Assembly (NCBI GenBank): GCA_001824825.1
Contig: MHTK01000004.1
Location: 1 to 61,503 of the forward strand
DNA: 61,503 nt
DNA from: Candidatus Vogelbacteria bacterium RIFOXYD1_FULL_46_19
Lineage (GTDB): Bacteria > Patescibacteriota > Minisyncoccia > Phycocordibacterales > XYD1-FULL-46-19
Direction of reading: 5' to 3'
Shown here: in pieces, positions 1-61,503 of the stretch
Layout of the letters: each line of letters starts with the position of its first letter
Position numbering within the stretch: position 1 is the stretch's first letter
The notes under the pieces: generated by a model
The model's input: only the letters and a program-made list of their open reading frames with translations
What the model was told of the DNA's origin: nothing
Database searches by the model: none
Translations under genes and position numbers: made by a program

Positions 1-400
1 CGCGGAAGCGGTTTAAAATATCCCGGGCATCACTCGCCACCTCAAGCAAGGCTAGGAGTAAGTGCTCGGTAGACACAAATTCATCATCAAACTGAGTCGC
101 CATTTTAGCGGCTACGTCAAAAATACGCACCAACTCGGGCGTCAGATAAATTTGATAAGATGGTGAAGACACACTACCACCTTCGGTTGTTTCCATCAGC
201 TCCATAATGTAGTCGGTCAGCATCAAGCTGTCGACTTCAAGTTTATCAATAATCGAAATGGTGGTACTTTCTTCCTGCAGGAGTAAAGCCGCCAACAAGT
301 GGCTCGGATTGACGTGGTTCTGGCCTCGCTCAATCGCCAATTCATGAGCTTTACGAATCACTTCACGAGCTTTAGAGGTAAATTTTTGAAATGGAGGCAT
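1..400 (-). CDS. ClpB/ClpC-family ATP-dependent chaperone, N-terminal Clp repeat domain (partial, runs off the window edge)
   Basis: Manual translation from ATG at 400: MPPFQKFTSKAREVIRKAHELAIERGQNHVNPSHLLAALL...EFVSTEHLLLALL, two Clp-N repeats. Not in the ORF track because it is truncated. Confidence 0.9.
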   Translation of the reverse strand, partial: MPPFQKFTSKAREVIRKAHELAIERGQNHVNPSHLLAALLLQEESTTISIIDKLEVDSLMLTDYIMELMETTEGGSVSSPSYQIYLTPELVRIFDVAAKMATQFDDEFVSTEHLLLALLEVASDARDILNRFR

Positions 401-491
401 AAATAATTTTAAGTTAAAGGACAATAAAATTCGTAACAGCCAAGAATACTCAGTCACACTCGTTAAGGTGTCTACAGGTACTATACAATTT

Positions 492-1313
492 TTAGTTTAT
501 TGAGTCAATGGTAGAGGTAATCACTTTTTTGCCTACCGCCACCCCTGGTTCTAGACTAAGGCCAATGACTTGACCACTAATATTAACCAAGGGTCCGCCC
601 ACATTGTCGGCCGAGGCCGCATTGGTGGAGATAATGGTGGTCGAACCAGTCTGGCTCCCGGTGCCAGCAAACAAGTCAGCAACGATTCCAATAGCCACCC
701 GATGATTACCCCTGACAGTGGCTCCAAAACTGATCACTGTCTGACCAACGGCGGTATCACTCTTCCCTAGCTCCAAAGGAACAACCGAGGTAGAGGGCTC
801 CGCTGTCTCACCAACAGAACCGGCCTTGGGAGAGAGCACAGCCACTTCCCCACCAGCACTAAACCTTGTCACTGTTAGTAGACGAATCTCCCCACTCTCC
901 ATTACGACTTCATAACGGCCTTTATCCTTAACTAAGCTGCCGGCTGTCATGAAGTGGCCGGCCACATCAGCCAGCCAGGCTGTACCCAGCGTCACCCCAG
1001 CCTCCCGACTAGTACTTTCAGCCCGCAACAAACCAACTGCCGGTGACACTTTATCGATCGCTTTTAAAACCAACTCTTCCTCAGTCACTATTACCGGCAC
1101 TTCCACTTCTTTGATCACGGTCGCTACTTGAGTTTCTTTAGGTCTGACTTGTTCGACGGTCCTTTCCACCACGTGCGTAATAGTGCGACTCACCCCTTCC
1201 GGCGCTTGATCCATCAAAGTCACCGTCACAATACCGGTGGCAATCGAAGTGATAAAGCTAATGAGTAGGGTGAGTAAAATTATTTGGCTTTTGTTTAGCT
1301 GTTCTATATCCAT
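492..1313 (-). CDS. Membrane-anchored trypsin-like (S1C/HtrA-like) protease-fold protein, catalytic triad lost
   Basis: N-terminal TM, VxPAV motif, and NVGGPLVNISGQVIG in place of NSGGPL. Confidence 0.75.
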   Translation of the reverse strand: MDIEQLNKSQIILLTLLISFITSIATGIVTVTLMDQAPEGVSRTITHVVERTVEQVRPKETQVATVIKEVEVPVIVTEEELVLKAIDKVSPAVGLLRAESTSREAGVTLGTAWLADVAGHFMTAGSLVKDKGRYEVVMESGEIRLLTVTRFSAGGEVAVLSPKAGSVGETAEPSTSVVPLELGKSDTAVGQTVISFGATVRGNHRVAIGIVADLFAGTGSQTGSTTIISTNAASADNVGGPLVNISGQVIGLSLEPGVAVGKKVITSTIDSIN

Positions 1314-1357
1314 CTTTTATATATTAAGCAAGGATTGGTTAAAACACAAATTTCCCC

Positions 1358-1969
1358 TTACGACAGAAACCGTCGATTCACCTCCTCCCAATTAATGACT
1401 TTGAAAAAATTTTCCACATACTCCGGTCGCCGGTTTTGGTACTTAAGGTAATAAGCATGTTCCCACACATCAATACCTAACAGGGGGGTGACGCCCAGAC
1501 TCCAAGGTGAATCTTGATTGGCGGTGGCTAAAACGGCCAAACCGCTATCACCCCGAGTAAGCCAGGCCCAGCCCGAGCCAAACTGCCCCAGAGCGGCCTC
1601 GGTTAACTTAGATTTAAAAGACTCGAAACCACCAAAGCTATCGTCAAGAGCTTCCTTGATATTGCCCACTGGCGCTAAAACTTCACCCGCCGGCGCTAAA
1701 ATTGACCAGAAGAGCGAGTGATTAGCATGTCCACCGCCATGATTTCTAACCGCCAACCGAATAGCTTCCGGCACTTGATCTAAATTTTTTAGCAAGTTTT
1801 CCACAGGGTGAGTTGCCCAGTCCGGATATTTTTCCAGAGCCGTATTTAATTTATCAATATAGGCCTGGTGATGCCGATCGTGATGCACGGTCATGGTAGC
1901 AGCATCAAGGTACGGCTCGAGCGCATCATAAGCGTAGGGTAAGGGTGGTAACTGGTGCATAATAGCCAT
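1358..1969 (-). CDS. sodA: Superoxide dismutase, Fe/Mn family (Mn-type signature)
   Basis: [44 protein letters not shown]. Confidence 0.97.
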
Positions 1970-2044
1970 GTAAATTAGTTTTTATTAAACAGACTTCAAC
2001 TTATTATATCACGTTCAACTAAACGCTAATGTTACAACTAGAAC

Positions 2045-3241
2045 TTAGCTAGGTCTTTTCATTATTAAGTCCAAAGCTGCCAGAAATTTATCCGCCACCG
2101 CCACCGTCACTTCTTTATCTAAAGATAAGCGAACTGACGATTCGGCTGGAGCGGCACTTTGATACAAAGCTCGGAGGACGTGCTGATCATGGTCATGGTT
2201 AGTAGAACAAGCACTGCCGGTTGACGTAGCAAAGCCTAAAGCATCCAACTGAATCACTAGCCACTCCGCCTCCATCCCCGGAACAGTGAAGTTAATATTA
2301 TTCGGTGACCGATTGGTAAGAGCGCCGTGAAAAATTAAACCAGACCCTTGTTCCTTTAATCTAGCTACTAAATAATCTCGGGCAGCTGTGACTAGCTGAT
2401 TAGAAACCGAAGCTTGCTTGGTGGCAAGGCTAAGCGCGGTCGAAAGCCCTACTAGCGCCGGCACATTTTCCGTACCGGAACGTTGACTATGATTTTGGCC
2501 ACCCCCTAAAATTTGGGGTTGCAAAGAAATACCTTGGCGACAGTACAACAAGCCCGACCCCTTGGGGCCATAAATTTTTGAGCCGTTTAAAGTCATCATA
2601 TCCACCCCCAACTTGCGGACGTCGAGATCAAAAAACCGTGGTGCCTGGCAAGCATCGGTATGAAACAACGGATAAGCTTGTTGGCTCCGCTTTCTTTCCA
2701 GTCGAATTAGTTTGGCCAGCTCCCGCAAGGGAAAGACGGTGCCAATTTCATTATTAACATAACTAACCGAGACTAAAGTAGTAGGCCTTTTTAAGGCCCG
2801 CTTAAACTGGTCCAAATTAATTTCTCCCAATTTATTAACCGGCAAAATTTCCACTTCCCAACCTTGACTAGCCAAACAGCTAAGCGGGGCGAGGACACTC
2901 CGATGTTCGGTGGCCACCGCCACTATCCGGCCGGGCCGGCGAAACTGCTGCTCATAACCCCGTGCTACTCCTAATAAAGCTAAGTTATTAGCTTCCGTTC
3001 CGCCCGAGGTAAAAATGATTTCCTCAGCCTTCACCGAGAGGCACCCCGCCACCTGCTCCCTGGCCTGCCGCATGGCTTTAGCGGCAATCACTCCTTCCCG
3101 GTGGATACTTGAAGGATTACCAAAATCAGTCTCGAAAAATGGCTTCATCGCTTTAAAAACTTCAGGCTCCAAGGGGGTGGCCGCTGCCGTATCAAAATTA
3201 TAGCGCTGACGCTTCGACTTAAACTTAAAAAGTGTTTTCAT
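2045..3241 (-). CDS. iscS: Cysteine desulfurase, group I (IscS/NifS)
   Basis: FTSGGTEANN, HTDACQ, GSKIYGPKG (PLP lysine), RSGTENV, STGSAC. Confidence 0.93.
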   Translation of the reverse strand: MKTLFKFKSKRQRYNFDTAAATPLEPEVFKAMKPFFETDFGNPSSIHREGVIAAKAMRQAREQVAGCLSVKAEEIIFTSGGTEANNLALLGVARGYEQQFRRPGRIVAVATEHRSVLAPLSCLASQGWEVEILPVNKLGEINLDQFKRALKRPTTLVSVSYVNNEIGTVFPLRELAKLIRLERKRSQQAYPLFHTDACQAPRFFDLDVRKLGVDMMTLNGSKIYGPKGSGLLYCRQGISLQPQILGGGQNHSQRSGTENVPALVGLSTALSLATKQASVSNQLVTAARDYLVARLKEQGSGLIFHGALTNRSPNNINFTVPGMEAEWLVIQLDALGFATSTGSACSTNHDHDQHVLRALYQSAAPAESSVRLSLDKEVTVAVADKFLAALDLIMKRPS

Positions 3242-3314
3242 CGGCTAATTGTAACCACTTCTTAGGTTTTTGCCAAAACCAACCTTTTACGCTATAATTT
3301 CCAGTATCGTGACT

Positions 3315-3770
3315 ATGAACATCGACCTTTTTCAAATAGTCGTTTTCCTAGGGCTTATTTTCGTCCTGGCCGTTTGGATATTTACTCTAGAGTGGCGACT
3401 TAAAAAGTTGTTTCGGGGCCAAAAGGGCCAAGACCTAGAAGGGGTAATGGCTGATTTGGGCCAAGCAATGGACGGGGTGATCCAAAAATCCAAGCACGAC
3501 GATGCCCTCTTTGAAGATATTTATCGCCGCCTCCGTCATACCCTGCAACGTCTCCACACCGTCAGATTCAACCCTTTTTCCGATCAGGGTAGCAATCAGA
3601 GCTTTGCTACCGCTTTAATGGACGAAGATGGTAACGGTGTGGTAATGTCGAGTTTATACTCGCGGGATAAGGTTAGTATTTATGCCAAGCCTTTGACCCA
3701 TTTCCAATCGGAATACGAACTATCTAAAGAAGAAGCTAGGGCTATTGATGAAGCTCGTCGGAAAAGTTAG
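3315..3770 (+). CDS. DUF4446-family membrane protein
   Basis: N-terminal TM, then VRFNPFSDQGSNQSFATALMDEDGNGVVMSSLYSRD..YAKP. Start moved to the MNIDL ATG at 3315. Confidence 0.8.
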   Translation: MNIDLFQIVVFLGLIFVLAVWIFTLEWRLKKLFRGQKGQDLEGVMADLGQAMDGVIQKSKHDDALFEDIYRRLRHTLQRLHTVRFNPFSDQGSNQSFATALMDEDGNGVVMSSLYSRDKVSIYAKPLTHFQSEYELSKEEARAIDEARRKS

Positions 3771-3800
3771 TCACAATCGGTTTTAATTCATTGTATATTT

Positions 3801-5324
3801 ATGACTGCAGCCACCTCTGCACAATTTAAAAGTGCGGTTCGTCCGCCGGTAGTGGTAGTCGTGGGTCATATTGACCACGGCAAATCCACCCTGCTCGACT
3901 ATATTCGGAAAAGCAATGTCGTGGCAACTGAAGCAGGCGGTATTACCCAGCACACTAGTGCTTATGAAGTTATTCATCCAGCTGAAGATGGTATCGAGCG
4001 AAAATTAACCTTTTTAGATACTCCTGGTCACGAAGCTTTTGCGGAAATGCGAGCCCGAGGAGCTAGTGTTTCCGACGTAGCTATTTTAGTCGTATCCGCC
4101 GAAGACGGCGTGAAGCCGCAAACCCTAGAAGCCTTGGCTGCCGTGAAAGCGGCCGGGATTCCTTTTGTAGTCGCTATCAATAAAATTGACCGCCCTAATG
4201 CCAATCCCGATCGCGTCAAACAAGAGTTGGGTGAACACGAAGTTTACGTGGAAAGTTATGGCGGTAAAGTACCAAGCGTCAATATTTCCGCCAAAACCGG
4301 TGAGGGTATTTCGGACTTGCTCGATCTAATCCTCTTAGTGTCCGATCTGGAAAACTTGACCGGTATCATTTCGGAGCCGGCCGATGGCTATGTTTTAGAA
4401 TCATATTTGGATCCCAAAGTAGGTATTACTATCACCCTCATCATTAAAAACGGCACCTTACTCTTAGGTGACTTGGTGGTGATTGAAGATAAGATGGCTA
4501 AAATTAAAAAAATTGAAAACTTCTTAGGTAATAGTATTAAATCAGCTTCGCTCTCTGCTCCGGTTAAAATTTACGGTTTTACCGACCCGGTGGAAGTGGG
4601 TCAAGACTTTAAAGCTTTTGGTAATAAAAAGGAAGCTGAAAAATATGTCAAAGATCATACGGATAAAAAAGAAGTTACCGACGCCAAATCGCCAGTCGCG
4701 GCCACCCTGGGATCTGAATCGGTGGAGCTAGCCATGGTCATTAAGAGTGACTCGCATGGCACCCTAGAGGCTGTTATGCATGAAGTCTGTAAGCTCGCCA
4801 GTGACCGGGTGCGATTTAAAATTGTCGATACGGGTATTGGTACCATTACTGACCGGGACTTAAAACTCCTGATTGGCTCCAGTCACCCGCTAGTGGCCGG
4901 CTTTAACGTGCGAGCCGATCGGTCCGCTTCTGACCTCGCCGAACGCTACAATGTTCCCTTGCAAACTTTCGATATTATTTACAAACTGACCGAGTGGTTA
5001 GAGGAGCAACTAAAACTTAATCGTCCCGAACTAACCGAAGAGGTGGTTATGGGCCAAGTTAAAATCTTAAAGGTATTCAGCCAAAATAACACCAAGCAAG
5101 TCGTGGGTGGGCAAGTGCAAACTGGCCGCTTTAAGAAAGGGGCTAGTGTTAAAATTGTGAGGCGCGAAGCCGAAATTGGCCGGGGTAAAGTGGTAGAGCT
5201 ACAAGCCCAAAAAGTAGCCGTAGCAGAAGTGTTAGAAGGCGATCAGTTTGGAACGATGATTGATGCCAAAATTCAACTGTCAGCCGGTGATGTCCTGCAA
5301 GCGGTGGAAATGGTCACTCAGTAA
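3801..5324 (+). CDS. infB: Translation initiation factor IF-2 (compact, no N-terminal extension)
   Basis: RPPVVVVVGHIDHGKSTLLD, EAGGITQH, DTPGHEAF, NKID. Confidence 0.97.
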   Translation: MTAATSAQFKSAVRPPVVVVVGHIDHGKSTLLDYIRKSNVVATEAGGITQHTSAYEVIHPAEDGIERKLTFLDTPGHEAFAEMRARGASVSDVAILVVSAEDGVKPQTLEALAAVKAAGIPFVVAINKIDRPNANPDRVKQELGEHEVYVESYGGKVPSVNISAKTGEGISDLLDLILLVSDLENLTGIISEPADGYVLESYLDPKVGITITLIIKNGTLLLGDLVVIEDKMAKIKKIENFLGNSIKSASLSAPVKIYGFTDPVEVGQDFKAFGNKKEAEKYVKDHTDKKEVTDAKSPVAATLGSESVELAMVIKSDSHGTLEAVMHEVCKLASDRVRFKIVDTGIGTITDRDLKLLIGSSHPLVAGFNVRADRSASDLAERYNVPLQTFDIIYKLTEWLEEQLKLNRPELTEEVVMGQVKILKVFSQNNTKQVVGGQVQTGRFKKGASVKIVRREAEIGRGKVVELQAQKVAVAEVLEGDQFGTMIDAKIQLSAGDVLQAVEMVTQ

Positions 5325-5364
5325 TGCATTTTTAAAAACTCTCTTGTATAATATTTAAGGTAAT

Positions 5365-5673
5365 ATGCCTGATTTGCACCATCATAGGCTCGAGCGATCC
5401 CTCACTGAACTGGTGGCTAAGTTCATTAACCAAGAAGCCTCCACTCAGTCCTTGGTCACAGTCACCCGTTTGAAACTATCTGAAGATCAGTATCATGCTG
5501 ATATTTACATTTCAGTTTTGCCGGAAGCGGAGGAGCGAGCCGCCTTGGCTTTTGTAAAAAACCATTTGAGCGAATTGCGCGACTATGTCAAAAAGCAGGC
5601 CAACTTTCGCTCACTACCGCACTTTACTGTGGATCTGGATTATGAAGAAAAGGCTCGCCAAATGGGAAGTTAA
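5365..5673 (+). CDS. rbfA: Ribosome-binding factor A
   Basis: Directly after infB; VTVTRLKLSED..ADIYISV and LPHFTVDLD match the RbfA KH pattern. Confidence 0.85.
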   Translation: MPDLHHHRLERSLTELVAKFINQEASTQSLVTVTRLKLSEDQYHADIYISVLPEAEERAALAFVKNHLSELRDYVKKQANFRSLPHFTVDLDYEEKARQMGS

Positions 5674-5678
5674 GTCAT

Positions 5679-5750
5679 GGCCTGGTGGCGAAGTGGTAAC
5701 GCAGCGGTCTGCAAAACCGCGATGCGCGGGTTCAATTCCCGCCCAGGCCT
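5679..5750 (+). tRNA. tRNA-Cys(GCA)
   Basis: GGCCTGG acceptor / CCAGGCC, anticodon arm GCGGT-CTGCAAA-ACCGC, T loop GGTTCAATTCC; CCA not encoded. Confidence 0.95.
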
Positions 5751-5777
5751 CAATAAATTTATATATAATTTAATAAT

Positions 5778-5850
5778 GCCCTGTTAGCTCAGTTGGCCCG
5801 GCCCGCAACGCCTGAGCAAGCTCTAGACTAGCGATGGCGGGCGAGTAGAA
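5778..5850 (+). pseudogene. tRNA-Lys 5' fragment with a palindromic insert at the D loop
   Basis: GCCCTGTTAGCTCAGTTGG is identical to 6015-6033, followed by a 48-bp GC-rich insert and GTAGA; no 3' half. Confidence 0.85.
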
Positions 5851-5900
5851 ATTTAAACAAAAATATGATGACATAATTTGACAAATTTTAGTTTTATAAT

Positions 5901-5956
5901 GCCCTGTTAGCTCAGTTGGCCCGCCTGCCATTGCTACGCTTCAGGCGTTAGTGGGC
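5901..5956 (+). pseudogene. Second tRNA-Lys 5' fragment with the related palindrome in the opposite orientation
   Basis: Same 19-nt tRNA 5' end, then CCCGCCTGCCATTGCTACGCTTCAGGCGTTAGTGGGC. Confidence 0.85.
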
Positions 5957-6014
5957 ACAAGATAGTTAACAACTTAGTGATCAATGATACAATAGTGAAA
6001 ATTTAATCTTATAT

Positions 6015-6087
6015 GCCCTGTTAGCTCAGTTGGTAGAGCAGTCGCCTCTTAAGCGAACGGTCGCAGGTTCGAATCCTGCACGGGGCA
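6015..6087 (+). tRNA. tRNA-Lys(CTT)
   Basis: GCCCTGT/ACGGGGC acceptor, TCGC-CTCTTAA-GCGA anticodon arm, GGTTCGAATCC. Confidence 0.95.
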
Positions 6088-6120
6088 CAAAATAAAAACG
6101 CCGTTAGGCGTTTTTATTTT

Positions 6121-6426
6121 GTGCCCCGTGAGCAAGCCAACTGCTTGGCTTGCGGTCAGGATTCGAACACCGGAGTTATGTTTGGTAAGCTTGCCAAACA
6201 AACGAGGTGGTGCCCAGACCAAAGTGAGTGGCGACGAGCTTTGAGTCGCGGGAGAATCCTGCCCCTAACTGCTTTGGTCGTGTGCAGGATTCGAAGAGGC
6301 TAAACATATCGCAGTGATCCGCCTTTGGCGGAGAAACGAGATGTGAAGCCTGTACCGTTCCCGCCCGCCTGCCATCGCCTGCTGGCTTAGGCGCTGGCGG
6401 GCAGGTAGGGGGAGAATCCTGCACCA
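6121..6426 (+). repeat. Two tandem tRNA-anchored structured mini-elements (class B then class A) tailored to tRNA-Lys
   Basis: CAGGATTCGAA...GAGAATCCTG arms repeated twice around conserved cores. Confidence 0.85.
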
Positions 6427-6512
6427 ACTGCCGGACGACTTTAAGACTTAGTAAGCAAAACAATAGCCCAACTTTTTAAAATATGGTAGCATCTAGAATG
6501 TTAACAACTAAA

Positions 6513-6594
6513 GCCCGGGTGGCGGAATTGGTATACGCGCACGACTTAAAATCGTGTCTCGAAAGGGATGCGGGTTCGATTCCCGCCCCGGGCA
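6513..6594 (+). tRNA. tRNA-Leu(TAA)
   Basis: GCCCGGG/CCCGGGC acceptor, CACGA-CTTAAAA-TCGTG, long variable arm. Confidence 0.95.
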
Positions 6595-6612
6595 CCTGTT
6601 ATTTGAAAGACC

Positions 6613-6696
6613 GCTGGAGTGGTGAAATTGGTAGACACGCAGCGTTCAGAGCGCTGTAGGGGCAACCCTATGGAGGTTCAAATCCTCTCTCCAGCA
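6613..6696 (+). tRNA. tRNA-Leu(CAG)
   Basis: GCTGGAG/CTCCAGC acceptor, CAGCG-TTCAGAG-CGCTG, long variable arm. Confidence 0.95.
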
Positions 6697-6723
6697 CACG
6701 TTTCGCTGTAAGCAAAAGATAGA

Positions 6724-6850
6724 GTGGTGGAGAAGCGACTGAACTGCTTCCGTCGCGTGAGAATTTGAAAGACTTTTCGTTGCCAAGCACCTGGTAAAGA
6801 TGACTTGGTCGAAAAGTACCAGCCCCCGTAGGGGGAAAGTCCTCTCTCCC
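6724..6850 (+). repeat. tRNA-anchored mini-element (class C) tailored to tRNA-Leu(CAG)
   Basis: GTGGTGGAGA..GAGAATTTGAA antisense arm, ACTTTTCG..CGAAAAGT stem, CCCCC-GTA-GGGGG, AAGTCCTCTCTCC sense arm. Confidence 0.8.
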
Positions 6851-6894
6851 GAAGGAAATAAACAAAGCGTAGGTTTTCAACACAAAAAAAATAT

Positions 6895-6976
6895 GCCGGG
6901 GTGGCGAAATTGGTAGACGCACTAGCCTTAGGAGCTAGCGGAGCAATCCATGGAGGTTCAAATCCTCTCCCCGGCA
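6895..6976 (+). tRNA. tRNA-Leu(TAG)
   Basis: GCCGGGG/CCCCGGC acceptor, CTAGC-CTTAGGA-GCTAG, long variable arm. Confidence 0.95.
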
Positions 6977-6992
6977 CAAAATTGAAAATTTT

Positions 6993-7126
6993 GAGCCGGG
7001 AACAAGTAAACTGCTTTACTTGTGGGAGGGGATTTGAAGAGGTTGATCATGTTGCAGTGAGCGGAGCGAAACGAGACGCGAAACCTGTACAGATTCCGTA
7101 GGAATCGAGTCCTCTCCCCGGCACCA
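6993..7126 (+). repeat. tRNA-anchored mini-element (class A) tailored to tRNA-Leu(TAG)
   Basis: GGAGGGGATTTGAA antisense arm, AGGTT..AACCT-GTAC, GATTCC-GTA-GGAATC, sense copy TCCTCTCCCCGGCACCA. Confidence 0.85.
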
Positions 7127-7191
7127 GTAGTAACTTGTTTGGCACCCTCCACTCCCCTTTTTAAGCCTTAAATCGAGGCGGATTTTTATCG

Positions 7192-7220
7192 TTGACTTTT
7201 AGGACTGAAAATGTTATAAT
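7192..7220 (+). promoter_or_regulatory. Sigma70-type promoter of the SPFH operon
   Basis: TTGACT-17 bp-TATAAT with an extended -10 TG. Confidence 0.8.
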
Positions 7221-7274
7221 TAAAGAAGTGAAATAGCTGTTTGACAACCGAACAGACATACAAGGAGAAGAAAG

Positions 7275-8633
7275 ATGTTTTGGTTAGGAATAATAATAGT
7301 CGTATCGACTTTCGCTTTAATCCTGATCCCAGGGGGGGTCTATATCTTTCAAAGAACGAAAGACGGAACAGATAACCAAGACATTTGGTTATCTCGTCCT
7401 GTTGTGGCGAGTGCAATTTATCTCGTCATAACCACCCTCTCTATAGTCGGGCTATACGCCGACTATCAACTGAAGTGGCCATACTGGTCATGGACAGTTT
7501 TCATCCTTCTCTTGATTCCCCTCCACTTAATCCTGTCCATCAGAAAAGTGGACATCGATGAGCTCGGAGTCATTCTCTTCTTCGGAAGAGTAGTTCAAGA
7601 TTTGGAGAAAACCGGCCCAGTCTGGATCCCGTGGCCACTGTATCAAATTGAACAAGTGACTGCACATATGCAGGAACTTGAACTCCCGGCGGCATCTTCT
7701 AAGATTTGGCGCGGGGAGATTGATGGTATGCCAAAGGACCAAGGTCTGCAGCCGGCATTTCGAGTAGTTCACCTGGCTCAAGACAATGAGGAATACCTGA
7801 AGAGCCTAAGGAACCTCGGTTACAAGATACCATCAGATGAGGAGATGGTGAAAAATGAGGCACAGGATAAAAGTGAATTAGATGCCTTATTCCGTAGACG
7901 CATAACTTCGGAAGTCGAAATATTCATAAGATGGAGAGTCTCCCCAGGAAACGCCGCTAGGTTCCTTAGAAACTATGGGGGTATCGAAGCGGTTAACTCC
8001 CAACTCGAAGACACCGTCAAAGGGACCGTCCTTGGGAACTTGGCCAAAATGAGCGCCGGAACAGCCCTTACACTCATAGACACCCTCAACGCTCAACTCA
8101 GAGACGAGTTAGACATAAGTCTAATCTCATTAGTACGATCTAATCACGGTTCTTCAGAAATTTCTGAACTGAGTCCGGAAGAATTCCGCGGACTTCCAGA
8201 GAAGGAAAAAAGGAAATTGATCGGCTCTCTCGGAATTGTATTTGAGGAAGCCCGGATCAAAGCTCTTAACCTCAATCATGCTTTGAATAAGTCGATGGCG
8301 GGGGCCGCCCAGGCTCAGTACGATAAACTCGATATCGAAGCAAGAGCTGAGGCTGAGAAGACTCGTTTGTCCAGAGAGGGTGAAGGTAAAGCTGAGGCAG
8401 CTAAACAGTTACTTCTGGCAGAAGCCGAAGGTCAAGCAGCTTTGGCAGAAGTCGCCGCCAGCGAAGGCGGGCAAGCTGCTCTGGCTTTCAAAGCCTTACA
8501 AACTGGACTGGAACAGTCTAAACACACCATCATCCCTGCTGGAGATGGCTTTGCTAGCCTAATGGGCCTAGCCGTTTCCGCCAAAGAAGTGCTGAAGAAT
8601 CAAGATCAAGGAGAAAAGGAGAACTCCGAATGA
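7275..8633 (+). CDS. SPFH (band 7/HflK-C-like) domain membrane protein
   Basis: N-terminal TMs, ELGVILFFGRVVQDLEKTGPVWIPWP, and a C-terminal A/E/K-rich coiled coil (AEAEKTRLSREGEGKAEA). Confidence 0.75.
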   Translation: MFWLGIIIVVSTFALILIPGGVYIFQRTKDGTDNQDIWLSRPVVASAIYLVITTLSIVGLYADYQLKWPYWSWTVFILLLIPLHLILSIRKVDIDELGVILFFGRVVQDLEKTGPVWIPWPLYQIEQVTAHMQELELPAASSKIWRGEIDGMPKDQGLQPAFRVVHLAQDNEEYLKSLRNLGYKIPSDEEMVKNEAQDKSELDALFRRRITSEVEIFIRWRVSPGNAARFLRNYGGIEAVNSQLEDTVKGTVLGNLAKMSAGTALTLIDTLNAQLRDELDISLISLVRSNHGSSEISELSPEEFRGLPEKEKRKLIGSLGIVFEEARIKALNLNHALNKSMAGAAQAQYDKLDIEARAEAEKTRLSREGEGKAEAAKQLLLAEAEGQAALAEVAASEGGQAALAFKALQTGLEQSKHTIIPAGDGFASLMGLAVSAKEVLKNQDQGEKENSE

Positions 8634-9166
8634 CAATCTGGTCCTTCCTGATTCCAATAATCTTTTTCCTGGTCATCACTGTAGCGATAGCTTTAAAGTA
8701 CTACTACAGTCAGAAGACAAGAACACCTACTCCAACTCCCGCTCCCGCGACACCAGTGGCGGCTACCACCCCAAGAACCATCACCTGGCCCCGTGCTAGA
8801 CCTTGGATCATCGGGGTAGTGGTACTCCTACTGGTATTGTGGCTCGGTGCTGGGCCAGCCTACCGATCCTGGAAGGCAATACCTCCAGACCGGGCCGAAC
8901 TGCAAAGCGAGTACTCAGTGCTCGCGACCGCAGACCACTGGTCTGAACCGATTCCGGTTAAACCTGGAAAAATTAGGTTTCTAACTATTCCCGACACGTC
9001 CCTCCGGATCCAAATTCCGGCTGGGGCTGGGGAACCGGGCCAAGACTACATCTTCCCCAAGGGGCACTACGTGAAAGTGCCCCACAATCAAGCCCAAAAA
9101 GCCTGGCGGTTTCGAGCGATTGAAGAATCCGCCCCCGTCCAGGTTGAGGTGTGGTGGGAAAAATAA
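8630..9166 (+). CDS. Hypothetical membrane protein, two TMs separated by a Pro/Thr linker
   Basis: ATGA overlap with the SPFH gene; hydrophobic segments. Confidence 0.7.
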   Translation: MTIWSFLIPIIFFLVITVAIALKYYYSQKTRTPTPTPAPATPVAATTPRTITWPRARPWIIGVVVLLLVLWLGAGPAYRSWKAIPPDRAELQSEYSVLATADHWSEPIPVKPGKIRFLTIPDTSLRIQIPAGAGEPGQDYIFPKGHYVKVPHNQAQKAWRFRAIEESAPVQVEVWWEK

Positions 9167-9181
9167 AACCCACCACCCAAC

Positions 9182-9220
9182 AAGGCGAAGCCGTGCCCCG
9201 CACGCGCTTCGCCTTTTTTT
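9182..9220 (+). terminator. Rho-independent terminator
   Basis: AAGGCGAAGC...GCTTCGCCTT followed by a T run. Confidence 0.75.
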
Positions 9221-9290
9221 ATAACCAAAACCGGCCACAGCTTGCGCTGTGGCCGGTTCATTTAACTTCACATCTTTAAAGCCTGAGAAT

Positions 9291-9536
9291 TTAGTTACAA
9301 CCAATCGTGGTACAGATAATTTTCATAATGCCAAACACTGACACCATCACAAACAAACCAATCACCCCCCACAACATATGACTGGCTCCCTCCCGACGCT
9401 TCACATCATTATCTCCGTTTACTATAAACACCGCCACCCCGTACATAAAATAGAGCAAAGCCAGTCCAAACAGTAAACCAATAATCGGATTTACAATGTA
9501 AGTGTTGATATTATCTAGGAGTGGAAAATCGGTCAT
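9291..9536 (-). CDS. CPR T4SS/TrbC-VirB2-like pilin 5
   Basis: NPIIGLLFGLA..FMYG...KRREG..MLWGVIGLFVMVSVFGI motif. Confidence 0.7.
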   Translation of the reverse strand: MTDFPLLDNINTYIVNPIIGLLFGLALLYFMYGVAVFIVNGDNDVKRREGASHMLWGVIGLFVMVSVFGIMKIICTTIGCN

Positions 9537-9559
9537 GGCTTAAGTCCAACAAATGTAAG

Positions 9560-9919
9560 CTAGTTGCTTGGAACTTGAGGCAAATCAGTCGGAATATTTG
9601 TGTTTAGGTCCAAAGTATCAACCAAAATATTTACCAAGCCCCAGACGGAGATCATCACGAAAATCGCCAAAATACCATAAGCCATCAGTGCTCCTCCTTC
9701 TTTTCTCTTGGTCGAATCGGAACCAGCAATAACGTATTTCACCACGCCCCACAAGAAGACAATGACCGCAATACCGATTAGCAACGGAATAAGGTCATTA
9801 AGCCAGCCTGTAATAGTGGAAATGGCATCATCAAAGTCATTAAAAGCAGCAAAAGTTAATGCTGGTATTAATAAGGTAGTAAACAAGGAAGCACTTAAAA
9901 CCTTTAATTTATTATTCAT
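9560..9919 (-). CDS. CPR T4SS/TrbC-VirB2-like pilin 4
   Basis: Leader ending FAA; LIPLLIGIAVIVFLWGVVKY..KRKEG..MAYGILAIFVMISVWGLV. Confidence 0.7.
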   Translation of the reverse strand: MNNKLKVLSASLFTTLLIPALTFAAFNDFDDAISTITGWLNDLIPLLIGIAVIVFLWGVVKYVIAGSDSTKRKEGGALMAYGILAIFVMISVWGLVNILVDTLDLNTNIPTDLPQVPSN

Positions 9920-9965
9920 AACCTATAATTTAACTGATTAATTTCTAAACCCTAATAATAAAAAA

Positions 9966-10403
9966 CTATATCTGAATCGTCGGAATCGGTGGTTGTTGTG
10001 GCGCTCCTCCGTCAAAGAAAGTGTTGGTTAAGATGCCAACTAGGCCCCAGACCGACAACATTACGAAGAAACCCACAACCCCATACATCATCATCGCTCC
10101 ACCTTTTTTCCGTTCTTCAGGCTTATCACCATCCCTGATAAATTTTAGCACACCAAACAGAAACACAACAAGGGCGGCGCCCATAATCAGAGCTACTAGT
10201 GGATTTAAAATATTACTACCAATACAACTGATCAGACTTTTAAAGTCAGTCAACTGACAACTACCACCACCCCCGTCGCCCGCATTTATCGGATCGCCCC
10301 CCATACCAGGAATGTCAGCTAACACTGTTAGTGGCATGAAACTAAACGAAAGTATAACTATCATCAGTACTCCCAAAATCGAAACTTTCTTTTGGCCAAT
10401 CAT
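9966..10403 (-). CDS. CPR T4SS/TrbC-VirB2-like pilin 3
   Basis: Leader ending VLA, Cys pair, LNPLVALIMGAALVVFLFGVLKF..MMYGVVGFFVMLSVWGLV. Confidence 0.7.
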   Translation of the reverse strand: MIGQKKVSILGVLMIVILSFSFMPLTVLADIPGMGGDPINAGDGGGGSCQLTDFKSLISCIGSNILNPLVALIMGAALVVFLFGVLKFIRDGDKPEERKKGGAMMMYGVVGFFVMLSVWGLVGILTNTFFDGGAPQQPPIPTIQI

Positions 10404-10449
10404 AACTAAATTATTTATTTTAATAAAATTAACGGTTATTCATAATTTA

Positions 10450-10827
10450 TCACTTTAATTGATCAATGGTTCCCTGCACAATTTCCAAAATCACAAAAGC
10501 CCCCAGAATAATTAAAGCGCCAACAATCGTCCACATAAAAACTTCTTTCGCTTTAGTGATAGCCTCTGGCTTACCTTGTGCTTTAACAAACAAAAAGCCC
10601 GAGTAAATAATCCCGACCGCCACCACCGGCACCCCAATCTGCACCACGGCATTGATAATTATTTCTACTAACTTAGGGATAGTATCTACCCCACTGCGCA
10701 AAGGATTTTCAATGTGTATTGAGACACTCTGAGACCCTTCTCCTTCAACCGCGTAAACATTTGAGCTAAAACTAAAAATAACAGTGACTGCAATCAATAA
10801 GATTAAATAGGGTGATAAATTTTTCAT
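10450..10827 (-). CDS. CPR T4SS/TrbC-VirB2-like pilin 2
   Basis: Leader ending VYA, IENPL, IIYSGFLFVKAQGKPEAITKAK..WTIVGALIIL. Confidence 0.7.
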   Translation of the reverse strand: MKNLSPYLILLIAVTVIFSFSSNVYAVEGEGSQSVSIHIENPLRSGVDTIPKLVEIIINAVVQIGVPVVAVGIIYSGFLFVKAQGKPEAITKAKEVFMWTIVGALIILGAFVILEIVQGTIDQLK

Positions 10828-10830
10828 ATA

Positions 10831-11226
10831 TTAAAAACTTTCGGTTTGTGATTGAATAAGGTCTTCAGTCCCAGTCAAAGAGGTCACTACAAATTTTACA
10901 ATTAAATAAGCGGCGAGCACTATCACCAGGCCCCCGACCACGATATAAATCATCGACTTGGCTTTGGTACGCTCGCCAGCATTACTCGAGTAAATCACCA
11001 TGCGCACGCCGGCATACACTATCAAAACGACCGCGAGCGGCACCGCCAGATACACTACTATAAATTTTATCACATCATTAATCAGAGTCACCAAATCATT
11101 AAAATCACATTGATCGTTACCACGCCCACACTTCACCAAGCCCTCCCCAGCCGTCTGAGCCGCCACTGGTAAAGCTAAAAACCAGACCAAGAGGGAACCC
11201 GAAAAGTGTTTTAATAACTTGATCAT
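10831..11226 (-). CDS. CPR T4SS/TrbC-VirB2-like pilin 1
   Basis: GLVKCG..CDFNDL, IVYAGVRMV..KAKSMI..VVGGLVIVLAAYLIV. Confidence 0.7.
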   Translation of the reverse strand: MIKLLKHFSGSLLVWFLALPVAAQTAGEGLVKCGRGNDQCDFNDLVTLINDVIKFIVVYLAVPLAVVLIVYAGVRMVIYSSNAGERTKAKSMIYIVVGGLVIVLAAYLIVKFVVTSLTGTEDLIQSQTESF

Positions 11227-11232
11227 AAAGAG

Positions 11233-12546
11233 CTATTTAGTAAACAAAGATTGCAACTCTTGATTAGCTTGATTGACCGCCACATTGGTTTGTTTTTGGC
11301 CGGTCGCTACCGAGTCCACTAAGTTCTGCATTAAGACACTAACGCGACCAGGGTTAGGGTTCCACCAACTCTGGCTAATCAGGGCCGATCGGTAAAAGAC
11401 TGCTTGAAAAGGATTAGGATGACTAGCCCCCAGTAAACCACCGCGAGCCGGGGGCAAGTTAAACAAGCTCGCTAAAACTTGACTCTCAGCTGGGGCGGTC
11501 AGTAAAAAAGCTGTTTGAAAAGCCGTATTAAAATTGCGTGAAGAGCGGACAATACCCAAACCGTAGAAGCGGGCTCCAGTCACCTGGCGGTCCGTCTCAC
11601 TCACCCCTCGCTGAGGTAAGATAGCAACATCAAAATTTAAGTTGGGGTTAGTCGCCTGCAAATTGGCGTACTCACTAGCATAACCAAAATAAGTTGCGAG
11701 GCGTCCGGCGGCAAACATTTGTCGGTCTAGTGGTAAAGATTGGTTCCAACTGTACACACTTTTAACCGGCGATGAAAACTGGTTAAAGAAGTCCACCGCC
11801 GCTACCGCCGGCACCTGGCTGAAACCAAAAGAGTCACTTAAGGTAACTTTTTTGCCACTAGTGCCTTGTATCACCAGCGGATTCCCTGCTTGGAAAAAAA
11901 GTGTGGTTAAAATCGCTTCGGCGTTCCGAATATTAGAGAAGACGCCCAAGGCGACCAAAGTCCGATTGATAGTTTGTCGGTCGGCAATCGAGTTGACTTT
12001 AGGTAAATCAGCTACCATCTCCGACCAGGTTAAAGGTGGGCGAGTCAGACCGGCCCCCGCTAAAATGTCCCGATTGTAGTACATCACCAGCGGGTCAACA
12101 ACGACAGGTAAAGCTACCGTCCCTTCACTGGTCAAAAAAACTTTAGCCCCGTCGGCAAAGTTATCTTGAAAGTCTCGAAGGGGATAAGACTCGAAAGGAA
12201 CAGTAAAGAGGGTATCTGCGTAGCGGTAAATAAATGTATCAGGAAGAATTAATAAATCCGGACCCTGGTTACGAGCTAAGGCTTGAACATAATCTTGCTC
12301 TAACTGTTCTGGGCTCTTGTAAACATAACTGACAGTAAATTCCCCATCATGAACTCGATTGAAATCAAGTAAAAAATCCGCCACAGCCGACTCCGGCAAG
12401 GGGCCCCACAAAGTAACCACTCCTCCCGAACTAGTTGCTCCTTGTCTTAAACCAGGTAAAACCCCGGAGAAGATCAAGACGGCGACTAAAATAAAAAACC
12501 CTAGGATAACTAAAATTATGTTTCGAAAAAAATCGCCTTTTTCCAT
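11233..12546 (-). CDS. Membrane-anchored extracellular solute-binding protein (SBP_bac_1-like)
   Basis: N-terminal anchor, VTLWG, GPDL, ALPVVVDPLVMYYNRDIL, PPLTWSE. Confidence 0.85.
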   Translation of the reverse strand: MEKGDFFRNIILVILGFFILVAVLIFSGVLPGLRQGATSSGGVVTLWGPLPESAVADFLLDFNRVHDGEFTVSYVYKSPEQLEQDYVQALARNQGPDLLILPDTFIYRYADTLFTVPFESYPLRDFQDNFADGAKVFLTSEGTVALPVVVDPLVMYYNRDILAGAGLTRPPLTWSEMVADLPKVNSIADRQTINRTLVALGVFSNIRNAEAILTTLFFQAGNPLVIQGTSGKKVTLSDSFGFSQVPAVAAVDFFNQFSSPVKSVYSWNQSLPLDRQMFAAGRLATYFGYASEYANLQATNPNLNFDVAILPQRGVSETDRQVTGARFYGLGIVRSSRNFNTAFQTAFLLTAPAESQVLASLFNLPPARGGLLGASHPNPFQAVFYRSALISQSWWNPNPGRVSVLMQNLVDSVATGQKQTNVAVNQANQELQSLFTK

Positions 12547-12552
12547 AAAAAA

Positions 12553-13080
12553 TTAGGTATTAGAAAAAACCAAACCATAGTGATGGTCGCCGGCATCGAA
12601 AGTGTTGGTAAGAGTTAGGCCGGCCTTCGTCATCACCTCCGTCGCTTTCACCTGGTCAAAAACTTGGTCCACCAGTGGCCCCAAACCGCCATAAGAGTCT
12701 TGCCAATCCACCACCAGCGCCTGCCCCTTGGGCACCAAAATCCGCTTAGCCTCCCTCGCGAGCCCAAATTGTGAGTCCACTTGGAACAAGATGTTGGAGA
12801 TAATCACCGCATCCACCGACTGGTCGGCCAATTTCACACCACCAGGCACCTCAATATCACCCCAAATTATATCCACATTACCAAGGCCCGCAGTTTGAGC
12901 CTGGCCCCGCAGTCGATCGAGTAACTCTTTTTGCACTTCTACTGCAAAGACGCGACCAGTGGGGCCAACCGCTTCGGCAGCGGCGAGTGTGTAATCGCCA
13001 CCACCAGCGCCTAAGTCGGCCACCTTGTGGCCGGGCAATAAGTTTAGATACTTTAAATTTTGGCGAGGGTTAGCAAACAT
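12553..13080 (-). CDS. Class I SAM-dependent methyltransferase
   Basis: VADLGAGGG motif I, VFAVEVQ, VDAVIISNIL. Confidence 0.9.
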   Translation of the reverse strand: MFANPRQNLKYLNLLPGHKVADLGAGGGDYTLAAAEAVGPTGRVFAVEVQKELLDRLRGQAQTAGLGNVDIIWGDIEVPGGVKLADQSVDAVIISNILFQVDSQFGLAREAKRILVPKGQALVVDWQDSYGGLGPLVDQVFDQVKATEVMTKAGLTLTNTFDAGDHHYGLVFSNT

Positions 13081-13099
13081 TTGCGTCCTCTAAATAATA

Positions 13100-15580
13100 C
13101 TATAAACAAGTAAGTGATGCTATTGCGTCATCCCCTTTTAGCTTCATAATTCGCACGCCTTGGGTCTGACGACCTAAAGTTGGAATTTCTTCCAAGCTAG
13201 TGCGAATAATTTGACCATGTTTGGAGATCGCTACAATCTCCTCTTCACTCTCTGTTAGGACTTTAGCCGCCATTAGTTTGCCGGTTTTAGTCGTGACTTT
13301 AAAAGTTTTAATACCGGACCCGCCCCGCTTTTGTATTTTGTATTCTTTGACTTTAGTTTTTTTACCGTAGCCATTGTCCCCCATCACCAGCAAATCAGCC
13401 TGTGGGTTATCGGCTTTAATGACATCCGCCCCAATGACTAAGTCGTCTTTAGCGAGCTTAATAGCTCGCACCCCACCGGCCGCTCGGCCCATTTCTCTAA
13501 TATCGGAATCCTTAAAGCGAATACTCTGACCCTTTCTGGTGGCAATAATAGGGGAGTCACCTTTTTTGACCGGAAAAACCGATAATAATTCATCACGAGT
13601 CTCCAGTTTAATGGCAATAATCCCCGTACGGCGCACGTCCCGGAAACTTTCAGCTTTCACTTTTTTGGCCTCCCCGTTTCTGGTAACCATCATCACCGAC
13701 AAAGCGGAGTGATCAGTCCCCTTATCAAAAGACAAGACGGACGTAATTTTTTCTTCCGCCGATAGCGATAAGAAGTTCATTATCGATTTGCCTCTCGTGG
13801 CCCGTTTACCCTCCGATATTTCATACATTTTCAGTTGATAGACTTTGCCTTTGTCGGTGAAAAAGAGTAAGTCATCATGAGTGCCGGCCGACAGGAAAAT
13901 GGACACAAAATCTTCTTCCTTAACATTTAAATCAATCACCCCTTTACCACCGCGCCGTTGAGCCCGGTATTCAGACGGATCTGTCCGCTTAACATAACCC
14001 CCGGCCGTGAGGACTAAAACATTTTCCTTCTCCTCGATTAAATCTTCCACATTTATTTCCTTGACCCCGCCCTTCACCACTTTGGTTTTACGGGCATCAC
14101 CATATTTGTCTTTAATCTCAGCAAATTCATCTTTCACTATCTGAATCACCCGCTTAGGGTCGGCTAAAATTGCCTTCAGTTCTTTAATTAGAATTTGTTT
14201 CTCTTTTAATTCCTCCTCGACTTTCTGTCGTTCCAAGCCGGCTAGCTTTTGCAAACGCATTTCCAAAATAGCGGTAGTTTGCAAATCAGAAAATTTAAAC
14301 TCCTTCATTAAAGCCGCGTGAGCAGCCGCCGTGTCTTTAGACTTTCTAATCGTCTTAATAATCGCGTCGATATGATCAAGCGCTTTCTTAAGGCCCAGTA
14401 AAATATGCTCCCGGGCTTCGGCTTTAGCCAAATCAAACTTCGTGCGCCTGACGACCACAATTTGCCGGTAGCCAAAAAATTCTTCAATAATACTGCGCAG
14501 GGACAACAGTTTCGGTACGCCGTCGACCAGCGCCAGCATATTGAAGTGGAAAGCGGTCTCCAAGTCAGTGTGCTTATACAAAGCATTTAAAATTTTCTGC
14601 GGTTGAATACCAGTTTTTAGGTCGATCGCCACCCGAATATCACTAGTGGACTCGTCACGAATATCTTTGATTCCCTCAACTCTTTTTTCCCGCACCAAAT
14701 CGGCCATCTTGATAATCATCTCAGATTTATTCACCTGATAGGGAATCGAGGTGATAATAATTTGATGCTGGCCGGCTTTGTTTTCCACAATCTCCGCCTC
14801 CCCGCGCACTACTACCCCGCCGCGGCCGGTGGCATAAGCATGATGAATATCCTTTTGATTAAAAATCATCCCGCCGGTGGGGAAATCCGGACCTTTCACA
14901 AATTGCAACAAGTCTTCGTTGGTGGCCTTTGGATTATCGGCGAAATAAATCAAGGCTTCCAAAACTTCCGTCAAATTATGAGGCGGAATTTTGGTGGCCA
15001 TGCCCACCGCAATTCCAAAAGTACCATTCAATAAAATGTTAGGGACAGCCGATGGTAACACGACCGGCTCTTTACGTTCACCATCAAAGTTTGGCGTGTA
15101 GTCAACGGTATCTTTTTCAATATCACGTAAAAGTTCAGCGGTAATGCGAGCCATTTTAGCTTCGGTGTAACGATAGGCAGCGGCCGAGTCGCCATCAATC
15201 GAACCAAAGTTACCTTGGCCCCACACCAGCGGGTAGCGGGTGGCGAAACTCTGAGCCAGTTTAACCATCGCTTCGTAAACCGAAGAGTCTCCATGCGGGT
15301 GATATTTACCCAGCACGTCTCCCACAATGGTGGCGGATTTCTTGAACCGCGCTGAGGCAGTCAAACCCAGCTCATGCATTGAAAACAAAATTCGGCGGTG
15401 CACCGGCTTCAAACCATCTCGCACGTCTGGCAAAGCCCGCGACACAATCACCGACATTGAGTAGTCAAGATAAGACTCTTGCATTTCCGTCACAATACTA
15501 ACCGGCTTTACGGCATCCAGGCGCAAAACCACCTCTTTGGGTTCTTGATCGTTATTATTGTTTTTTTTGTGACGAGCCAT
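13100..15580 (-). CDS. gyrA: DNA gyrase subunit A
   Basis: [30 protein letters not shown] (catalytic Tyr), GyrA-box QRRGGKG. Confidence 0.98.
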
Positions 15581-15607
15581 AAATAATAAAGCTAGGGAAC
15601 TTAAATG

Positions 15608-15865
15608 TTAGCGAAAAGATAAAAAATTAACAATATAGTCAACCACCAGTTGGGCGCCGGCCATCACCCTATCCCACTCTCCGGCCAGGCCGGCCGGCAC
15701 TAAGCCTTGCCACCAGTCGGCTGAGGCTGATGATACCAGCCACAGATTAAAAAGCCATAAAATAATCACCGCTAAAGTTAGACCAGTGGTCCACACCAAA
15801 AGTAAATGACGCCGCCGGGGCAGCGGATAAGTGCGAACTTTTTCTACATAATTTAAAAGCCACAT
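15608..15865 (-). CDS. Hypothetical small membrane protein
   Basis: Single TM after VRTYPLPRRRH; start moved to avoid overlap with the upstream gene. Confidence 0.55.
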   Translation of the reverse strand: MWLLNYVEKVRTYPLPRRRHLLLVWTTGLTLAVIILWLFNLWLVSSASADWWQGLVPAGLAGEWDRVMAGAQLVVDYIVNFLSFR

Positions 15866-15881
15866 TAAAATCGAAGTCAGA

Positions 15882-16505
15882 CTAAGTCGTTTGTAAAACC
15901 ACAATTTCGGCTTCTTGGCCTTCCAAATCTTTTTTCTTCACCGACAATTTGTCTATTGGTGTTCGGGCGGCTGCTCCGGCTTCCGCCAGAAACTCTGAAA
16001 GCAGACCCGATTTACTATCCCCAAAGAGAACAGGAATAATTATTTTAGATTCGAGGGACGCGGCAAGTTTGGCCGCTGCCTTCGCCGGCAAACTTCCTTC
16101 AGCTCCGGCCGGCGCCACCACAATATCGGCCCCGCTAATTTCTTCGAGCACGTCCGGTGGTAAAGTAGCGACCGCTAAAGCGCCGAGGTGAACCACTCGA
16201 ATACCTTCCAGTAAAAAGCTATAGATAGTGTTAACCTGATCCTGCGGCCCGACCGACTCGTAACCCTTGATAAAAATACCGGAATATTCATACTCACCGG
16301 GACCGTCAATCACAAAAGGTTCTTTAGAGCCAAAAGCGACCGCCTCTTGCCCGTTAAACCCCTCAGTCGGCACCGAAATTAGCGCCACATCCGCCCCAAA
16401 GCGAGCACTTTTAACATCATGACCCTTACCAATCGGGTTCACGGCTACCACAGTGTCCCCAAAGGACACCTTCAAACAGGCTAAGCCATAGTAGGTAATA
16501 ACCAT
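15882..16505 (-). CDS. MBL-fold (Lactamase_B_3-like) protein with degenerate metal site
   Basis: MVITYYGLACL, IDGPGEYEYSGIFIKG, EGIRVVHLG; no HxHxDH motif. Confidence 0.75.
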   Translation of the reverse strand: MVITYYGLACLKVSFGDTVVAVNPIGKGHDVKSARFGADVALISVPTEGFNGQEAVAFGSKEPFVIDGPGEYEYSGIFIKGYESVGPQDQVNTIYSFLLEGIRVVHLGALAVATLPPDVLEEISGADIVVAPAGAEGSLPAKAAAKLAASLESKIIIPVLFGDSKSGLLSEFLAEAGAAARTPIDKLSVKKKDLEGQEAEIVVLQTT

Positions 16506-16721
16506 ATTTAACCATTATAGCAGAAACTAGCCTCAAGTGGAAACCAAACACCCCAGCTCGTCACGAGTTTGGCAAAACTGCCAAACTATGCAATACTAGC
16601 CGCATTATTTATTAGTCCCACTAGAGGGCAACCAGCCTGGAAAGAGTGAGGAGACGCTGGGCCAAGAGTGGGGTCGCCGACTTAAGTATAAGCGGCGGCT
16701 AAAGTTTAAAGAATATTATTA

Positions 16722-17885
16722 ATGACTACTGATACAGCAGTGATGACGGAAGATCGCAGTGTTGTCGACAAAACACCAGTGTCCCTAATGGACAGTCTGG
16801 TGCGCACCACTCCCGAGCGGCCAGAAGTGGATACTTTGATTGATGGCGTGGTAATTGCCAAGGATAAAATGGCGATGTTTGTAGACTTGCCACCTTTTGG
16901 CACCGGTCTTATTTTTGGCCGCGAGTATTTAAATGCCCGCGATCTGATCAAAAAAATTAATATTGGTGATACGGTGACGGCCAAAATTGTAGCCACCGAG
17001 GGGGAAAACGGCTACCTCGAGCTATCCCTCAAAGAAGCCAAGCAGGCTATTCTCTGGGATTCCGCCGAGCGAGCGATGAAAAACAAAGAAATCTTTTCTT
17101 TGGTGGTGCGCGAAGCTAATAAGGGTGGTTTGATTTTAGACTGGCAAGGTATTGATGGCTTTGTCCCTGCCTCTCAGCTTAAGCCCGATCATTACCCCCG
17201 AGTACCGGATGGTGATAAAGACAAGATTGCCGACGAACTGGCCAAATTGGTCGGCTCACCGCTCGAGGTGAGCATCATCGGTATTGATCCGAAAGAAGGC
17301 AAGCTGATCTTTTCCGAAAAAACCCTAGACAGCAAATCACGTAAAGAAATTGTGAATAAGTATGTTTTGGGTGACGTGGTGGAAGGTGAAGTTACCGGGG
17401 CTGTTGATTTTGGTGTTTTCCTTAAAATTGAGGAAGGTTTAGAAGGTCTGGTTCACATTTCTGAGCTGGATTGGTCTTTGGTAGAAGACCCTCGCAGTCT
17501 TTACAAACCGGGTGACAAAATCAAAGCTAAAATTATTGAAATAAAAGAGGATAAAATTTCCTTATCGATCAAGGCTCTAAAAACCAATCCTTGGCATGAA
17601 GCTGAGAAAAAGTACCACAAGGGCGACTTGGTCAGCGGAGTAGTTATTAAATACAACAAACACGGCGCCCTCATCGCCATTGAAGAAGGAGTGGCCGGCT
17701 TGGTGCACATCTCCGAATTTACTGATGAAAGTGACTTACGATCTAAGTTAGAACTAGGTAAAACCTACAATTTTACCATCAACTTATTCGAACCCAAGGA
17801 ACAGCGTATGACTCTAGTCTTTGGCGACCGGCGCGAAGAAATCTTGCAAGCCGGTTCGAAAAAAACCACGGAGCAAAAAGCTTAA
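16722..17885 (+). CDS. rpsA: 30S ribosomal protein S1 (short, multi-S1 domain)
   Basis: Repeated S1 domains (ANKGGL, GFVPASQL, FGVF..GLVHISEL, GLVHISEF). Confidence 0.9.
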   Translation: MTTDTAVMTEDRSVVDKTPVSLMDSLVRTTPERPEVDTLIDGVVIAKDKMAMFVDLPPFGTGLIFGREYLNARDLIKKINIGDTVTAKIVATEGENGYLELSLKEAKQAILWDSAERAMKNKEIFSLVVREANKGGLILDWQGIDGFVPASQLKPDHYPRVPDGDKDKIADELAKLVGSPLEVSIIGIDPKEGKLIFSEKTLDSKSRKEIVNKYVLGDVVEGEVTGAVDFGVFLKIEEGLEGLVHISELDWSLVEDPRSLYKPGDKIKAKIIEIKEDKISLSIKALKTNPWHEAEKKYHKGDLVSGVVIKYNKHGALIAIEEGVAGLVHISEFTDESDLRSKLELGKTYNFTINLFEPKEQRMTLVFGDRREEILQAGSKKTTEQKA

Positions 17886-17901
17886 CAAACAAGATCAAAA
17901 C

Positions 17902-17931
17902 ATTAAAACCCCGCTTAAGCGGGGTTTTAAT
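17902..17931. terminator. Bidirectional terminator between convergent rpsA and pth
   Basis: ATTAAAACCCCGC-TTAA-GCGGGGTTTTAAT. Confidence 0.8.
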
Positions 17932-18580
17932 TTGTCTCTGGAATTGAAGCAGCCGACCGATGAATTTTTTCCACCGTCTGCGGCCAGCCGACAGTCACTA
18001 GACTCTCTATGGCCTCTTTCACCGCCACCCAAGTCTTTTCAATCTCAACCTCTTCAGTGGATGTAAAGGGGGCTAAAACAAACTTTTCAATTGGCTCGGT
18101 CAGAGTATTACTAAGGGGCCGGATACCCACTCTAATTCGCTTAAAGTTTTGATCTTTCACCCAAGCCATAATAGACAGCACCCCCTTATGTCCGCCCGGC
18201 CCACGGCCAACAGACAATTTAAGCTTACCCACCGGTAAATCTAAGTCATCATGCACGATCACCACTTCCACCCCGCGGTGATACTTGATAAATTGGTCCA
18301 CACTACGACCGGACTCATTCATATAAGTATCCGGTAACAGTAAATAAACTTGGCGGTCCCCAATCACTCCTTCCGAAAGCTGGCCCTGGAACTTCAGTGA
18401 AGTCTGCCAGGGCGAAAAAGTAGAGTCAGCATCCGTGGCCAAAAAAGTTAAAGCCGCGCGACCCACATTGTGTCTAGTTTTGGCATAAGCGCGGCCAGGA
18501 TTACCCAAACCGACCACCACCAAACTCTCCGGTAACTCTACTTCTCGCTTGAACTGTTTAATAGTTTGCCAAATATTCAT
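17927..18580 (-). CDS. pth: Peptidyl-tRNA hydrolase
   Basis: VVGLGNPG..TRHNVG, TYMNESG, VHDDLDLP, GHKGV, RIRVGI. Confidence 0.96.
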   Translation of the reverse strand: MNIWQTIKQFKREVELPESLVVVGLGNPGRAYAKTRHNVGRAALTFLATDADSTFSPWQTSLKFQGQLSEGVIGDRQVYLLLPDTYMNESGRSVDQFIKYHRGVEVVIVHDDLDLPVGKLKLSVGRGPGGHKGVLSIMAWVKDQNFKRIRVGIRPLSNTLTEPIEKFVLAPFTSTEEVEIEKTWVAVKEAIESLVTVGWPQTVEKIHRSAASIPETN

Positions 18581-18688
18581 AAGTTAAGTACGTTTTTTGA
18601 TTATACAATATAAGCTTTGCTTGCGTCAATAAAGGCTTTATAGTATGATAATGGCCTAATAACAATTTGATTTTTATCATTTTTTCTC

Positions 18689-19249
18689 ATGGCTCAAGAT
18701 TCTAAGCAAACAGTGGCTGATATTGTTCGCTTCGCTCTTATTACCCTCATTATTGTGGTACCCATCCGAGCTTATGTAGCTCAACCTTTTATCGTCAGCG
18801 GTGTCTCGATGGATCCCACTTATCATGACGGTGAATACCTCATCATCGACGAGCTATCCTATCATTTCCGGTCGCCCAAGCGAGGCGAAGTGGTAGTGTT
18901 TCGCTACCCGAAAGATCCGTCAAAATATTTTATCAAACGCGTCGTCGGCCTGCCGGGCGAGACCATCTCTTTTGCCCGTGAGGCCATCACCATTAAGAAG
19001 GGCGAACAAAGTTGGACTATTAAAGAGCCCTACCTGACTGATGGTATCAGCTACCAAGCTGAAGTTATTGAGCTAGGACCGGAGGAATATTTAGTTTTAG
19101 GCGATAACCGCAACTTAAGTTTAGACTCTCGGTCTTGGGGACCAGTCCAGGAAAAGTTAATCAAAGGCCGAGTCCTGGTCCGCCTATTACCCTTATCAGA
19201 AATTCAACTTTTACCCGGTGACTTTAGCAATGCCGATTTCTTAAATTAA
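18689..19249 (+). CDS. lepB: Signal peptidase I
   Basis: VSGVSMDPT (Ser), IKRVVGLPGE (Lys), GDNRNLSLDSRSWG. Confidence 0.96.
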   Translation: MAQDSKQTVADIVRFALITLIIVVPIRAYVAQPFIVSGVSMDPTYHDGEYLIIDELSYHFRSPKRGEVVVFRYPKDPSKYFIKRVVGLPGETISFAREAITIKKGEQSWTIKEPYLTDGISYQAEVIELGPEEYLVLGDNRNLSLDSRSWGPVQEKLIKGRVLVRLLPLSEIQLLPGDFSNADFLN

Positions 19250-19253
19250 ATTT

Positions 19254-20591
19254 ATGGCCAACAAACCCACACCCGCGAGCAGTAAAAAAAATATTGCCCG
19301 CGATGAACTCCAGACTCCGAAAGGGACGAGAGACTTAATCGGTGACAATCTCTTACACTATCAGGGCTTTTTTGAAAAAGCGGCCGAGATTGCTCTATAT
19401 TACGGTTTCACTCCGATTGAAACTCCCATCTTGGAAAAAGAGAGTCTCTTTACCCGAGCAGTGGGTGACGGCACCGACATTGTCGATAAAGAAATGTATA
19501 CCCTAAAAACCAAAGGGGGTGATCGACTGGCCCTACGGCCGGAAGGAACGGCCGCCGTTATGCGCTCTTATTTTGAAAACGGCTTTCAGTCCAAGCCCCA
19601 GCCGGTGATGCTTTATTACCATGGTCCTTTTTTCCGACATGAAAACCCTCAACGTGGCCGCTATCGACAGTTCTACCAATTTGGCTTGGAGATAATGGGC
19701 AGTAGCAAGAGTATTGCCGATGCTACCATCATTCGTCTAACCTCACTCATACTCCAAGAAGTAGGTTTAAAAGACTTAACGATCAAAATCAACAGCATTG
19801 GCGATAAAGAGTCTCAGGCCAGCTATCGCCGCGAGCTCACCAACTACTACAAAAAACACGCTCGGATGATCTGCCCCGACTGTCGTGATCGACTAAAGAA
19901 CAATCCTCTGCGCGTTCTCGATTGCAAAAACCCAAAGTGTGCCCCGATTAAACAAGAAGCTCCGGAAACTTTAGAATTTTTATCACCCGATAGCAAGGCT
20001 CACTTTAAACAAGTTTTGGAATACTTGGGCTCTATGGGTATCAACTATGAAATTGACAGTACTTTGGTCCGGGGCCTCGATTATTATTCGCACACCGTTT
20101 TTGAAATTTCGACCACCCCTAAAGATGACGCCAATAACACTGTCCCCAGCACTGCCCCTTTGTCAATCGCTGGTGGCGGACGCTATGACTATCTCGGTAA
20201 AATCCTATCTGGGAAAAAAGATGTGCCTAGTATGGGGGCCGCTATCGGAGTGGACCGCCTGTTTGATTTGCCTAGTTTTTCCAAACCCACACCCCGGATT
20301 GTCAAAAAGCCCAAGGTTTTCTTCATTCAATTATCTTTTGATGCCAAGCTTCGCTGTTTTGAAATTATCGAGATATTACGCCGGGCCAAAGTACCGGTGG
20401 CCCAGTCTCTCACCAAAGATTCTTTATCGGCCCAACTAGCCACGGCCGAAAGATTGAATGTGTCTTACGCCCTTATTTTGGGCCAAAAGGAAGCTCTGGA
20501 AGGAACAGTGATCGTCCGCAATATGGACACCCGGTCCCAAGACACCATTAAAGTGGACAAACTGCCTGAATACTTAAAGAAAATGAAGTGA
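19254..20591 (+). CDS. hisS: Histidine--tRNA ligase
   Basis: PKGTRD, LRPEGTA, FRHENPQRGRYRQFYQ, LVRGLDYY, GGGRYD. Confidence 0.97.
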   Translation: MANKPTPASSKKNIARDELQTPKGTRDLIGDNLLHYQGFFEKAAEIALYYGFTPIETPILEKESLFTRAVGDGTDIVDKEMYTLKTKGGDRLALRPEGTAAVMRSYFENGFQSKPQPVMLYYHGPFFRHENPQRGRYRQFYQFGLEIMGSSKSIADATIIRLTSLILQEVGLKDLTIKINSIGDKESQASYRRELTNYYKKHARMICPDCRDRLKNNPLRVLDCKNPKCAPIKQEAPETLEFLSPDSKAHFKQVLEYLGSMGINYEIDSTLVRGLDYYSHTVFEISTTPKDDANNTVPSTAPLSIAGGGRYDYLGKILSGKKDVPSMGAAIGVDRLFDLPSFSKPTPRIVKKPKVFFIQLSFDAKLRCFEIIEILRRAKVPVAQSLTKDSLSAQLATAERLNVSYALILGQKEALEGTVIVRNMDTRSQDTIKVDKLPEYLKKMK

Positions 20592-20695
20592 GACTGAAAG
20601 TGGACCTCGCTTACTTTCGACCGCAGCTAGGCCCTAGGTTTAGCTCGCGACCGAAATTGCCAATTTTTACTTAATATGTTAGTCTTAAGCCCAAT

Positions 20696-20938
20696 ATGAT
20701 TATTGTAGAAATCGAAAAATCAGATAATGAATCGAATGCCAGCATGTTGCGGCGTTTTTCCAAGCGCGTGCGAAATTTCGGCCATTTAAAGCTGATGCGT
20801 AAAATACGCTACGCCACCAGGCCTAAATCCAAATTAAAGAAAAAACAAGACAAGCTCAAACGCATAAATAAATACGAAGAATTGGAAAGATTGAAAAAAT
20901 TAGGCAAAGTCAGGGAGACTACTTATAACAATCGCTAG
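20696..20938 (+). CDS. rpsU: 30S ribosomal protein S21-like
   Basis: Small basic protein, ES..SMLRRFSKRV pattern. Confidence 0.7.
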   Translation: MIIVEIEKSDNESNASMLRRFSKRVRNFGHLKLMRKIRYATRPKSKLKKKQDKLKRINKYEELERLKKLGKVRETTYNNR

Positions 20939-20982
20939 CCAAAAAAATAACCGCCCCTCGGCGGTTATTTTTTTGGCTAGCG
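20933..20982. terminator. Terminator hairpin extended to a perfect 23-bp palindrome that includes the rpsU stop codon
   Basis: CGCTAGCCAAAAAAAATAACCGCC-CCTC-GGCGGTTATTTTTTTGGCTAGCG type inverted repeat. Confidence 0.8.
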
Positions 20983-21115
20983 AAGATTTTTACGTCGCTA
21001 TTTTCAAAAAATGAAGAATCCCCTTTATCCACGGCTTTTTTAATTTGAATGCCGAACCACATAGTAGTACAATGTGAGGAAGTGAAAGTAAAGTCACCTA
21101 CTCCTTAGCCCTATT

Positions 21116-22279
21116 ATGACCAGACATATCGTCACCGGTATTGATATCGGTACCAGTTCAATTAGAATAGTCGTGTGCGAGTACAAAAGCGGCAGCAAAG
21201 TGCCGCAAGTTCTTGCTCTGGTGAAAAAAAATTCCCGCGGCTTACGTCGGGGCTATATTTTACAATATGAAGACGCCGTCGACTCTATTACTGAAGCCCT
21301 ACGGGAAGCTGAGCGCGTGGCTGGTGTACGTATCAAACAGGTAATTTTGGCCTTAGGCGGGGCTACCCTAGAATCAAAAGTTATCGAGGGTGGTGTCATT
21401 GTCTCTCGTGCTGACTCAGAAATAAACTCCAATGATATTAACCGAGCCATTGAAGCCAGTGAAGGTGGGCTCACGGACCTGGCTAATAAATCGATTGTAC
21501 ATCGCGTCCCGATTGCCTTTAAGCTAGACGGACGTAAAGTCTTGGGCCGGCCGGAGGGTTTGAAGGGCTCTAAGCTCGAAGCCCAGGTCCTGTTTATTAC
21601 TTACTCCAGCCACCACCTCAAAGATTTCTTAAGTGCGATTGAGGCCGCTGGGGCTCATGTTGATGACGTGGTCGCTTCCCCCTTGGCCGCTAGTTTTGCC
21701 ATCACCACCAAACTCCAAAAAACCGCCGGTTGTGTGCTCGCTAATATTGGTTCCCAAACCACGTCCATCATTGTCTTTGAAGAAAGTTTACCGATATCAC
21801 TTAAAGTCTTTCCGATTGGTTCCACCGATATTACCAACGACATCGCCTTGGGCTTGAAAATTCCTTTAGAAGAAGCGGAAAAAGTAAAAACTGGAGAAAA
21901 CGATCCGGCCGCTGTGCAAAAAAAATTGGATGAAATCATTGAAGCGCGTCTATCGGACATTTTTGAATTTATTGAAAATCATTTAAAAAGGCTGGGTCGG
22001 AACGGCCTCCTGCCGGCTGGTATTATTATTACCGGCGGCGGATCGGGTATTTCGGACATTGAAGACTTAGCTAAAGAATACTTTAAGCTGCCGGCCAAGG
22101 TAGCCGTGCCAGCGGTAGCGGCCAGTTCGAGAAACCAAATCCGCGACTCCGCCTGGTCGGTCGCTTACGGCTTGTGCTTGTTTGGGGCCGATATGGAGGC
22201 CGAGGAATCACTCGGGATAAAAATCGGCAAGCAAGCTAAATTGAACATTATACGTTGGATAAAGGAATTGTTGCCGTAG
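21116..22279 (+). CDS. ftsA: Cell division protein FtsA
   Basis: GIDIGTSSIR, NIGSQTTSI, ITNDIA, IITGGGS; adjacent to ftsZ. Confidence 0.95.
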   Translation: MTRHIVTGIDIGTSSIRIVVCEYKSGSKVPQVLALVKKNSRGLRRGYILQYEDAVDSITEALREAERVAGVRIKQVILALGGATLESKVIEGGVIVSRADSEINSNDINRAIEASEGGLTDLANKSIVHRVPIAFKLDGRKVLGRPEGLKGSKLEAQVLFITYSSHHLKDFLSAIEAAGAHVDDVVASPLAASFAITTKLQKTAGCVLANIGSQTTSIIVFEESLPISLKVFPIGSTDITNDIALGLKIPLEEAEKVKTGENDPAAVQKKLDEIIEARLSDIFEFIENHLKRLGRNGLLPAGIIITGGGSGISDIEDLAKEYFKLPAKVAVPAVAASSRNQIRDSAWSVAYGLCLFGADMEAEESLGIKIGKQAKLNIIRWIKELLP

Positions 22280-22473
22280 GAGGGATGGGGTTTTAGGTAG
22301 TATAGGATATTGGGTATACATGCAATTAAATCTTAACCTTTAGCTCCGCCAGGGCTAAAACGGCCAATCTGTGGCTAAAATATCCCTTTTTTACCCTCAA
22401 ATAGTGATTTGCTTTTTCTCCCTCGTTTGTTACCATAGACACAACCAATTTCACGATCTAAACCTTTCATTAC

Positions 22474-23640
22474 ATGCCAAAAATTCAACCAGAAATAGAA
22501 GCTTTTGCTCGCATTAAAGTCATCGGGGTCGGCGGCTCCGGCACCAATGCCGTGAACCATATGGTACACAATAAAGTACGCGGGGTAGAGTTTGTCGCCA
22601 TGAATACTGATGCTCAGCACTTGCACGCCTCGGTGGCTCAGAAAAAAGTCCATATCGGAAAAAATTTAACCCGGGGCTTGGGTACCGGGATGGATCCGGA
22701 AATCGGTCGTAAAGCGGCTGAAGAAAGTCTGGAGGATATTCAAAATGTTATTAAGGGGGCTGATATGGTTTTCGTCTCGGGAGGCCTCGGTGGTGGTACC
22801 GGCACCGGCGCTATGCCGGTGATTGCTCGTACCGCCAAAGAGCAAGGCGCGCTCACGGTCGCCGTCGTCACCAAACCTTTTATTTTTGAAGGTAAACAAA
22901 GAATGATCTTGGCCGATCGCGGTATGGCCGAGTTACAGAAAGAAGTGGACGCAGTAATTGTCATCCCCAACGACCGCTTATTAGGCATCATTTCTAAAGA
23001 CACCACCGCTGAACAAGCTTTTGCGATGTGTGATGAGATTTTACGGCAAGCGGTGGAAGGCATTTCTAATATTATTACCATCCCTGGTATCATCAATGTC
23101 GACTTTGCTGACATTAGAGCCATTATGCAAAACGCCGGTTCGGCCTTAATGGGTATCGGCAACGCCTCGGGTGAAAATCGAGCCGTCGAAGCTGCGCGTA
23201 ATGCCATCAACTCCCCGCTCCTCGATTTGTCAGTCGATGGGGCCAAAGGGGTACTCTTCACTATTGCCGGTGGTTCCGATATGACTATGTTTGAAATTCA
23301 AGAGGCCGCTAAAATCATTACCGAATCGATTGATACTGACGCTAAGGTTATCTTTGGAGCCATTCATGATGACAAACTAAAGAAATCCGAAATTAAGGTC
23401 ACGGTTATTGCCTGTGGCTTTCCGGAATCACAAAAGAAAAAAGGCGGGCTGTTTGGCTTTGAAGGCGGCGCCGGTAAAGACGAGACCCCAGTTAAAGAAC
23501 GTCCCACTGGCGACCTAATTCCCAAGCAAGTGCCTTTAAATCGTAATCAAGCCGACCTAGAAGATAAAAGTGGTTTGGATGAGGATGATGATGACTGGTC
23601 TTCCATCCCCGCCTTTCTCCGCCGCCAAAACAAAAAATAA
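22474..23640 (+). CDS. ftsZ: Cell division protein FtsZ
   Basis: IKVIGVGGSG, GGLGGGTGTG tubulin signature, C-terminal IPAFLRR. Confidence 0.98.
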   Translation: MPKIQPEIEAFARIKVIGVGGSGTNAVNHMVHNKVRGVEFVAMNTDAQHLHASVAQKKVHIGKNLTRGLGTGMDPEIGRKAAEESLEDIQNVIKGADMVFVSGGLGGGTGTGAMPVIARTAKEQGALTVAVVTKPFIFEGKQRMILADRGMAELQKEVDAVIVIPNDRLLGIISKDTTAEQAFAMCDEILRQAVEGISNIITIPGIINVDFADIRAIMQNAGSALMGIGNASGENRAVEAARNAINSPLLDLSVDGAKGVLFTIAGGSDMTMFEIQEAAKIITESIDTDAKVIFGAIHDDKLKKSEIKVTVIACGFPESQKKKGGLFGFEGGAGKDETPVKERPTGDLIPKQVPLNRNQADLEDKSGLDEDDDDWSSIPAFLRRQNKK

Positions 23641-23708
23641 GTAGCCGCTAATTTTGGCTCCCCTTTGGTGTAGTCATACTCGATATTTTATACGCTATAA
23701 ACTCCCCT

Positions 23709-24641
23709 ATGCTTTACGATCTTGTAATAATCGGCGGTGGACCCGCCGGAGCCGCCGCCGGTGTTTATGCCGCTCGCAAAAAATTGACCACCACCCTGTT
23801 GACGCCGGATTTTGGCGGTCAATCTATCGTCTCACCAGATATTCATAATTGGATCGGCACTAAAGCTATTTCTGGTAATGATTTAGCCAAAGCCCTCGAA
23901 AATCATGTTCGGGCTTATGAAGGGGCAGATTTTGTGATTCAAACCGGGCCGGCCGGCCGGGTGACCAAGATCAAACAGACGGAGACTGGTTTTACCATTG
24001 AGAGAGCGGAGGGTGAAAACTTAGAGGCTAAAACTGTTTTGTTAGCCGCCGGGTCTAACCGCCGGAAGTTAGCCGTGCCTGGAGCCGAACAGTTTGACCA
24101 AAAAGGTCTCACCTACTGTGCCACTTGCGACGGCCCGCTATTTACCGGCCGCGATGTGGCCGTGATTGGGGGCGGGAATGCCGGCTTTGAGACAGCGGCC
24201 CAGCTCTTGGCTTACGCTAAATCCGTCACTTTATTGCATAAAAACCCCGACTACAAAGCCGACCAAATCACGGTGGATAAAGTGCTGGCCCACCCCCAAA
24301 TGAGCGGCCTCGCCAATGTGGAAATTATAGAAATCAAAGGTGACCAATTCGTGACCGGCCTAATTTATAAAGATAAAAATACTAATGAAACTAAGGAATT
24401 ACCGGTGACGGGAATTTTCGTGGAAATCGGTTTTGTCCCTAATACCGCTTTTGCTAAGGAGGTTGTCCAATTAAACGAGTACGGTGCCATAAAAGTAGAC
24501 CCCCGGAATCAGCAAACCCCAACGCTGGGTCTGTGGGCGGCCGGCGATTGTACTGATTCGCTCTATCATCAAAACAATATTGCCGCTGGGGAAGCCGTGA
24601 AGGCGATTGAGGATATTTATAATCACTTGCATTTAAAATAA
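23709..24641 (+). CDS. trxB: Thioredoxin-disulfide reductase (TrxB/AhpF-C-like)
   Basis: GGGPAG FAD motif, YCATCDG, GGGNAG, AAGD. Confidence 0.88.
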   Translation: MLYDLVIIGGGPAGAAAGVYAARKKLTTTLLTPDFGGQSIVSPDIHNWIGTKAISGNDLAKALENHVRAYEGADFVIQTGPAGRVTKIKQTETGFTIERAEGENLEAKTVLLAAGSNRRKLAVPGAEQFDQKGLTYCATCDGPLFTGRDVAVIGGGNAGFETAAQLLAYAKSVTLLHKNPDYKADQITVDKVLAHPQMSGLANVEIIEIKGDQFVTGLIYKDKNTNETKELPVTGIFVEIGFVPNTAFAKEVVQLNEYGAIKVDPRNQQTPTLGLWAAGDCTDSLYHQNNIAAGEAVKAIEDIYNHLHLK

Positions 24642-24711
24642 AAAATTGGTAGTTAGTTAAATACACTTCCTCCCCCGAGAAGTGACCAATCGTCTCCCGT
24701 TGGGGCGATGG

Positions 24712-24751
24712 AGCACCAGAACACCTTCCACTGTTGTTCTGGTGCTTTTTT
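24712..24751 (+). terminator. Rho-independent terminator after trxB
   Basis: AGCACCAGAACA...TGTTCTGGTGCT plus a T run. Confidence 0.75.
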
Positions 24752-24798
24752 ACCTTAAGAGTACTTGATTTTTATCAATAAGGCGCTAAACTAAAAAA

Positions 24799-24912
24799 GA
24801 TCCCCCGACATCACGTCTGCCTAGGGGGGATTCACCTCAGGTCAAGACTTCCCCGCCTTGACCACCGTCGGAACCAACCCTTCCCTAAAAGAAGGTTCCG
24901 GCGGCTTTTTTT
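24799..24912 (+). ncRNA. Candidate small structured RNA (unidentified)
   Basis: TTGATT-16-TAAACT upstream (24765-24792), three hairpins, ends in a T run, no ORF. Confidence 0.3.
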
Positions 24913-25023
24913 GTGGGGGATAGAGGACTCGAAACTTACAGTTTCAGTACAGGTTGTCGATATTTTCATACCAAAGGTCTCTGAAAATATCTGACTAACC
25001 TTTTCAAGTCCTCTATCTGCCAC
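24912..25023 (-). repeat. tRNA-anchored mini-element (class A) tailored to tRNA-Val
   Basis: Minus strand: GATAGAGGACTTGAA, AGGTT..AACCT-GTAC, GAAACT-GTA-AGTTTC, AGTCCTCTATCCCCCAC. Confidence 0.85.
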
Positions 25024-25077
25024 CCAAAATATAAAAAGCTGGAAACTTTAGGTATTCGCTTCCAGCTTATTATTTTG

Positions 25078-25151
25078 TGGGCGATACAGGACTTGAACCT
25101 GTGACCTTCTCAACGTCAATGAGACGCTCTAGCCAACTGAGCTAATCGCCC
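25078..25151 (-). tRNA. tRNA-Val(GAC)
   Basis: GGGCGAT/ATCGCCC acceptor, TCTCA-TTGACGT-TGAGA, GGTTCAAGTCC. Confidence 0.95.
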
Positions 25152-25421
25152 TATTTTATTTACAGATGAAACCGAGGAACTAATTCCGTCAATCTCCGCT
25201 AGTAAACCTAGTTATCATAGCCACCTTATCATAAAATAATTTCCTTAGGAAGAGTCATCCTACTTGCGACTAATCCATTTTTAACTTAAAATTCCTCCTT
25301 GCCTAATTGGATAAAAATGATAAAGTAATTAGAGATTTTTAGACCCCGTGACCCCTGTGATGGGTCCCGGGTCCTCCGCCGAAGCCCCCGACTCTCGGCG
25401 GAGGTTTTTGTTTGAGGAATA

Positions 25422-25973
25422 TCAATCTAACATAATCTTTAACTTCGGCCACTTTTCTAACCACTTTTTACTTTCAATTCTTTTATAAAACCCATCAAGC
25501 TGATCTTTATGAGTGGGAGATGGTTTTATAATTAAATTAACTAAATCGTTAATCCCATGAGGTGCAACTATTTTTGGTTTTTTATTAACTAGGGTTACAG
25601 CCACAGAAGTAGCTGTTTCTACCCATTCTGCCAAGGCTTCAGTGGTATTCAGATAAGGTATTTCCCTATGATGCCATTGGTGTGTGTAAGCCTGATTCAC
25701 TATCTCCCAATCTAAACCCAGGACCCCACTCATATTCTTTGAAAGTTCCTCATCCCCTTTTTCATCTAAATTTTTTTCGTCAAAGTACACCAAATCAATA
25801 TCGTTAGTGTCAGCAACTTCTCTAACTATTCCATGCAAATGGTCCCAAACTTTGTTCCTTAAAAATCCAGCACCAATCATCCAATCTGGAAGACCAAGTT
25901 TTTCCGCCTCGTGCAAAACATTCATCATCCATTCGTCATCTTTTACCATTTGAATTATATCCTTCTCATTCAT
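25422..25973 (-). CDS. Nucleotidyltransferase-family protein (DUF925-like)
   Basis: LPDWMIGAGFLRNKVWDHLHG, DIDLVYFD, WEIVNQA, ETATSVAV. Confidence 0.85.
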   Translation of the reverse strand: MNEKDIIQMVKDDEWMMNVLHEAEKLGLPDWMIGAGFLRNKVWDHLHGIVREVADTNDIDLVYFDEKNLDEKGDEELSKNMSGVLGLDWEIVNQAYTHQWHHREIPYLNTTEALAEWVETATSVAVTLVNKKPKIVAPHGINDLVNLIIKPSPTHKDQLDGFYKRIESKKWLEKWPKLKIMLD

Positions 25974-26069
25974 AAATAAATTGTATCAAAGTTCTGTTAA
26001 ACAGTGTCAGGAACCATACTTTAGGTAAATATGTGTTGTAATATTTCTCTTACTTTTTGACTTTAGTAT

Positions 26070-26240
26070 TGGTGTGCTTCGCACTCTAGATTGTTGTGGT
26101 CCACAATATTTTGTTTTTCGTCAAAAACAAAATTTCCAGACCCGGTCTTAGTTGTTTTTCTTGCTAGAAAAACATACTTCCGACTTCACACATCGCTTAT
26201 CAAACTAAAGCAGTTTAGTTTGAATAAGTCTCGTGTGACC
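26070..26240 (-). repeat. Orphan class-B mini-element with no adjacent tRNA
   Basis: AACTGCTT-loop hairpin, then CGGAAGTATGTTT-hairpin-AAACAAC, resembling CCGGAGTTATGTTT-hairpin-AAACAAAC at 6170-6215. Confidence 0.6.
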
Positions 26241-26586
26241 CGTTACGGAACACGAGTCGAACTTTTAAAAAATGGATTAGGAAGTTAATCGCTGCGTTCA
26301 TGGCAGATGAAGAGTCAAAGCGATCAGTGGATGGAAGTGATCGCGCTGACTTGGAGGTAGTGTAGCGAATGATAAGGATGGGAGAAAGAAGGTCAAATAT
26401 GGCGAGATAGATATAGAGATAAAAAAAGGCGCGCTTCCAGATGGATAGCGCGCCCCTAGTCTTTCGCCCTGGTCGGACTAAAGACGAAACCCATAAGGGG
26501 TTTCCGGAGACTCCTGACCAAATCCTGCGTTGCTCACAAGATGCAAAAACTGGCAATGGAAACATTGTCAGTTTTTGCATAATTCC

Positions 26587-27378
26587 TTATTGTTCAATTT
26601 TTTCTATCAATTTTTTAATATAAGAATTAACATCAATTTTTTCACTATATTGTTTCATAAACTCAACAATCATTTTTAATGTTTTAACTAATACCTCATC
26701 TTTAATGATATAAGCTTTTTCTGTTATTGGTTGAATAATAATAACATTATCGTGAAAAATATAAAATTCCGTGTCGAAATCCATATATTCATCTGGCACT
26801 AAATAAACAATCGTTAGACGTCCATAATGTGACTTCAACTCTCGTAGAGACATTTTTTCAAAAACCGAAAGACTCTTTCTACTTGTGATCCCCTCAAGAA
26901 TAATCGGCTTCTGTTTTTGGGCGACATGGATTCTCTCGATGAACTCTGTCGGTAATTTTTTTAGTGCTGCAAAAGGGGCACGGCTACCTTGAACCACAAA
27001 AACTCTTTCAGCTTTGCCAACCTCAATTATTTTCTCGTAAGCTGTCCTAACTTGCTCATATCCTTCCTTGCTTGCCAGTGTAGTTAATCCAGGTAAAGTA
27101 ATACCAACCGACGAAAAGAATCCGGAAAGCGAATTTTTTATTTCGTTTCTTTCTTTGAGAAACCATAATGGGTAACGTGATTTGGTGGTTTTTATTTTGT
27201 CTACCCAGCCACGATCTGATAATTTATTTAAATAAAAATTTACTGTTGTCCGTGGCTCTGCTACTAGGACCCCTATTTTGGTAGCAGTAAGCCCAACCCG
27301 GCTTTTATTAAGTAGATTTACAATCTTTTTCTCTTGAGTAGATAAACCAAATAGACTAGTTTGTTGTGCATTTAACAT
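26587..27378 (-). CDS. TrmB-like HTH transcriptional regulator
   Basis: FGLSTQEKKIV..EPRTTVNFYLNKLSDRGWV winged HTH plus an effector-like C domain. Confidence 0.7.
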   Translation of the reverse strand: MLNAQQTSLFGLSTQEKKIVNLLNKSRVGLTATKIGVLVAEPRTTVNFYLNKLSDRGWVDKIKTTKSRYPLWFLKERNEIKNSLSGFFSSVGITLPGLTTLASKEGYEQVRTAYEKIIEVGKAERVFVVQGSRAPFAALKKLPTEFIERIHVAQKQKPIILEGITSRKSLSVFEKMSLRELKSHYGRLTIVYLVPDEYMDFDTEFYIFHDNVIIIQPITEKAYIIKDEVLVKTLKMIVEFMKQYSEKIDVNSYIKKLIEKIEQ

Positions 27379-27572
27379 AAATAAAGTATACCACTGACAA
27401 TAATCTTGTCAACAGATTGTGAAATAACCCTTATTTTATAACCTCTAATGAATACCTATCAAAATTGTTTTTAACTAATTTTTTAAATAGACTGATTATA
27501 GATTTTAAGGAAAAGAAGGGTGTTCTTTCTTAGTCCTGTGTGTAAGTCTATGTAAATGAAAAGGGGTCTTCA

Positions 27573-27740
27573 ATGACAAACTGGAGAGAAGTAGAAGGTG
27601 GGTGGTATCGAGATCAATCAGACAATCCAGCAGCTTGGGGTGACTATTCTGGGTCTGGAAACAGCGACTTCATTTCTGATTGCGATCACCTCAATCCCCC
27701 TTCGGAGAATCCCAATCGGCCACAGCCGGTGTACAGATGA
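27573..27740 (+). CDS. Small 55-aa ORF (MTNWREVEGGWYRDQSDNPAAWGDYSGSGNSDFISDCDHLNPPSENPNRPQPVYR)
   Basis: Manual translation; AAGGGG SD-like motif upstream; divergent from the TrmB-like gene; terminator near 27885-27920. Confidence 0.4.
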   Translation: MTNWREVEGGWYRDQSDNPAAWGDYSGSGNSDFISDCDHLNPPSENPNRPQPVYR

Positions 27741-28007
27741 AATAGGACAAATTCTGTAGCTCACTAGCTGGTAAGAGATTCTCAAAAGTAATCGTTTCCA
27801 GTGTTGTGGTTACAGATAACTCTTGTTGTCATCATGGTTACTGTATGAGATTAAGAGCTGTGGTTTTTGTGATAGACTACAGCTTCCGCCAAGGGCTCCC
27901 GAACCTTGGCGGCCTTTTTATTTAGGAAGGGGATATTAGTGGAACGCCACGTGTAAAATTTTATGTGGTCCCCAATAATTCACTCGTTGCCACTCGTGAA
28001 TTTTCCA

Positions 28008-28137
28008 GACCCCTACGGGGAATCTTTCCCTACGGGAACGGTACAGGCTTCACATCTCGTTTCGCTACGCTCACTGCGATATGTTCAGCCTCTTCGATTC
28101 CCCGACGTGAGCAAAGCAGTTTGCTCACTTAGGGTCA
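28008..28137 (-). repeat. tRNA-anchored mini-element (class A) tailored to tRNA-Glu
   Basis: Minus strand: TGACCCTA[AACTGCTT hairpin]GGGAATCGAA, GAGGCTGAACATATCGCAGTG..CCTGTACCG, TTCCC-GTA-GGGAA, GATTCCCCGTAGGGGTC. Confidence 0.85.
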
Positions 28138-28184
28138 CTCAACAAAAATGGCCCGCCATAATAGCGGGCTCATTTTTGTACGAG

Positions 28185-28256
28185 TGACCCTACCGGGAAT
28201 CGAACCCGGATTACCAGCTTGAAAAGCTGATGTCCTAACCGTTAGACGATAGGGCC
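28185..28256 (-). tRNA. tRNA-Glu(TTC)
   Basis: GGCCCTA/TAGGGTC acceptor, CAGC-TTTTCAA-GCTG, GGTTCGATTCC. Confidence 0.95.
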
Positions 28257-28363
28257 AAAAACTTAAACATTGAAATTCTAACAAAAAATAGCCAAAAGGC
28301 AAAGAAAAGGCCCCGGCGTCGGTTTAAAGTACCAACGGCGGGGCTCTGGTCGGACAGAAACTG

Positions 28364-28786
28364 CTAGGGGAAATTTTGGGCCCGGGCAGCCAGATCTTCT
28401 CGGTGAAGGCTCCAAGCCTTACCTGGTTTCAAGTCGACCCAAGGGATGACTTTAGGGAAACCTAGGCGACTGGCCAACTGCTCGAACAATCCAAGCCCCA
28501 GATCCCGATCGACCACCACGACCACGAAAGTCTCGTTGTGGCGATAGACCGCATAAAGCGCCCGCACCAGTTCCATCAAGCCTTCCTCATCGAGAATATT
28601 TTCGTAGCAAGCCGTTTCCAAGGGCTCGAGTTCGCCGGCCAGAATCACCCCCAAGTCCGCGTAAGCCGGGCTACTGGGTACCACCAGCACAAATTCTTCA
28701 TCCAAGAGCCCAGAGTCTTCCGCCCCCCATAGCCACTGATCGAGGTCTACCTGATGGCGAGCCAACACGATATACAAAGATTTCAT
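28364..28786 (-). CDS. Hypothetical protein, possibly a degenerate histidine-phosphatase fold
   Basis: MKSLYIVLARHQ, SSPA and a VVVVV strand; strong SD (AGGGGAGG). Confidence 0.55.
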   Translation of the reverse strand: MKSLYIVLARHQVDLDQWLWGAEDSGLLDEEFVLVVPSSPAYADLGVILAGELEPLETACYENILDEEGLMELVRALYAVYRHNETFVVVVVDRDLGLGLFEQLASRLGFPKVIPWVDLKPGKAWSLHREDLAARAQNFP

Positions 28787-28907
28787 CGGCCAATCCTCCC
28801 CTTTTGTTCCTCTTACATAATAACATTATTGCCCAGACTAGTCAAATCTCAACCTTGAAAAACCCCTTTGAAATTGGTATGATTGCTTTTACTAACCCTA
28901 CACACCT

Positions 28908-28995
28908 GGAGAGGTGGCTCGAGTGGTCTAAGGCACCGGTTTCGAAAACCGGCATACGGGCAACCGTATCGAGGGTTCAAATCCCTCCCTCTCCG
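28908..28995 (+). tRNA. tRNA-Ser(CGA)
   Basis: GGAGAGG/CCTCTCC acceptor, CCGGT-TTCGAAA-ACCGG, long variable arm, discriminator G. Confidence 0.95.
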
Positions 28996-29112
28996 CATCT
29001 AACAGCTAGCACGAAGAACCTCGTTTTAGCTTTACAAAACCACATCACTACGATGTGGTTTTGTAATCTTGAGATGTTATCTTTTAAGATAACATTGTGT
29101 TATACTCAAGAA

Positions 29113-29319
29113 ATGAAAAGTGAGGCTGAAAAGCTCGGTAAAAACCTTAAGCGAATCCGAACAGAAAAAGGAATTACTCAAGGTGATATCGCTAAATCAC
29201 TTAGTGTTAGTCGTGGTTTTGTAAGCAATATTGAGAATGGAAAAACAAATCCAACTCTCTCAACTATTTCGAGACTATCTAACGCGATAGGCGTAACAAC
29301 TGATGAGCTTTTAAAATAA
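29113..29319 (+). CDS. XRE-family HTH regulator (possible controller protein)
   Basis: LGKNLKRIRTEKGITQGDIAKSLSVSRGFVSNIENGKTNPTLSTI; true ATG at 29113. Confidence 0.9.
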   Translation: MKSEAEKLGKNLKRIRTEKGITQGDIAKSLSVSRGFVSNIENGKTNPTLSTISRLSNAIGVTTDELLK

Positions 29320-29320
29320 T

Positions 29321-30073
29321 ATGGCGAGTTTAACGACAATCGAAAAGCAAATACTAGAGAAACTTTTCCAGATGAATGGTGGGTATGTTTTGAATTTTTC
29401 CGATCGGACAATGGGCGAATTTTTCCGAGACGATGTTGGACTTGATATTTACACACAAAAATATAATTACGCCAGTGGATCAAAAGCAAATCGCTTAAGA
29501 GGTTTGTGGCTCAAAGCAGATAATAAAGTAACTGCAAAAAGCATATTGAAGTTGATCGAATATATTGAGAGTCAGATTTTGCTAGATAATCTTAAAAAAT
29601 CAGATTTTCCAGACGATAGAATAAATGCAGGAAGAGAGATTGCTGAAAAGCTACTTGGTAAAAAAGCTGAAGCTAAGGAGAATAAATCAAAAGCGACATT
29701 CAAAAACGGGAATATCAGTATTACTCTGCAAAAGGAGGTCTTTGATCATGTTCAAAAATTGTTAAATGGCGGGCACTATTTTAATGCCGTCGAAGAAGCG
29801 TACAAAATCGTCAGAAAGAAATTGAAAGATGTAACAGGTAAAGAAAAGGCGACCGATGCTTTTAATAATGCAAATTACGAAAAGATTTTTGGTCATCAGC
29901 CTACCGACGATGTAGAAAGCGACTTTTTCGAAGGGGTAAAGTTTTTACACATGTCGATTCAATTTTTGAGAAATGAAAAAGCACATACGCCAGCGCGAGA
30001 TCTCGATAAAAATCTAGCTATTCACTATATTTCGCTGGCTAGCCTTGCGTACGATTTGATAACTAGAAAATAA
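29321..30073 (+). CDS. TIGR02391-family protein with an AbiJ-N-terminal-like domain
   Basis: N-terminal GGYVLNFSDRT..SKANRL; C-terminal HYFNAVEEAYK..G..FLRNEKAH (HEPN-like RxxxxH). Confidence 0.7.
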   Translation: MASLTTIEKQILEKLFQMNGGYVLNFSDRTMGEFFRDDVGLDIYTQKYNYASGSKANRLRGLWLKADNKVTAKSILKLIEYIESQILLDNLKKSDFPDDRINAGREIAEKLLGKKAEAKENKSKATFKNGNISITLQKEVFDHVQKLLNGGHYFNAVEEAYKIVRKKLKDVTGKEKATDAFNNANYEKIFGHQPTDDVESDFFEGVKFLHMSIQFLRNEKAHTPARDLDKNLAIHYISLASLAYDLITRK

Positions 30074-30074
30074 T

Positions 30075-31172
30075 ATGTCTACCAAATCTTCAAACTCAAA
30101 TTTACATCGAGCCGCCAAGGTAAAGAATGACGAGTTTTATACTCGGTTGGTTGATATTGAAAAGGAGCTAAAACATTACAAGGATCAATTTCGAGGTAAG
30201 GTTGTTTATTGTAACTGTGACGATCCATTTGAAAGCAACTTTTTTAAATACTTTGCAGGTAATTTCAATGCACTTGGATTAAAAAGGCTTATTGCTACTA
30301 GCTATAAGCCGTCACCAATTGCCAATACGGAGCTTGTGTTGCAATCATCTCTTCTTCCTGGCTATGAAGATAAGGTTGTTCAAAAACCATCAAAACCAAA
30401 AGGTCGACCAAAAGTAACCGCCAACAAATTTATTATCAACGAAGTAAGTGACATAGACGGCGATGGAGCTTTTGATTTACGCGATATCGCGGAACAGCTT
30501 AAGGCTAACAAGAACAATGAGTGGGCACCACTTGAACTTGAGGGAGATTTTAGAAGCGAGGAAAGTATTGAGCTACTGAAGCAAGCTGACATCGTTGTAA
30601 CAAATCCGCCTTTTTCTCTGTTTCGGGAATATGTAAAGCAATTAGTTGAGCACAAAAAGAAATTTCTAATTATTGGAAGTGATAACGCAAGAAAGTATCA
30701 GGATATCTTTAAACTAGTTCAGGAAAATAAATTGTGGCCTGGGTACAGCAGAGTTAATGAATTTATGCAACCAGATGGGACGGTAAAGAAATTTGGTAAT
30801 GTTGGTTGGTTTACAAATCTTGATGTGTCCAAGCGTCATGAACTTTTGACGCTCTATAAAAAATACTCTCCAGACGAGTTTCCTAAATATGATAATTATG
30901 ACGCTATAGAAGTCTCAAAAGTTTCAGATATTCCAGTTGATTATAAAGGCGTAATGGGTGTTCCAATAACTTTCCTCGATAAATATAATCCGGAACAATT
31001 TGAAATTTTAGGAATGTCAGATAATAGAGATCCAAATTACGAGTATAGAACCAAACTGTATACTCAAGAGGATTCACCACAATACAATGATTTAAATAGG
31101 GGTACTGTGTTGAAGATCAAAGGAGAGCTTAAATCTACATATACGCGTTTATTAATAAAAGCCAAAAAATAG
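30075..31172 (+). CDS. Adenine-specific DNA methyltransferase, EcoRI-methylase family
   Basis: KNDEFYT, VVYCNCDDP, GDFRS, VVTNPPFS, GVPITFLDKYNPEQFEI. Confidence 0.9.
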   Translation: MSTKSSNSNLHRAAKVKNDEFYTRLVDIEKELKHYKDQFRGKVVYCNCDDPFESNFFKYFAGNFNALGLKRLIATSYKPSPIANTELVLQSSLLPGYEDKVVQKPSKPKGRPKVTANKFIINEVSDIDGDGAFDLRDIAEQLKANKNNEWAPLELEGDFRSEESIELLKQADIVVTNPPFSLFREYVKQLVEHKKKFLIIGSDNARKYQDIFKLVQENKLWPGYSRVNEFMQPDGTVKKFGNVGWFTNLDVSKRHELLTLYKKYSPDEFPKYDNYDAIEVSKVSDIPVDYKGVMGVPITFLDKYNPEQFEILGMSDNRDPNYEYRTKLYTQEDSPQYNDLNRGTVLKIKGELKSTYTRLLIKAKK

Positions 31173-31173
31173 T

Positions 31174-32292
31174 ATGAAAATCGATTTACATAAAATTAAA
31201 GTACGGCACGTGGTTGATGGCTACAAAGACAGCGCCGAAGAAGGTGTTGTTGCATACGGTGGCAAGCTCGATGTTCGTCCAAAATATCAACGTGAGTTCG
31301 TCTATAAAGACAAACAGCGAGATGCAGTTATTGATACTGTCAGAAAAGGGTTCCCACTTAACGTCATGTATTGGGTAAAGAGCGCCAAAGACAGTTTTGA
31401 GGTGCTCGATGGACAGCAACGAACAATCAGTGTTGGTCAATTCGTAAATGGAGATTTCTCTGTTGATTTCAATGGTCGAACAGCAATGTTCCATAATCTC
31501 ACTAAAGAGGAGCAAGAACAAATTCTCGACTACGAGTTGATGATCTATTTCTGTGAGGGTACGGACAAGGAAAAGCTTGATTGGTTCAAGATCATCAATA
31601 TCGCTGGTGAGCGACTTACAGATCAGGAACTACGCAACGCTGTATACACTGGTCCGTGGCTATCGGACGCAAAACTCAAGTTCAGTAAATCAAATTGTGC
31701 CGCATATCTCTTAGCGAACGATGGTGGAGCACTGCTTACGGGTTCCCCAATACGACAGGAGTATTTGGAAACTGCGCTTTCTTGGATAAACAACGGAGAA
31801 GTAGCTGACTATATGGCGAAACATCAGCACGACAAGAATGCTAATGAATTGTGGGAATACTTCCAGAACGTTATCGCGTGGGTACGAAAAACCTTCCCTA
31901 ACTACCGCAAAGAAATGGCAAATGTTAATTGGGGTGAGCTATACAACAAGTTTAAAGACAAGAAACTTGATGCTAAAAAGCTAGAAGTTGAAGTTGCAGA
32001 ACTGATGCAGGATGAGGACGTAACGAAAAAATACGGTATCTACCCCTACATTCTCACCAGGCAAGAAAAACATCTCTCAATACGCGCCTTCAATGACAAA
32101 ATGAAGCGTGAGGCATATGAGAGGCAGAAAGGAATATGTGTTGCTAGAAATGCTTCATGCAAAAATGGACATTTTGATATTAGTGAAATGGAGGCTGACC
32201 ACATAAAGCCTTGGCATGAGGGCGGAAAAACAGATGCAAAAAACTGCCAAATGTTGTGCAAGCAGGACAACAGAACTAAGTCCGGGAAATAA
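31174..32292 (+). CDS. DUF262 + HNH endonuclease (GmrSD-like)
   Basis: RPKYQREFVY, EVLDGQQR, C-terminal EADHIKPWHEGGKTDAKNCQMLCKQDN. Confidence 0.9.
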   Translation: MKIDLHKIKVRHVVDGYKDSAEEGVVAYGGKLDVRPKYQREFVYKDKQRDAVIDTVRKGFPLNVMYWVKSAKDSFEVLDGQQRTISVGQFVNGDFSVDFNGRTAMFHNLTKEEQEQILDYELMIYFCEGTDKEKLDWFKIINIAGERLTDQELRNAVYTGPWLSDAKLKFSKSNCAAYLLANDGGALLTGSPIRQEYLETALSWINNGEVADYMAKHQHDKNANELWEYFQNVIAWVRKTFPNYRKEMANVNWGELYNKFKDKKLDAKKLEVEVAELMQDEDVTKKYGIYPYILTRQEKHLSIRAFNDKMKREAYERQKGICVARNASCKNGHFDISEMEADHIKPWHEGGKTDAKNCQMLCKQDNRTKSGK

Positions 32293-32300
32293 AAGGGTGC

Positions 32301-33233
32301 ATGGAAAAACAGGTGACAAAAAATCAACATATTGTACCTCAAAGACATTTGAGAAAATTTTCCCTAACAAGTGACAAGAATAAGCTTAAAGCCTTTGATT
32401 GTGATCTAATTAAAATTTTAAACAAAGATCAGTCAATTATATCGGTTTGTAGTGGACATTTTCATTATGCTCTCGAACCAGGCACAGAAGATAAGTACAG
32501 TCAGGCAGTTGAAGATGCATTTGGAAATCTAGAGACTTGGTATGGAGACAATATCGAGAGAATAGAAAAATCTCTCTTAAGTCAAGAAAAATTGAGTGAC
32601 TCTGATAGATTTGGTCTTTCGTGTGTGATTGCAAATTTCTTCTTTAGGGGTCAAAACTTTAGACGTGAATCGCTAAGTGCACTTAAAGAATTAGTGGACT
32701 GGATGCAGCCGACTGTTAGCGAGCATATTTTTAGCGGAGTTTCAAAAAAGTACCCAGACATATTTACGGATAAGAAAAAAGGCAAAGAAATTGCAGACAA
32801 GGTAACACAAAACGAACTACAGAAAGTTGCTGGTAAAACATCCCACGCGACGCAGAGAGCTTTTGATGTCGGTCATGCTAATACGCTGACACGCAAGAAA
32901 TGGGATATTTTTCTGAATAAGACAGAATATCCTTTCATAACTAGTGATGAAGCAGTGATTGATTTAATGGATCCACGAATTCCAGAAAATTATATGTTGC
33001 GCGGGGCATGGTTGCTTAAAACACAAATTTTTAATCTATCTCCTAAAGTTTCTATCAGTCTCACTTTTCCATTCACAGAAGATCTACGCGGGAAAGTAGA
33101 ATATCGAGAAATGAACAACAAGGGGGACATTTTTAGACACAATTTGTTTTATGTGAATTTTTCTCACAAATACGCCTACGCACCAAATACTGATTTCTTT
33201 AAAGATCTAATCGCTTTTGAAGATAAAAAATGA
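32301..33233 (+). CDS. DUF4238-domain protein
   Basis: KNQHIVPQRHLRKF N-terminal motif; PFITSDEAV. Confidence 0.75.
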   Translation: MEKQVTKNQHIVPQRHLRKFSLTSDKNKLKAFDCDLIKILNKDQSIISVCSGHFHYALEPGTEDKYSQAVEDAFGNLETWYGDNIERIEKSLLSQEKLSDSDRFGLSCVIANFFFRGQNFRRESLSALKELVDWMQPTVSEHIFSGVSKKYPDIFTDKKKGKEIADKVTQNELQKVAGKTSHATQRAFDVGHANTLTRKKWDIFLNKTEYPFITSDEAVIDLMDPRIPENYMLRGAWLLKTQIFNLSPKVSISLTFPFTEDLRGKVEYREMNNKGDIFRHNLFYVNFSHKYAYAPNTDFFKDLIAFEDKK

Positions 33234-33279
33234 AAATAATTTTATGAATAAGTTATCAAAATTATCCAATCTAATATCG

Positions 33280-33486
33280 CTATCTTTCGACGGAATAATC
33301 GACCACATTCTTCCCCTTATCTGACTTCGGCTTTGGCACCTCAAACCATTCCGAATGCTCCTTATGCATTTTCCTCAATTTCTGTATACTTGTATCAAGA
33401 ATCCATAAATTAAACTGCCGTTTTAGTTCTAACTTCGGGACATCATCATCGCCGAGCTGTGACCAAATCTCCCCCTCCCTACCCAA
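33280..33486 (-). CDS. att-adjacent small ORF (GDDDVPKLE family), TTG start in the integrated state
   Basis: Ungapped protein similarity to 54844..55005. Confidence 0.5.
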   Translation of the reverse strand: MGREGEIWSQLGDDDVPKLELKRQFNLWILDTSIQKLRKMHKEHSEWFEVPKPKSDKGKNVVDYSVER

Positions 33487-33502
33487 TTAACCAAAAAAAA
33501 TT

Positions 33503-34150
33503 ATGAAAACCCAAACCCCCATAATCATTATCATTCTTTTAATAGTCATCGCTCTCTTTGGCTGGGGGCTAATTCGTGATGAGTCATCTATCAACAATCC
33601 GCCAGAGATTAATGACAACTCCCTACCACCAGACTGGACTTATCAATCAAGCACCATCTGCCAGGTCGACCTACCCCTACCACCCCAGACCGAAACCTAC
33701 ACCACCGACCGCGGTGAATACTGGCGTTTCCAGGAGAATCCCCAGAGTAACCAATTCTTCACTCACAATGCGGTGGTTATTTTACAAAATCCCGAGCTTG
33801 GTGGCTCTGGTTATATCGCCGGTGCCGTCATTGTGTCTTGCCAGCCTAACACCGAAAACCTAAGCTCGACCGAACTTGCCAGTAGTTACGCCGACTACTT
33901 AGCCACTCAAGGTGCAAGTGCTCCAGCCGAAGCCCAAATCACTTTAAACATCAACCGAACGACTCGTCTGTGGGGCGAGAATGTGGTAGTAGCTAGTCTA
34001 GCCGGCGGCCTGTTCAACCCGGCTGAGGAAATATTTATTGTAGCTACCCCCACCACCAATTATGTTATTGCCAAACCCGCTCACTCCACTGATGACTTCG
34101 TCCGCACTACGACCAACCAAATCTTTGAAGGTTTAAAATTAGCCAACTAG
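33503..34150 (+). CDS. Hypothetical membrane-anchored exported protein
   Basis: N-terminal hydrophobic anchor, 215-aa ORF. Confidence 0.75.
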   Translation: MKTQTPIIIIILLIVIALFGWGLIRDESSINNPPEINDNSLPPDWTYQSSTICQVDLPLPPQTETYTTDRGEYWRFQENPQSNQFFTHNAVVILQNPELGGSGYIAGAVIVSCQPNTENLSSTELASSYADYLATQGASAPAEAQITLNINRTTRLWGENVVVASLAGGLFNPAEEIFIVATPTTNYVIAKPAHSTDDFVRTTTNQIFEGLKLAN

Positions 34151-34184
34151 GTTAAAATCTTATGACTCGGATAATCCAACCAAT

Positions 34185-34256
34185 ATGGTAATTTTAGCCA
34201 TCGAAACTTCCTGCGACCCTGGTGAAATAAAAAGACATTTCACAGGGCAAGACTAA
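34185..34256 (+). pseudogene. Duplicated tsaD 5' fragment ending in a palindrome
   Basis: MVILAIETSCD then PGEIKRHFTGQD*; 23-bp TAGCCATCGAAACTTCCTGCGAC identical to 34303-34325. Confidence 0.8.
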
Positions 34257-34292
34257 TTTAACACAACCACCAACTTTCTCTTAATAATTATC

Positions 34293-35441
34293 ATGACCAT
34301 CCTAGCCATCGAAACTTCCTGCGACGACACCGCGATCAGTATTGTGGACACCTCTGGTGACCTTGGGCACCCGACTTTTCAGGTGTTAGCCCAAATAATT
34401 TCTTCGCAAACATCCATCCATGCCCCGTGGGGTGGAGTGGTACCTAACCTCGCCAAACGCGAACACCTTAAAAACCTGTTGCCGGTTTTAGACCAAGCTT
34501 TAACAGACGCTAATTTAAAAAAATCAGCCGACGCCTCGCTAACAGCAGACCAGCAACTAGCTATCGCCAAAGCCCTCGAGCGCGAGCCCGACTTAGCTGT
34601 AAGTTTAACCAACTACTTGTCGGCTAACGCCAAGCCAAACATCGAAGCTATCGCCGTTACGGCCGGTCCCGGTTTAGAACCGGCCCTCTGGGCCGGTATC
34701 ACCTTTGCCGAAGCCCTCGCGAGCGCTTGGAACCTACCGCTCATTCCTGTCAACCACTTAGAAGGCCATGTCGTTTCTCCCCTCTTAAAGCAAGAGGCCA
34801 CTTTACCAGCCTTGGCCTTAATCGTCTCCGGTGGGCACACTGAGCTGATTGAAATCTCCGCTTGGGGTAAGTATCAAAAGCTCGGTAGCACTCGCGACGA
34901 TTCGGTGGGTGAAGCTTTTGACAAAGTCGCCCGCCTCTTAAACCTCCCTTACCCGGGCGGCCCAGCTATTTCTAAACTAGCCCTCGAGGCCGAAACCAAT
35001 CACTATCCCAACTCGTGGCAACTACCTCGGCCCATGATTGATTCCCCTGATTTGGACTTTTCCTTCTCTGGCTTAAAAACGGCGGTACGTTACGCCCTAG
35101 ACAAGAAAGGTGACTTAACGCCTGAAGACCGAGCGACCCTAGCTTTAGAGTTTGAACAAGCGGTGGTGGATACACTGATGGCTAAAGTGGCCAAAGCCCT
35201 ATCTGCCCACTCAGCTCGAAGCTTTATTTTAGGCGGCGGGGTAGCGGCCAACCAGCGCCTGCGCCAAACACTCACCACCCGTCTTCAAACTGACTTCCCT
35301 GATGTCCAGTTACTCCTACCCGAACCAACGCTGGCCACCGACAACGCCACCATGATCGCCCTGGCCGCCGGCTTAAAACTGCTGGCCGGCCCCCCGGCAC
35401 CACCAACTACCATCCGAGCCCAAGGTAATTTATCGCTTTAA
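34293..35441 (+). CDS. tsaD: tRNA N6-threonylcarbamoyladenosine transferase TsaD
   Basis: LAIETSCDDT, GGVVPNLAKREH, HLEGH, VSGGHT, DFSFSGLKT, TDNATMIA. Confidence 0.96.
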   Translation: MTILAIETSCDDTAISIVDTSGDLGHPTFQVLAQIISSQTSIHAPWGGVVPNLAKREHLKNLLPVLDQALTDANLKKSADASLTADQQLAIAKALEREPDLAVSLTNYLSANAKPNIEAIAVTAGPGLEPALWAGITFAEALASAWNLPLIPVNHLEGHVVSPLLKQEATLPALALIVSGGHTELIEISAWGKYQKLGSTRDDSVGEAFDKVARLLNLPYPGGPAISKLALEAETNHYPNSWQLPRPMIDSPDLDFSFSGLKTAVRYALDKKGDLTPEDRATLALEFEQAVVDTLMAKVAKALSAHSARSFILGGGVAANQRLRQTLTTRLQTDFPDVQLLLPEPTLATDNATMIALAAGLKLLAGPPAPPTTIRAQGNLSL

Positions 35442-35504
35442 AATTGGTTTAATTTAAAGCTGAGGTCGTTCACTCAACATTTAATTTATGTTACGATAAC
35501 TTCC

Positions 35505-37643
35505 ATGGATCAAAGACTCACCAAACCCTACAACCCCGGCGAAACCGAAAGTCGCATCTACACTAAGTGGGAACAGTCGGGTTATTTCAACCCGGACAAT
35601 CTACCCAACCAAGCCGGGAAACCTTTCACTATTATTATGCCCCTGCCTAATGCCAATGGCCGCCTGCACGCCGGACATGCTTTGTTTATTGCCCTCCAAG
35701 ATATAATGACGCGCTATAAAAGAATGCGAGGCTTCCGGGCCCTCTGGGTCCCGGGCGCCGACCACGCCGGTTTTGAGACGCAAATTGTTTACGAGAAAAA
35801 ACTGGAAAAAGAAGGGCGCTCCCGTTTTGGGATGGACCCCGAGGCTCTGTACCGAGAAATTTATGACTTCACGATTGAACAGAAAAAGTTTATGGAAGAC
35901 GATGTGCGCACAGTGGGGGCTTCTTGCGACTGGTCACGAGAAAAATTTACCTTAGAACCGGAGATAGTGGGTAAAGTGCAAGCTTCTTTCAAGCGGATGT
36001 ACGACGACAACCTTATCTACCGGGGTAAGCGCCTGATCAACTGGTGTTCCAAACATCAGACTTCCCTGTCCGAAGTGGAAACGGACTTTATCGAAAAAAC
36101 CGAACCTTTTTATTACTTTAAGTACGGGCCTTTTACTATTGGCACCTCCCGTCCGGAAACTAAGTTTGGCGATAAGTATGTGGTGATGCACCCAGACGAT
36201 AAGCGTTATGCGGACTATAACCATGGCCAGCAAATAGATGTGGAGTGGATTAATGGGCCAATTACCGCGACCGTGATAAAAGATGAAGCGGTGGATATGG
36301 AATTTGGCACTGGGGTGATGACTATCACCCCTTGGCACGATCAGGTAGACTTCGACCTGGCCGAGCGTCACCATCTAGACAAAGAGCAAATTATCGATAG
36401 CTACGGTAAACTCCTACCGATTGCCGGCGAGTTTGCTGGTCAAAAAATTACCATCGCTCGCCCCCAGATTGTAGCCAAACTAGAAGCTAAGGGTTTGTTG
36501 GTAAAAATTGACGATAAATATTCCCATAACTTAAAAGTTTGTTACAAGTGTCAAACCCCAATCGAACCCCAAATCAAAGACCAGTGGTTTGTAAAAATGG
36601 CCCCCTTGGCTAAATTGGCCGTTGAGGCGGTTGAAAGTAATAAAATAAAATTTGTCCCCGACAACTTCCGTAAAATTTTTCTCTACTGGATGTCCAACCC
36701 TATCGACTGGAACATCTCCCGCCAAATTGTCTGGGGTATTCCCATTCCCGCCAAACTTTGTGTTAAGTGCGAGGCTGGCTGGCCAGATTTAAACAATGAA
36801 CTTAGTGCCTGCCCCACTTGTGGTGGCCCAGTGATAGCCGATACCGACACTTTTGATACCTGGTTTTCTTCCGGTCAGTGGCCCTATCTAACTTTAGATT
36901 ACCCTGACGGTGACAGTTTTAAAAAATACTACCCCACCGACATTATGGAAACCGGTCGTGACCTTATTTTCAAATGGGTCCCGCGCATGGTTTTCTTAAG
37001 TCTTTACACCACCGGCCAGATCCCTTTCCACACGGTTTATATGCACGGCATGGTTAATGATGCCAAAGGTCAAAAAATGTCTAAGTCAAAAGGCAATGTG
37101 GTTTCACCTTTAGATCTAATCGCCAAGTATGGCGCTGATGCCCTGCGGATTGGGCTAGTCGTTGGCAATACCCCCGGGACCGATTTAGCTTTAGCTGAAA
37201 ACAAAATAAAAGGGTACAAGCACTTTACCAACAAACTGTGGAATATCAGTCGGTTTATTTTAGACAGTACTAGTGCAATCACTTTTGACTCTGATTTTAG
37301 CGACTGGTCCGAGACTGATCATGCCCTGAGGACAGAGCTAAAAACCCTCATGGCCGATGTGACGGATGATATGGAAAACTTTCGTTTTCACTTGGCAGCT
37401 GAAAAACTGTATCACTACACTTGGCATCGTCTGGCTGATGATATTATTGAAAACAGTAAAAGTGTTTTACGCGAGCAGCGAGCAGCAGAGATTTTATCTC
37501 GTCAACAATTTTTACTACTCTCTCTGCGCACAGTAGTAGCGGCTCTGCACCCCTTTATTCCTTTCGTGACCGAAGAACTCTGGGGTATAATGAATGATAA
37601 TGACTCACTGCTTATGGTAGAGTCCTGGCCTCATCTTAACTAA
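35505..37643 (+). CDS. valS: Valine--tRNA ligase (short, no C-terminal coiled-coil arm)
   Basis: LHAGH (HIGH), DHAGFETQ, DWNISRQIVWG, DTWFSS, KMSKS. Confidence 0.95.
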   Translation: MDQRLTKPYNPGETESRIYTKWEQSGYFNPDNLPNQAGKPFTIIMPLPNANGRLHAGHALFIALQDIMTRYKRMRGFRALWVPGADHAGFETQIVYEKKLEKEGRSRFGMDPEALYREIYDFTIEQKKFMEDDVRTVGASCDWSREKFTLEPEIVGKVQASFKRMYDDNLIYRGKRLINWCSKHQTSLSEVETDFIEKTEPFYYFKYGPFTIGTSRPETKFGDKYVVMHPDDKRYADYNHGQQIDVEWINGPITATVIKDEAVDMEFGTGVMTITPWHDQVDFDLAERHHLDKEQIIDSYGKLLPIAGEFAGQKITIARPQIVAKLEAKGLLVKIDDKYSHNLKVCYKCQTPIEPQIKDQWFVKMAPLAKLAVEAVESNKIKFVPDNFRKIFLYWMSNPIDWNISRQIVWGIPIPAKLCVKCEAGWPDLNNELSACPTCGGPVIADTDTFDTWFSSGQWPYLTLDYPDGDSFKKYYPTDIMETGRDLIFKWVPRMVFLSLYTTGQIPFHTVYMHGMVNDAKGQKMSKSKGNVVSPLDLIAKYGADALRIGLVVGNTPGTDLALAENKIKGYKHFTNKLWNISRFILDSTSAITFDSDFSDWSETDHALRTELKTLMADVTDDMENFRFHLAAEKLYHYTWHRLADDIIENSKSVLREQRAAEILSRQQFLLLSLRTVVAALHPFIPFVTEELWGIMNDNDSLLMVESWPHLN

Positions 37644-38428
37644 TGGATTTTGAGTGGACAATGTCGGTGTTTGCCCTTCTCGGCGGCTTATTGCCAGCCT
37701 TAGTTTGGTTGTGGTTTTGGCTCCGGGAAGATAAAGCTCGGCCCGAGCCTAGCGGCCTTATCCTTAGCGTGTTCCTGGCCGGTGGCTTTGGGGTAGTGAT
37801 GGCCTTTTTTCTCCAACGTTTGACTAATAACGGTTTACATAATTTAGGTTGGGACAATTTCAGCTTGTTAAATCCGACTCTTACCCGTGACTTCTTTTTT
37901 TCTTCTATTGGTTTCTTGGCTTTATGGGCCGCCATTGAGGAGGTAATGAAACTTTTAGCCGCTTACTTTATCGCTTTTCGGCACCACAGTTTCGATGAGC
38001 CAATTGACGCTATGATCTATCTGATCGTAGCAGCCATTGGCTTTTCGGCCGTTGAAAATTCCTTGTTCCTACTCAACACAATAATGTCGGGGGAAACCAA
38101 CTTATTCTTTGCCCTGACCGGCAACTTACGCTTCCTGGGTGCCACCGTCGTTCACATTGTCAGTTCCAGCTTGGTCGGTGGCATGATTGCCCTCTCCTTC
38201 TGTCACCCGCGCTTAACCAAAGTAATGGCGGCCACCATTGGTTTGTGCACTGCTACTATCTTGCACACTGTCTTTAACTTTTTTATAATTACCTCTAGTG
38301 GACAGGAGATGCTTCAGATTTTTGCCTTGCTCTGGCTCCTGGCAATTTTCATTATTTACTTTTTTGAAAAAGTGAAAAACATTATTTGCTCGACTCCCAC
38401 TCCGGATATTAATCCTATTAACCAATAA
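37643..38428 (+). CDS. PrsW-family glutamic-type intramembrane protease
   Basis: EEVMK, GFSAVEN, HIVSS, LHTVFN; multiple TMs. Confidence 0.88.
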   Translation: MDFEWTMSVFALLGGLLPALVWLWFWLREDKARPEPSGLILSVFLAGGFGVVMAFFLQRLTNNGLHNLGWDNFSLLNPTLTRDFFFSSIGFLALWAAIEEVMKLLAAYFIAFRHHSFDEPIDAMIYLIVAAIGFSAVENSLFLLNTIMSGETNLFFALTGNLRFLGATVVHIVSSSLVGGMIALSFCHPRLTKVMAATIGLCTATILHTVFNFFIITSSGQEMLQIFALLWLLAIFIIYFFEKVKNIICSTPTPDINPINQ

Positions 38429-38438
38429 TCTAAAAGTT

Positions 38439-38897
38439 ATGTCTAAAGATCGACGATCCTTCTTTGAACGCATTACTGGCACCATTTCCGTGGCCGATGA
38501 TGAGGAAAACTACGAGGAAATAGTCCCGGAACCAACCCGCCCCGAGCCGGAGTGGGTGGAAGAAGAGGAAGGCGAGCTCTCGGTGGATGTGTATCAAACG
38601 CCGAGCGAGATTATTATCCAAACCATGGTGGCTGGCGTTAAACCGGAGGATTTAAATATTTCCATTACGCGCGAAATGGTAACAATTAAGGGTACTAGGG
38701 AAGCTGTGCGAACCATTTCCGATGAGGATTACTTCCAGCGAGAATTGTACTGGGGCTCATTCTCCCGCACTATTTTACTTCCAGCCGAGATTGAAACCGA
38801 AGAGGCCGAAGCAGCCGAAAAGAATGGGCTGTTAACGATTCGCTTGCCAAAGATTGACAAGGATAAGACAGCCAAGTTGAAGGTCAAGACGAGTTAA
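38439..38897 (+). CDS. Hsp20/alpha-crystallin small heat-shock protein
   Basis: LSVDVYQT, AGVKPEDLNI, ELYWGSFSRTILLP, NGLLTIRLPK. Confidence 0.93.
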   Translation: MSKDRRSFFERITGTISVADDEENYEEIVPEPTRPEPEWVEEEEGELSVDVYQTPSEIIIQTMVAGVKPEDLNISITREMVTIKGTREAVRTISDEDYFQRELYWGSFSRTILLPAEIETEEAEAAEKNGLLTIRLPKIDKDKTAKLKVKTS

Positions 38898-38940
38898 GAT
38901 TAGTTTAAACTAAAAAATACCCGTGAGGGTATTTTTTTGA

Positions 38941-39088
38941 TGGGGGGCGGGCGATCTCACTCGTCGCTTCGCTCCTCTTTGAGAACCCACGGTTCTCAAC
39001 GTCTCTTCGCTTAAGCTCGGTCTGCTCTCCTCCACGGAAAAACTAGAGTTTTTCCGACCCTTTTCCTGTTCGAGCCCGCCCCCAAGCA
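38941..39088 (-). repeat. tRNA-anchored mini-element (distinct core) tailored to tRNA-Phe
   Basis: Minus strand: TGCTTGGGGGCGGGCTCGAAC antisense arm, GGAAAAACT..AGTTTTTCC and TTGAGAACC..GGTTCTCAA hairpins, sense GATCGCCCGCCCCCCA. Confidence 0.85.
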
Positions 39089-39113
39089 AAAACACCCTTA
39101 CGGGTGTTTTTTG

Positions 39114-39186
39114 TGCTTGGGGGCGGGCTCGAACCGCCGACCCTTCGCTCTTCAGGCGAATGCTCTACCAACTGAGCTACCCAAGC
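39114..39186 (-). tRNA. tRNA-Phe(GAA)
   Basis: GCTTGGG/CCCAAGC acceptor, TTCGC-CTGAAGA-GCGAA, GGTTCGAGCCC. Confidence 0.93.
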
Positions 39187-39192
39187 AAATAA

Positions 39193-39441
39193 TTAGTTGT
39201 TCCCCGGTAAAGATAATCCCTGAAACAAGCCGTTAACTTGACTATAGGCGGCTAAAACCTGCTCTAAATAGGGCTGAAGATAGTAGTAGGCCCAGAGAGT
39301 CGCTCCAGCAAAAATTAGCCATTTAATCACCGCATAAAGGGCCTCTAATCGCCGGTAGCGTAGGAGCTTTTTCAACATCCGGCGATTATCACAAGCTAGA
39401 GTTTCAATCGCCTCTAGGCGCTGTTCCAATTCGGCTTCCAT
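39193..39441 (-). CDS. Hypothetical single-TM coiled-coil protein
   Basis: 82-aa ORF with one TM. Confidence 0.7.
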   Translation of the reverse strand: MEAELEQRLEAIETLACDNRRMLKKLLRYRRLEALYAVIKWLIFAGATLWAYYYLQPYLEQVLAAYSQVNGLFQGLSLPGNN

Positions 39442-39507
39442 ATCGTTTGCCAGTATAACCGATTAGGCCCTAAAAATCAAAAAATAGGTGCTAAAAAATG
39501 TCCGTCC

Positions 39508-40131
39508 CTACTCGCATTTTAAGACATTTAAACATTGACCTTGCTGTGGTTCAGGCAGCTTAGCACAAGCTGTACATTGCTCGGCATTACCACTTAGGCT
39601 AGCGCCGGCCGGTGTGCTGGCGCCCATCAGGGCCGACAAATCGGTAAATTCAATATTACCTGGTAATTCAAAAACAGCTGAGTCGGTAGACCAGTCTTCA
39701 CAACTATAAGTAACATTCTCGTCATCTAAATTAACTGGGCTTGACCGCAAATTACTTTCTGTGGTGGTAGATAAGTCCAGAGCCATGGTCATACCCTTGG
39801 TATCGTCCTCCAGCCACACATAAACCTGACCACTTTTGACAATCACATGGCCATTTTGGGTCGTAGACGCCACTTCCGACTCGAAGTCGGTTCTCATCTG
39901 CCTGTCGGCCACGTAAACCGTGCCGGTGGTGGTAAATTCATCCGCCAACTGACTGAAGGTACAAACTTGAGGCTGATCTACTGACAGCAACTCTCGCAAG
40001 GTTTTAGGGGTCGTCTCTGTTACAACTTCATCTTCAGACTGCGGTGCCTTCGTTTCTGTAGACCAAGCGAACCAGGCCAAACCAATGACAGCAATAATGG
40101 CGACGAGGGATAAAATATGGGTTTTGGACAT
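39508..40131 (-). CDS. Hypothetical exported protein with Cys pairs
   Basis: N-terminal anchor; VCTF...YSCEDW..FELP; C-terminal CTACAKLP...C...C. Confidence 0.75.
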   Translation of the reverse strand: MSKTHILSLVAIIAVIGLAWFAWSTETKAPQSEDEVVTETTPKTLRELLSVDQPQVCTFSQLADEFTTTGTVYVADRQMRTDFESEVASTTQNGHVIVKSGQVYVWLEDDTKGMTMALDLSTTTESNLRSSPVNLDDENVTYSCEDWSTDSAVFELPGNIEFTDLSALMGASTPAGASLSGNAEQCTACAKLPEPQQGQCLNVLKCE

Positions 40132-40195
40132 ACGATTTATTAACTTATGAGTACACAGTTGATATCAGACTATTTTAGCATATTTAGGAGTTTTA

Positions 40196-40472
40196 TGCCC
40201 TCGGCAGGAATCTCCCCCAACGGGGGCTGGTATTTTTCGTCTCGCTCGCTTGGTAAAGCTCACTCTCATCGAAAAACCATTCGATTCCTGACGCAAAACA
40301 AGCCCTAAAGCCATCCAGCACGGAGTAGGCCAGTTGTTTTACCTAACTCGGCAGGAATCTCCTTCGACTCAAAATTTGGCCGTTGCCAAATTTTGGTCTA
40401 GGCACCCCCTCGCGCCAAAATTCTACTGAATTTTGACTTCGTGCGCTCCGGCGTTCGATTCCTGCCGAGGGC
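40196..40472 (-). repeat. Two tandem tRNA-anchored mini-elements (class B at 40347-40472, class C at 40196-40292) tailored to tRNA-Arg
   Basis: CAGGAATCGAA ... AGATTCCTGCCGAG arms twice; cores CCGGAGCGCACGAAGTC.. and TTTTTCG..CGAAAAA-TACCAG-CCCCC-GTT-GGGGG. Confidence 0.85.
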
Positions 40473-40521
40473 TACAAACCAATAGTCGCAAAATGTATCC
40501 ACATTTTGCTCGTTTGTTTTG

Positions 40522-40593
40522 TGCCCTCGGCAGGAATCGAACCCACATTAATCCCTTAGGACGGGACTGTTCTATCCATTGAACTACGAGGGC
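40522..40593 (-). tRNA. tRNA-Arg(CCT)
   Basis: GCCCTCG/CGAGGGC acceptor, TCCC-GTCCTAA-GGGA, GGTTCGATTCC. Confidence 0.93.
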
Positions 40594-40669
40594 GGAATTA
40601 ATTAAACAAACAGGATACCCAAGTTCGGTATCCTGCTCATTTTGGCACAAGTTGCGACTTTAAGAAAGA

Positions 40670-40906
40670 CTACAAGCCAAGGGCGGAGCGAATACCACTC
40701 TCATCGAAACCGACAATGATTTGATCATCAATCATAATCACCGGCACACCCATCTGACCGCTTTTTTCTACCATCTCTCGGGCTTTAGCCTGGTCGACAG
40801 CGACATCATACTCTTCAAAAGCTACATTATTAGTCTTGAAAAAGTCCTTAGCCAAATGGCAAAAGTGACAAGTCGGCGTAGTATACATAACTACTTTTTT
40901 ATCCAT
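40670..40906 (-). CDS. Glutaredoxin-like protein (NrdH/YruB type)
   Basis: YTTPTCHFC CxxC, SGQMGVPVI, IVGFD. Confidence 0.92.
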   Translation of the reverse strand: MDKKVVMYTTPTCHFCHLAKDFFKTNNVAFEEYDVAVDQAKAREMVEKSGQMGVPVIMIDDQIIVGFDESGIRSALGL

Positions 40907-40939
40907 AATAAGTAAGCAGATTTAGTATTAATGGGGCTA

Positions 40940-41233
40940 TTATAGCACACCCTCCAAGTAGGCTGAAATATCATCCTCCCGGCTGGTTTTATTGGGTTTT
41001 TCATAACCACAGTCTAAACAACGGTGAAGTACTACAAAACTCTCTCCGGCCTTTGATAGAGCTTCCGGGGCCATGAGACCCCCACAGACGGCCGCTCGGT
41101 CTCCCGGATTGACATCAACATGCTTGCTCCACAGGCAGTGGGGGCAATGGTTGGTATAGCCATTACCCTCGACCAGCTCCCTGCAATGCTCGCAAGTAAA
41201 ATCTTCTTGATGTTTGATGAAATTTTGGGCCAT
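40940..41233 (-). CDS. RNHCP-domain protein
   Basis: FTCEHC, YTNHCPHCLWSKHVD..PGDRAAVCGGLM, HRCLDCG. Confidence 0.9.
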   Translation of the reverse strand: MAQNFIKHQEDFTCEHCRELVEGNGYTNHCPHCLWSKHVDVNPGDRAAVCGGLMAPEALSKAGESFVVLHRCLDCGYEKPNKTSREDDISAYLEGVL

Positions 41234-41297
41234 GATTGAACGAACTTTTGAGCTCCTTGTTTTAGTTGGATGCCATAAATCTTTATCAAAGTTGAAA

Positions 41298-41425
41298 GGG
41301 TAGGGAGATCGGTCACAACTCTTCTGCTTCGATAAATCTACGCTACGAAGGTCGCGACCCCGCCTCGCGCCGGAGTCCTGCTGGTCTCCGACTTCGTGCG
41401 CTCCGGCTTTCGATTCTCCCTACCC
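41298..41425 (-). repeat. tRNA-anchored mini-element (class B) tailored to tRNA-Gly
   Basis: Minus strand: GGGTAGGGAGAATCGAA, GCCGGAGCGCACGAAGTC..GGCGCGAGG, sense GATCTCCCTACCC. Confidence 0.85.
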
Positions 41426-41475
41426 ACTACTAAAACATACTCCCTCGAACCGGCAGTTCGAGCTCCTTGTTTTAG

Positions 41476-41546
41476 TGCGGGTAGGGAGAATCGAACTCCC
41501 GTCTCAACCTTGGGAAGGTCGCGTCATACCACTAAACTATACCCGC
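41476..41546 (-). tRNA. tRNA-Gly(CCC)
   Basis: GCGGGTA/TACCCGC acceptor, GACC-TTCCCAA-GGTT, AGTTCGATTCT. Confidence 0.93.
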
Positions 41547-41550
41547 TTTG

Positions 41551-41943
41551 TTAAAACCACCAGTTTTTAATCGCCTCGACTGATCGCCGCCACCATGACT
41601 CTCCGGCCGACCAGTCCTCACCATTAGTACTAGTTCCCACCCCATCCACTACCACAATCAGATTCTCCCCCGGAGCAATAACCGAAAAATTTTTCCTAAT
41701 TTCTTCTTCTTGCCCCCGCGCTGTCGACAACCACTCCACCCGCTTCTCCAGTTGCCGCTGTTGATCTTCGAGTTCAAAGAGCGAGGCCCTGGCTTGATCT
41801 TTCCCCGCCTCGGCCAAGCTGTTTTTACGATAAGCCCCCCATAAAGCTTTACTCATTAGTAAAACCAGAACTACTAACACCACAATTGTCACCTTGGAGT
41901 ATAAAAAGTGTCTAAGCCGCCGACGGCCTTGAAATTCCTTCAT
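41551..41943 (-). CDS. Septum formation initiator (FtsB/DivIC-like)
   Basis: Basic N-terminus, one TM, coiled coil, EEEIRKNFSVIAPGENLI. Confidence 0.75.
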   Translation of the reverse strand: MKEFQGRRRLRHFLYSKVTIVVLVVLVLLMSKALWGAYRKNSLAEAGKDQARASLFELEDQQRQLEKRVEWLSTARGQEEEIRKNFSVIAPGENLIVVVDGVGTSTNGEDWSAGESWWRRSVEAIKNWWF

Positions 41944-41966
41944 AATTTAGCTTATACTACTACAGT

Positions 41967-42080
41967 ATGTTATTTGGACGCAAACAACAGAAATACGTGC
42001 GAGTACTGGCCATTATCGTCGGGGTCCTGGTGATCATCAGCATGGTGGCCTTTTATTCTTTCCCCGCCTTACTCGGCTGA
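41967..42080 (+). CDS. 37-aa single-TM small protein (MLFGRKQQKYVRVLAIIVGVLVIISMVAFYSFPALLG)
   Basis: Manual translation; basic N-terminus plus TM; TATACT -10-like motif upstream; overlaps the lepA 3' end by 12 bp. Confidence 0.55.
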   Translation: MLFGRKQQKYVRVLAIIVGVLVIISMVAFYSFPALLG

Positions 42081-43871
42081 TTTCATCATTTTCAAAAATA
42101 CCTGCTGGGGGATATTAACTTTCCCCAGTTGTTGCATCTTTTTCTTACCTTTTTTCTGCTTTTCCCGTAATTTCATTTTGCGCGTAATATCACCCCCGTA
42201 TAAATAATCGGTTACATCTTTGCGTAAAGCCGCAATAGTCCTAGAGGCTAAAATCCGCCCCAGGGCTTGCGCTTGAATTTTAATAGTGATTAACTGCCGC
42301 GGCAGTAAATTTTTTAATTTATTCACCGCCTCCTCGGCTTCAGTCTGAACCCGCCGCCTGGCGATAACCCGCGAAAAAGCCGGGATAACTTCACTGTTGA
42401 TTAAAATATCAAGCCTAGCCACGTCGGCCAGGCGCTTATCCACCCGTTCATAAGAAAAACTAGCAAAGCCCGATGTCGCACTTTTAAGTTCATCAAAAAA
42501 GTTGCGCATCAATTCCCGTAAAGGCATAGAAATGGTTAGGGTCGCCCGCTTATCACCAAAATTTTCCATATCCCGAATTTCTCCCTCGTGATCATGCAAA
42601 ATCGGCATCAGACTGTTTAAATAATCCGTCGGCAAAATTAGCTTGACCGAAACCCAAGTTTCTCTAACTTCCTTGTTCTTTAAATCTTCCGGAAACAAAT
42701 GGGGGGTATAAACGGTATCAGTCTCACCAGTTTTATCATCTTTAATGTCATAGCTAATAGTGGGCGTGGCGATAATCAGTTGCAAATTAAACTCTCGCTT
42801 CAAGCGCTCACTAATTATTTCTAAGTGTAGCATTCCCAAAAAGCCACAACGAAAACCCCGCCCCAAAGACCCGGAAGCTTCTTCCTCAAACGATAAAGAT
42901 GAATCCTCGAGTTGAAGCCGGAGCAAAGCTTGACGGAGAAGGGAAAAATCATCCTGACCCTCCGGATAAATACTGGCCCACACCACCGGTGATGGCGTCA
43001 TATAACCCGGTATGGCCGTCACTGGCTCCTTAGTGCCCATTAAAGTGTCCCCCACTTTCGTTCCGCCAGCTTGTTTAATACCGGTTACCACGTAGCCAAT
43101 CTCGCCGGCCTTAATCGTCTCCACTGGGGTTTTAAAGGGAGCAAAGGTTCCCACTTCCAAAATGGTAAATTTTTCACCCGACGCGGCAAAAGTAATACTA
43201 TCACCTTTTTTAAGTGAGCCGTCGAAAACTCGAGTGTAAACAATCACTCCTCGATGCGTCGAATACTCAAAATCAAACACTAGAGCGCGAGTAGGAACAC
43301 TAGCCACTTGAGCCGGGGCCGGTATACCGCGCATAATTGCCTCAAACAACTCCGGAACACCGGCCCCAGTTTTACCGGAAACTTTAATAATATCAGCCGG
43401 GTCACAACCTAAAAGCTCCACCACCTCTTCAATGACTTTATCGATGGCGGCACTGGGTAAATCGATCTTATTAATAACTGGAATAATAATTAAATTCTCA
43501 GCTCGTGCCATATCGAGGACACTTAAAGTCTGGGCCTGCACTCCTTGAGTGGCGTCCACCAGGAGCAAAACCCCCTCCACCGCCTTCAAGGCCCGTGACA
43601 CCTCATAGGAAAAGTCGATATGGCCCGGGGTATCAATGAGGTTAAGAATGTAAGTCTCGCCCGAGGAGTGGTCCCGATAGGTCATACGCACGGGTTGCAT
43701 TTTGATAGTAATCCCCCGCTCACGCTCGAGCTCCATCGAGTCCAAGACCTGCTCCTTCATCTTTCTTTTTTCTATCGTCGCTGTGTGCTCCAACATCCGA
43801 TCGGCCAAAGTCGACTTACCGTGGTCTATGTGGGCAATGATGGAAAAATTACGGATATTATTACTAGACAT
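42069..43871 (-). CDS. lepA: Elongation factor 4
   Basis: IRNFSIIAHIDHGKSTLADR, ERERGITIK, GFRCGFLGMLHLEI, CTD GGDITRKMKL. Confidence 0.97.
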   Translation of the reverse strand: MSSNNIRNFSIIAHIDHGKSTLADRMLEHTATIEKRKMKEQVLDSMELERERGITIKMQPVRMTYRDHSSGETYILNLIDTPGHIDFSYEVSRALKAVEGVLLLVDATQGVQAQTLSVLDMARAENLIIIPVINKIDLPSAAIDKVIEEVVELLGCDPADIIKVSGKTGAGVPELFEAIMRGIPAPAQVASVPTRALVFDFEYSTHRGVIVYTRVFDGSLKKGDSITFAASGEKFTILEVGTFAPFKTPVETIKAGEIGYVVTGIKQAGGTKVGDTLMGTKEPVTAIPGYMTPSPVVWASIYPEGQDDFSLLRQALLRLQLEDSSLSFEEEASGSLGRGFRCGFLGMLHLEIISERLKREFNLQLIIATPTISYDIKDDKTGETDTVYTPHLFPEDLKNKEVRETWVSVKLILPTDYLNSLMPILHDHEGEIRDMENFGDKRATLTISMPLRELMRNFFDELKSATSGFASFSYERVDKRLADVARLDILINSEVIPAFSRVIARRRVQTEAEEAVNKLKNLLPRQLITIKIQAQALGRILASRTIAALRKDVTDYLYGGDITRKMKLREKQKKGKKKMQQLGKVNIPQQVFLKMMKSAE

Positions 43872-43955
43872 ATAGAAAATTTCACTCCGGGGCCAATTTA
43901 TTGGTTGCCGAATTATCTTATACTAACCCAAAAAAGCTTTAAATCAATAGAGATC

Positions 43956-45632
43956 TTAAAGTTCCTCCTGGTCCACTCGAATAGGCTGAGGCCAGAGTTT
44001 ACTAGAGCCCGCTCTAATTACTTCCAATAACTCTACACTTTTCAAAAACCATAAGAGAGCTACTCCCCCAACAACTCCAGCCAAACCAGCTAGTAAGCCA
44101 TGAGCAAAAATACCCCAATAAGTCTCCAGATTAAGCCAGGGCGCGAGTACAGCTAAAAATCGATAAGCTATAAAACCGGCCACAATAGCGGCCGCGCCCG
44201 ACCGAAAACAAGATTGATAAAGATATGGTTTAAAGCGGCCAAAGCGGCGTTGAAATAAAATCCAGTAAGCACTCATATTAACGATTAGGCCAAGGGAAAA
44301 AGCCAGCGGCAACATTAAAATACTACTACCGCTTAAGTCTTCCACTCGTAAGAGACTCTCAATAAAGTAGCGAAATAAATCCACCTGATTAAATAATCTA
44401 ACTAAAACTACCGCCGCCGCCATAATGAAAATGGAGGAACCGGCGTTAACCAAGAGCGGTAATTTGGTTTCATTACTGGCATAGTAAGCGCGGACGAAAA
44501 GTTGGACTAAACCTTGAGCGGCCACTGATACAATAAACAAAGCCAGGGCGGCCGCTACTAAACGCGTATCCGACCAAGAAAAGTTGCCGGCCCCCAGTAC
44601 CACTCGAACAATGTGGGCTCGAAGCACCACAAATAGTACCAAGGCCGGCAGAGACCAAAACAAAATATGACGAATGGCTGTTTCAATTTTACCAACAAAT
44701 TCCGCCTGCTGACCTTTGGAAAAAAGAACAGCCAGAGTCGGAAAGGCGGCTACCGAGTAGCTAACGCCAACCACAATTAAAGGTACGGACTGTAAATTGA
44801 AGGCTAAATTAAAAATTGTAATCGAACCCACCGCCATTAAAGAACCCAGGGCCACCAATAGGGCCAGAGAAATTTGGTAAGTAGCTAAGGTTAAAGTTCG
44901 TGGCAAAGAGATCGAAAAGACTTCCTTAATCGACCGCCAGTCAATACTAAGACGGAGTCTGGGCACCAGACCCAGTTGATAGACACTAGGAATTTGAATG
45001 GCTAAATGTAAAGCCGCTCCCAAAACAACTCCAAAGACTAAGCCCACCAACCCCCACTGCGGATAAAAGGCAATAATACCGATGATGATACCAACATTAT
45101 AAAAAACCGGACTAAGAGTGTAGGCAAAAAACTTCTTGTAAGTTTGAGTCACACTGCCCAAGAGATTGGAAATCCCCAATAAAAAAGGTGATAGAAGCAA
45201 AATCCGCGACAGGGTTGTTAATTCGGCTAAAGCCGAAGCGCTAAAGCCGGGAGCCAGGAGTGGCGAGAGAAGCGGCATTAAAATATACAAGATGACACTA
45301 ACCACTATCATTAAGACACAAAAGACTGTAAACAAACCACTCAGAAAAATCACCGCCGCCTCACGACCACCATCCCGCTGCTCTCGTATAATAAAAGGAA
45401 TCAAAACGGTTACCGACACAAAAGAGGCCAAGGAAACGTACATCAGATCCGGAATCCGAAAAGCAGTGTAGTAAATATCCAGTTCTAACCCAGCCCCGAA
45501 AGTTCCCGCGAGTAGCCGATCACGCAGCAAGGACAAAATTTGCGCCAGTAAAGAAAAACTACCCAAGAGAAAGGCGGCCTGGTGTAGGCCGCCCCACTCC
45601 TTATAAAACAACTTAAAAAACCGATCAACCAT
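43956..45632 (-). CDS. murJ: Lipid II flippase MurJ
   Basis: SLLRDRLLAGTFGAG..LDIYYTAFRIPD, many TMs. Confidence 0.9.
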   Translation of the reverse strand: MVDRFFKLFYKEWGGLHQAAFLLGSFSLLAQILSLLRDRLLAGTFGAGLELDIYYTAFRIPDLMYVSLASFVSVTVLIPFIIREQRDGGREAAVIFLSGLFTVFCVLMIVVSVILYILMPLLSPLLAPGFSASALAELTTLSRILLLSPFLLGISNLLGSVTQTYKKFFAYTLSPVFYNVGIIIGIIAFYPQWGLVGLVFGVVLGAALHLAIQIPSVYQLGLVPRLRLSIDWRSIKEVFSISLPRTLTLATYQISLALLVALGSLMAVGSITIFNLAFNLQSVPLIVVGVSYSVAAFPTLAVLFSKGQQAEFVGKIETAIRHILFWSLPALVLFVVLRAHIVRVVLGAGNFSWSDTRLVAAALALFIVSVAAQGLVQLFVRAYYASNETKLPLLVNAGSSIFIMAAAVVLVRLFNQVDLFRYFIESLLRVEDLSGSSILMLPLAFSLGLIVNMSAYWILFQRRFGRFKPYLYQSCFRSGAAAIVAGFIAYRFLAVLAPWLNLETYWGIFAHGLLAGLAGVVGGVALLWFLKSVELLEVIRAGSSKLWPQPIRVDQEEL

Positions 45633-45640
45633 GACTAAAG

Positions 45641-48109
45641 TTACAAATCTGTGTCTACCAATTCAGCGTCACGACCAGCTTCCAACTCCTCAGCCTCGGC
45701 TTCTGTTTCAATAGGAGCCGTCTCTTGAACTTCACTTTCTATACCAGCCAAAGCTGGTAAATCACTCTGGATATTCCTAATAATCCGTTTGATTTCTTGA
45801 TTGTCGGGATTGTACTGCTCGATCGTCTTAAATTGGCTTAGAGCCTCCGCCGACCGACCCAGCGCATCATAACTTAAACCTAAAAAGTACGAGGCGTTGG
45901 CATTTAAGCCGTTCGGACTAAGGGTAAGGACACGCTCAAAAGCCGTCGCCGCTTGCCGATAGTTTTGATCCTGAAAACGCATAAAGCCGAGCTGAAAATA
46001 CAAGTTCACTTCATTAGGCATCCGAATAGCAGCTGACTCTAAACGCTCCAAGGCGGCCGCACGCCCACCCGACTCTTGGTCTAGTTGTGCCAGCAGTAAA
46101 ACCGCCGGCGTGTAATTAGATTTAATATTCAAAGCTTCCTCCAAGTAAGCCCGGGCTTCGGCTTGATTACCGGCCCCAATTTCCAAGCGAGCCAAGCTAA
46201 GTAATATCTCCGGATCAAAAGGGCTCAAAGTTCTGGCTTCGGCATAGTGACGAAGCGCTTCCGTGTAAGCCCCTTCTAGTTTTAGTAGAGCTAAAAATTC
46301 ATAAACATTGCCCAGGGCCACCACATTTAAATGATCAGTGGGATTTAACTCATAGGCACTCCTCGCAAAAGTCACTGCGCTCCCTATCAACACACCCAAC
46401 TGTTGCTCTGTGATAGAATCCATCTCCCCCTCGATAGAAGCCAGCAGGGCATTAACCTCTTCAATTTTAGTATTAGCTAAAGCTCGTAAATAGATAGTAT
46501 TGTGGGGATCTAAATTAACAGCTTGACCTAGTGACTGGCCAGCGGCCGTAAAATTATTCTGAGTTAGAAGTTCAACGGCTTCACGATAACTAAGCACCGA
46601 CCAAAACTTTTGAATAATAGTGTAACCAGCAGCGATTAGTCCAATGAGTAACAGTACTATGACAAGCAAGGAAACAAAATAACTATTAGTAGTTTTATAT
46701 AAAGAGTATTCTTTTACTTTTATCGCCTTAGCGCTAATCAGAGAAGCAATAAATAAGCCGGTCGAACCAAATAGCATCACGAGCCCTAAAGAATCGGCGG
46801 TGTAAAAAATGGACACGACCCAAAAGTAAATCATCGACAAAGACGATAAAGCCACCAAAGGCTTAGCCAAAGGCTCCGAGGCTAAGTGACCAGGTATACG
46901 CACAATCGTAAAAACAATACTTATTAGTAACAACAACCAAGCTAAAACCCCCAACAGTCCTGCGGTAACCGCAAAGGTCGGTATCAAGCCCACACCCTGC
47001 GTAAAATTAAGATTCCAATAAGCTTGCTCGTTTAGTAACTTAGGCTTATACAAATTCCAAGCCGAACCAAAGTTATTGGGCCCCACTCCCAGCAAAAGAT
47101 CCTCTTGCCAGGTTTCTTTGACCACGGTCATAGTACTAGACCAAGTTGGACGCACCTCCAGAAAAGACAACCCCAGCCGATCATACAAACTATCGATAGA
47201 CTGGCCAAGGGGTTTACCGGAAGGACCAAGAGTTAAAAAGAGAACCGCAATCAAAACCACCACAAAAGATGGTCGGAAGACTTTCTGCCCACTTAAAGAG
47301 ATATTTACTCCCGGCTCGCTAGACTTACTCCTTTCTACGTTAACAATTGAAGTATAAATAAAAATCAATAGGGACGCTAAACCGAGCAAAAGCCAAACGA
47401 GCGCAAAATTAGTCAAGCCTAACATTAGAAGCGAGGAGACCAGGGCCCCGATCGACAACCACTTAATAAGTGGGCTACCAGCCACCGACTTTACTTCCAA
47501 TAGGACCAGAGCCACCAAAGCTACGAAACCATACCAGATACTGATTTCATACCACTTGCCAATCAAAGTCTGTGGCAACCACTTTAAAAGGACAGGGACC
47601 ACCGTGCCACCAATGGAAAATATTATTAGATGATACAAAGCTGATAATAGTCCCACCGCCAGCACCGCTAAGTAAAAGTTGAAAAGACGACGTCGACTGT
47701 CAAATAAAACAGCGGTCAAAAATAAAAGAACCGAAAGAGAAACGATCGATAAAGCCGTGCCCGATTCTACCAATGTTCCTAAAATAGACTGCCGCCAATT
47801 ACTACCTAGCAAGCCGGCGATAACTACCGAGAGTGGTAATATCGGTAAAGCCGCTAAAATCCAAGTCCAAGGCAGTTTCAGGGTGCCCACTTGCAACCGA
47901 CCCACCAACCATAAGACAACCGTCACCACGAGAATGCCTAATAAAAAATATTTCTTGCTCAAGTCAGGAGCTAAGCCCAAAAACCATAAACTTACAGTCG
48001 GCAAGAGGCTAAGTCCGACAAAGAGGACTAAAAACGCTGATTGATCAGCTGTCAAAAAACTTTGTTTGAGCGGCAAATTCTCTTTAGTCGCACTTTTAGA
48101 GATGGTCAT
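45641..48109 (-). CDS. Polytopic membrane protein (O-antigen-ligase/Wzy_C-like) with C-terminal TPRs
   Basis: About 12 TMs, LLGVGPNNF periplasmic-loop motif, then TPR repeats (LYFQLGFMRFQDQNYRQA, ASYFLGLSYDALG). Confidence 0.7.
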   Translation of the reverse strand: MTISKSATKENLPLKQSFLTADQSAFLVLFVGLSLLPTVSLWFLGLAPDLSKKYFLLGILVVTVVLWLVGRLQVGTLKLPWTWILAALPILPLSVVIAGLLGSNWRQSILGTLVESGTALSIVSLSVLLFLTAVLFDSRRRLFNFYLAVLAVGLLSALYHLIIFSIGGTVVPVLLKWLPQTLIGKWYEISIWYGFVALVALVLLEVKSVAGSPLIKWLSIGALVSSLLMLGLTNFALVWLLLGLASLLIFIYTSIVNVERSKSSEPGVNISLSGQKVFRPSFVVVLIAVLFLTLGPSGKPLGQSIDSLYDRLGLSFLEVRPTWSSTMTVVKETWQEDLLLGVGPNNFGSAWNLYKPKLLNEQAYWNLNFTQGVGLIPTFAVTAGLLGVLAWLLLLISIVFTIVRIPGHLASEPLAKPLVALSSLSMIYFWVVSIFYTADSLGLVMLFGSTGLFIASLISAKAIKVKEYSLYKTTNSYFVSLLVIVLLLIGLIAAGYTIIQKFWSVLSYREAVELLTQNNFTAAGQSLGQAVNLDPHNTIYLRALANTKIEEVNALLASIEGEMDSITEQQLGVLIGSAVTFARSAYELNPTDHLNVVALGNVYEFLALLKLEGAYTEALRHYAEARTLSPFDPEILLSLARLEIGAGNQAEARAYLEEALNIKSNYTPAVLLLAQLDQESGGRAAALERLESAAIRMPNEVNLYFQLGFMRFQDQNYRQAATAFERVLTLSPNGLNANASYFLGLSYDALGRSAEALSQFKTIEQYNPDNQEIKRIIRNIQSDLPALAGIESEVQETAPIETEAEAEELEAGRDAELVDTDL

Positions 48110-48178
48110 ACTTTTTTATTTAAATTTAGTTACTTGCTTTACCGCTACAGTATACTAAAATTTGAAACAACAGCCAAT

Positions 48179-48397
48179 ATGAATAAACGAAACTCCAAAA
48201 CTGAAGTTACTATTGGTACGGCCGCCGATATATTAGGCGTCTCTATCAACACCGTTCGACTGTGGGGTAAAAAAGGCTTACTTAAATCCAAACGCCACCC
48301 TAAAAATAACTATCGCCTGTACTCCATTTCCAATTTAGAACAGTTTGCTGAACTTAATCAATTAAACCGAGGACGCCGGACTCTTCGAGCTGATTAA
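48179..48397 (+). CDS. MerR-type HTH DNA-binding protein
   Basis: TIGTAADILGVSINTVRLWGKKG..RHPKNNYRLY; true ATG at 48179. Confidence 0.85.
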   Translation: MNKRNSKTEVTIGTAADILGVSINTVRLWGKKGLLKSKRHPKNNYRLYSISNLEQFAELNQLNRGRRTLRAD

Positions 48398-48446
48398 ATC
48401 CACCCTATCAAAAAACCCCGCCTTAGGCGGAGTTTTTTGATTTTAT

Positions 48447-49024
48447 ATCTGTTGTCTATAAGCCGAATTCTGTACCAAGCATCACTTTCAATACTCTTAC
48501 TTGTCTCTCGAAAAATACTGAAAGTGATGCTCGGCGATGGCTATTTATCTGGGAGTACTGTTGCCAGTACCCTCTAGCGGCACAAACCGGTGACTAGCAC
48601 CGGAGTACGGCCTTGCACTTAGGTAAGGATTTAGCCGTTTCACCAATATGTTACCATATTGCTAATCCTTAAAAAGGATTCTCTCGCCTTTCAGCTCAAG
48701 CGTCTCTGCTCGCACCTCTACATTTGCATGCGACGGGTGTTACCCGCTACCCGGCTGCCCCTCACATGAAATAGTCTTATGAATTTTGTGAGCTAAGGTT
48801 GTCACCGAGTTTATAAAAAAGTTGGCTCGATTGAACAAACACAACTACACGGCTTAAACCTCATCTAGACTCACGAGACCATTTCATGTGAGGGGCAAGT
48901 GTTCGGACTTTCCTCCAAGCACCACTTTCAACCATCAAACTTAGACGAGCTTGATTATATGGTGATTAACTAAAATTCACCTTTAGCTGAAAGTGGTGCT
49001 CGGCAACCATCCGGCAACAGACTC
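48447..49024 (-). ncRNA. rnpB: RNase P RNA with large insertions
   Basis: Minus strand: GAGGAAAGTCC (P4 5'), GGTAAC in P8, GTGAAACGG, TGCAAG, ACAGAATTCGGCTTAT (P4 3'); P1 TCTGTTG/CAACAGA. Ends approximate. Confidence 0.92.
48757..48896. repeat. 140-bp insert with perfect 16-bp terminal inverted repeats inside rnpB
   Basis: GCCCCTCACATGAAAT ... ATTTCATGTGAGGGGC. Confidence 0.75.
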
Positions 49025-49100
49025 TCAAATTATACTACAAACTACAAACAAAAACAAGGGCTTCTGGCCCTGGTTTTTGCTCACAACCCGACGTCTCCTC

Positions 49101-51419
49101 CTAACTACTCGCTTGTTCACTCCCTGTCCCTGCTTCAGCTGGAATGTCAATTTCGCACGTCCCCCCAGCACAAGCCAGCTCTTTTTTAACTTCAGTCTGA
49201 TCTTCTTTTTCATAACTGACAATTTTAGAAAAATCCATATCACCAAAAGCTTTAGATAACTCCAAGTACCTGGCTTCGTCTATTTCTTCGTACGGTGCCA
49301 ACTGATAGACATGCTCACTGCGAGGTAAGAAGGACAGTCCACCGATAATATCCCAGTGTTCGTACAACCAGTTGACGACGGTAATCCACTCATCATTACC
49401 CACTGAAATAGTGACCGATGGGTTATGTTCGGTAAAATTTTCCTTAAGCATTTTCCAATATTCAAGCTGTTCCAAAGCACTCATATCATTTTTGAAAGTA
49501 CTATTGTCCGGGGCTTTAATCGGAAATTCCAACACATAGGTCGTGGCATTCGTCGCCGACTGACCAACCTCCGGATGGTAAGGTACACCTTGATCTTTCA
49601 ACATTTGAAACAAAGCATCCGTCGCTGAAATTCTAATACGGCGAATATAGTAGGCGGCGTGTCGAGGGTGCATACCAGAGGCCGCATCGACGGTTTGCGA
49701 CACAGTCCCCGACGGCTTAACGCAAGTAATAGCGGTTGATTCGCCTACCCCAAAACGCTTAGCATACTCCCGATTTACCTCCAACGCATAATCACGCATT
49801 TTTCGTAAAGTCTCTGCAGTCCTGACCGCCGGTGAGTCCCACTGACCAGTAATCGACACCCCGAGCAACCGCTCGGCTTCGCAGTTAACTTTCCAATCTT
49901 TAGATAAATAAGCGAAGTTCGTCAAAGTGGACTGATAAGTGCCCAGGATAGTAGCGATCCTGATTTTTTTCAGCAAAGTCTCTTCCGTATCTTCCGCCCG
50001 AGCCACCACTTCTGATAAGTTGCAAAACTGTTTGGATCGTAAAATTATTTCCCCACAAGGGTTAGTTCCCAATTGGTTGAAAAAGCCTTCCGACACCTTA
50101 AGGCGACGAGCTGGTAAAGTATGCTTCAAGGCTCCGCGGTTAAAAATTCCTCTTTCGCCGGTGCCACTGGCGACCAGCGCCGTCCACTCGTTTAAAAGTT
50201 CCGAAGCATGAGGCTTTTCATCATAGACGGCCGAGTTATTCGCAAGGCTACGCTGAGGATCAGTCAACCAGAACTGACCGGTCTTAGCATCACGAATGTC
50301 TTTATCATCCAGATCAGATAAGGAAATAAGAGCACTACGCCGAACACCGCCAGCCACCACAATCTCGCCAATTTTACAGATAATGTCATGAGCATCCAAG
50401 TTGGTGAGGCGTTTGCCCTGACGTCGTAACACTCGCTCCCGGGTAAAAACTATCAGTTGACGCAAGGGCTCCGGACCAGATGACTTGCCTCCCATCGTCT
50501 TAAGCCTGGCCCCGGCCGGTCGGAGCTTAGACAAGTCAAAATCTACATCCTGCCCGGCGTACCAAGTCTTCAAGCCATAGGTTAAAGCATCGCACCACCC
50601 TTCTTTACTGTCCTCCACCACAAAGGTGGTAAGTTTTTGACCGGTCTGCTTGGTGATAATCGGCAACTGTTGAATGTTTTGACTTTCAGCCGCAAAACCG
50701 CAACCAGTACCACACATCGAGACATACATAATCTCCGCGAAATCTTCCAGTTTAGACGGGGCGATAAACGAACAGTTATAAGCGCAGACATTGGTCTTGC
50801 GGGCCGCTTTGCCGGCAAACTGCATCAAGCGCATCGAGGGCATAGCTTCCTGTTTTAAAATAGCTTGTCTCACTTCTTCGTATTCGGCCTCCGCCAGCTT
50901 GTCCCCTAAATTTTCTTTCATAAAATCAATATACCGCCCCACTGTCTCCACCCAGGTTTCCCGCCTGTTCTCACCCTCAATCCAATTGGAGTAAGAGCGA
51001 TAATAAACAAATTCGCCCAGCGAATTACGAAAATACTGACGACTTTCTTCCACCAGCGCTTTGACTTTTTCTGGCACCTCACCATGTTCCCGCCTAGCTT
51101 CGGCTCGTCGTTCACGATAGAGAATATAAGCCTTGGCTGTACTTGGAAACTGGCTTAAAATAAGGCTTTTTTCAACTAAGTCTTGGATTTCTTCCACCCC
51201 CGGCAAATACTCTTTACCCTCTTGTTTAGCCGCCGTCGCGGCCATTTCTTGCCCCACCAACTTGGCGACCGAAGCGGCCTCACCCTCTTTACCTTCACCC
51301 GCCGCTTTCATCGCCTTCATGATGGCGTGTTCGACTTTAGCCAAATCAAAATCCACTACCGATCCGTCACGCTTGGTAATTTTAGTAACGGTCGTCAAAG
51401 TAGATTTCTGATTGGACAT
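49101..51419 (-). CDS. nrdJ: Class II (adenosylcobalamin-dependent) ribonucleotide reductase with an N-terminal ATP cone
   Basis: ITKRDG ATP cone, GTNPCGEI, FCNLSEV, TCVKPSGT, C-terminal CAGGTCE. Confidence 0.92.
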   Translation of the reverse strand: MSNQKSTLTTVTKITKRDGSVVDFDLAKVEHAIMKAMKAAGEGKEGEAASVAKLVGQEMAATAAKQEGKEYLPGVEEIQDLVEKSLILSQFPSTAKAYILYRERRAEARREHGEVPEKVKALVEESRQYFRNSLGEFVYYRSYSNWIEGENRRETWVETVGRYIDFMKENLGDKLAEAEYEEVRQAILKQEAMPSMRLMQFAGKAARKTNVCAYNCSFIAPSKLEDFAEIMYVSMCGTGCGFAAESQNIQQLPIITKQTGQKLTTFVVEDSKEGWCDALTYGLKTWYAGQDVDFDLSKLRPAGARLKTMGGKSSGPEPLRQLIVFTRERVLRRQGKRLTNLDAHDIICKIGEIVVAGGVRRSALISLSDLDDKDIRDAKTGQFWLTDPQRSLANNSAVYDEKPHASELLNEWTALVASGTGERGIFNRGALKHTLPARRLKVSEGFFNQLGTNPCGEIILRSKQFCNLSEVVARAEDTEETLLKKIRIATILGTYQSTLTNFAYLSKDWKVNCEAERLLGVSITGQWDSPAVRTAETLRKMRDYALEVNREYAKRFGVGESTAITCVKPSGTVSQTVDAASGMHPRHAAYYIRRIRISATDALFQMLKDQGVPYHPEVGQSATNATTYVLEFPIKAPDNSTFKNDMSALEQLEYWKMLKENFTEHNPSVTISVGNDEWITVVNWLYEHWDIIGGLSFLPRSEHVYQLAPYEEIDEARYLELSKAFGDMDFSKIVSYEKEDQTEVKKELACAGGTCEIDIPAEAGTGSEQASS

Positions 51420-51696
51420 AAATAGGAGTTTTATATTAGGAATAAGAGTTTAAAGCAGACCTTAGGTCACTCATTATAGTACACAGATCAACTTGACCCA
51501 AGAAATAATGTTGATAAACTCACCTCAAAAATAGTTAAGAAATGAAAATTAAAAAACTTCAAGCGAGGGTCAAAATTAACTCGTGATCACAACGTTATTT
51601 CGGTCATAATTCTTGAGTTTTAGATTTAGCTGCAAGATGAATTTAGTCCTAGGGCCCGCTTCATAGCTCGCAACCTAAGTTGAAAGATCCAGGTAA

Positions 51697-52161
51697 CTAA
51701 AATTTCTTCCTGGTAATAAAGCGCGAAAATACCAACAAAAAAATTAGAATGGAAATGCCGGCCGACACTAAGCAGTAAAAGCAGTAAGCGCCTAAAATAG
51801 CGGCTTGCAAATATAAGAGCCAACCGGAAAATCCTAGACCCAACAAAGACCAGCCAGCGAGTAGCCACCACCATAAGTCTCGACCAGTCTCCCGATGCAA
51901 GAAAATAAAAGTCAAAATAAGGCTGTAATACAGTACACCAAGCAGGGCCACCGGTATCACCCCGCCAATAGTGGAGTACTGGCTACCGGTCACCACGTCA
52001 CAACCCTCGACCAGCAAGCACCTAACCGAACCACCTAAAAAGTGTTTGGCGGTCAAATAGGAAGCATCAAGAAACCCTAGTAAGCCCAGAGCGGCGATAG
52101 TTAGAGTTAACCGATTACTCGTTAACTGTAGTTTGGGTGGTAGTGGAACTATTTGGTTCAT
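51697..52161 (-). CDS. Vitamin K epoxide reductase (VKOR) family protein
   Basis: CLLVEGC, SQYSTIGG.PVALLG, AYCFYC; start uncertain. Confidence 0.9.
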   Translation of the reverse strand: MNQIVPLPPKLQLTSNRLTLTIAALGLLGFLDASYLTAKHFLGGSVRCLLVEGCDVVTGSQYSTIGGVIPVALLGVLYYSLILTFIFLHRETGRDLWWWLLAGWSLLGLGFSGWLLYLQAAILGAYCFYCLVSAGISILIFLLVFSRFITRKKF

Positions 52162-52873
52162 TGTTTTTAGTCTTTATGGCCGCTTCAATTAAGTCGGCAA
52201 ATTCTCCCGCCGTTCTAGCCTTGACTTCCACGCCGTCTAAATAAAAAGTGGGGGTGCCACTAACACGAGCTTGAACACCACTTAAATAGTCGCGCTCGAC
52301 CCGCTCAGCGACTGCCTCACTTACTAAGTCAGCCTCAAAGCGGTTCATATCTAACCCTAGCTCGGAGGCGTAACTAGCGAAAGTGACTCGAGCGGTGGTC
52401 GGACTTTGGCTCGCCCAGGCGGTTTGATTGGCAAACATTAAAGTAGATATTTCCCAAAATTTGCCTTGCACAGCGGCCGCTTCACTAACCTGGGCCGCCA
52501 GGCGGGCATTCTGATGCTGGGGTAGTGGATAATGCCGATAGACAAACAATAAGTCATCCCGAAAGTCAGCTACTACTTCTTTTACCAATGGCTCATAGGC
52601 GGCACAAGCCGGACACTGAAAGTCGCTATACTCGATTAAAGTAACACCGCCCGGGGTACCCAAAACGTGATCATCAGCCGTAATCGAGGCTAGATCAACT
52701 TTTACCGTTTGGGGACCACTGGTAGTCCCGGATTGTTGGGCTGACCAAACCACGCCAAATATTAAAGCCACCAAAGCTGCCAGACCAATTATTAATAAAA
52801 TAAATTTTTTAACTACTCGTTCTCGGCTTTTGCGCAAAGATCTTTCTTGTTTAGTTTCTTTGATTATAGACAT
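52115..52873 (-). CDS. DsbA-family thiol-disulfide oxidoreductase
   Basis: IEYSDFQCPAC, RHYPL, VSGTPTFY; N-terminal TM. Confidence 0.92.
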   Translation of the reverse strand: MSIIKETKQERSLRKSRERVVKKFILLIIGLAALVALIFGVVWSAQQSGTTSGPQTVKVDLASITADDHVLGTPGGVTLIEYSDFQCPACAAYEPLVKEVVADFRDDLLFVYRHYPLPQHQNARLAAQVSEAAAVQGKFWEISTLMFANQTAWASQSPTTARVTFASYASELGLDMNRFEADLVSEAVAERVERDYLSGVQARVSGTPTFYLDGVEVKARTAGEFADLIEAAIKTKNNEPNSSTTTQTTVNE

Positions 52874-52939
52874 AAATAACAATATACCATTCTCATAGTC
52901 TTTAGCCAAAAACCTGGTTTAGTGGTAATTAATTCGTCT

Positions 52940-53260
52940 TTACTTGCCAGCCGGCAGATAAATAGACGTTTTACCGGTGATGATTTTAAACAGATTTTCA
53001 ATAAAATCCCCACCGGCATAGCCAATGATAAAACCCAGAGCCGGAGTGAGAGTCTCGAGCCCTAAGAAAGTAATCCCTAAGTCTTCGGTCACCCAAGCCG
53101 CCAAAGAACCAACTAGACCAGAAAGGACCACTCCACTAATAAAATAAAGCGGATTAAAAGTCACATTGCGATAGGAGTAATGATATTTAAAATAGCCCAC
53201 CAAACCCCGCACCACACCCCCACCAAGTCCAGCAAGTAACACTCCAGAAAATATATCCAT
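52940..53260 (-). CDS. Hypothetical Gly-rich small membrane protein
   Basis: Three hydrophobic segments with GxxxG motifs. Confidence 0.7.
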   Translation of the reverse strand: MDIFSGVLLAGLGGGVVRGLVGYFKYHYSYRNVTFNPLYFISGVVLSGLVGSLAAWVTEDLGITFLGLETLTPALGFIIGYAGGDFIENLFKIITGKTSIYLPAGK

Positions 53261-53431
53261 AGTTAAATTAAAAGACTGCTAATAGATGAAACTCTGCTTA
53301 AATCATAACAAAAGTTAAAAAAATTAACTCATCCTTTATCAACTATCTTGAAACTTAAGTTGATTTGGTAAAATTAGACCCGGTTCCACCTATGGTAAGT
53401 GGCCGGGTCTATTATCAACTGTCTCATTTTT

Positions 53432-53722
53432 CTACTCTTCCTTATACCAATCGTCCCGTTCTTGGGACCAGTCTGGTTGCCCAAATAATTCCTGCCGACC
53501 GAAAGTGCAGTCCAAATGGTCGTCTTCCGGTTCTCCTGGTTGTGGTGAATCAGGTGAGTTAAATGGGCACTCCACCGGGTCCACAGTCGCCGGTGGTTGC
53601 CAGTTTTGTCGACAAAAAATCCTTTCCACTGGCCACCGAGTTTCAAAATCAGCTAGAAGCTTGATTCCATCCGCAAGAGTCCAAGGGCCCAAACGATCGA
53701 GTAGTAAACTAAGGTGTGTCAT
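53432..53722 (-). CDS. Hypothetical acidic protein
   Basis: Strong SD AAGGAGGT before the ATG. Confidence 0.5.
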   Translation of the reverse strand: MTHLSLLLDRLGPWTLADGIKLLADFETRWPVERIFCRQNWQPPATVDPVECPFNSPDSPQPGEPEDDHLDCTFGRQELFGQPDWSQERDDWYKEE

Positions 53723-53853
53723 GTCTGACCTCCTTTAATTTGTCCCGATACTTCATCTCCCTATACTCTAGCACTAGCCACCAAGCTCAGCAATTACTCC
53801 AACCCCTTAAACTATTTGACCAAAACCCATCTGGCCAGTTATGATGATCTTTC

Positions 53854-54291
53854 ATGAAAAAAATTACCACTGGCGAGCTGATTAATAAATCCGCCTCCCC
53901 CTGCTTTCGGGTGGCCCGGGGTCTATCTGGACTCGGTCTCGTGGCTACTCGCGACATAACACGGGGTCAAACTATTGTGGAGTACATTGGCCCTCTCTTA
54001 AGTCGGACGGAGGCCGACGACAAAGGCGGTCGTTACTTGTTTGATGTCAATAGTCGCTGGACCATGGATGGCTCCGGCCGGACTAATGTCGCCCGCTACG
54101 TCAACCACTCCTGCCGACCCAATGCCGAGGCCGTCATAAAAAACCGGCGCATTTTTATTACCGCTCTCAAAAAAATTAAACCCGGGGAAGAAATTTGTTA
54201 TGACTATGGTAAAGAGTATTTCGACGAGTTCATCGAACCCCACGGCTGCCACTGTGCCAGCTGTCAAAAGAAGAGCCCGAAGCGAGTCTAG
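53854..54291 (+). CDS. SET-domain protein-lysine methyltransferase
   Basis: GLGLVA, RYVNHSCRPN, EICYDYG, post-SET CHCASC. Confidence 0.93.
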   Translation: MKKITTGELINKSASPCFRVARGLSGLGLVATRDITRGQTIVEYIGPLLSRTEADDKGGRYLFDVNSRWTMDGSGRTNVARYVNHSCRPNAEAVIKNRRIFITALKKIKPGEEICYDYGKEYFDEFIEPHGCHCASCQKKSPKRV

Positions 54292-54319
54292 GACTCGCTT
54301 CGGGCTCCGAGAGGAGCGT

Positions 54320-54547
54320 TTAGAATTTAACGAACTGATCTTGAGTCTCCTCGTGAAAGTGTTCGGCACCCCCATTTCGGATATAGTGCCAGGCCAATTC
54401 TGCAGGAGTCGGATCCCGGTCGATACCCTGAGCTCGCAGAGCTTGGATCGTATAATACCGATTGTCAGCACTCAAAATTTGCGCGCATTGGGCCGCCATT
54501 CGAGCGGCGGTATCAACCACTCCTTCCCTTTCTTTTGATTCCATCAT
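54320..54547 (-). CDS. Hypothetical protein
   Basis: SD GGGAGG upstream; 75 aa. Confidence 0.5.
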   Translation of the reverse strand: MMESKEREGVVDTAARMAAQCAQILSADNRYYTIQALRAQGIDRDPTPAELAWHYIRNGGAEHFHEETQDQFVKF

Positions 54548-54697
54548 GATAAACCCTCCCTGCCCGACTATTCCGTTAAATTACCCAGTGGAATAGATTG
54601 TCTAATCCTAGAGTAGCATAAGGAGCTTGAGTGTAAATACTTTAAAAGTCGAGTGGTGGACAACTTTACAGTAGAATTCCTCGTGCTAACTATTAGA

Positions 54698-54850
54698 TGC
54701 GGAGGATGAGGGATTTGATTCCTACAGAATCTGTTCAGGTTGACGATATTTTTCTTCTCTAATTCGAAAAATATCAGGCAACCTTTTCTAATCCCTCCTT
54801 CCGCTTGGCGGAACCGCCCCACAGGCGGCCTCCGCAAAAAAGCTTGCGGA
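54698..54850 (-). repeat. Class-A mini-element tailored to a tRNA-Ser but with no tRNA beside it
   Basis: Minus strand: TCCGCA-hairpin-TGCGGAGG[hairpin]GGAGGGATTAGAA, AGGTTG..CAACCT, GATTCT-GTA-GGAATC, AAATCCCTCATCCTCCGCA. Confidence 0.8.
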
Positions 54851-55005
54851 TCTCGCTTTTTGGCGGTGACGATGTCCCGAAGTTAGAACCCATTAGGACG
54901 CTACACTTCAGTCGTGTCGATAAAATTGTAAGGGATTTACGCCGATTATACAAGGAGAATCCTAGCTATTTTGACGTTCCGGCTTTCGCCCAGAAGATTT
55001 ATTAG
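54844..55005 (+). CDS. att-adjacent small ORF (GGDDVPKLE family), TTG start in the integrated state
   Basis: Ungapped similarity to 33280..33486. Confidence 0.5.
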   Translation: MRISLFGGDDVPKLEPIRTLHFSRVDKIVRDLRRLYKENPSYFDVPAFAQKIY

Positions 55006-55038
55006 AATTTCCTTATCCACAATAACGATAAATAGATA

Positions 55039-55067
55039 TTGACAAACGATAAGGGCTAGATTAAGAT
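55039..55067 (+). promoter_or_regulatory. Sigma70-type promoter
   Basis: TTGACA-17 bp-TAAGAT directly before the 55074 operon. Confidence 0.7.
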
Positions 55068-55073
55068 GAATAT

Positions 55074-55430
55074 ATGAATATTTCAAGAACAAAATTCGTT
55101 ATTCTCTTCATCATTTCTGGGTTCGCTTTTATGTTTATCACCAGCACGCTTTTGGGGTCAACAGGCCCCCGAGTATTCCCTAAGCACCCAGACTCTTTCT
55201 TGGGAACAGCGTCACCAATAGCCTGGAAGAATACCGTATCCACAATTATATCGCCTATTAAAGTTGTTTTAATAGGACCTTTGTTGCTTTCTACCGATTT
55301 TTTGCGGGATGATCCTCCACCCCCATTTATTGGTATCTATCTTATTTTCTACTGGACGATTCTTGCCTCAATTATTCATTATCTCCTCCGCAAAATAAAC
55401 ATTCTTAAAACTACAAAAAATAATTTATAA
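55074..55430 (+). CDS. Hypothetical membrane protein
   Basis: Three hydrophobic segments. Confidence 0.65.
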   Translation: MNISRTKFVILFIISGFAFMFITSTLLGSTGPRVFPKHPDSFLGTASPIAWKNTVSTIISPIKVVLIGPLLLSTDFLRDDPPPPFIGIYLIFYWTILASIIHYLLRKINILKTTKNNL

Positions 55431-55439
55431 GAATCACCT

Positions 55440-55922
55440 ATGAAAAAAAGCTCAACAGTATTTCTTCAAGTAGTCATCGTGCTCATCGGCATCGTGGCAC
55501 TAGCCATTATGATTCGGTTTCCCCAAACCGAAGGGAGGGCCGCAAACTTAGACCTGTTCAGTATTTATGCCGATCCATTCATTGTGTATATGTACCTCGC
55601 GTCTATTGCATTTTTTGTTGCGCTGTATCAGGCATTTAAACTGCTCGGGTACATTGGAAAAAACAGGGTGTTCTCGCAAGCGTCCGTGAACGCATTGCGT
55701 GCAATAAAATACTGCGCAATGATACTCATCGGTTTTTTTGTGGGGGCAGAAGGCTACATCAATATTGTCTCGCGCAAAGCAGGGGAGGATATTGCCGGCG
55801 GAGTGATGATGGGAGTTATCTTGATCTTTATCTCTGCTGTGGTAGCCACTGCGGCGGCGGTGTTTGAGAAAACGTTGCAAAGTGCCGTCGATATCAAGTC
55901 CGAGAACGACTTAACCGTTTAA
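55440..55922 (+). CDS. DUF2975-domain membrane protein
   Basis: LYQAFKLL..FSQASVNALRAIKYC..VFEKTLQSAVDIKSENDLTV. Confidence 0.9.
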   Translation: MKKSSTVFLQVVIVLIGIVALAIMIRFPQTEGRAANLDLFSIYADPFIVYMYLASIAFFVALYQAFKLLGYIGKNRVFSQASVNALRAIKYCAMILIGFFVGAEGYINIVSRKAGEDIAGGVMMGVILIFISAVVATAAAVFEKTLQSAVDIKSENDLTV

Positions 55923-55926
55923 TGCT

Positions 55927-56130
55927 ATGGCAATCATCATAAACATCGATGTCATGTTGGCGAAGCGGAAGATGAGCGTCACCGAGCTCGCCGAGAAAGT
56001 CGGCATCACAATGGCTAATATTTCTGTATTGAAAAACAGCAAGGCAAAAGCAATTCGCCTCTCAACGTTGGAGGCAATTTGCAAAGCTTTAGAGTGTCAG
56101 CCCGGAGATATTTTGGAGTATAAGAAGTAA
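55927..56130 (+). CDS. Cro/C1-type HTH regulator (YozG-like)
   Basis: IINIDVMLAKRKMSVTELAEKVGITMANISVLKNSKAKAIRLSTLEAICKALECQPGDILEY. Confidence 0.93.
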   Translation: MAIIINIDVMLAKRKMSVTELAEKVGITMANISVLKNSKAKAIRLSTLEAICKALECQPGDILEYKK

Positions 56131-56170
56131 AAGAAAATCCGGTCTTACATAAGCCGGATTTTCTTTTACT
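56126..56170. terminator. Bidirectional terminator between the DUF2975 operon and the lysis cassette
   Basis: AGTAAAAGAAAATCCGG ... CCGGATTTTCTTTTACT. Confidence 0.8.
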
Positions 56171-56178
56171 TAAGAGGA

Positions 56179-56388
56179 TTATTCCTCTCCTCGGGCATCC
56201 TCTATCAATCTCTGTTCTTTGAGGTATCTGGTCACTGAATACCACCCCGCATTGATCACTGGGATCAGTAACGCCCAACGAGGGTCGTTCTCGGCATAGG
56301 CGATCAGTATCGGCAGGATTGCTGATACTGCGGAGTAAAAGAACACGATCGCAAGGTGCTTCAGAGCTTCTTTTTGAGGTGTTGTCAT
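56179..56388 (-). CDS. Putative holin (2 TM, charged C-terminus)
   Basis: Directly downstream of the amidase. Confidence 0.55.
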   Translation of the reverse strand: MTTPQKEALKHLAIVFFYSAVSAILPILIAYAENDPRWALLIPVINAGWYSVTRYLKEQRLIEDARGEE

Positions 56389-56393
56389 AGTGG

Positions 56394-56960
56394 TTAAAAT
56401 GATCGCTTAATAATTGCCAATCCTTCCTCGATTTTCCTCACACCGTCCTCGATAGAGGGATTGGTCGTTTGTTGGCCGGCAAGTGCGACCAGCTCGTCGA
56501 GGATCGCCTTGTTGATTGCTGGACAGTTTGGTTTCTTTGAGAAGATCTCAAAGTGGCCAACGATGTGATTCCGGTCGATTGGAATCTGCCATCGCTGGCA
56601 AATTTCTCGAATCAGGGTTGCACTTGATTGCTTCATGGCATCAGTCCACACGTCGTTCGGTTTACCCTCATGTTCAATCCCGACCGTGTACAGGTTTGGA
56701 TTGACGTTCGGTTTTATGAGCTTCCATAGAGGCGCATCGACACGACCGGCGTGCCAGGCGGCATCGTTTTCTTGCACATACTGGTGGACTTCACCGGTTT
56801 TCCCGATTCCGTAATGTGCGCTTACTTGTGATGATGGATTCGCAAACCACGAATCGGTGCCAATGAGCGTTCCATCCATGATGTGGATGACGATGCCCTC
56901 CGGTCGGTAACCTTTGCGACCACTCCAGAAGTTAGGAGACTTTTTTTGAATGATGTTCAT
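56394..56960 (-). CDS. N-acetylmuramoyl-L-alanine amidase (Amidase_2), probable endolysin
   Basis: IVIHI, SAHYGIG, AWHAG, VGIEHE, IVGHFE, KPNCP. Confidence 0.92.
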   Translation of the reverse strand: MNIIQKKSPNFWSGRKGYRPEGIVIHIMDGTLIGTDSWFANPSSQVSAHYGIGKTGEVHQYVQENDAAWHAGRVDAPLWKLIKPNVNPNLYTVGIEHEGKPNDVWTDAMKQSSATLIREICQRWQIPIDRNHIVGHFEIFSKKPNCPAINKAILDELVALAGQQTTNPSIEDGVRKIEEGLAIIKRSF

Positions 56961-56964
56961 AATC

Positions 56965-57192
56965 TTATTTGTTAATTGTTAGTAGTAAGTTAATGACTGC
57001 AGTGATCAAACCTCCCACCGATGCGGTGGCAACAATCCAGAAGAATCGTTTGACCCAATCGACATCCGTACCGACCTTGGTTAGTTCGATCTGTATGTGT
57101 GGCAGATGATTGTCTTTGATTTCATTCACCGTCTTTTCAACACGGTCGAGACGCTCATCTTGCATTCGGTTTTGATACTCTGATCTTTCCAT
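56965..57192 (-). CDS. Small coiled-coil plus C-terminal TM protein (XhlA/holin-like)
   Basis: True start MERSEYQ at 57192; NHLPHIQ..DVDWVKRFFWIVATASVGGLITAVINLLL. Confidence 0.65.
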   Translation of the reverse strand: MERSEYQNRMQDERLDRVEKTVNEIKDNHLPHIQIELTKVGTDVDWVKRFFWIVATASVGGLITAVINLLLTINK

Positions 57193-57196
57193 ATGA

Positions 57197-60010
57197 TTAT
57201 TTCGGCACGTACACCGAGTCGAACCTATTGATGAGACCTCTGCTTTCCAGTGTTTCCTCAAGACTGTCTTGCATCTCTCGATCTCGCCAGAATTTCTCCT
57301 TTTCCATGTCGACCGATCTCGCTTTCGCCCCGACAATTCCATATAGGAATTTCACAACACCGGCAGTCTTATCATCGGTAAGTTTGCCGGCCGTAGTGTA
57401 GAAGCGTCCGAGAGCGGTGTTTAGGAAGTGGAGTTTGTAAGCGTTGGCTCGATAGCTCACGATTCCGTTTTTGTTCGTGTGCTCTGATACTTCCATCCAG
57501 TCTCGCAGTCCGGGGATTGAATTGATGAATGGATAGACTCGGCTGTTTTCTTTGATCGGCTCGCCCATGAAGAGGTTTTGTCCGGTGGCCGCTTCAATCG
57601 GATATTTCAGGATCGGTGACAGTTCACCCACGAAGCTCGCTAGTGTTCGTTGAGGACTTCCTTTATAGAGTCGGTTGATGTCCTCGACCGGCAGACCGAG
57701 ACCGTAGAGATATTGCGAGAATCCCTCTTTCTCACCGAGTCGGACTGGCAATCCCTCTCGCATGTATGGTGGCAAGTATTGGAATTCCTCTTTCGCTTTT
57801 TCCTTATCGACTTGAAGGTTGTCTACAAGCTTGCCGATGGCGGCGTATTTACCGGGCTGTTTTGCCATTTGCTCAAGTTGGAGAGGGATATTGCCACGAG
57901 TCCATCGGTAGAACGGCATGAGTCGCTTCATTACGTTTTGTTCAAACTTCGCAAGACCCTCTGGTGCATAGTCGAAGTGAAATTGGAATACTGCCTTGGC
58001 GGCATCCTCCGGTGCGTCACCTTTTATCAAACGATCCAAGAAGAGTGGTAGACGCAGACGGTTTTCAGTGATCTCCATCGCACCTTTCGGGAGATCCATC
58101 AGTTTCCCAACAGGACTTTTTCCTATGTCTTTCTCGACCTCACGCATCACATCCAAGTAGCCGGGCTGGCCAACGACTCCCAGTTTTTCAGTCATCTCTT
58201 TTATTTGTTGGTAGGTGTACTTGGTACCTAGTTTTGTTGTTATTGAACCTTTCATACCCCGAGCGATCTGATCGCCTTGGAGGTATCGTGCCGGATTTTT
58301 CACACCGGCTATAAAGTTGTTGAAAATTCCACCGATTGAGTTGCGAACATGGAAAGCTGGAAACCAGCCGGTTACTGATCCCTTCCAGAAATTGAGAGCT
58401 TTATCGTAGAGCTTTAGGAATCCCTTAGTTGCTTCATCATTCGTGAGCACCTTATATGTTTCCTCGACATGCTTCACGATCTGTTCAGGCAAAAGCACTC
58501 CCTTTAATTGAGGCACGGTGCTTTCAACGTACCGAATGCCGTTCTCAAAGATTGGCTTTACTGTCTCTCTGGTCATCATCTTTCCGGTTACAGGATTCCT
58601 TATTTCTTTCGTGATGACTTCGCCTTGCTTGCCGAATTGCTTTCCAGCTTCAGTTAAAAAGTCGTAGGTGTTTACAGCTCTGATATGCTCGGCTTTGCGT
58701 GCGCCGAATGCTTTAAATGCATCCTGCTCAAACAGTCTCACTCCGTGAGTTCTTCGGAAGTATTTATTGATATTGTCGACTGTGTCGTCGAGGGTTCGAG
58801 ACTTTGCAAACGGTGTGCTTACTCGCATCTTTCCTGTTAGCTCGTCAGCGACATCACTATTCTTTTGCAAAAAGTCACGGCCTTCCGGTGTCAGATAGTG
58901 GCGTAAGTAATCCGGTAGCTCGGTATGGAGTAGACCCTTTTCTTTTTCAATATTTGCAAATCGTTTATGCTCGCCCTGAATGTGACTAATAATGTTGTCG
59001 ATCGCACCGCTTCCTTTGGTAGCGATTTGCTCGACTCCGTCGGCCGCCTTTGCAGGAAGATCGGCCATTCCCTCGATCAGTCGGCCGACTCTGGTGCCAG
59101 CATCTTTGCCAAGTTCTTTTCTTGCTGTTTTACCGAGATCGATTGCTTCGTCAGCGGCCTTACCGACTTCGGACCGGGTTGCTTTGGTGAATTGAGAAAA
59201 CTTGTCGACATACTCCTCACCGATACGTCCCGGCAGGTCTTTGATGCTTTTAAATGGTACAAATGCTTTGCCAGCGAGGTCTTTTGCACTTTCATACATT
59301 TTGCCGACGACAGGTGTCTTTTCTACGAGCCAGTCTGCGGCCTTGAATGGTGCGGTGACAGCCGATCGTGGAAGCACTTGTTGACCGGCAAATTTTAGAC
59401 CTCCTTTGGCAAGATACCTTTCGCCCCCTTCCGCAAGAATCTTTTCTGCCAATGCTTTCCGGGCGGCTGTCTCACCGACTTCCTGTATAGACTTTTTGAG
59501 GAGTGACGTTCCGGATTTACTGAGCACGACCGTCCCGGCTTTGGTTGCGAGTTTTGCACCGGCCCCATAGCCGAATGTTAAGTACGTTGTCGGATCAAGC
59601 AGGACGTCTGCGATAAAACCACCGACTTTGCTCTTGATTCCGAGTGCTTCAGACGGCTGTATGTGTTCTTGGATTCCGGCTTTGATTCCTTTTCCGCTTA
59701 TAAGGCCTCCGACAGCATACCCACCAGTATTGAGTACGTGGAGGATTCTTTGCAGAGTTGATGCTTTCGGTTGAGTGGAGGATACATCGAGATTATTTTG
59801 CAAGGCAAAGTCTCGCAACCCCTCGACAGTGGTCACGTTTGGTTTACCGGCCGGTTTCTCAACCTCGGTCGTTACATATTTCCCCTCGGCATTCTTTTGA
59901 TACTGCACGACGTTACCGGGAGCGGGTGCAGACTTTGGGAGTGGAGGAGAGACCGGTGCAGAACCGGTGTTTATGTACTTTCCAGTTTTTGGGTCTTTGA
60001 TGTAGGCCAT
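57197..60010 (-). CDS. Large phage virion-associated protein (internal/ejection-like; LPD38-like C-terminus suspected)
   Basis: 937 aa, Ala/Gly/Lys-rich; FHFDY..FEQNVMKRLMPFYRWTRGNIPLQ; located between the LysM gene and lysis genes. Confidence 0.55.
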   Translation of the reverse strand: MAYIKDPKTGKYINTGSAPVSPPLPKSAPAPGNVVQYQKNAEGKYVTTEVEKPAGKPNVTTVEGLRDFALQNNLDVSSTQPKASTLQRILHVLNTGGYAVGGLISGKGIKAGIQEHIQPSEALGIKSKVGGFIADVLLDPTTYLTFGYGAGAKLATKAGTVVLSKSGTSLLKKSIQEVGETAARKALAEKILAEGGERYLAKGGLKFAGQQVLPRSAVTAPFKAADWLVEKTPVVGKMYESAKDLAGKAFVPFKSIKDLPGRIGEEYVDKFSQFTKATRSEVGKAADEAIDLGKTARKELGKDAGTRVGRLIEGMADLPAKAADGVEQIATKGSGAIDNIISHIQGEHKRFANIEKEKGLLHTELPDYLRHYLTPEGRDFLQKNSDVADELTGKMRVSTPFAKSRTLDDTVDNINKYFRRTHGVRLFEQDAFKAFGARKAEHIRAVNTYDFLTEAGKQFGKQGEVITKEIRNPVTGKMMTRETVKPIFENGIRYVESTVPQLKGVLLPEQIVKHVEETYKVLTNDEATKGFLKLYDKALNFWKGSVTGWFPAFHVRNSIGGIFNNFIAGVKNPARYLQGDQIARGMKGSITTKLGTKYTYQQIKEMTEKLGVVGQPGYLDVMREVEKDIGKSPVGKLMDLPKGAMEITENRLRLPLFLDRLIKGDAPEDAAKAVFQFHFDYAPEGLAKFEQNVMKRLMPFYRWTRGNIPLQLEQMAKQPGKYAAIGKLVDNLQVDKEKAKEEFQYLPPYMREGLPVRLGEKEGFSQYLYGLGLPVEDINRLYKGSPQRTLASFVGELSPILKYPIEAATGQNLFMGEPIKENSRVYPFINSIPGLRDWMEVSEHTNKNGIVSYRANAYKLHFLNTALGRFYTTAGKLTDDKTAGVVKFLYGIVGAKARSVDMEKEKFWRDREMQDSLEETLESRGLINRFDSVYVPK

Positions 60011-60016
60011 AGCGTT

Positions 60017-61354
60017 TTAATTTCCGATACCGAAGAGACCCTTCAAGAAGCTCTTGCCGGTGTTGTATCCGGACTTCGCGAGGTTCGGTATCTGTTGTGT
60101 GAATACGTCTTTGACCCCAGCACCGAAGTCTTGAGCGGTTATTCTTGGTTGACCTGATTTCAAAGCTTGAGCGGCGGCCGCATCCGCTTGCTGTTGAGCA
60201 TTTGCTTCAGCGATGATCTGATCTCGTTTCTGCAGGACTTGGGCCCGGATGTTTTGCGGTACATTGCTTGCGGTAAAGTTCGGATTATTAAGAAGTTCGA
60301 GTGCGTAAGCTTCTATGTCGCTCGATGAACCTCCTCCATCTGATCCGCTACCTGACTTTGCGCCGACTACTTTTGTGCCAGCAATGTCATGCACTGTTCC
60401 GGCTGGGGTGCTGTTGGAAAGGTTTGCGAGTTGAATTGCTCGATTGATCACATCTTGAGCGTCTTTCTTTTCCTGCTCTTTGCCGTACTTGGATGCTTCG
60501 ACGATGTTTGCAACATCTTTTTCTGAAGCACCGAATACTTGTTTCAAGATGTCCCCGAGGACGCTGTATTGGTCTTTCTGGAATCCAAGTGTTTTTTCTG
60601 CGACCGTGAGTGGCAATGTAGAATCCTCGTACTGCATGCCGGCCGCATCTTTGGCAGATGAATCTGCAACCCCGAGCTTATCGGCCAGTCGATTTCTTTC
60701 GTTGAGAAGTTTTCGGTATTCGTCTATGAGTGGTTGCTTTTCTGAAGCGACAAGTCTTTGAGTTTGACTCTCGGTTACGAGACCGCCACCCTTTACCATT
60801 CGATTGCGGATGTCTTTCTCTGAATCATCGATCGCAAGTTCCATCGATGCCAAGCGATCATCTAAACTCAAAAGATTTTTCTGCATCACATCTACACCAC
60901 GCTTCACCTTTTCTTGCTCATAAATGTCTGCTTTTTTAGGCAGATTTTTGAGTGATTCGAGGTAGGAAGTCTGGCTATCCTGCATGCTTTTGAGGGCAGA
61001 ATCGAGACCGAGTTCGGATCGGTACTTTGTGAGCAAACTGGTCGAAGAAGGCACTTCAGCGCCATACAGGGTGCTTTTCTGGGGTACACCGCTCGCCCCC
61101 GGGCTCGAAATTTGGTCAACGCGCTGGGTTACGGGCGAAGAAGGTGTTACGGGTGCAGGAGGAGTTGGAACGCTCGCCTTAGGGGCAACAACGGGTGAAG
61201 TCGGTGCTCCGGGCAAGTTCAGGCTCGAACCGGCGTATATCAGGTTCGGATTCTTGATACTTGGATTCGCTTTCAGCAGGGCGTCGATCGACGTTCCTTG
61301 CTGTCTGGCGATTCCCGATAGGGTCTGACCTTTTTGTATTGTTATTGTTGCCAT
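60017..61354 (-). CDS. LysM-domain phage virion protein
   Basis: ITIQKGQTLSGIARQQG..LLKANPSIKNPNLIYAGSSLNLP, then Pro-rich and coiled-coil regions. Confidence 0.85.
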   Translation of the reverse strand: MATITIQKGQTLSGIARQQGTSIDALLKANPSIKNPNLIYAGSSLNLPGAPTSPVVAPKASVPTPPAPVTPSSPVTQRVDQISSPGASGVPQKSTLYGAEVPSSTSLLTKYRSELGLDSALKSMQDSQTSYLESLKNLPKKADIYEQEKVKRGVDVMQKNLLSLDDRLASMELAIDDSEKDIRNRMVKGGGLVTESQTQRLVASEKQPLIDEYRKLLNERNRLADKLGVADSSAKDAAGMQYEDSTLPLTVAEKTLGFQKDQYSVLGDILKQVFGASEKDVANIVEASKYGKEQEKKDAQDVINRAIQLANLSNSTPAGTVHDIAGTKVVGAKSGSGSDGGGSSSDIEAYALELLNNPNFTASNVPQNIRAQVLQKRDQIIAEANAQQQADAAAAQALKSGQPRITAQDFGAGVKDVFTQQIPNLAKSGYNTGKSFLKGLFGIGN

Positions 61355-61360
61355 AAGTTT

Positions 61361-61503
61361 TTAAGTAAGTGTTGCGTACCTCCACGCTCCGTTAAAAAAT
61401 ACGTAGAACCGTCGCGTACCACCGTTCTCGTACAACGCAAAGCTGATCTGGTATCCCGGTGTCTCAGTCGGCACGCTGTTCAAGATTGGAATGTCACGCA
61501 GAA
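61361..61503 (-). CDS. C-terminal end of a phage protein (partial)
   Basis: Manual translation ...LRDIPILNSVPTETPGYQISFALYENGGTRRFYVFFNGAWRYATLT*. Confidence 0.6.
   Translation of the reverse strand, partial: LRDIPILNSVPTETPGYQISFALYENGGTRRFYVFFNGAWRYATLT

Follow-up and report, generated by a model that had tools for sequence, protein, structure and literature searches.

Behind the tRNA-Val(GAC) gene studied here lies a short cassette whose core stands between two copies of the tRNA 3' end, one inverted and one direct. Both copies, or arms, differ from the tRNA at the same position, and the two still pair with each other. The initial annotation of this locus read the pattern as a compensatory change, in which both arms had moved away from the tRNA. 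The question, then, is whether the arms changed together to preserve their pairing, or whether the base that they share reached them by some other route.

Anatomy of the Val unit

The window (61,503 nucleotides) corresponds to contig C4 in a Patescibacteria genome (G000) of 708 kb and 99% completeness. Coordinates are given on the + strand of the window, and the elements are ordered in the sense of the tRNA, which lies on the minus strand.

25077..25151, minus strand: tRNA-Val(GAC), called by ARAGORN and scored at 70.5 bits by the Rfam tRNA model; its T stem is ACAGG/CCUGU, and pair 50:64 is C:G (bases 25101 and 25087).
25036..25068, minus strand: terminator-like hairpin right behind the tRNA, AAGCUGGAAGC, an 11-nt loop, GUUUCCAGCUU, then a U run.
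~25002..25025, minus strand: antisense arm, an inverted copy of the tRNA 3' end, with C at the equivalent of position 64 (base 25013).
24951..25001, minus strand: core helix, AGGUUAGUC...GACAACCU around the inner hairpin GAUAUUUUCA...UGAAAAUAUC, with a variable loop (from fold and covariation).
24931..24950, minus strand: invariant GUAC linker, then the small hairpin GAAAC-UGUAA-GUUUC (from alignment A1).
24914..24933, minus strand: sense arm, a direct copy of the tRNA 3' end, UUCGAGUCCUCUAUCCCCCA, with C at the equivalent of position 64 (base 24923).
24865..24911, no strand assigned: hairpin behind the sense arm, GCCGCCGGAACC...GGUUCCGACGG; the + strand reads as a terminator with a T run.

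The 3' part of tRNA-Val(GAC) is GGTTCAAGTCCTGTATCGCCCA, and the stretch compared with the arms is GTCCTGTATC. The antisense arm starts 51 nt past the tRNA on the same strand, with only a hairpin in between; read in the tRNA sense it is the reverse complement of TTCAAGTCCTCTATCTGCCA, and its own reverse complement is given as TTCAAGTCCTCTATCTGCCACCC. The sense arm, TTCGAGTCCTCTATCCCCCA in the tRNA sense (24914-24933), carries its own A57G and an uncompensated G69C. Inverted and direct copies of the tRNA 3' end thereby flank the cassette core, and the 3' strand of the GAAAC-UGUAA-GUUUC hairpin doubles as the start of the T-loop copy in the sense arm. Both inverted repeats and folds join the terminator-like hairpin and the antisense arm into a long palindrome with the tRNA 3' end. 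A consensus terminator scan found no match here, because the hairpin loops are longer than its 8-nt limit.

The hairpin at 24865..24911 shares 78% identity over 41 nt with the trailer and terminator of the tRNA itself, to which it is homologous. Since the direct repeat of tRNA end and terminator is no better preserved than this, the Val unit is old; judged by this divergence, it is older than most units, in which the sense arm equals the tRNA exactly. A 128-nt segment of the locus folds at -51.6 kcal/mol, with z = -7.9 relative to shuffled sequences, on either strand. Rfam, including RtT (RF00391) and tRNA-like RNAs, returned only the tRNA itself above threshold, and nothing credible on 24905-25032 even at E <= 10.

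Other structured segments lie nearby. GC-rich, hairpin-rich stretches with CCCCG motifs and terminator-like hairpins at their ends occupy 24770-24911, 24660-24750 and 25340-25410, and the segment right behind the sense arm resembles a class-B core without an antisense arm of its own. At 24700-24722, a weak third tRNA-Val-like 3' end (GTTCTGGTGCTCCATCGCCCCA, minus strand) overlaps the terminator of a TrxB-like gene.

The core belongs to a family of tRNA-trailing cassettes

Related genomes carry the same core behind Leu, Trp, Gln, Ile, Ala, Asn, Ser, Cys, Tyr and Val tRNAs, and each time the arms match the local tRNA and its trailer. We built a covariance model (R1) from 26 units (alignment A1); of 61 related genomes searched, 32 gave hits, to a total of more than 200 copies, 10 of them in the genome studied here, and the Val unit scored 95 bits. 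These tRNA-trailing structured cassettes of Patescibacteria, GTAC...TGTAAG core class, form a family that is apparently undescribed and is defined from this analysis alone: the literature searched yielded no description of it, and it is unmatched in Rfam.

Across the 26 units, 88.9% of the cells of the core helix are paired, and 16 of its 18 pairs have changed on both sides. The small GTA-loop hairpin is 99.2% paired, and its pair 91:99 occurs as four Watson-Crick types and one U.G. Shuffled and slid controls score far below the core helices. The invariant GTAC and TGTAA motifs are present in the conserved core of the Val unit. The proposal that the arms close this core into a multi-way junction stands as anatomy, in that we recovered a three-way junction with strong covariation; the part of it that invoked selection on the arms is not supported. 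In other units the arm helix is usually just 9-14 bp long, and the position-64 pair forms its outer edge, paired in 19 of 26.

Several further copies and likenesses came to light. An orphan, partly decayed core copy lies at 54706-54799 of the window (minus strand, 76 bits), with GAAC for GTAC and TGTAGG for TGTAAG; its sense arm is tRNA-Ser-like (TCAAATCCCTCATCCTCCGCA), and ARAGORN finds no tRNA upstream. Behind tRNA-Gln(CTG) in G019:C1 (L005) and tRNA-Asn in G050:C24 (L034), whole units, comprising trailer, antisense arm, core and sense arm, stand in near-identical tandem behind one tRNA, an arrangement that could reflect either successive insertions into the displaced sense arm or unequal crossing-over. 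Elsewhere in G000, on the minus strand of C6:33600-33700, there is a conserved tRNA-like 3' end, GCGAG TTCGATT CTCGC TAGGTCCA, which might pair over 7 bp, as an acceptor stem, with a GGATTTA some 55 nt upstream; ARAGORN calls no tRNA there, and a 21-mer of the region recurs in G009, G010, G012, G025 and G029.

A single base divides the tRNA from both arms

We confirmed that both arms differ from the tRNA and yet pair perfectly over an 11-bp inverted repeat: positions 24919-24929 read GATAGAGGACT and positions 25007-25017 read AGTCCTCTATC (the arms compared as GTCCTCTATC / GATAGAGGAC). The repeat sits within arms of 28 nt that are 82% complementary and 67 nt apart. By sequence homology of both arms to the tRNA 3' end, it is no chance match. 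The difference falls at tRNA position 64, which is C in both arms and G in the tRNA (bases 24923, 25013 and 25087), and which pairs with position 50 in the T stem of tRNA-Val.

Over the first 15 nt, the tRNA (T) reads TTCAAGTCCTGTATC, the antisense arm (A) TTCAAGTCCTCTATC and the sense arm (S) TTCGAGTCCTCTATC. The three copies form a series in which T and A are separated by one change and A and S by one more, with A as the intermediate: a single G/C substitution divides the tRNA from both arms, and the other change is private to S. On an unrooted tree, one substitution splits T from A and S, so no double event is needed, and the position of the root decides. A compensatory double change is therefore unnecessary as an explanation, and is probably wrong. 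Decay is also evident in the Val unit, as the uncompensated G69C in the sense arm and as indels after ATC in the antisense arm.

The same decay raises the alternative that each arm gained its C independently, by a G-to-C change during the neutral ageing of an old unit. The direct repeats have diverged by about 20%, and at that divergence about 0.27 identical coincident changes would be expected in the 20 sites of the Val unit. However, the first 15 nt are otherwise near intact (one private change in S, none in A), indicating that local divergence is low, and G to C is a transversion. Independent mutation would, moreover, have happened to arrive at what is a natural allele of the tRNA. We consider such a coincidence very unlikely.

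No recurrent co-evolution of the arms across the family

We compared tRNA, sense arm and antisense arm in a three-way table of 80 units with both arms, which gave 941 comparable sites. A alone differed at 54 sites and S alone at 20; the arms agreed against T at 3. With 74 single-arm changes against 3 shared ones, paired substitution across homologous loci gives no sign of recurrent arm-arm co-evolution.

The three shared sites are position 64 of the Val unit and position 67 of the Ala(TGC) unit, both in this genome, and a T-loop base of tRNA-Met in G039. Inspection by eye added one more T-loop case, in a Val(TAC) unit from a metagenome (L082), where one of two apparent shared sites is ambiguous and falls in a deletion. 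The Met and L082 cases are single T-loop changes, which need no compensation. In the Ala(TGC) unit (G000 C6:47632-47705 and trailer), the arms have A at acceptor position 67 where the tRNA has G, and pair 6:67 is polymorphic (CG, CA, TA, TG) among the tRNA-Ala genes of relatives. Because this site, too, lies at a pair that varies in relatives, we count it in favour of a natural allele as the source of the shared base.

Coincident independent mutation predicts about 0.5 shared sites family-wide where 3 were observed, a comparison that we enter under coincidence. If the tRNA evolves several times more slowly than its dead copies, a few sites at which S equals A are predicted, enough for those seen. 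The observed number does exceed the expectation for coincidence, which leaves room for some linkage of the arms.

These counts bear on true compensatory evolution, in which function would depend on the arm helix, either in folded RNA or in an attachment site of single-stranded DNA, and selection would favour the complementary change in one arm after the other had mutated. The position-64 pair does belong to the usually kept part of the helix (of 26 units, 19 pair at alignment columns 4:110 and 20 or more at the inner 7 pairs), and the full-length fold pairs the antisense arm with the sense arm while keeping the tRNA cloverleaf. Nevertheless, changes in a single arm that break pairing outnumber shared changes by 74 to 3, and the fact that both arms copy the local tRNA fully accounts for their covariation across units. 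Within the Val unit itself, neither G69C nor the indels of the antisense arm have been compensated. The arm helix also contains 16 G.U against 20 A.C cells, with 28% of cells non-Watson-Crick, unlike the core helix (21 G.U against 9 A.C). The arm helix thus shows no bias of G.U over A.C and its decay looks neutral; the core is unlike it. We judge selection on the arm pair to be highly improbable as the source of the shared C. The view that the arms are more than decaying duplicates of the tRNA was not borne out, given G69C, the indels and the single-arm changes across the family; nor was the view that both had changed under selection, since there is no G.U excess, few changes are shared, and C64 is itself a natural allele.

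The arms might instead have been templated from each other without selection: a G-to-C change in one arm would have been copied into the other by intramolecular template switching at the quasi-palindrome, or by fold-back copying. Hairpins are documented to arise and persist through template switching in the absence of selection (PMC8794818, PMC7202029). The Val arms form an imperfect palindrome around a 67-nt spacer, in which the perfect block is exactly 11 bp and ends at a wobble in one direction and at a mismatch in the other, as expected of a short conversion tract. Long terminator-centred palindromes that copy a tRNA 3' end and its trailer with high fidelity abound here (Arg-CCT, Gly-CCC, Phe, His), and their frequency in this genome indicates that palindrome-making replication errors are evidently active. 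Templating would also accommodate shared changes slightly above chance expectation. On the other hand, mismatches only 7 nt and 5 nt away were left unconverted, and homogenisation is not the rule: among the sites that distinguish S from the tRNA, A agrees with the tRNA at 20 and with S at 3. The converted base would, in addition, have to be by coincidence the one natural 50:64 allele of the nearest tRNA relatives, when a rough count puts natural variants at only about 7 of the 45 single changes that the 15-nt block allows. Templating is, in our estimate, unlikely, yet still a rival to be taken seriously. We also tried a crossover mosaic model, in which A equals S to the left of a crossover and the tRNA to the right; it fits Val, Ala and, in part, L082, and fails generally.

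The shared C corresponds to a natural tRNA-Val allele

The initial annotation had allowed that the arms might match a different tRNA-Val isoacceptor exactly, and thus be copied from another gene. We found no such tRNA in this genome: GTCCTCTATC is absent from all tRNAs of the 99%-complete assembly, and another resident tRNA was accordingly rejected as the source of the arms. In close relatives, however, the match exists. Val(TAC) of the GGGCGAT type in G021 and G030, in the closest genus, ends in TTCAAGTCCTCTATCGCCCA, which equals the first 15 nt of the antisense arm exactly; G030 also has the TrxB most similar to the one here outside this strain population (about 73%). The tRNA-Val(GAC) of G025 equals that of G000 at 73 of 75 bases, and the sole difference is pair 50:64, which is G:C in G025 (CCTCT). 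Consistent with this, 19 of 20 positions of the sense arm agree with the common allele TTCGAGTCCTCTATCGCCCA, against only 17 of 20 that agree with its own tRNA.

Among distinct Val(GAC) genes in an unbiased collection, we counted C50:G64 in 26 and G50:C64 in 8. The state of 50:64 varies among members of a single genus, and it is always paired. From these tRNA genes, the C64 of the arms is a genuine tRNA-Val allele. An earlier impression that all relatives carry CCTCT, and that the resident tRNA must have flipped, was discarded: that sample was biased, having been picked by similarity to the arms, and the unbiased count is the one of 26 C:G to 8 G:C. A tRNA-Leu unit as the origin of the CCTCT of the arms is less likely, as the nearest cores are Val(GAC) units (58/58 positions).

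Within one genus, the tRNA-Val(GAC) genes of L046 (G025:C54) and L053 (G012:C7) differ at 10 positions, and tRNA-Ser(CGA) of the same two genomes is only 73% identical; G025 tRNA-Val(GAC) differs at only 2 positions from that of G000, which belongs to another genus. This pattern hints at lateral exchange of the tRNA-Val gene or of its 3' end.

Origin of the arms and polarity of the change

Our preferred explanation, offered with modest confidence, is descent of both arms from the 3' end of a tRNA-Val with the natural G50:C64 allele. In this view, the Val unit is a rather old member of a group of gene-less structured cassettes that is widespread directly behind tRNA genes in Patescibacteria, and the C shared by its arms would be the state of a tRNA-Val 3' end with the T-stem pair G50:C64. 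Three routes could have led to the present arrangement. In the first, the resident tRNA later flipped its own 50:64 pair, so that any compensation would have taken place between tRNA positions 50 and 64. In the second, the cassette arose at a different tRNA-Val allele or isoacceptor and brought its arms along to this gene. In the third, the cassette was imported together with its arms from a relative.

The following bears on the polarity of the change and on the choice among these routes, both of which are inferred. Most Val(GAC) genes of the family share C50:G64 with the G000 tRNA. It is also found in the tRNA-Val(GAC) of the two relatives whose TrxB is the most similar (73%), which have no cassette there and a different local arrangement; the named TrxB homologues come from Vogelbacteria/Paceibacterota-like genomes. 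Given the majority state and that of these two relatives, the first route would require a flip and a flip back in this lineage. Five distant Patescibacteria with the same Val-associated core have G64 in both the tRNA and the sense arm, and in the antisense arm of 4 of the 5, where that arm reaches so far. If the arms were inherited along the lineage of the core, then the C would be derived in the arms. The core is mobile: in very distant Patescibacteria lineages, its conserved blocks in Val(GAC) units agree at 58 of 58 positions in Parcubacteria OLB19 (L076), at 56 of 58 in L077 and at 57 of 58 in a Saccharibacteria MAG (L080), and it occurs behind many tRNAs, so that arrival with pre-formed arms is plausible. 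Together, C50:G64 in relatives and G64 in the distant units favour either a cassette that arrived with arms made on a C64 end, or arms that truly changed.

Pattern scans of public genome and metagenome contigs found no closer relative with this Val unit, only distant Val units. Contigs with an identical or 99%-identical TrxB carry a Val unit that is identical base for base. Two observations stand apart from the question of polarity. In L076, the direct repeat covers the whole tRNA tail and terminator, about 54 nt. Assemblies of the present population (Logan contigs L121 and L122, and L119) break in or at the edge of tRNA-Val (~25107-25116 and 25149), probably because the tRNA or its repeats are common to co-occurring strains.

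Arrival of the cassette with its arms admits another reading. Integron attC sites and the attP hairpin of CTX phage are single-strand recombination sites that act in folded form; there, two inverted segments of one strand fold into a target-like duplex, as the two arms do here. The arms could together make up a folded single-strand site for attachment or guidance that travels with the cassette, its two halves obliged to stay complementary to each other but tolerant of one mismatch to the target. They would have been made for a C64 tRNA-Val end, and the cassette would have landed, or persisted, at a gene with G64. The arms would then be an element-borne targeting sequence, as opposed to copies of the target site, and the C would be kept by the constraint of pairing or by template-switch repair. 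Unlike attC and CTX-phage attP, however, the Val unit offers a resemblance only: we found no recombinase, excised form or strand bias of the arm helix. We hold this reading to be quite unlikely. A related idea, in which the antisense arm serves as a primer-binding site complementary to the mature tRNA and its CCA, was rejected, as the antisense arms run on into the genomic trailer.

Comparison with known systems

Descent of the arms from a tRNA-Val 3' end invites comparison with the attL/attR duplications that integrative elements leave, and with the CIMEs, derivatives of such elements that lack genes. Williams is said to have distinguished, in 2002, T-loop and acceptor sublocations among attL/attR duplications of tRNA 3' ends. 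These systems, like the Val unit, have a direct repeat of the tRNA 3' end in which one copy completes the gene and the other is displaced downstream; the repeat likewise reaches into the trailer, and tandem stacking occurs here as well (G019 Gln). In attL/attR, a donor allele can be betrayed by mosaic differences of the displaced copy from the gene copy, as it may be here. A feature expected of tyrosine-integrase elements is present at Val, namely the direct repeat of the tRNA 3' end (41 nt, 78%, including trailer). In contrast to attL/attR elements, the insert is only about 150 nt and contains neither an integrase nor any other gene: the roughly 150 nt between the repeats are non-coding. The cassette further differs in its extra, inverted copy of the tRNA end and in its conserved, covarying, RNA-like core. 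No integrative element is known to have these two features.

Quasi-palindrome mutation by template switching (PMC8794818, PMC7202029, PMC5941160) resembles the Val unit in that it also involves imperfect inverted repeats whose arms are made complementary by replication errors; its outcome mimics compensatory change and needs no selection. It differs in being a mutational mechanism and not an element family, and the family counts here are without general homogenisation of the arms. Compensatory pair replacement in tRNA stems offers a further parallel: in relatives, tRNA-Val 50:64 is either C:G or G:C, and it is exactly there that the tRNA and its fossil copies differ. Such compensation acts between positions 50 and 64 of the tRNA, however, and not between the arms of a cassette.

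Implications

If selection kept the arm pair at tRNA-Val, this locus would be the first direct sign of a functional arm-arm helix in tRNA-trailing cassettes. Our data instead point to an ordinary cause: the arms keep a different natural allele of tRNA-Val, and across the family they behave as decaying copies. The arms are thus not continuously homogenised with the resident tRNA, and they may be used as fossils of earlier or donor tRNA alleles, or of cassette transfer. Finally, the core is under structural constraint and the arm helix that closes it is not, which narrows down where the function of these cassettes is to be sought.

Follow-up and report, generated by a model that had tools for sequence, protein, structure and literature searches.

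Two tRNA genes in the window, by which we mean the whole 61,503-nt (61.5-kb) stretch analysed from an ultra-small groundwater bacterium, are each followed by two stacked units of different core class. Read in the direction of the tRNA, a class-B and then a class-C unit follow tRNA-Arg(CCU), and a class-B and then a class-A unit follow tRNA-Lys(CUU). We consider it somewhat probable (roughly 0.55) that these units are gene-less structured elements of ~100-170 nt from a family found in Patescibacteria (CPR) downstream of tRNA and tmRNA genes, and that the two-unit stacks are small arrays generated by successive Campbell-type recombination at direct repeats, with the new unit placed tRNA-proximally in the case that could be polarised. 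The direct evidence consists of presence/absence and order polymorphism in near-identical strains, the position of the extra unit, the eroded 5' parts of distal units, sequence deleted between cores of the same class, and conservation and covariation in the core structure.

The array at tRNA-Arg(CCU) (= CCT) extends over 40196-40593 on the minus strand. The tRNA gene that serves as its platform (40521-40593) was called by ARAGORN and by the Rfam tRNA model (59.4 bits). It is followed by the trailer of the proximal unit (40473-40520), recognised in the sequence as an A-rich run, a hairpin GCAAAATGT/ACATTTTGC and then GACTATTGGTTTGTA; a similar trailer type is found at tRNA-Arg(CCT) units of another genus (L019). 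The 5' arm of unit 1 is a continuous mirror (reverse complement) of ~20 nt, running from tRNA position 73 to 53 (40453-40472; inverted repeat and k-mer annotation), and inverted repeat I1 at this locus has 30-nt arms that are 87% complementary. Next come the class-B core (40360-40452), for which alignment and folding gave the invariant motifs CCGGAG, CGAGG, GGTGCCTAGACC and GAGTCGAAGGAGA and two variable hairpins, and the unit 1 sense arm GATTCCTGCCGAG (40347-40359), located by repeat analysis as a spare, truncated tRNA 3' strand between both units. The junction (40291-40346; strain alignment) contains TTAG and an AACTGC-type hairpin, HP1 (GTAAAACAA/TTGTTTTGC), whose CTGC loop carries 28 extra nt; this 28-mer has a single occurrence in the genome. 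Unit 2 starts with a T-arm mirror CAGGAATCGAA as its 5' arm (40280-40290), with the acceptor-end mirror absent before it. It continues with the class-C core (40213-40279), composed of a long hairpin (TTTTTCG..CGAAAAA), TACC and a GC hairpin AGCCCCCGTTGGGGGA, and closes with a full-length sense arm GATTCCTGCCGAGGGCA (40196-40212), beyond which the flank is common to all alleles. Four copies of the 13-mer GATTCCTGCCGAG occur in the 61.5-kb window, all at 40200-40538 (three in the same orientation, one inverted), compared with 0.06 expected by chance; 0 of 100 shuffles reached four.

The second array lies on the plus strand at 6015-6425. Its platform, the tRNA-Lys(CUU) (= CTT) gene (6015-6088; ARAGORN and Rfam), is followed by a palindromic, terminator-like trailer with the acceptor-end mirror (6089-6130; inverted repeat I1), and the tRNA 3' end and trailer form a perfect 24-nt inverted repeat (6079-6102/6107-6130). 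Here HP1 (GCAAGCCAA CTGC TTGGCTTGC; 6131-6156) splits the mirror between tRNA positions 65 and 64, and the T-arm mirror of unit 1 lies behind it (6157-6168; inverted repeat I8). The class-B core (6169-6253; row WINp6208 of the B alignment) and a truncated sense arm GAATCCTGCCCC (6254-6265), diverged past position 65, complete unit 1. The junction holds only the loop and right half of HP1 (TAACTGCTTTGGTCGT; 6266-6281; direct repeat D4). Unit 2 has a continuous mirror of positions 67 to 54, GTGCAGGATTCGAA, as its 5' arm (6282-6295; inverted repeats I4 and I13), a class-A core with a large GC-rich apical hairpin (GAGGCTAAACATATCGCAGTGA..GAAACGAGATGTGAAGCCTGTACCGTT; 6296-6413) and a sense arm GAATCCTGCACC (6414-6425), and is followed by a further AACTGC motif (6426-6431). 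Related A cores are present at other places in the genome. The part-by-part annotation agrees in coordinates and class calls with the first-pass annotation, which had assigned class B then class C to tRNA-Arg and class B (6121-6262) then class A (6282-6426) to tRNA-Lys. Its statement that each unit has its own tRNA-matched arms also held, with the refinement that sense-arm identity to the tRNA starts at about position 60/61; the preceding two to four T-loop letters often differ and track the core class.

Each unit is a module closed by a hairpin, one arm repeating the 3' strand of its tRNA in inverted and the other in direct orientation, and we found no plausible ORF inside the units. Folded with the arms as closing helix, three of the four units were far better than shuffles, with z = -7.6 (Arg-B), -5.2 (Lys-B) and -6.4 (Lys-A); the truncated Arg-C stretch was no better than shuffles (z = -0.6). 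Sense arms of 12-18 nt occur after every core. The class-B core was examined in an alignment of 60 distinct, diverged B units and has invariant junction letters and covarying helices, with at least five Watson-Crick variants in the helices. Its 56 copies with an upstream tRNA are distributed over 26 anticodons, and the T-arm mirror fits the upstream tRNA in 52 of the 56. Cores B, C and A have no alignable architecture in common, save a terminal GTAC-hairpin module of A and C. The topology of a complete unit is tRNA-like: there are acceptor-like and T-like helices, HP1 replaces the D and anticodon arms, and the core replaces the T loop. Stacking in the same genome was also detected at tRNA-Arg(TCT), tRNA-Arg(GCG), tRNA-Asn(GTT), tRNA-Gln(TTG) and tmRNA.

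Such properties might be expected of RNA modules that serve the host and are made with the tRNA, as processing signals, terminators or 3'-end decoys, in which case turnover of the units would reflect relaxed or shifting selection. The invariant junctions and covarying helices of core B, the folding, the tRNA-like topology and the 140 nt left unchanged at tRNA-Arg(CCU) where the flanks differ by 3.6% are all consistent with this idea. On the other hand, 100 of 157 orthologous tRNAs are free of units and copy number ranges from 0 to 7 within one genus, so the units are dispensable; distal units are eroded, and unrelated classes sit in one stack. We regard a host function of this kind, predicted from sequence features, as unlikely. 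The unrelatedness of the cores also bears on whether the second unit could be an in-place duplication of the first that later diverged. Same-class tandem copies do occur in L101, L021, G014 and G051, but the stacked cores in the Arg and Lys stacks are non-homologous, which contradicts duplication, and the B unit is missing in close strains, making this explanation highly improbable.

Comparison of metagenome contigs at strain level revealed two alleles at tRNA-Arg(CCU). The B+C allele is found in the window, L031, L032, L034 and L038 (and partly in L036), i.e., in at least five assemblies; here B separates the tRNA from a C that is truncated at its 5' end. A C-only allele follows the identical tRNA gene in contigs L033 and L037, from two independent assemblies, and its unit C is complete, with a palindromic trailer, an acceptor-end mirror TGCCCTCGG, an intact HP1 with CTGC loop, T-arm mirror, core and sense arm. 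Among groundwater assemblies, ERZ28563735 (SAMN03842448) and ERZ27249449 contain the C-only allele, and ERZ27254749, ERZ27254847, ERZ909580 and JGI 3300009031 contain B+C. The sequences part left of the HP1 loop. Beginning with the right half of this hairpin they are identical, and they remain so into the gene that lies downstream; the class-C cores show 100% identity. The difference is not a clean insertion: besides the added B, the B+C allele has lost ~45 nt and has in its HP1 loop the 28 extra nt that are missing in the C-only allele. Flank mismatches were 9/1080 between the window and L033, 4/1696 between the window and L032, and 10/281 between L037 and all others. Since the C-only allele occurs in the outlier and in a close strain, midpoint-root parsimony makes B a gain and the C-only state the older one. 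Two contigs, L034 and L035, are mosaics: over Grx-tRNA-B they match the window without a difference, and past that point they are ~27% diverged; the strains therefore recombine, and the C-only allele could have moved between backgrounds. Contig L035 had appeared to be a B-only allele, but its Arg(CCT) B unit is joined across ~20 shared nt to the B remnant behind tRNA-Arg(GCG), and at 1.3x coverage it is either a true inter-locus recombinant or an assembly chimera. In Arg(CCT), the single well-rooted case, the extra unit B thus appears to have been added on the tRNA-proximal side. As B lies between the tRNA and the older C, whose 5' part is lost, the sense arm is best read as a displaced spare tRNA 3' strand, comparable to an attR-like direct repeat.

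The first-pass annotation had proposed iterative acquisition in which the sense arm of one unit is the landing site for the next. Acquisition itself is supported by the C-only and B+C strains, by the Arg(TCT) variants described below and by the presence of 0-3 units in 60 relatives, and unit number and order, which might have been fixed, vary both across strains and across relatives. The landing site fared less well, as B in the sole polarisable case adjoins the tRNA and is not placed beyond C. If arrays grew outward from the sense arms, the proximal unit would be the oldest and distal units would never have had an acceptor mirror, so that its absence there would be explained by construction; because a sense arm has the sequence of the tRNA end, it could also act as a target, and an equally good one. 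A B unit located between two copies of the C-core 3' end in L073/L163 can be read as an insertion at the sense arm of C. Nevertheless, what varies between strains at tRNA-Arg(CCT) is the proximal unit, a C unit that landed distally would not be expected to have the palindrome, acceptor mirror and intact HP1 seen in the C-only allele, and the flank tree would demand at least three independent C insertions with identical junctions. Moreover, distal units in L019 and L126 come with a complete 3' end, a trailer and a full-length mirror of their own. Outward growth therefore has a low probability in our estimate. As for polar addition, it agrees with the tRNA-proximal position of the extra unit at Arg(CCT), the one rooted case; at Arg(TCT) the varying unit is likewise proximal, with no order assigned to the alleles.

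The tRNA-Arg(UCU) (= TCT) array is on a contig other than the window's. The alleles in L210 and of the G000 type have flank mismatches of 0/2620 and 4/758, and their proximal units differ, being an intact A in L210 and an intact C in the G000 type, each of them accompanied by a separate palindrome, acceptor mirror and HP1; assembly ERZ5996431 contains the Arg(TCT) variant. Both alleles include the block C-junction-A2, with a difference of one SNP. L210 is missing ~190 nt that lie between two GAAGCCTGTAC repeats belonging to A-type cores; here same-class cores recombined out the intervening sequence. The alleles resemble one (A-C) period in two different phases, a pattern that favours unequal recombination over simple addition; L210 comes from a low-coverage assembly (2.1x), and no order was assigned to these alleles. 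Breakpoints at the two polymorphic arrays are blurred by the ~45-nt loss and by rearrangement. Strain contigs were identical at the Lys array, the tmRNA locus, the Val/Ser cluster, Glu/Ser and Val(GAC), giving no further polymorphism, and no empty-versus-filled pair was found among the strain-level contigs compared. In a filled/empty comparison at the genus level (L003 vs L016) the flanks were too diverged for alignment. An apparent 155-nt difference in L211 proved to be a scaffold gap of Ns.

These alleles raise the question of whether a dedicated insertion process is needed at all. Unequal homologous recombination of single-unit alleles through direct repeats of 13-70 nt in the tRNA 3' strand, trailers or shared cores, with DNA supplied by other strains, might suffice. 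The repeats reach past the tRNA end, comprising 68 nt in L101/L118, the native terminator in L122 and ~230 nt at tRNA-Asn; at Arg(TCT) the alleles resemble a repeated A-C period in two phases, together with a deletion mediated by repeats; classes and their order vary, with B,C here and C,B in L073; and mosaic contigs exist (L034 and L035). This route, however, leaves the origin of single units and of arms matched to 26 anticodons unexplained, repeats of 13-20 nt are short for RecA, and the mosaics could be assembly chimeras, L035 joining its two B units over ~20 nt at 1.3x. We hold it to be possible, though on balance doubtful.

Among 60 family- or order-level relatives, orthologous tRNAs carry 0, 1, 2 or 3 units, with variable class and order: the 157 tRNA genes comprised 100 with no unit, 43 with one, 13 with two and one with three. 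The HP1 signature gave 0-11 matches per genome. Of the 14 arrays listed, of which that at tRNA-Leu(CAG) is spurious, 10 have an acceptor mirror in the proximal unit; all 15 distal units lack one. In arrays of other genomes with full-length repeats (L019, L021, L122 and L126) a full displaced 3' end with its own trailer and mirror precedes each distal core, giving the architecture tRNA5'-[3'end+trailer+mirror+core]n-3'end. The 68-nt block of L118 is perfect in its proximal copy and mismatched in the distal one, and distal units reduced to a 3' remnant were found behind tRNA-Arg(TCG) (L090/L141) and behind tRNA-Arg(GCG) of this genome.

Returning to the favoured model of displaced 3' ends, a full element would comprise a tRNA 3'-strand copy (the living gene end in the proximal unit), a trailer, a mirror, either continuous or split by the AACTGCTT hairpin, and a conserved core, which may belong to class A, B, C or a further class. 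The sense arm would be a displaced former tRNA 3' end. Arrays would grow by successive Campbell-type recombination at direct repeats of the tRNA 3' strand and, as suggested by the polarised case, the new unit would enter beside the tRNA and push the older unit outward. The displaced palindrome, made up of the old 3'-end remainder, trailer and acceptor-end mirror, would no longer have a living tRNA end and would then be lost, presumably by deletion, leaving only the proximal unit complete. Same-class neighbours would recombine and delete the intervening sequence, which would be one reason why surviving stacks mostly mix classes. The agent could be a trans-acting site-specific recombinase or ordinary homologous recombination with DNA from other strains; the single tyrosine recombinase of the genome, its sole Phage_integrase match, is encoded on another contig (C2:105268-105786), far from all arrays. 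The model gives no account of the strong core conservation or of how arms come to match a new tRNA. At tRNA-Val(GAC) the two arms differ from each other over positions 57-64, and for such arm/tRNA mismatches the model needs frozen arms or a later change of the tRNA.

In a more speculative reading, the units might form an integron-like, nucleic-acid-guided cassette system on CPR tRNA/tmRNA platforms, in which the unit folds as ssDNA or RNA, the mirror directs insertion beside the cognate tRNA, the core (a new ribozyme) or an unlinked host enzyme carries out insertion, and units, at times with gene cargo as at tRNA-Asn, are added, shuffled and lost tRNA-proximally. Mirror and sense arm would together rebuild the duplex of the tRNA 3' end, and the 21-nt mirror spans the T-loop junction as an internal guide would. 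A core that changes tRNA would have its arms re-templated, as suggested by related B cores at tRNA-Arg(GCG) and tRNA-Arg(CCU). We give this scheme as a whole, including the guide role of the mirror, little likelihood.

Reverse transcription was considered as a source of the mirrors and rejected: an RT is present in 24 and HP1 in 29 of 61 relatives, both together in 12 against 11.4 expected; an RT is missing from the unit-rich G003, G021, G036 and G058; and the letters reproduced in the mirrors are those of the genomic trailer instead of CCA. An IS110/bridge-RNA type of mobility was dismissed, as there is no DEDD transposase in the genome, and a phage vehicle was discarded after the class-B pattern gave 0 matches in a viral contig collection.

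Stacked tRNA mini-elements of this kind are apparently undescribed. At gathering score Rfam 15, whose models cover self-cleaving ribozymes and group I/II introns, matched only the tRNAs; up to E = 5 it matched nothing in 40150-40530, and in 5750-7160 only tRNAs and chance-level sequences. A search of the literature (full text and one recent preprint) found no description of such elements. Their closest analogues are tandem tRNA/tmRNA islands, together with cis-mobilizable elements at such genes, and integron arrays, and they qualify as members of neither. A T-loop sublocation at tRNA integration sites is said to have been described by Williams in 2002. Like islands, the units leave the gene intact, have a direct repeat of the gene 3' end as border and a junction at or near the T loop, accumulate in tandem downstream, vary between strains and may lack an integrase of their own. 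The ssrA islands of Dehalococcoides are an example of tandem islands at a tRNA/tmRNA-type gene (PMC3146451). Unlike islands, the units are 100-170 nt long and gene-free, contain an inverted target copy and a conserved covarying core, serve 26 anticodons with one core class and have no linked cognate integrase.

In integrons, an attI platform receives attC-bounded cassettes that recombine as folded single strands, and entry is platform-proximal. The units are likewise small and co-oriented though unrelated, are bordered by imperfect inverted repeats able to fold, and differ in content and order by strain; in the one polarised case, Arg(CCT), entry appears to have been next to the platform. In the tRNA-Asn array, two units even enclose 3.4 kb of co-oriented ORFs, a cargo that has direct repeats of ~230 nt around it and contains no recombinase domain. 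The likeness to cassette accumulation noted in the first-pass annotation is therefore apt as an analogy, but no defining part of an integron is present: there is no intI beside the arrays, the units normally contain no ORF, the platform is a tRNA gene, and the arms copy the neighbouring tRNA and vary by locus with no shared attC core (R''/L''-L'/R', GTTRRRY).

The units resemble MITEs, REP/REPIN sequences and IS200/IS605-derived PATEs in being short, non-coding, hairpin-forming and multi-copy, with a load that varies among related genomes. They differ from these in lacking both common terminal inverted repeats and a short target duplication, in lying behind tRNAs with matched arms (52/56 B units) and in having cores conserved like functional RNAs. 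A further comparison is with mobile ribozymes and their guide segments, namely the internal guide sequence of group I and the EBS of group II. The mirror has the form of an internal guide, being reverse-complementary to the intact junction at positions 53-73, and the cores again have conserved junction nucleotides and covarying helices. No group I or II core was detected with Rfam, however, and a complete 3' end precedes the element, so that the tRNA needs no splicing.

CPR genomes are 0.5-0.9 Mb in size and otherwise poor in mobile DNA. If the units are what they seem, these genomes hold tiny non-coding structured elements that recognise tRNA/tmRNA 3' ends, leave the gene intact and form arrays that differ within a population. 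The strain alleles turn a static oddity into a testable process, with before and after states for one event that point to change at the tRNA-proximal end. This bears on how a constant core gains arms for many targets, on programmable targeting with no known protein partner, and on tRNA genes as recombination hot spots of reduced genomes. Annotation is affected as well, because predictors of tRNAs, terminators and islands can be misled by the stacked mirrors and spare 3' ends, which also break metagenome assemblies. Finally, a folding-strand test based on G-U versus A-C asymmetry gave a weak signal, 11 against 5 in well-aligned pairs.

The genome that holds the window is 708 kb in size and consists of 8 contigs, the window being contig C4. 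Behind each of tRNA-Arg(CCT) (40521-40593, minus strand) and tRNA-Lys(CTT) (6015-6088, plus strand), both located by ARAGORN and Rfam, two modules were found when read in the tRNA direction. All four have the same layout: a mirror, which is the reverse complement of the T-arm/acceptor 3' strand of the tRNA, is followed by a core and then by a sense arm, a direct copy. Four copies of the Arg 13-mer GATTCCTGCCGAG are present in the 61.5 kb, all inside 340 nt, against a chance expectation of 0.06. In comparison with shuffled sequences, three of the four units close by their arms as a helix (z = -5.2 to -7.6). The cores are of three designs, unrelated to each other. Class B runs from CCGGAG through a hairpin to CGAGG-GGTGCCYAGACC, a second hairpin and GAGTCGNRGGAGA; class C consists of a long hairpin, GTACC and a GC hairpin; and class A reads GAGGCTGAAC..CGCAGTGA..GAAACGAGATGTGAAGCCTGTAC followed by a hairpin. 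The order outward from the tRNA is B, C at tRNA-Arg and B, A at tRNA-Lys, in agreement with the stacking described in the first-pass annotation.

A complete unit, for example the one proximal to tRNA-Lys, has five parts past the end of the tRNA: a palindromic terminator-like trailer; an acceptor-end mirror, which carries the trailer palindrome into the tRNA (a 24-nt perfect inverted repeat in the proximal Lys unit); HP1, a hairpin whose loop AACTGCTT is fixed; a T-arm mirror; and the core with its sense arm. Searching with the HP1 signature gave 83 matches in 29 of 61 relatives and 2 control matches. Sense-arm identity to the tRNA starts at about position 60/61, and the few T-loop letters preceding it track the core class. 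The second unit of the Arg and Lys stacks alike is devoid of the palindrome and the acceptor mirror; in the second Lys unit the left half of HP1 is missing as well. In the Lys array the final sense arm itself stops short at position 67; directly past it the HP1 loop motif AACTGC appears again (6426-6431), perhaps as a vestige of a third unit that has been deleted. Two additional copies of an AT-rich leader plus tRNA-Lys nucleotides 1-19 are present at 5778-5956, each leading into a GC-rich hairpin that resembles the apical one in the class-A core (6357-6408); these copies are piled up 5' of tRNA-Lys.

Strain contigs (n = 9, from independent groundwater assemblies) were retrieved by exact match to the glutaredoxin gene adjoining tRNA-Arg(CCT), and their alignment revealed two alleles behind one identical tRNA. 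In the C-only allele (strain loci L033 and L037) unit C is complete: the tRNA is followed by AAATAAAAGCCACG-TTTAT-CGTGGTTTTTATTTG, the acceptor mirror TGCCCTCGG, HP1 (GCAAAACAA-CTGC-TTGTTTTGC), the T-arm mirror, core C and the sense arm. In the B+C allele (the window, L031, L032, L034, and L038), B sits between the tRNA and C, and C has neither palindrome nor acceptor mirror and carries 28 extra nt in its HP1 loop. Starting with the right half of HP1, the two alleles are identical across core C and the sense arm and into the downstream gene. At least two assemblies back each allele, and the alleles are therefore not an assembly artefact. Flank mismatches amount to 9/1080 between the window and L033, 4/1696 between the window and L032, and 10/281 between L037 and all others, so that the C-only allele is present in the outlier (L037) and in a close strain (L033). 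Given this distribution and midpoint rooting on the flank mismatches, we concluded that C is the older unit and that B was gained on its tRNA-facing side. This is the sole case that could be polarised, and as an addition beside the tRNA it does not support the proposal that the sense arm of one unit serves as the landing site for the next.

The 28 extra nt of the B+C allele (GCCTACTCCGTGCTGGATGGCTTTAGGG) lie within the CTGC loop (40303-40330); the C-only allele does not have them, and they occur nowhere else in the genome. Loci L034 and L035 match the window at 100% identity over a segment that begins 538 nt upstream of tRNA-Arg (window 40594-41131, starting inside the RNHCP gene) and continues through the glutaredoxin gene, tRNA-Arg, and unit B; upstream of this segment the two loci are ∼27% diverged with a third-codon pattern. 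These mosaics are either recent cross-species segment recombination or assembly chimeras. At the tip of the tRNA-Gly(CCC) trailer hairpin (window 41451-41454), L033 differs by four letters comprising the loop and the first stem base (AACTGCCGGTT to AACTAATAGTT), with identical surroundings.

A second polymorphic array was found behind tRNA-Arg(TCT) on contig C2, where locus L210 (a 2.1x assembly) and the type in the source genome show 0/2620 flank mismatches upstream and 4/758 downstream, but have different arrays. The source-genome array consists of a complete C, an A-like unit, and a C remnant fused to an A fragment; that of L210 consists of a complete A, the shared C, and the A-like unit. 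The palindrome and HP1 of the complete A both differ from those of the source-genome type, and the shared C is now without palindrome, acceptor mirror, and HP1. Within the limits of a 2.1x assembly, the alleles again change at the tRNA-proximal unit, which is complete in both. About 190 nt that lie between two copies of GAAGCCTGTAC, a repeat in A-type cores, are missing in L210, showing, in this same 2.1x assembly, that same-class cores recombine with each other. The odd junction GATTCCCGATGTGTGTAAAGGAAYCGAA is found in both arrays at different places, and the arrays therefore resemble two phases of an A-C period.

Further stacks occur elsewhere in the genome. Behind tRNA-Arg(GCG) (C2:39846-40373, tRNA included), an intact class-G unit precedes a class-B remnant that is truncated at its 5' end and whose sense arm has decayed. 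This remnant and the new B at tRNA-Arg(CCT) have P3 hairpins that are ∼89% identical, but different arms; thus one B lineage served two Arg tRNAs, and cores move between tRNAs within a lineage. Behind tRNA-Asn(GTT) (C6:176980-180974), a D+C stack is followed by 3.4 kb with five co-oriented hypothetical ORFs, in which we found one WG repeat and no recombinase domain, and then by a fossil tRNA-Asn 3' end and a complete class-C unit. A block of HP1, core C, and the sense arm plus 65 nt of terminator is directly repeated on either side of the 3.4 kb, with the hairpins within the core swapped. The locus is an array carrying gene cargo.

Among 60 family- and order-level relatives, tRNA-Arg(CCT) carries no unit in ∼16 genomes, one in 5, two in 2 (this genome and L019), and three in 1, and the unit classes vary between these genomes. 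tRNA-Lys(CTT/TTT) is bare in most relatives and followed by a single D or C unit in some; in L073 it carries C then B, the reverse of the Arg order in the window. Of 157 tRNA genes, 100 have no unit, 43 one, 13 two, and 1 three. Unit number and order, whose fixity had been named beforehand as the observation against iterative acquisition, are thus clearly not fixed among strains and relatives, and iterative acquisition is supported. In the listed arrays, the acceptor mirror is present in 10/14 proximal units (one, at tRNA-Leu(CAG), being spurious) and 0/15 distal units. A metagenome scan with the B-core pattern returned at least 118 stretches. Among the matches listed, 56 B copies have an upstream tRNA (26 different anticodons), and the T-arm mirror fits that tRNA in 52 of them; B is first in ∼50, takes second place in L122 and L163, and has other units behind it in L101, L118, and L126. 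In L019, L021, L122, and L126 each distal core is preceded by a full displaced 3' end together with a trailer and a mirror belonging to it, from which the general architecture tRNA5'-[3'end+trailer+mirror+core]n-3'end-flank follows; such displaced ends have been lost from the Vogelbacteria stacks. In L118 the distal copy of a 68-nt block is decayed and the proximal copy perfect, in L122 the repeat extends into the native terminator, and distal units are cut down to the 3' module in L090/L141 and behind tRNA-Arg(GCG) in this genome. Identical HP1-plus-mirror blocks are repeated 236 nt apart in relative G014 (C13:14326-14589) and 158 nt apart in G051 (C4:74653-74838); these are same-unit tandem duplications like that of L101.

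The most likely origin of the arrays is Campbell-type recombination, occurring time after time between directly repeated copies of the tRNA 3' strand. A unit entering at the living gene would supply a fresh 3' end along with a trailer and a mirror, and the old end would be pushed outward as the "sense arm". Long palindromes are unstable, and the displaced one, holding no functional tRNA end, would therefore be deleted, so that only proximal units remain complete; the deletion end points vary from position 64 to 69 across four stacks of this genome. Since same-class neighbours delete each other, surviving stacks would be biased to different classes. The model does not explain core conservation or how a core gains arms for a new tRNA. 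The crossover could be made by a trans-acting recombinase or by homologous recombination involving DNA of other strains; that the homologous route plays a large part is favoured by the long repeats, by the phase shift between the Arg(TCT) arrays, and by the L034 and L035 mosaics. One tyrosine recombinase (C2:105268-105786, 334-aa frame) and one reverse transcriptase (C6:198460-199071, 335-aa frame) are the only ones of their kinds in the genome, which has no IS110 transposase; across the 61 relatives the presence of reverse transcriptase is independent of that of units.

The nearest described behaviour is that of islands and cis-mobilizable elements accreting at tRNA/tmRNA genes. An example is provided by Dehalococcoides, whose tandem ssrA islands have 20-bp copies of the ssrA 3' end as boundaries and are inserted in the T loop (PMC3146451). 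Integron arrays offer the nearest analogy for small folded units entering platform-proximally. Membership in either group was rejected: the units have no integrase/intI and no attC core, and their arms are copied from the target. MITE, REP, and PATE membership was rejected on the lack of common termini and dispersed sites. No Rfam 15 family matches the units and literature searches returned no description of such elements; the family appears to be undescribed.

An alignment of 60 distinct B units shows invariant junction letters and five Watson-Crick variants of helix P1, and the Y and R positions of the search pattern covary (CG 41, UA 16, UG 2, CA 1). Together these constitute the signature of a selected fold, of RNA or single-stranded DNA. 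In the closely related metagenomic arrays L090 and L141 at tRNA-Arg(TCG), the 5-bp stem under a GTA loop is wholly swapped (TTCCC/GGGAA vs. AAGCT/AGCTT) within nearly identical neighbouring sequence, and a hairpin replacement of this kind also distinguishes the two class-C units at tRNA-Asn.

Follow-up and report, generated by a model that had tools for sequence, protein, structure and literature searches.

A P19 stem that is probably a copy of the P3 stem in an expanded RNase P RNA of a Patescibacteria genome

The stretch of DNA analysed here (the window) comprises 61,503 nucleotides from Candidatus Vogelbacteria bacterium RIFOXYD1_FULL_46_19, an ultra-small groundwater member of the CPR/Patescibacteria whose genome (708 kb in 8 contigs, called G000 below) is 99% complete. 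The minus strand of the window carries an rnpB gene for the RNase P RNA, preceded by a TATAAT box and followed by a terminator-like hairpin. Its ends were placed by means of the P1 pairing, most of which was recovered in the minimum free energy (MFE) fold. Relatives have a tataat at the matching distance upstream of their own rnpB. The features along the gene are collected in Table 1.

Table 1. Features of the rnpB region, in window coordinates
Feature	Position	Strand	Basis and remarks
rnpB, ~574 nt	48448..49021	minus	RF00010 match and conserved core segments
Predicted -10 box TATAAT	49029..49034	minus	~8 nt upstream of P1
P1 5' strand TCTGTTG	49015..49021	minus	pairs with 48448-48454, by complementarity
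P2 5' strand GATGGTT	49005..49011	minus	pairs with 48536-48542; P3 begins at the next base
P3	48915..49004	minus	17-bp stem 49003-48987/48931-48915 and a branched 55-nt distal part
P4 5' strand GGAAAGTCCGAAC	48901..48913	minus	nearly invariant, in 30/30 relatives
P5.1-position hairpin	48756..48897	minus	~140 nt, between P5 and P7
P2 3' strand AGCCATC	48536..48542	minus	P19 hairpin begins at the next base
P19-position hairpin	48475..48535	minus	17-bp stem 48534-48518/48491-48475 and a 26-nt distal part
P4 3' strand ACAGAATTCGGCTTA	48459..48473	minus	sequence reading and Rfam alignment
Intrinsic-terminator-like hairpin, then a T run	48407..48441	minus	directly 3' of P1; 17-nt arms, 94% complementary

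An Rfam scan of the window at the gathering cut-off returned no RNase P match. With a permissive E-value, the class A model RF00010 (RNaseP_bact_a) was matched at 54.4 bits (E 9e-16), short of its gathering cut-off of 100 bits and over positions 48449-48804 only. The model misplaces P1-P3 of this RNA, and the invariant P4 5' strand lies upstream of the match; this misalignment of the 5' third is due mainly to the ~140-nt hairpin that occupies the P5.1 position. A score under the gathering cut-off was also found for 12 of the 38 relatives that have an RF00010 match. Read from the sequence, the canonical core of the window gene is present in the proper order (GGAAAGTCCGAAC, AGAGGTGCGAGCAGAGACG, GTGAAACGGCTAAATCC, GCAAGGCCGT, GCCGCTAGAGG, CCCAGATAAAT, ACAGAATTCGGCTTA), with the conserved P4, J11/12, P15 and P18 segments, and the core segments from GGAAAGTCCGAAC to ACAGAATTCGGCTTA are common to 30 relatives and to the genome G006. 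The 5' part is collinear with the RNA of G006, the nearest relative with a full-length Rfam alignment (130 bits), and in that alignment the P2 5' strands of the two RNAs correspond.

No second RF00010 match exists in this 99% complete genome. Its rnpA gene was found on contig C2 (PF00825, 65 bits), and a Pfam family search gave no match in the genome to PIN_5, which we take to be the family holding the protein-only HARP enzymes; the RNA gene should therefore be under selection and essential. From its sequence, the window rnpB looks like a single, functional RNase P RNA gene, with a catalytic core that appears intact. Its P1-P4 core, J11/12, P15 and P18 are collinear with those of type A RNAs (RF00010), and we class it as a type A derivative, a much expanded and diverged member of a known ribozyme family. 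RF00169, the SRP RNA model, was not detected in the genome even with E up to 1, and the SRP RNA of this 99% complete genome is probably too diverged for that model, as rnpB is for its own.

RNase P RNAs of this kind have been met before in CPR bacteria. Passages of Lui, Nielsen and Arkin 2021 (PMC8172020) report RNase P RNAs scoring below the cut-off in 10 of 35 genomes, with extended and missing helices that called for manual refolding. The window rnpB resembles them in its score below the Rfam cut-off, its large extensions and its small genome. In these same passages the term 'P19' does not occur, and no helix is described as copied from another.

The hairpin at the P5.1 position has 27-nt arms that are 89% complementary, and it also forms in the MFE fold. 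According to a table in PMC2858038, type B RNA carries P5.1 at this very place, between P5 and P7. In type B RNAs P5.1 and P15.1 are joined by a kissing interaction, but nothing in the window rnpB shows such a contact. The hairpin has no second copy in the genome, and in a diverged strain recovered by another study (contig X6) 91 unrelated letters stand in its stead while the rest of rnpB is nearly unchanged. It is therefore regarded as a hypervariable expansion and not as a dispersed element.

The P3 and P19 helices of this RNA are nearly identical, as had been noticed in a sequence-only reading of the window. On the minus strand, the P3 arm GCCGAGCACCACTTTCAG (49004-48987) is paired with TTGAAAGTGGTGCTTGG (48931-48915), and the P19 arm GCCGAGCATCACTTTCAG (48535-48518) with TTGAAAGTGATGCTTGG (48491-48475). 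Each stem counts 17 bp, two G-U pairs included, and a G (G49004 and G48535) stands just before each of them. The sole difference between the two stems is one compensatory pair, C48996-G48922 in P3 versus U48527-A48482 in P19, exactly the C-G to T-A difference that the earlier reading had seen. The interiors, a branched one of 55 nt and one of 26 nt, are unrelated and could not be aligned.

The helix labels given in that reading proved right as well. P3 precedes the P4 5' strand; on the other side, the P2 3' strand AGCCATC is followed by the hairpin 48535-48475, a T and then ACAGAATTCGG. Both helices begin at the base after a P2 strand, which makes a P2-P3-P19 three-way junction. In the alignment to the Rfam class A model, the second hairpin was placed as an insert between model positions 335 and 336, that is, between the P2 3' and P4 3' strands. 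As for P3, the hairpin GCCGAGCAC...GTGCTCGG of G006 was aligned to the P3 of the model with maximal posterior probability, and its base, GCCGAGCAC/GTGCTYGG, is common to the P3 helices of the window and of G006. A large insertion likewise separates the P2 3' and P4 3' strands of the G006 RNA in the Rfam alignment.

Could this likeness be fortuitous, or produced by assembly? With up to 3 mismatches allowed, the 18-mer arm has 4 matches in the window, which are the four arms, where 0.07 are expected from shuffles. A local alignment of P3 with P19 scored 15, against a mean of 6.3 and a maximum of 10 in shuffled sequences, so that shuffling never reached the observed similarity, and a repeat search recovered both direct-repeat pairs together with all four inverted-repeat arm combinations. 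At the same tolerance the full 18-mer was found nowhere in the genome outside rnpB. For an assembly artefact speaks the general risk that repeats carry in metagenome assemblies; against it stand independent contigs, drawn from other samples and other studies, which are in agreement with the window. One of them (X3, from a different study) covers the whole rnpB with one difference, which lies outside the gene. The other, X6, comes from a third study and represents the diverged strain mentioned above; it has five substitutions over 48400-48760, one of them in the P19 loop, and both stems are unchanged. Since X3 and X6 keep both stems, the likeness is not the artefact of one assembly: the arrangement is real and predates the divergence of the X6 strain. 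Chance or artefact can be given practically no weight.

Because all four arm combinations are complementary, the two helices might also pair across. It had been proposed from the sequence that P3 and P19 strands could form an alternative fold, and that the repeats could favour deletion or circularisation; such a fold would amount to a regulatory or inactive conformer. The MFE fold (-240.4 kcal/mol, nearest-neighbour) contains both local hairpins, P2, the P5.1 hairpin, P8, P15 and P18. When both P3/P19 cross-pairings were enforced, the energy was -224.8 kcal/mol, about 15.6 kcal/mol worse than with the local hairpins. The local duplexes amount to -28.2 kcal/mol for P3 and -26.2 kcal/mol for P19, the cross duplexes to -21.5 kcal/mol (P3 5'/P19 3') and -25.6 kcal/mol (P19 5'/P3 3'). 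The weaker of these suffers from the compensatory change, which puts a C-A mismatch into it, hence the drop from -28.2 to -21.5 kcal/mol. Besides being costly, the cross-paired topology clashes with P2, and P3 is able to close long before P19 is transcribed; both helices are therefore read as local struts. As to deletion or circularisation, it is speculation, and the genome, which has a single rnpB, would lose the catalytic core of that gene if the repeats recombined. No P3/P19 repeat joint was present among the joints listed, from contigs that cannot show rare variants. A cross-paired conformer with a function, or repeats acting in deletion or circle formation, is very improbable.

Identity of this degree between P3 and P19 is not routine in relatives. 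The rnpB genes of 30 genomes, belonging either to the same family or to the same order, were extracted. A hairpin at the P19 position was present in about 22 of them, usually as a short GUCC...GGAU stem, and in none of the 30 did the P3/P19 similarity rise above shuffles (best scores 4-7). An all-against-all scan for internal repeats in 31 RNAs flagged only the window rnpB and that of G022. The latter (locus L009), an otherwise ordinary RNA of 218 bits, has hairpins at P5.1 and P15/16 that are near-copies of 24 nt; in type B RNAs, helices at P5.1 and P15.1 touch, and the G022 near-copies occupy the two corresponding positions. We also scanned a collection of genome contigs with the 17-mer arm. 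None of the roughly 80 matches listed lay inside an rnpB, and they fell in unrelated phyla; they were discarded as chance matches of a pattern too short for this collection.

Which of the two stems was there first? Among the RNAs sampled, the nearest by core match was that of G006, with 74% core identity, and a ranking of these RNAs by core similarity yielded no intermediate or sister lineage by which the copy could be dated. A pattern for the P3 base and its junction with P4 retrieved at least 80 metagenome contigs in which the base of the stem (8-9 pairs) stands at P3. The longer P3 stem CACCACTTT of the window resembles the P3 of L097, L104 and L115, where the long version GCCGAGCACCACTTTT stands at P3. 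At the P19 position these three RNAs have unrelated structures, namely a module of about 130 nt in L097, a short GUCCCGC stem in L104 and a GUCAAUUUUG stem in L115. Since the base stands at P3 in G006 and the long stem at P3 in L097, L104 and L115, P3 would be the resident helix and P19 the derived one, so the direction of copying would be from P3 to P19 and the U-A pair of P19 the derived state. The likeness of the long P3 stem to that of L097, L104 and L115 could itself be convergent or moved, and not orthologous.

Helix copies were then counted in related metagenomic RNAs, 47 of which, complete and non-redundant, were retained out of 80 metagenome contigs. The P3 base was the only criterion by which these contigs had been selected, so that how often a second copy occurs was not built into the set. 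In 14 of the 47 RNAs, an internal direct repeat exceeded every shuffle by more than 2 score units. Inspection by eye showed that the whole P3 arm of L115 (104 nt) recurs at P15/16, one 28-nt hairpin is present in three copies in L086 (at P3, P5.1 and P15/16) and also in L081 (at P3, P5.1 and P9), a 28-nt hairpin occurs four times within the single RNase P RNA of L063, and L043 and L095 have a copy at P19. Hairpin copies stand at P15/16 in L102, L104 and L097, and in L072 a different module of more than 60 nt is repeated at P9 and P19. Taken across the relatives, copies of the P3 hairpin occupy the P5.1, P9, P12-14, P15/16 or P19 positions.

The stem base being conserved, resemblance between hairpins might reflect a shared consensus. 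As a control, eight conserved base pairs were removed and the hairpin interiors compared: identity was 0.68 within an RNA versus 0.45 between RNAs, a difference that none of 1000 label permutations reached. Intragenic copying of helices is therefore recurrent in this part of the CPR. Set against L115, L086, L081, L063 and L102, the window rnpB is a partial case, in which only the 17-bp stem is shared and P19 is involved.

The module of about 130 nt seen at P19 in L097 stands at the same position in L016 (G006, ~1540-1660) and L037 (G020), and at P9 in L104 and L068. It is structured, with three hairpins (GCCAATTTTG...CAAAATTGAGCG...GCAAAATCGG). Over 9-11 nt its first loop is complementary to its third, and the two covary from lineage to lineage, which points to a kissing interaction.

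The sequence of the stem base is also met outside rnpB. In a loose scan of the genome, a 10-12-bp stem base, CCGAGCACCA(CC), was found to close hairpins on contigs C5, C6 and C1. On C5 (28565-28594; L243:966-995), 110 nt downstream of tmRNA, there is a 30-nt hairpin CCGAGCACCA...TGGTGCTTGG; its 11-nt arm, GCCGAGCACCA, is the very sequence with which the P3 arm of rnpB starts. On C6 (238243-238332; L244:1044-1133), CCGAGCACCACC/GGTGGTGCTCGG closes a 90-nt three-way-junction element, of which a second copy, 99% identical, is found at a contig end (C1:1-82). This element (~90-110 nt) lies in an intergenic gap, has homologues in G021 (86% identity) and G006 (84%), and combines a conserved core with a closing stem that covaries fully; it has no credible Rfam match.

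From such observations it could be imagined that a portable hairpin family of the Patescibacteria, CCGAGCACCAC.../...GTGGTGCTYGG, landed separately in P3 and in P19. The C5 hairpin and the C6 element are the sort of outside copies that this would require, and others were found in relatives. L104 has, 2.9 kb away from its rnpB, an intergenic hairpin (L104:6742-6783) built on the 15-bp stem of its own P3 (CCGAGCACCACTTTT); the 330-nt gap around it gave no Rfam match, and no tRNA lies close by. Of 41 related genomes, 9 contain hairpins with CCGAGCAY/RTGCTYGG as closing stem, compared with 1 hit in total for a reversed-pattern control, and several of them adjoin tRNA, tmRNA or 16S genes. In L042, a similar AGCACCACTTTT stem is present at P15/16 and absent from P3. 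However, between the outside copies and the rnpB arms only 10-12 nt are shared, a much poorer match than that of P3 with P19 over arms of 17-18 nt, and the full 18-mer is absent from the rest of the genome. Neither hairpin is flanked by target-site duplications or has terminal features, and the P3 base is resident at P3 in many lineages. With both rnpB strands masked, a search of the DNA flanking 110 loci (639 kb) gave only 3 places outside rnpB. Separate landings in P3 and P19 are in our opinion unlikely. A MITE or another dispersed palindromic repeat is a poor match as well: the 18-mer is found in rnpB only, flanking duplications are lacking, and the P5.1 hairpin is single-copy, although the shorter stem base is present at the other loci given above.

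Pushed further, the idea of a portable module would make CCGAGCACCAC.../...GTGGTGCTYGG a tiny non-autonomous mobile hairpin, or a dock for a CPR-specific RNA-binding factor. Such a module would seed or overwrite the P3, P5.1, P9, P12-14, P15/16 and P19 helices of RNase P RNA, and would also stand behind tmRNA and tRNAs, upstream of 16S, and at the closing stem of the three-way-junction RNA. We find this doubtful.

The stem also resembles the end of a tRNA. The 8 nt at the end of the tRNA-Leu(GAG) gene, CCGAGCAC, are those with which the P3 and P19 stems of rnpB begin, and the stem arm equals the 3' end of this tRNA followed by CCA (CCGAGC-A-CCA). When the 3'-terminal 8-mers of the other tRNAs were searched in the genome, no stray hairpins were found, the apparent ones being isoacceptors. 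There is therefore no general pool of orphan tRNA-end palindromes by which the stem could be explained and, as the end of tRNA-Leu(GAG) is the only one with stray hairpins, we treat the likeness as an unexplained resemblance. If it is not a coincidence, it would tie the hairpin module to the substrates of RNase P. Most of the 39 tRNA genes are without an encoded CCA and run into a palindrome of which the 3' end of the tRNA itself forms the 5' arm (examples are C2:31774-31895 and, in the window, 39113-39186 and 6015-6128).

Rather than sharing an origin, the two stems could share a ligand: the same protein or RNA partner would recognise both, and selection or ongoing homogenisation would keep them alike. 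The stem is indeed kept while the interiors vary, as a comparison of G000 with L097 and L104 shows, both stems are unchanged in the X6 strain though its P5.1 hairpin has been replaced, and further structured RNAs of the genome contain the stem base. But the stem is a regular Watson-Crick helix, in which no bulge or K-turn-like motif is visible from the sequence; one pair has already been altered in P19; and the copies of relatives occupy positions that differ from lineage to lineage. The C6 element is instructive here. In G006, where the P3 stem is present, the closing stem of the element reads CTTAGTTTT..., and in G021, with its unrelated P3, it reads CCGAGCACC; it covaries freely and therefore does not track the P3 of rnpB across genomes. 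A common ligand seems to us quite unlikely as the cause of the resemblance.

The reading that we favour, with a probability of roughly 0.7, is that copying within the gene produced the P19 stem as a paralogue of the P3 stem, and that both stems serve as local struts. Helix duplication or gene conversion had been suggested from the sequence alone; an identity far beyond chance, not routine in relatives (0/30) and recurrent in related RNAs makes it the best interpretation. In the scenario we envisage, the family already had a P19 hairpin, usually with the short GUCC...GGAU stem. In the present lineage this stem would have been replaced by the P3 stem, base and lineage-specific extension together, the copy being made after the P3 stem had lengthened. 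One pair of P19 would then have changed in a compensatory manner from C-G to U-A, probably through U-G, and the two hairpins would fold independently on either side of P2. The copying may have proceeded by template switching during replication, or by short-tract recombination between hairpins that share G-CC...GG-A ends.

As only the stems match and the interiors are unrelated, the copy should be an older or a partial one. A simple duplication of the whole hairpin is insufficient, and either an event limited to the stem or a later turnover of the tip is needed. Tips do turn over fast, as is seen from the P3 of the window compared with those of L097 and L104, and from the replacement of the P5.1 hairpin in X6. 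The compensatory pair indicates that pairing has been selected in each copy separately, each being kept as its own local helix. P3 and P19 are thus most likely interchangeable peripheral struts, and not functional sites that depend on their sequence; copying of the stem into P19 may have been neutral for catalysis.

Some properties of known RNase P RNAs bear on this. The P19 of type B RNA is counted among the flexible elements of the periphery, and the P2-P19 junction is part of the rigid, invariant core (PMC11779636). A core junction with a flexible P19 fits the tolerance of a replaced stem, provided that the junction is kept. Unlike the known type A and type B RNAs, the RNA of the window has a P19 stem that copies its P3 stem, a branched P3 of 90 nt and, at the place of P5.1, a hairpin about 140 nt long.

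STRRs are tandem heptamers dispersed genome-wide, and in a study devoted to them a repeat sequence was reportedly tolerated in a peripheral helix of an essential ribozyme gene. The window repeat differs from STRRs in that it consists of one helix of the same RNA, with a full arm that is absent from the rest of the genome. In the literature searched, we found no published description of helix self-copying in an RNase P RNA.

One consequence concerns annotation. Copies and insertions make CPR rnpB genes drop below Rfam cut-offs, so that they are missed by annotation and by checks of genome completeness. A covariance model specific to the CPR, allowing inserts at P3, P5.1, P9, P15/16 and P19, would remedy such misses.

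RNase P RNA consists of a conserved catalytic core and variable peripheral helices, and the origins of these helices have mostly been approached through deep comparisons. The window, together with the related metagenomic RNAs, shows the origin of a helix at short evolutionary range: one helix of a ribozyme is reused as raw material for another, a compensatory change keeps the helix, and the tip diverges. A comparable growth has been proposed for the expansion segments of ribosomal RNA. Growth by self-copying would be a concrete route to larger structured RNAs.

Follow-up and report, generated by a model that had tools for sequence, protein, structure and literature searches.

The window, by which is meant the whole 61,503-nt stretch of DNA analysed (contig MHTK01000004.1 of Candidatus Vogelbacteria bacterium RIFOXYD1_FULL_46_19), leads near its right end from the host chromosome into a prophage. 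The chromosomal flank on the left holds small ORFs of unknown nature, a SET-domain gene, and genes for DsbA, VKOR, a class II ribonucleotide reductase, a TPR protein, MurJ, and LepA, while the prophage on the right opens with a small ORF and a variable cassette and continues into late genes that run on past the window. Between the two lies a compact structured unit that ends in a copy of a tRNA-Ser 3' end. The features of the border region, from the host side to the phage side, are the following:

54676–54697, minus strand: trailer TCTAATAGTTAGCACGAGGAAT behind the sense arm, homologous to the 22 nt behind tRNA-Ser(CGA)
54698–54718, minus strand: sense arm TCAAATCCCTCATCCTCCGCA, a tRNA-Ser(GGA)-type 3' end from about position 55 in the T-loop to the discriminator, plus CA
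54717–54731, minus strand: P3 hairpin GATTCT-GTA-GGAATC, from fold and covariation; hallmark of its class, its 3' strand abutting the T-loop remainder
54737–54784, minus strand: P2, a long AT-rich hairpin AGGTTG..GATATTTTT...AAAAATATC..CAACCT, from the fold and from the core aligned with the Val unit
54785–54797, minus strand: RT arm and junction, GAGGGATT AGAAA, antisense to the T-stem 3' strand and T-loop of tRNA-Ser
54799–54813, minus strand: HP1b hairpin TTCCGC CAA GCGGAA, from the fold; inserted, splitting the antisense arm
54814–54828, minus strand: HP1 hairpin CCGCC TGTGG GGCGG, from the fold; likewise inserted and splitting the antisense arm
54829–54836, minus strand: R_acc TGCGGAGG, antisense to the acceptor 3' strand CCTCCGCA; closes the module with 54698–54705 over 8 bp
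54837–54860, minus strand: spacer AAAAGCGAGATCCGCAAGCTTTTT of A-run, hairpin, and T-run, holding the second TGCGGA; putative B' arm of attR
54861–54890, minus strand: prophage P arm GGTTCTAACTTCGGGACATCGTCACCGCCA, putative left half of attP/attR, 29/30 identical to the attP of phage L122 and ending in CCGCCA
54862–55005, plus strand: small phage ORF overlapping the P arm, with about 47 conserved residues (GGDDVPKLE...) and homologues in relatives
54997–56177, plus strand: strain-variable moron encoding a 118-aa membrane protein, a DUF2975 protein, and a small HTH protein (Pfam, gene calls)
56179–61503, minus strand: late genes for holin-like ORFs, an Amidase_2 endolysin, a 937-aa protein, and a 445-aa LysM protein

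The late genes share 78–82% nucleotide identity with the IMG/VR phages L122 and L123, both of which carry an SU10-type capsid gene and a gene for a large serine recombinase (LSR). The LSR genes of the related phages encode Resolvase, Recombinase, and Zn_ribbon_recom domains and belong to a family with at least 8,000 homologues at E ≤ 1e-30, the best 120 of which share 73–100% identity and come mostly from Patescibacteria. The moron, a 1.2-kb cassette, is absent from L122 and is skipped in variant contigs, where 54996 is joined to 56177/56179. A single contig of 4,328 nt from public runs of the same aquifer spans host DNA through to the small ORF at a depth of 12.2x, against 12.6x for the neighbouring moron contig. 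The small ORF itself reaches 57–66x against 12x in its flanks, an excess explained by several phages in the sample sharing it. Its homologues are found in L122, in L123 (directly downstream of the LSR gene), in L163 and L167, and in the window itself at 33280–33486; neither Pfam nor PHROG gave a match, and the product is possibly a directionality factor or otherwise linked to the integrase. The idea that the ORF gains its ATG by circularisation was rejected, the frames not joining for island A, a second element in the window that is described below.

A structured unit and its family behind tRNA genes

The unit at the border, here called the Ser unit, occupies 54698–54836 in minus-strand sense and is followed by the 24-nt spacer at 54837–54860; the plus strand of 54698–54805 reads TGCGGAGGATGAGGGATTTGATTCCTACAGAATCTGTTCAGGTTGACGATATTTTT...AAAAATATCAGGCAACCTTTTCTAATCCCTCCTTCCGC. 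An earlier reading of this DNA made from the sequence alone (the sequence-only reading) had set its right limit at 54850, which falls within the spacer, and had described it as bounded by direct repeats of TGCGGA at 54698–54703 and 54845–54850. Both hexamers are present, but they neither bound the element nor act as att repeats: there are nine copies of TGCGGA across the window, and the pair was rejected as a target duplication, one being the end of the sense arm and the other the loop of the spacer hairpin, part of the putative B' arm.

The same reading had aligned the unit end to end with one behind tRNA-Val, and here the comparison holds up well.

24911–25017, minus strand: Val unit used as comparator, behind tRNA-Val(GAC); 96.7 bits with the covariance model described below

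The window has exactly two copies of the 16-nt core AGGTTGNCGATATTTT, one at 24951 in the Val unit and one at 54737 in the Ser unit, where 0.15 copies would be expected and none of 100 shuffles reached two. Global alignment of the two units (54698–54805, minus strand, for Ser) gave a score of 28.5 against −6.6 ± 4.5 for shuffles, a z of 7.9, and a third unit of like build stands behind tRNA-Leu(TAG) at 7024–7126. Comparison of the 300 nt downstream of all 11 tRNAs in the window shows that such modules, of about 105–140 nt, follow eight of them: Lys, Leu(CAG), Leu(TAG), Val, Glu, Phe, Arg, and Gly. The layout after the tRNA is shared, with a terminator-like spacer, an antisense copy of that tRNA's own acceptor and T-arm, a hairpin core, and a sense copy of the 3' end, and the module is always oriented as its tRNA. 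The spacer type, an A-run, a hairpin, and a T-run, recurs behind the Lys, Val, Phe, Arg, and Leu tRNAs.

Seven units, Ser included, form a class in which the antisense arm is followed by T(T/C/A)GAA, P2, ACC(T/A)G.., P3 with a GTA-type loop, and the sense arm, the last made up of the T-loop remainder, the 3' strand of the T-stem, and the 3' strand of the acceptor. The junctions TTGAA.AGG and ACCTGTAC and the GTA loop are conserved among the modules, and the base of the P2 helix, AGGTT/AACCT, is kept in four class-A units. In the alignment of the seven units pairing extends to 89% of cells, and both partners vary in 13 of the 22 base pairs, a result matched by none of 500 column shuffles, and sliding the partners by one column lowers the pairing to 52–62%. 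The cleanest case of covariation is P3, since its sequence is not dictated by the tRNA as that of the closing stem is; its stem takes the forms ATTCC/GGAAT, TTCCC/GGGAA, AAACT/AGTTT, CCCCC/GGGGG, and CCGAT/ATCGG, with five of six pairs changing on both sides.

In the minimum-energy fold of the Ser unit the sense arm pairs with RT and R_acc, RT (54790–54797) lying against 54708–54715, and HP1, HP1b, P2, and P3 stand out as branches. The folding energy as RNA is −68.5 kcal/mol (z = −6.0, reached by 0/200 shuffles), and as DNA the z is −8.2. A covariance model was trained on seven units, six from the window and one from the genome L030. It scores the six window copies at 62–97 bits and the L030 copy at 58 bits, finds the untrained Lys2 unit (6281–6433) at 44 bits, and returns nothing else significant in the window. 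The Ser unit, at 91.7 bits (E = 4e-22), carries the antisense T-arm and acceptor copy of the family (GGAGGGATTAGAA at 54785–54797 and TGCGGAGG at 54829–54836), P2 closed by AGGTT/AACCT, P3 with a YGTAR loop before the sense arm, and, at 54698–54718, the sense copy of the tRNA 3' end from about position 55 onward, which pairs with the antisense arm. The antisense arm is imperfect, one copy lacking 2 nt and RT holding a single mismatch (to ATTTGAA); the RT layout is the same in the Leu, Val, Glu, Lys, and Arg units, and a comparable HP1 divides the antisense arm in the Leu, Glu, Lys, and L030 units. The one family trait not seen is a cognate tRNA directly upstream on the same strand: the prophage adjoins there, and no tRNA lies within 13 kb. 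This gap is explained if the border is an attR, as argued below.

Rfam holds no family that matches the modules even at E = 10, with just a chance match to a miRNA hairpin at E = 4.1, and gave no match for the Leu and Lys units; a full-text literature search found no published description of such modules. A hammerhead-like reading of the P2 motif CAGTGAGCG.AGCGAAAC was rejected, as the core does not fit and Rfam gives no match. In the metatranscriptomes of the same study the search met just conserved RNase P fragments of other organisms, this organism being absent from them.

The covarying fold raises the question of whether the modules are functional structured RNAs, co-transcribed with the tRNA and serving in its processing, as chaperone or as decoy, rather than mobile elements; the Ser copy would then be stranded and probably decaying. 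The conserved three-way junction, with its strong covariation in P3 and the closing stem, the conserved junctions and loop, and the constant orientation with the tRNA all fit such a role. The covariation of the closing stem, however, is forced by the tRNA-derived arms, the hairpins are equally stable as DNA, and a match in Rfam is lacking. Moreover, the Ser sense arm, though cut off from its tRNA, still equals the tRNA-Ser(GGA) consensus, so that either the separation was recent or adjacency is not needed. We regard a purely functional role as rather unlikely. It concerns the nature of the module and is compatible with the account of integration that follows.

The phage/host junction and the att sites of relatives

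The boundary between phage and host lies at 54860/54861. Five relatives share sequence up to ...ATCG(T/C)CACCGC(C)A and then diverge at this point, and homology to L122, L123, L163, L167, and variant contigs of the sample ends at 54858–54863. Phages in attP form also diverge from one another at ...CACCGCCA, so a breakpoint by itself is no proof of a host junction, as it could be a gene boundary, and a comparison of the P' side was needed. The intact attP of L122 runs ...CACCGCCA/GACAATTT..., and in L174 and L176–L178 the P' arm, GACAATTT..TATCGG..ACCCAC, stands directly after the CCA end of a tRNA-Ser. In these loci the LSR gene lies inside the island, 2–3.6 kb from the tRNA, and is 83% (L174) or 82% (L176) identical to that of L122. 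Set side by side, the loci read:

L122, intact attP: ...GGTTCTAACTTCGGGACATCGCCACCGCCA G GACAATTTCTTATCGG (also shown as GGTTCTAACTTCGGGACATCGCCACCGCCA G GACAATTTCTTATCGGAGCGACCCAC; around the junction, CACCGCCA/GGACAATTT)
L174 (CPR chromosome), attL: tRNA-Ser(TGA)...CTCTCCGCCA C GACAATTTAGTATCGG (alternative extent GGGTTCGAATCCCACCCTCTCCGCCA C GACAATTTAGTATCGGTAGACCCAC)
L176–L178, attL: tRNA-Ser(GCT)...CTCTCCGCCA T GACAATTTAGTATCGG (alternative extent GGGTTCGAATCCCTCCCTCTCCGCCA T GACAATTTAGTATCGGCAGACCCAC)
Window, minus strand, predicted attR: ...GGTTCTAACTTCGGGACATCGTCACCGCCA A AAAGCGAG, onward GGTTCTAACTTCGGGACATCGTCACCGCCA A AAAGCGAGATCCGCAAGCTTTTT-module

Since the P arm of the window matches an attP and the corresponding P' arm is joined to tRNA-Ser in relatives, 54860/54861 is read as an attR. 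On these alignments the four loci are attP, attL, attL, and attR of one integrase family with the common core CCGCCA, the crossover falls within or beside ...CCGCCA, the very last nucleotides of the tRNA, and the spacer and module would be B', host DNA that formerly stood behind the CCA end of a tRNA-Ser. The spacer, built like those behind the Lys, Val, Phe, Arg, and Leu tRNAs, supports this reading of it as B'. The sequence-only reading had placed the integration at the 3' end of a minus-strand tRNA-Ser, which the att map, with its 29/30 P arm and the P' arm behind tRNA-Ser CCA in relatives, strongly supports; it had also taken the element to be older than the prophage and no obstacle to integration, as would follow from the place of spacer and module on the B' side.

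The block of identity shared by attP and the tRNA end is short, namely CCGCCA, and the phage arm takes 30 nt to cover the distance from GGTTC to CCGCCA, the tRNA 25 nt. In serine integrases, as described for the LI integrase, the motif of the zinc-ribbon domain (ZD) lies 5 bp further out in attP than in attB (PMC3783163), a rule with which the additional 5 nt of spacing in the phage arm agree.

The phage P arm has, as a whole, the look of a stretched tRNA-Ser 3' end.

As to which tRNA was displaced, the arms of the Ser unit were claimed in the sequence-only reading to be of tRNA-Ser type and yet unlike the tRNA-Ser(CGA) of the window, and both points are confirmed. The 3' end of tRNA-Ser(CGA), ...TCAAATCCCTCCCTCTCCGCA, differs from TCAAATCCCTCATCCTCCGCA at three acceptor positions, while tRNA-Ser(GGA) ends in precisely AAATCCCTCATCCTCCG in at least five genomes (L030, L069, L112, L075, and L081), which belong to Paceibacteria, Taylorbacteria, and Saccharibacteria, all of them Patescibacteria. 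In L030 the tRNA-Ser(GGA) is still adjoined by a module of the same class with an identical TGCGGAGG. A scan of a contig collection with AAATCCCTCATCCTCCG gave mostly tRNA-Ser of Actinobacteria among the matches listed, this genome not being one of them. From these arms the displaced gene was most likely a minus-strand tRNA-Ser(GGA) ending in ...CCCTCATCCTCCGCCA; the assignment to GGA comes from the module arms alone, the integrated relatives using tRNA-Ser(TGA) and tRNA-Ser(GCT).

Could the phage itself have brought the module? The stretch from the spacer to P3 would then be the P arm of attP, 54698–54718 a classical attR repeat, and the crossover would lie in the T-loop. A textbook attR does indeed look like this, with the 3' end of a tRNA directly repeated at the prophage border, and the far end of island A offers a parallel, a small-ORF homologue being followed 10 nt on by a degenerate copy of the tRNA-Ser(CGA) 3' end. 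On this view, too, a tRNA-Ser(GGA) would be expected at the other end of the prophage. Against this, the L122 attP passes from ...CACCGCCA straight to GACAATTT with no module in between, and the P' arm abuts the tRNA-Ser CCA in L174 and L176, which puts the crossover at CCGCCA and not in the T-loop. The covariance model found no module in L122, L123, L153, L159, L162–L169, or L174–L178; its absence from these related phages, prophages, and LSR loci indicates that modules are not phage-borne, and modules with the same style of spacer stand behind eight phage-free tRNAs of the window. A phage origin of the module is therefore highly improbable.

The locus is thus probably, in our judgement, an attR left by an LSR prophage that integrated at the ...CCGCCA end of tRNA-Ser(GGA) and so orphaned the module. 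On this account the tRNA should be found at the far end of the prophage together with the LSR gene, much as the sequence-only reading had predicted for a tRNA-Ser and a recombinase gene. The window and the following 1.67 kb, after which the contig ends, contain no LSR gene and no P' motif GACAATTT, so both would have to lie at the other end. Two other assemblies of the population break earlier, at or just inside the prophage edge. A candidate for that far end is a contig at about host depth (11.3x in X1, 6.5x in X3), in which an L122-like P' seems to run directly into the 3' end of an LSR gene, the short side spanning just 28–31 nt.

Searches for the missing pieces in wider data covered several sources. 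Logan contigs recruited on a tRNA-Ser(GGA) reference were too short or from other organisms, none extending the locus, and no variant contig in four runs held an empty site next to the module, the JGI metagenomes giving the same population only. As a source of empty sites, relatives sharing the SET gene were at most 61% identical or on 1-kb contigs, with no synteny. Scans of viral contigs for the junction CCGCCAAAAAGCGAGA, the small-ORF motif, and the trailer TCTAAYAGYTAGCACGA met chance matches or L122 itself, a metagenome scan with the unit-specific GGAATCAAATCCCTCATCCTCCG returned just one 1.3-kb contig of the same population, and viral contigs with LSR relatives held no tRNA-Ser. In the closest integrated relative, a 521-kb JGI contig (L159/L162/L168), a walk along the sequence met no tRNA, LSR gene, or synteny, and L163 and L167 end in or run into unrelated DNA.

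A probable older island arm and the proposed order of events

The sense arm of the Ser unit is itself trailed by sequence with a counterpart elsewhere in the window.

28908–29018, plus strand: tRNA-Ser(CGA) and its trailer TCTAACAGCTAGCACGAAGAAC, at the left junction of a 4.5-kb defence island, island A

Island A is low in GC and encodes an XRE protein, a Hypoth_Ymh protein, an EcoRI-type methylase, a GmrSD-HNH protein, and a DUF4238 protein. The trailers at 54676–54697 and 28997–29018 match at 18 of 22 positions, and BLAST aligns 38 nt of the two sites, which stand inverted to each other, at 87% identity (E = 1.8e-4); a scan of viral contigs did not turn up the trailer motif. Judging from this likeness, an older element of the same kind as island A probably left the trailer at 54676–54697 as its P' arm, and the simplest reading would make both trailers P' arms of one island family. 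A shared island-family P' arm would in turn imply that a tRNA-Ser(GGA) gene once ended in what is now the Ser sense arm, or that the arm served in place of such an end.

The same likeness might instead point to a rearrangement, an inversion or deletion between 28977–29019 and 54676–54718 or a loss of the tRNA 5' part, that orphaned the unit; a live tRNA-Ser(GGA) would then lie elsewhere, not joined to this prophage. What recommends this is an imperfect inverted repeat of 38–43 nt, its copies 25.7 kb apart, which includes about 21 nt beyond the tRNA sequence. Yet the phage arm meets the spacer exactly at the attP crossover of the relatives, where placement by chance is unlikely, a single arrangement is found throughout the assemblies and contigs of the population, and the trailers are more simply alike as P' arms of related islands. 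We consider a rearrangement improbable.

Returning to integration at tRNA-Ser(GGA), the proposed course of events is as follows. Before the prophage arrived, tRNA-Ser(GGA) would have been followed by the spacer of A-run, hairpin, and T-run, the structured module, and the sense arm, a layout that eight other tRNAs of the window retain. The attP of the phage (small ORF/GGTTCTAAC...CACCGCCA/GACAATTT...) would then have recombined with the end of the tRNA gene, moving the tRNA to the far end of the prophage, where it would be joined to the P' arm and the lysogeny genes, LSR included, and leaving the spacer and module as an orphan at 54698–54860. The module may itself have entered earlier as a small non-autonomous insertion into the T-loop of the tRNA, bringing a replacement 3' end and a terminator, the displaced original 3' end being kept as the sense arm. 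This is the origin that we favour from the layout, with a confidence that is about evenly balanced, and a functional tRNA-linked RNA is its main rival. As the displaced end would still be trailed by the P'-like arm of the older island, the locus would record serial accretion at one tRNA, in the order island, module, and prophage, the newest lying nearest the tRNA.

Known systems and meaning of the locus

LSR prophages and islands such as those of A118 with its LI integrase, SPbeta with SprA, phiC31, and Bxb1 resemble the present system in an attP with a short common core, in the Resolvase/Recombinase/Zn_ribbon_recom genes of the related phages, in attL and attR hybrids that can be read from three loci, and in a small ORF beside the att site that is possibly a directionality factor. 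The same outward displacement of the distal motif by 5 bp in attP relative to attB is known for the LI integrase (PMC3783163). They differ in that the target here appears to be the extreme CCA end of tRNA-Ser genes, and in that the P arm imitates the T-arm and acceptor strand of the tRNA while also being coding. Integration at tRNA ends is a niche usually ascribed to tyrosine integrases.

Tandem accretion at tRNA and tmRNA genes, as in genomic islands, CIMEs, and the ssrA islands of Dehalococcoides, is similar in that elements are stacked with the newest nearest the gene and a further copy of the tRNA 3' end stays behind at every step. Remnants that lack genes and are flanked by att sites are also known there (reviews PMC5704250, PMC3146451). 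The module differs from CIMEs and other island scars in having a conserved, covarying three-way-junction core instead of being a plain attL-attR scar. We know of no described CIME or island scar that holds one or two antisense copies of a tRNA end, as the module does. Folded-hairpin sites offer another comparison: as with integron attC and the attP of CTX-phi, two inverted target-like copies some 80–100 nt apart can fold into a duplex that mimics the target. They differ from the modules in that there is no sign here of an integron integrase, XerCD dependence, or a single-stranded replicon, and in that the modules stay intact in the chromosome next to their target.

The comparison of loci maps, base by base, the att sites of a temperate phage whose host belongs to the Candidate Phyla Radiation (CPR) and suggests that a very large LSR family lands on tRNA ends, at the CCA terminus of tRNA-Ser, with an attP arm that mimics the tRNA. 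The map predicts the sequence of the far junction as CATCCTCCGCCA-N-GACAATTTNNTATCGG on the tRNA-sense strand, and the locus yields a pair of sites of about 50 bp as predicted recombination partners in vitro. The Ser locus would also amount to a natural separation experiment, the module having been cut from its tRNA at a known point and being still fully folded. That its sense arm trails the arm of an older island favours sense arms as displaced genuine gene ends or landing pads over freshly templated guides. Tentatively, and with appreciable doubt, the modules may be undescribed gene-free, self-folding elements that home to tRNA T-loops, their address being the split antisense arms that pair with the last 20 or so nucleotides of the tRNA, as DNA or RNA, and their sense arms serving as secondary landing pads for integrases. 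If so, the Ser locus would preserve a threefold layering of island, module, and LSR phage at a single tRNA end, and a module of this kind would persist intact without its tRNA.

Hairpins of the tRNA-linked modules

The structured modules behind the tRNA genes differ in HP1, the hairpin interrupting their antisense arm, and in their P2 hairpin. The Lys, Leu(CAG), Leu(TAG) and Glu units share a conserved HP1 loop, AACTGCT(T), which might serve for protein binding or a tertiary contact; the Ser unit, the orphan module at the prophage edge, carries the loop TGTGG in its place, and the Val unit lacks HP1 altogether. Three units (Leu-TAG, Glu and Lys2) share a different P2, with a conserved GCAGTGA-[short stem]-GAAACGAGA, whose likeness to a hammerhead core proved superficial, the core being a misfit and Rfam giving no match.

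6100-6130, 6725-6750, 7000-7025, 28110-28135: HP1 sites with the AACTGCT(T) loop
7048-7085, 28040-28080, 6300-6345: variant P2 of the Leu-TAG, Glu and Lys2 units

Contigs from groundwater metatranscriptomes cover nothing but conserved pieces of 30-40 nt in the gene for RNase P RNA (48455-48920) and skip its variable inserts. These contigs derive from other organisms, and the source organism is thus not detectably represented in the groundwater RNA runs.

Attachment-like motifs of the recombinase elements

The integrated large serine recombinase (LSR) islands at tRNA-Ser(TGA) and tRNA-Ser(GCT), L174 and L176, contain TTTAGTATC within their P' arm (L174:8150-8190, L176:9900-9950), while the related phage L122, with its intact attP, has TTTCTTATC at the corresponding position. 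Letter for letter, TTTAGTATC equals the zinc-ribbon-domain motif reported for the attP of the Listeria LI integrase (PMC3783163), which may be coincidence or a hint that DNA recognition by these CPR integrases resembles that of the A118/LI family. In each of the three loci, the LSR start codon is closely preceded by (G/T)GGCGGTGG(T/G)G(T/C)GTCCAG, which resembles the end of the P arm (TGGCGGTGACGATGTCC) in inverted orientation. Because of this resemblance, the element may contain here a further att-like site in mirror image.

L122:18140-18175, L174:4960-4995, L176:4960-4995: motif upstream of the LSR start codon

Variable genes, a low-GC island and the integrase family

A cassette present in this prophage is precisely skipped in variant contigs from the same samples, which have about 33 other letters at the joint (54996->56177/56179), and is a strain-variable moron.

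54997-56177: prophage cassette encoding a membrane protein of 118 aa, DUF2975 and a small HTH protein
Within L122:14312-16752, between attP and integrase: LexA/S24-type repressor
Within L122:14312-16752: two-gene CBASS-like pair, with a weak SMODS/nucleotidyltransferase match and a Cap15 receptor domain
L122, past the integrase: type I restriction R subunit

A low-GC island at tRNA-Ser(CGA) holds XRE, Hypoth_Ymh, an EcoRI-family methylase, GmrSD_N+HNH and DUF4238 but no recombinase; it seems to be related to the LSR elements and to have decayed.

28997-33486: low-GC island, 4.5 kb
33280-33486, minus strand: homologue of the phage small ORF, at the island end
33464-33484: degenerate tRNA-Ser(CGA) 3' copy, CAAATCTCCCCCTCCCTACCC, at the island end

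A protein search with the L122-type serine recombinase returned at least 8,000 homologues at E <= 1e-30, the best 120 of which are 73-100% identical to it and, where their source is named, come mostly from Patescibacteria. By these matches, the L122-type integrases form a very large, tightly related family.
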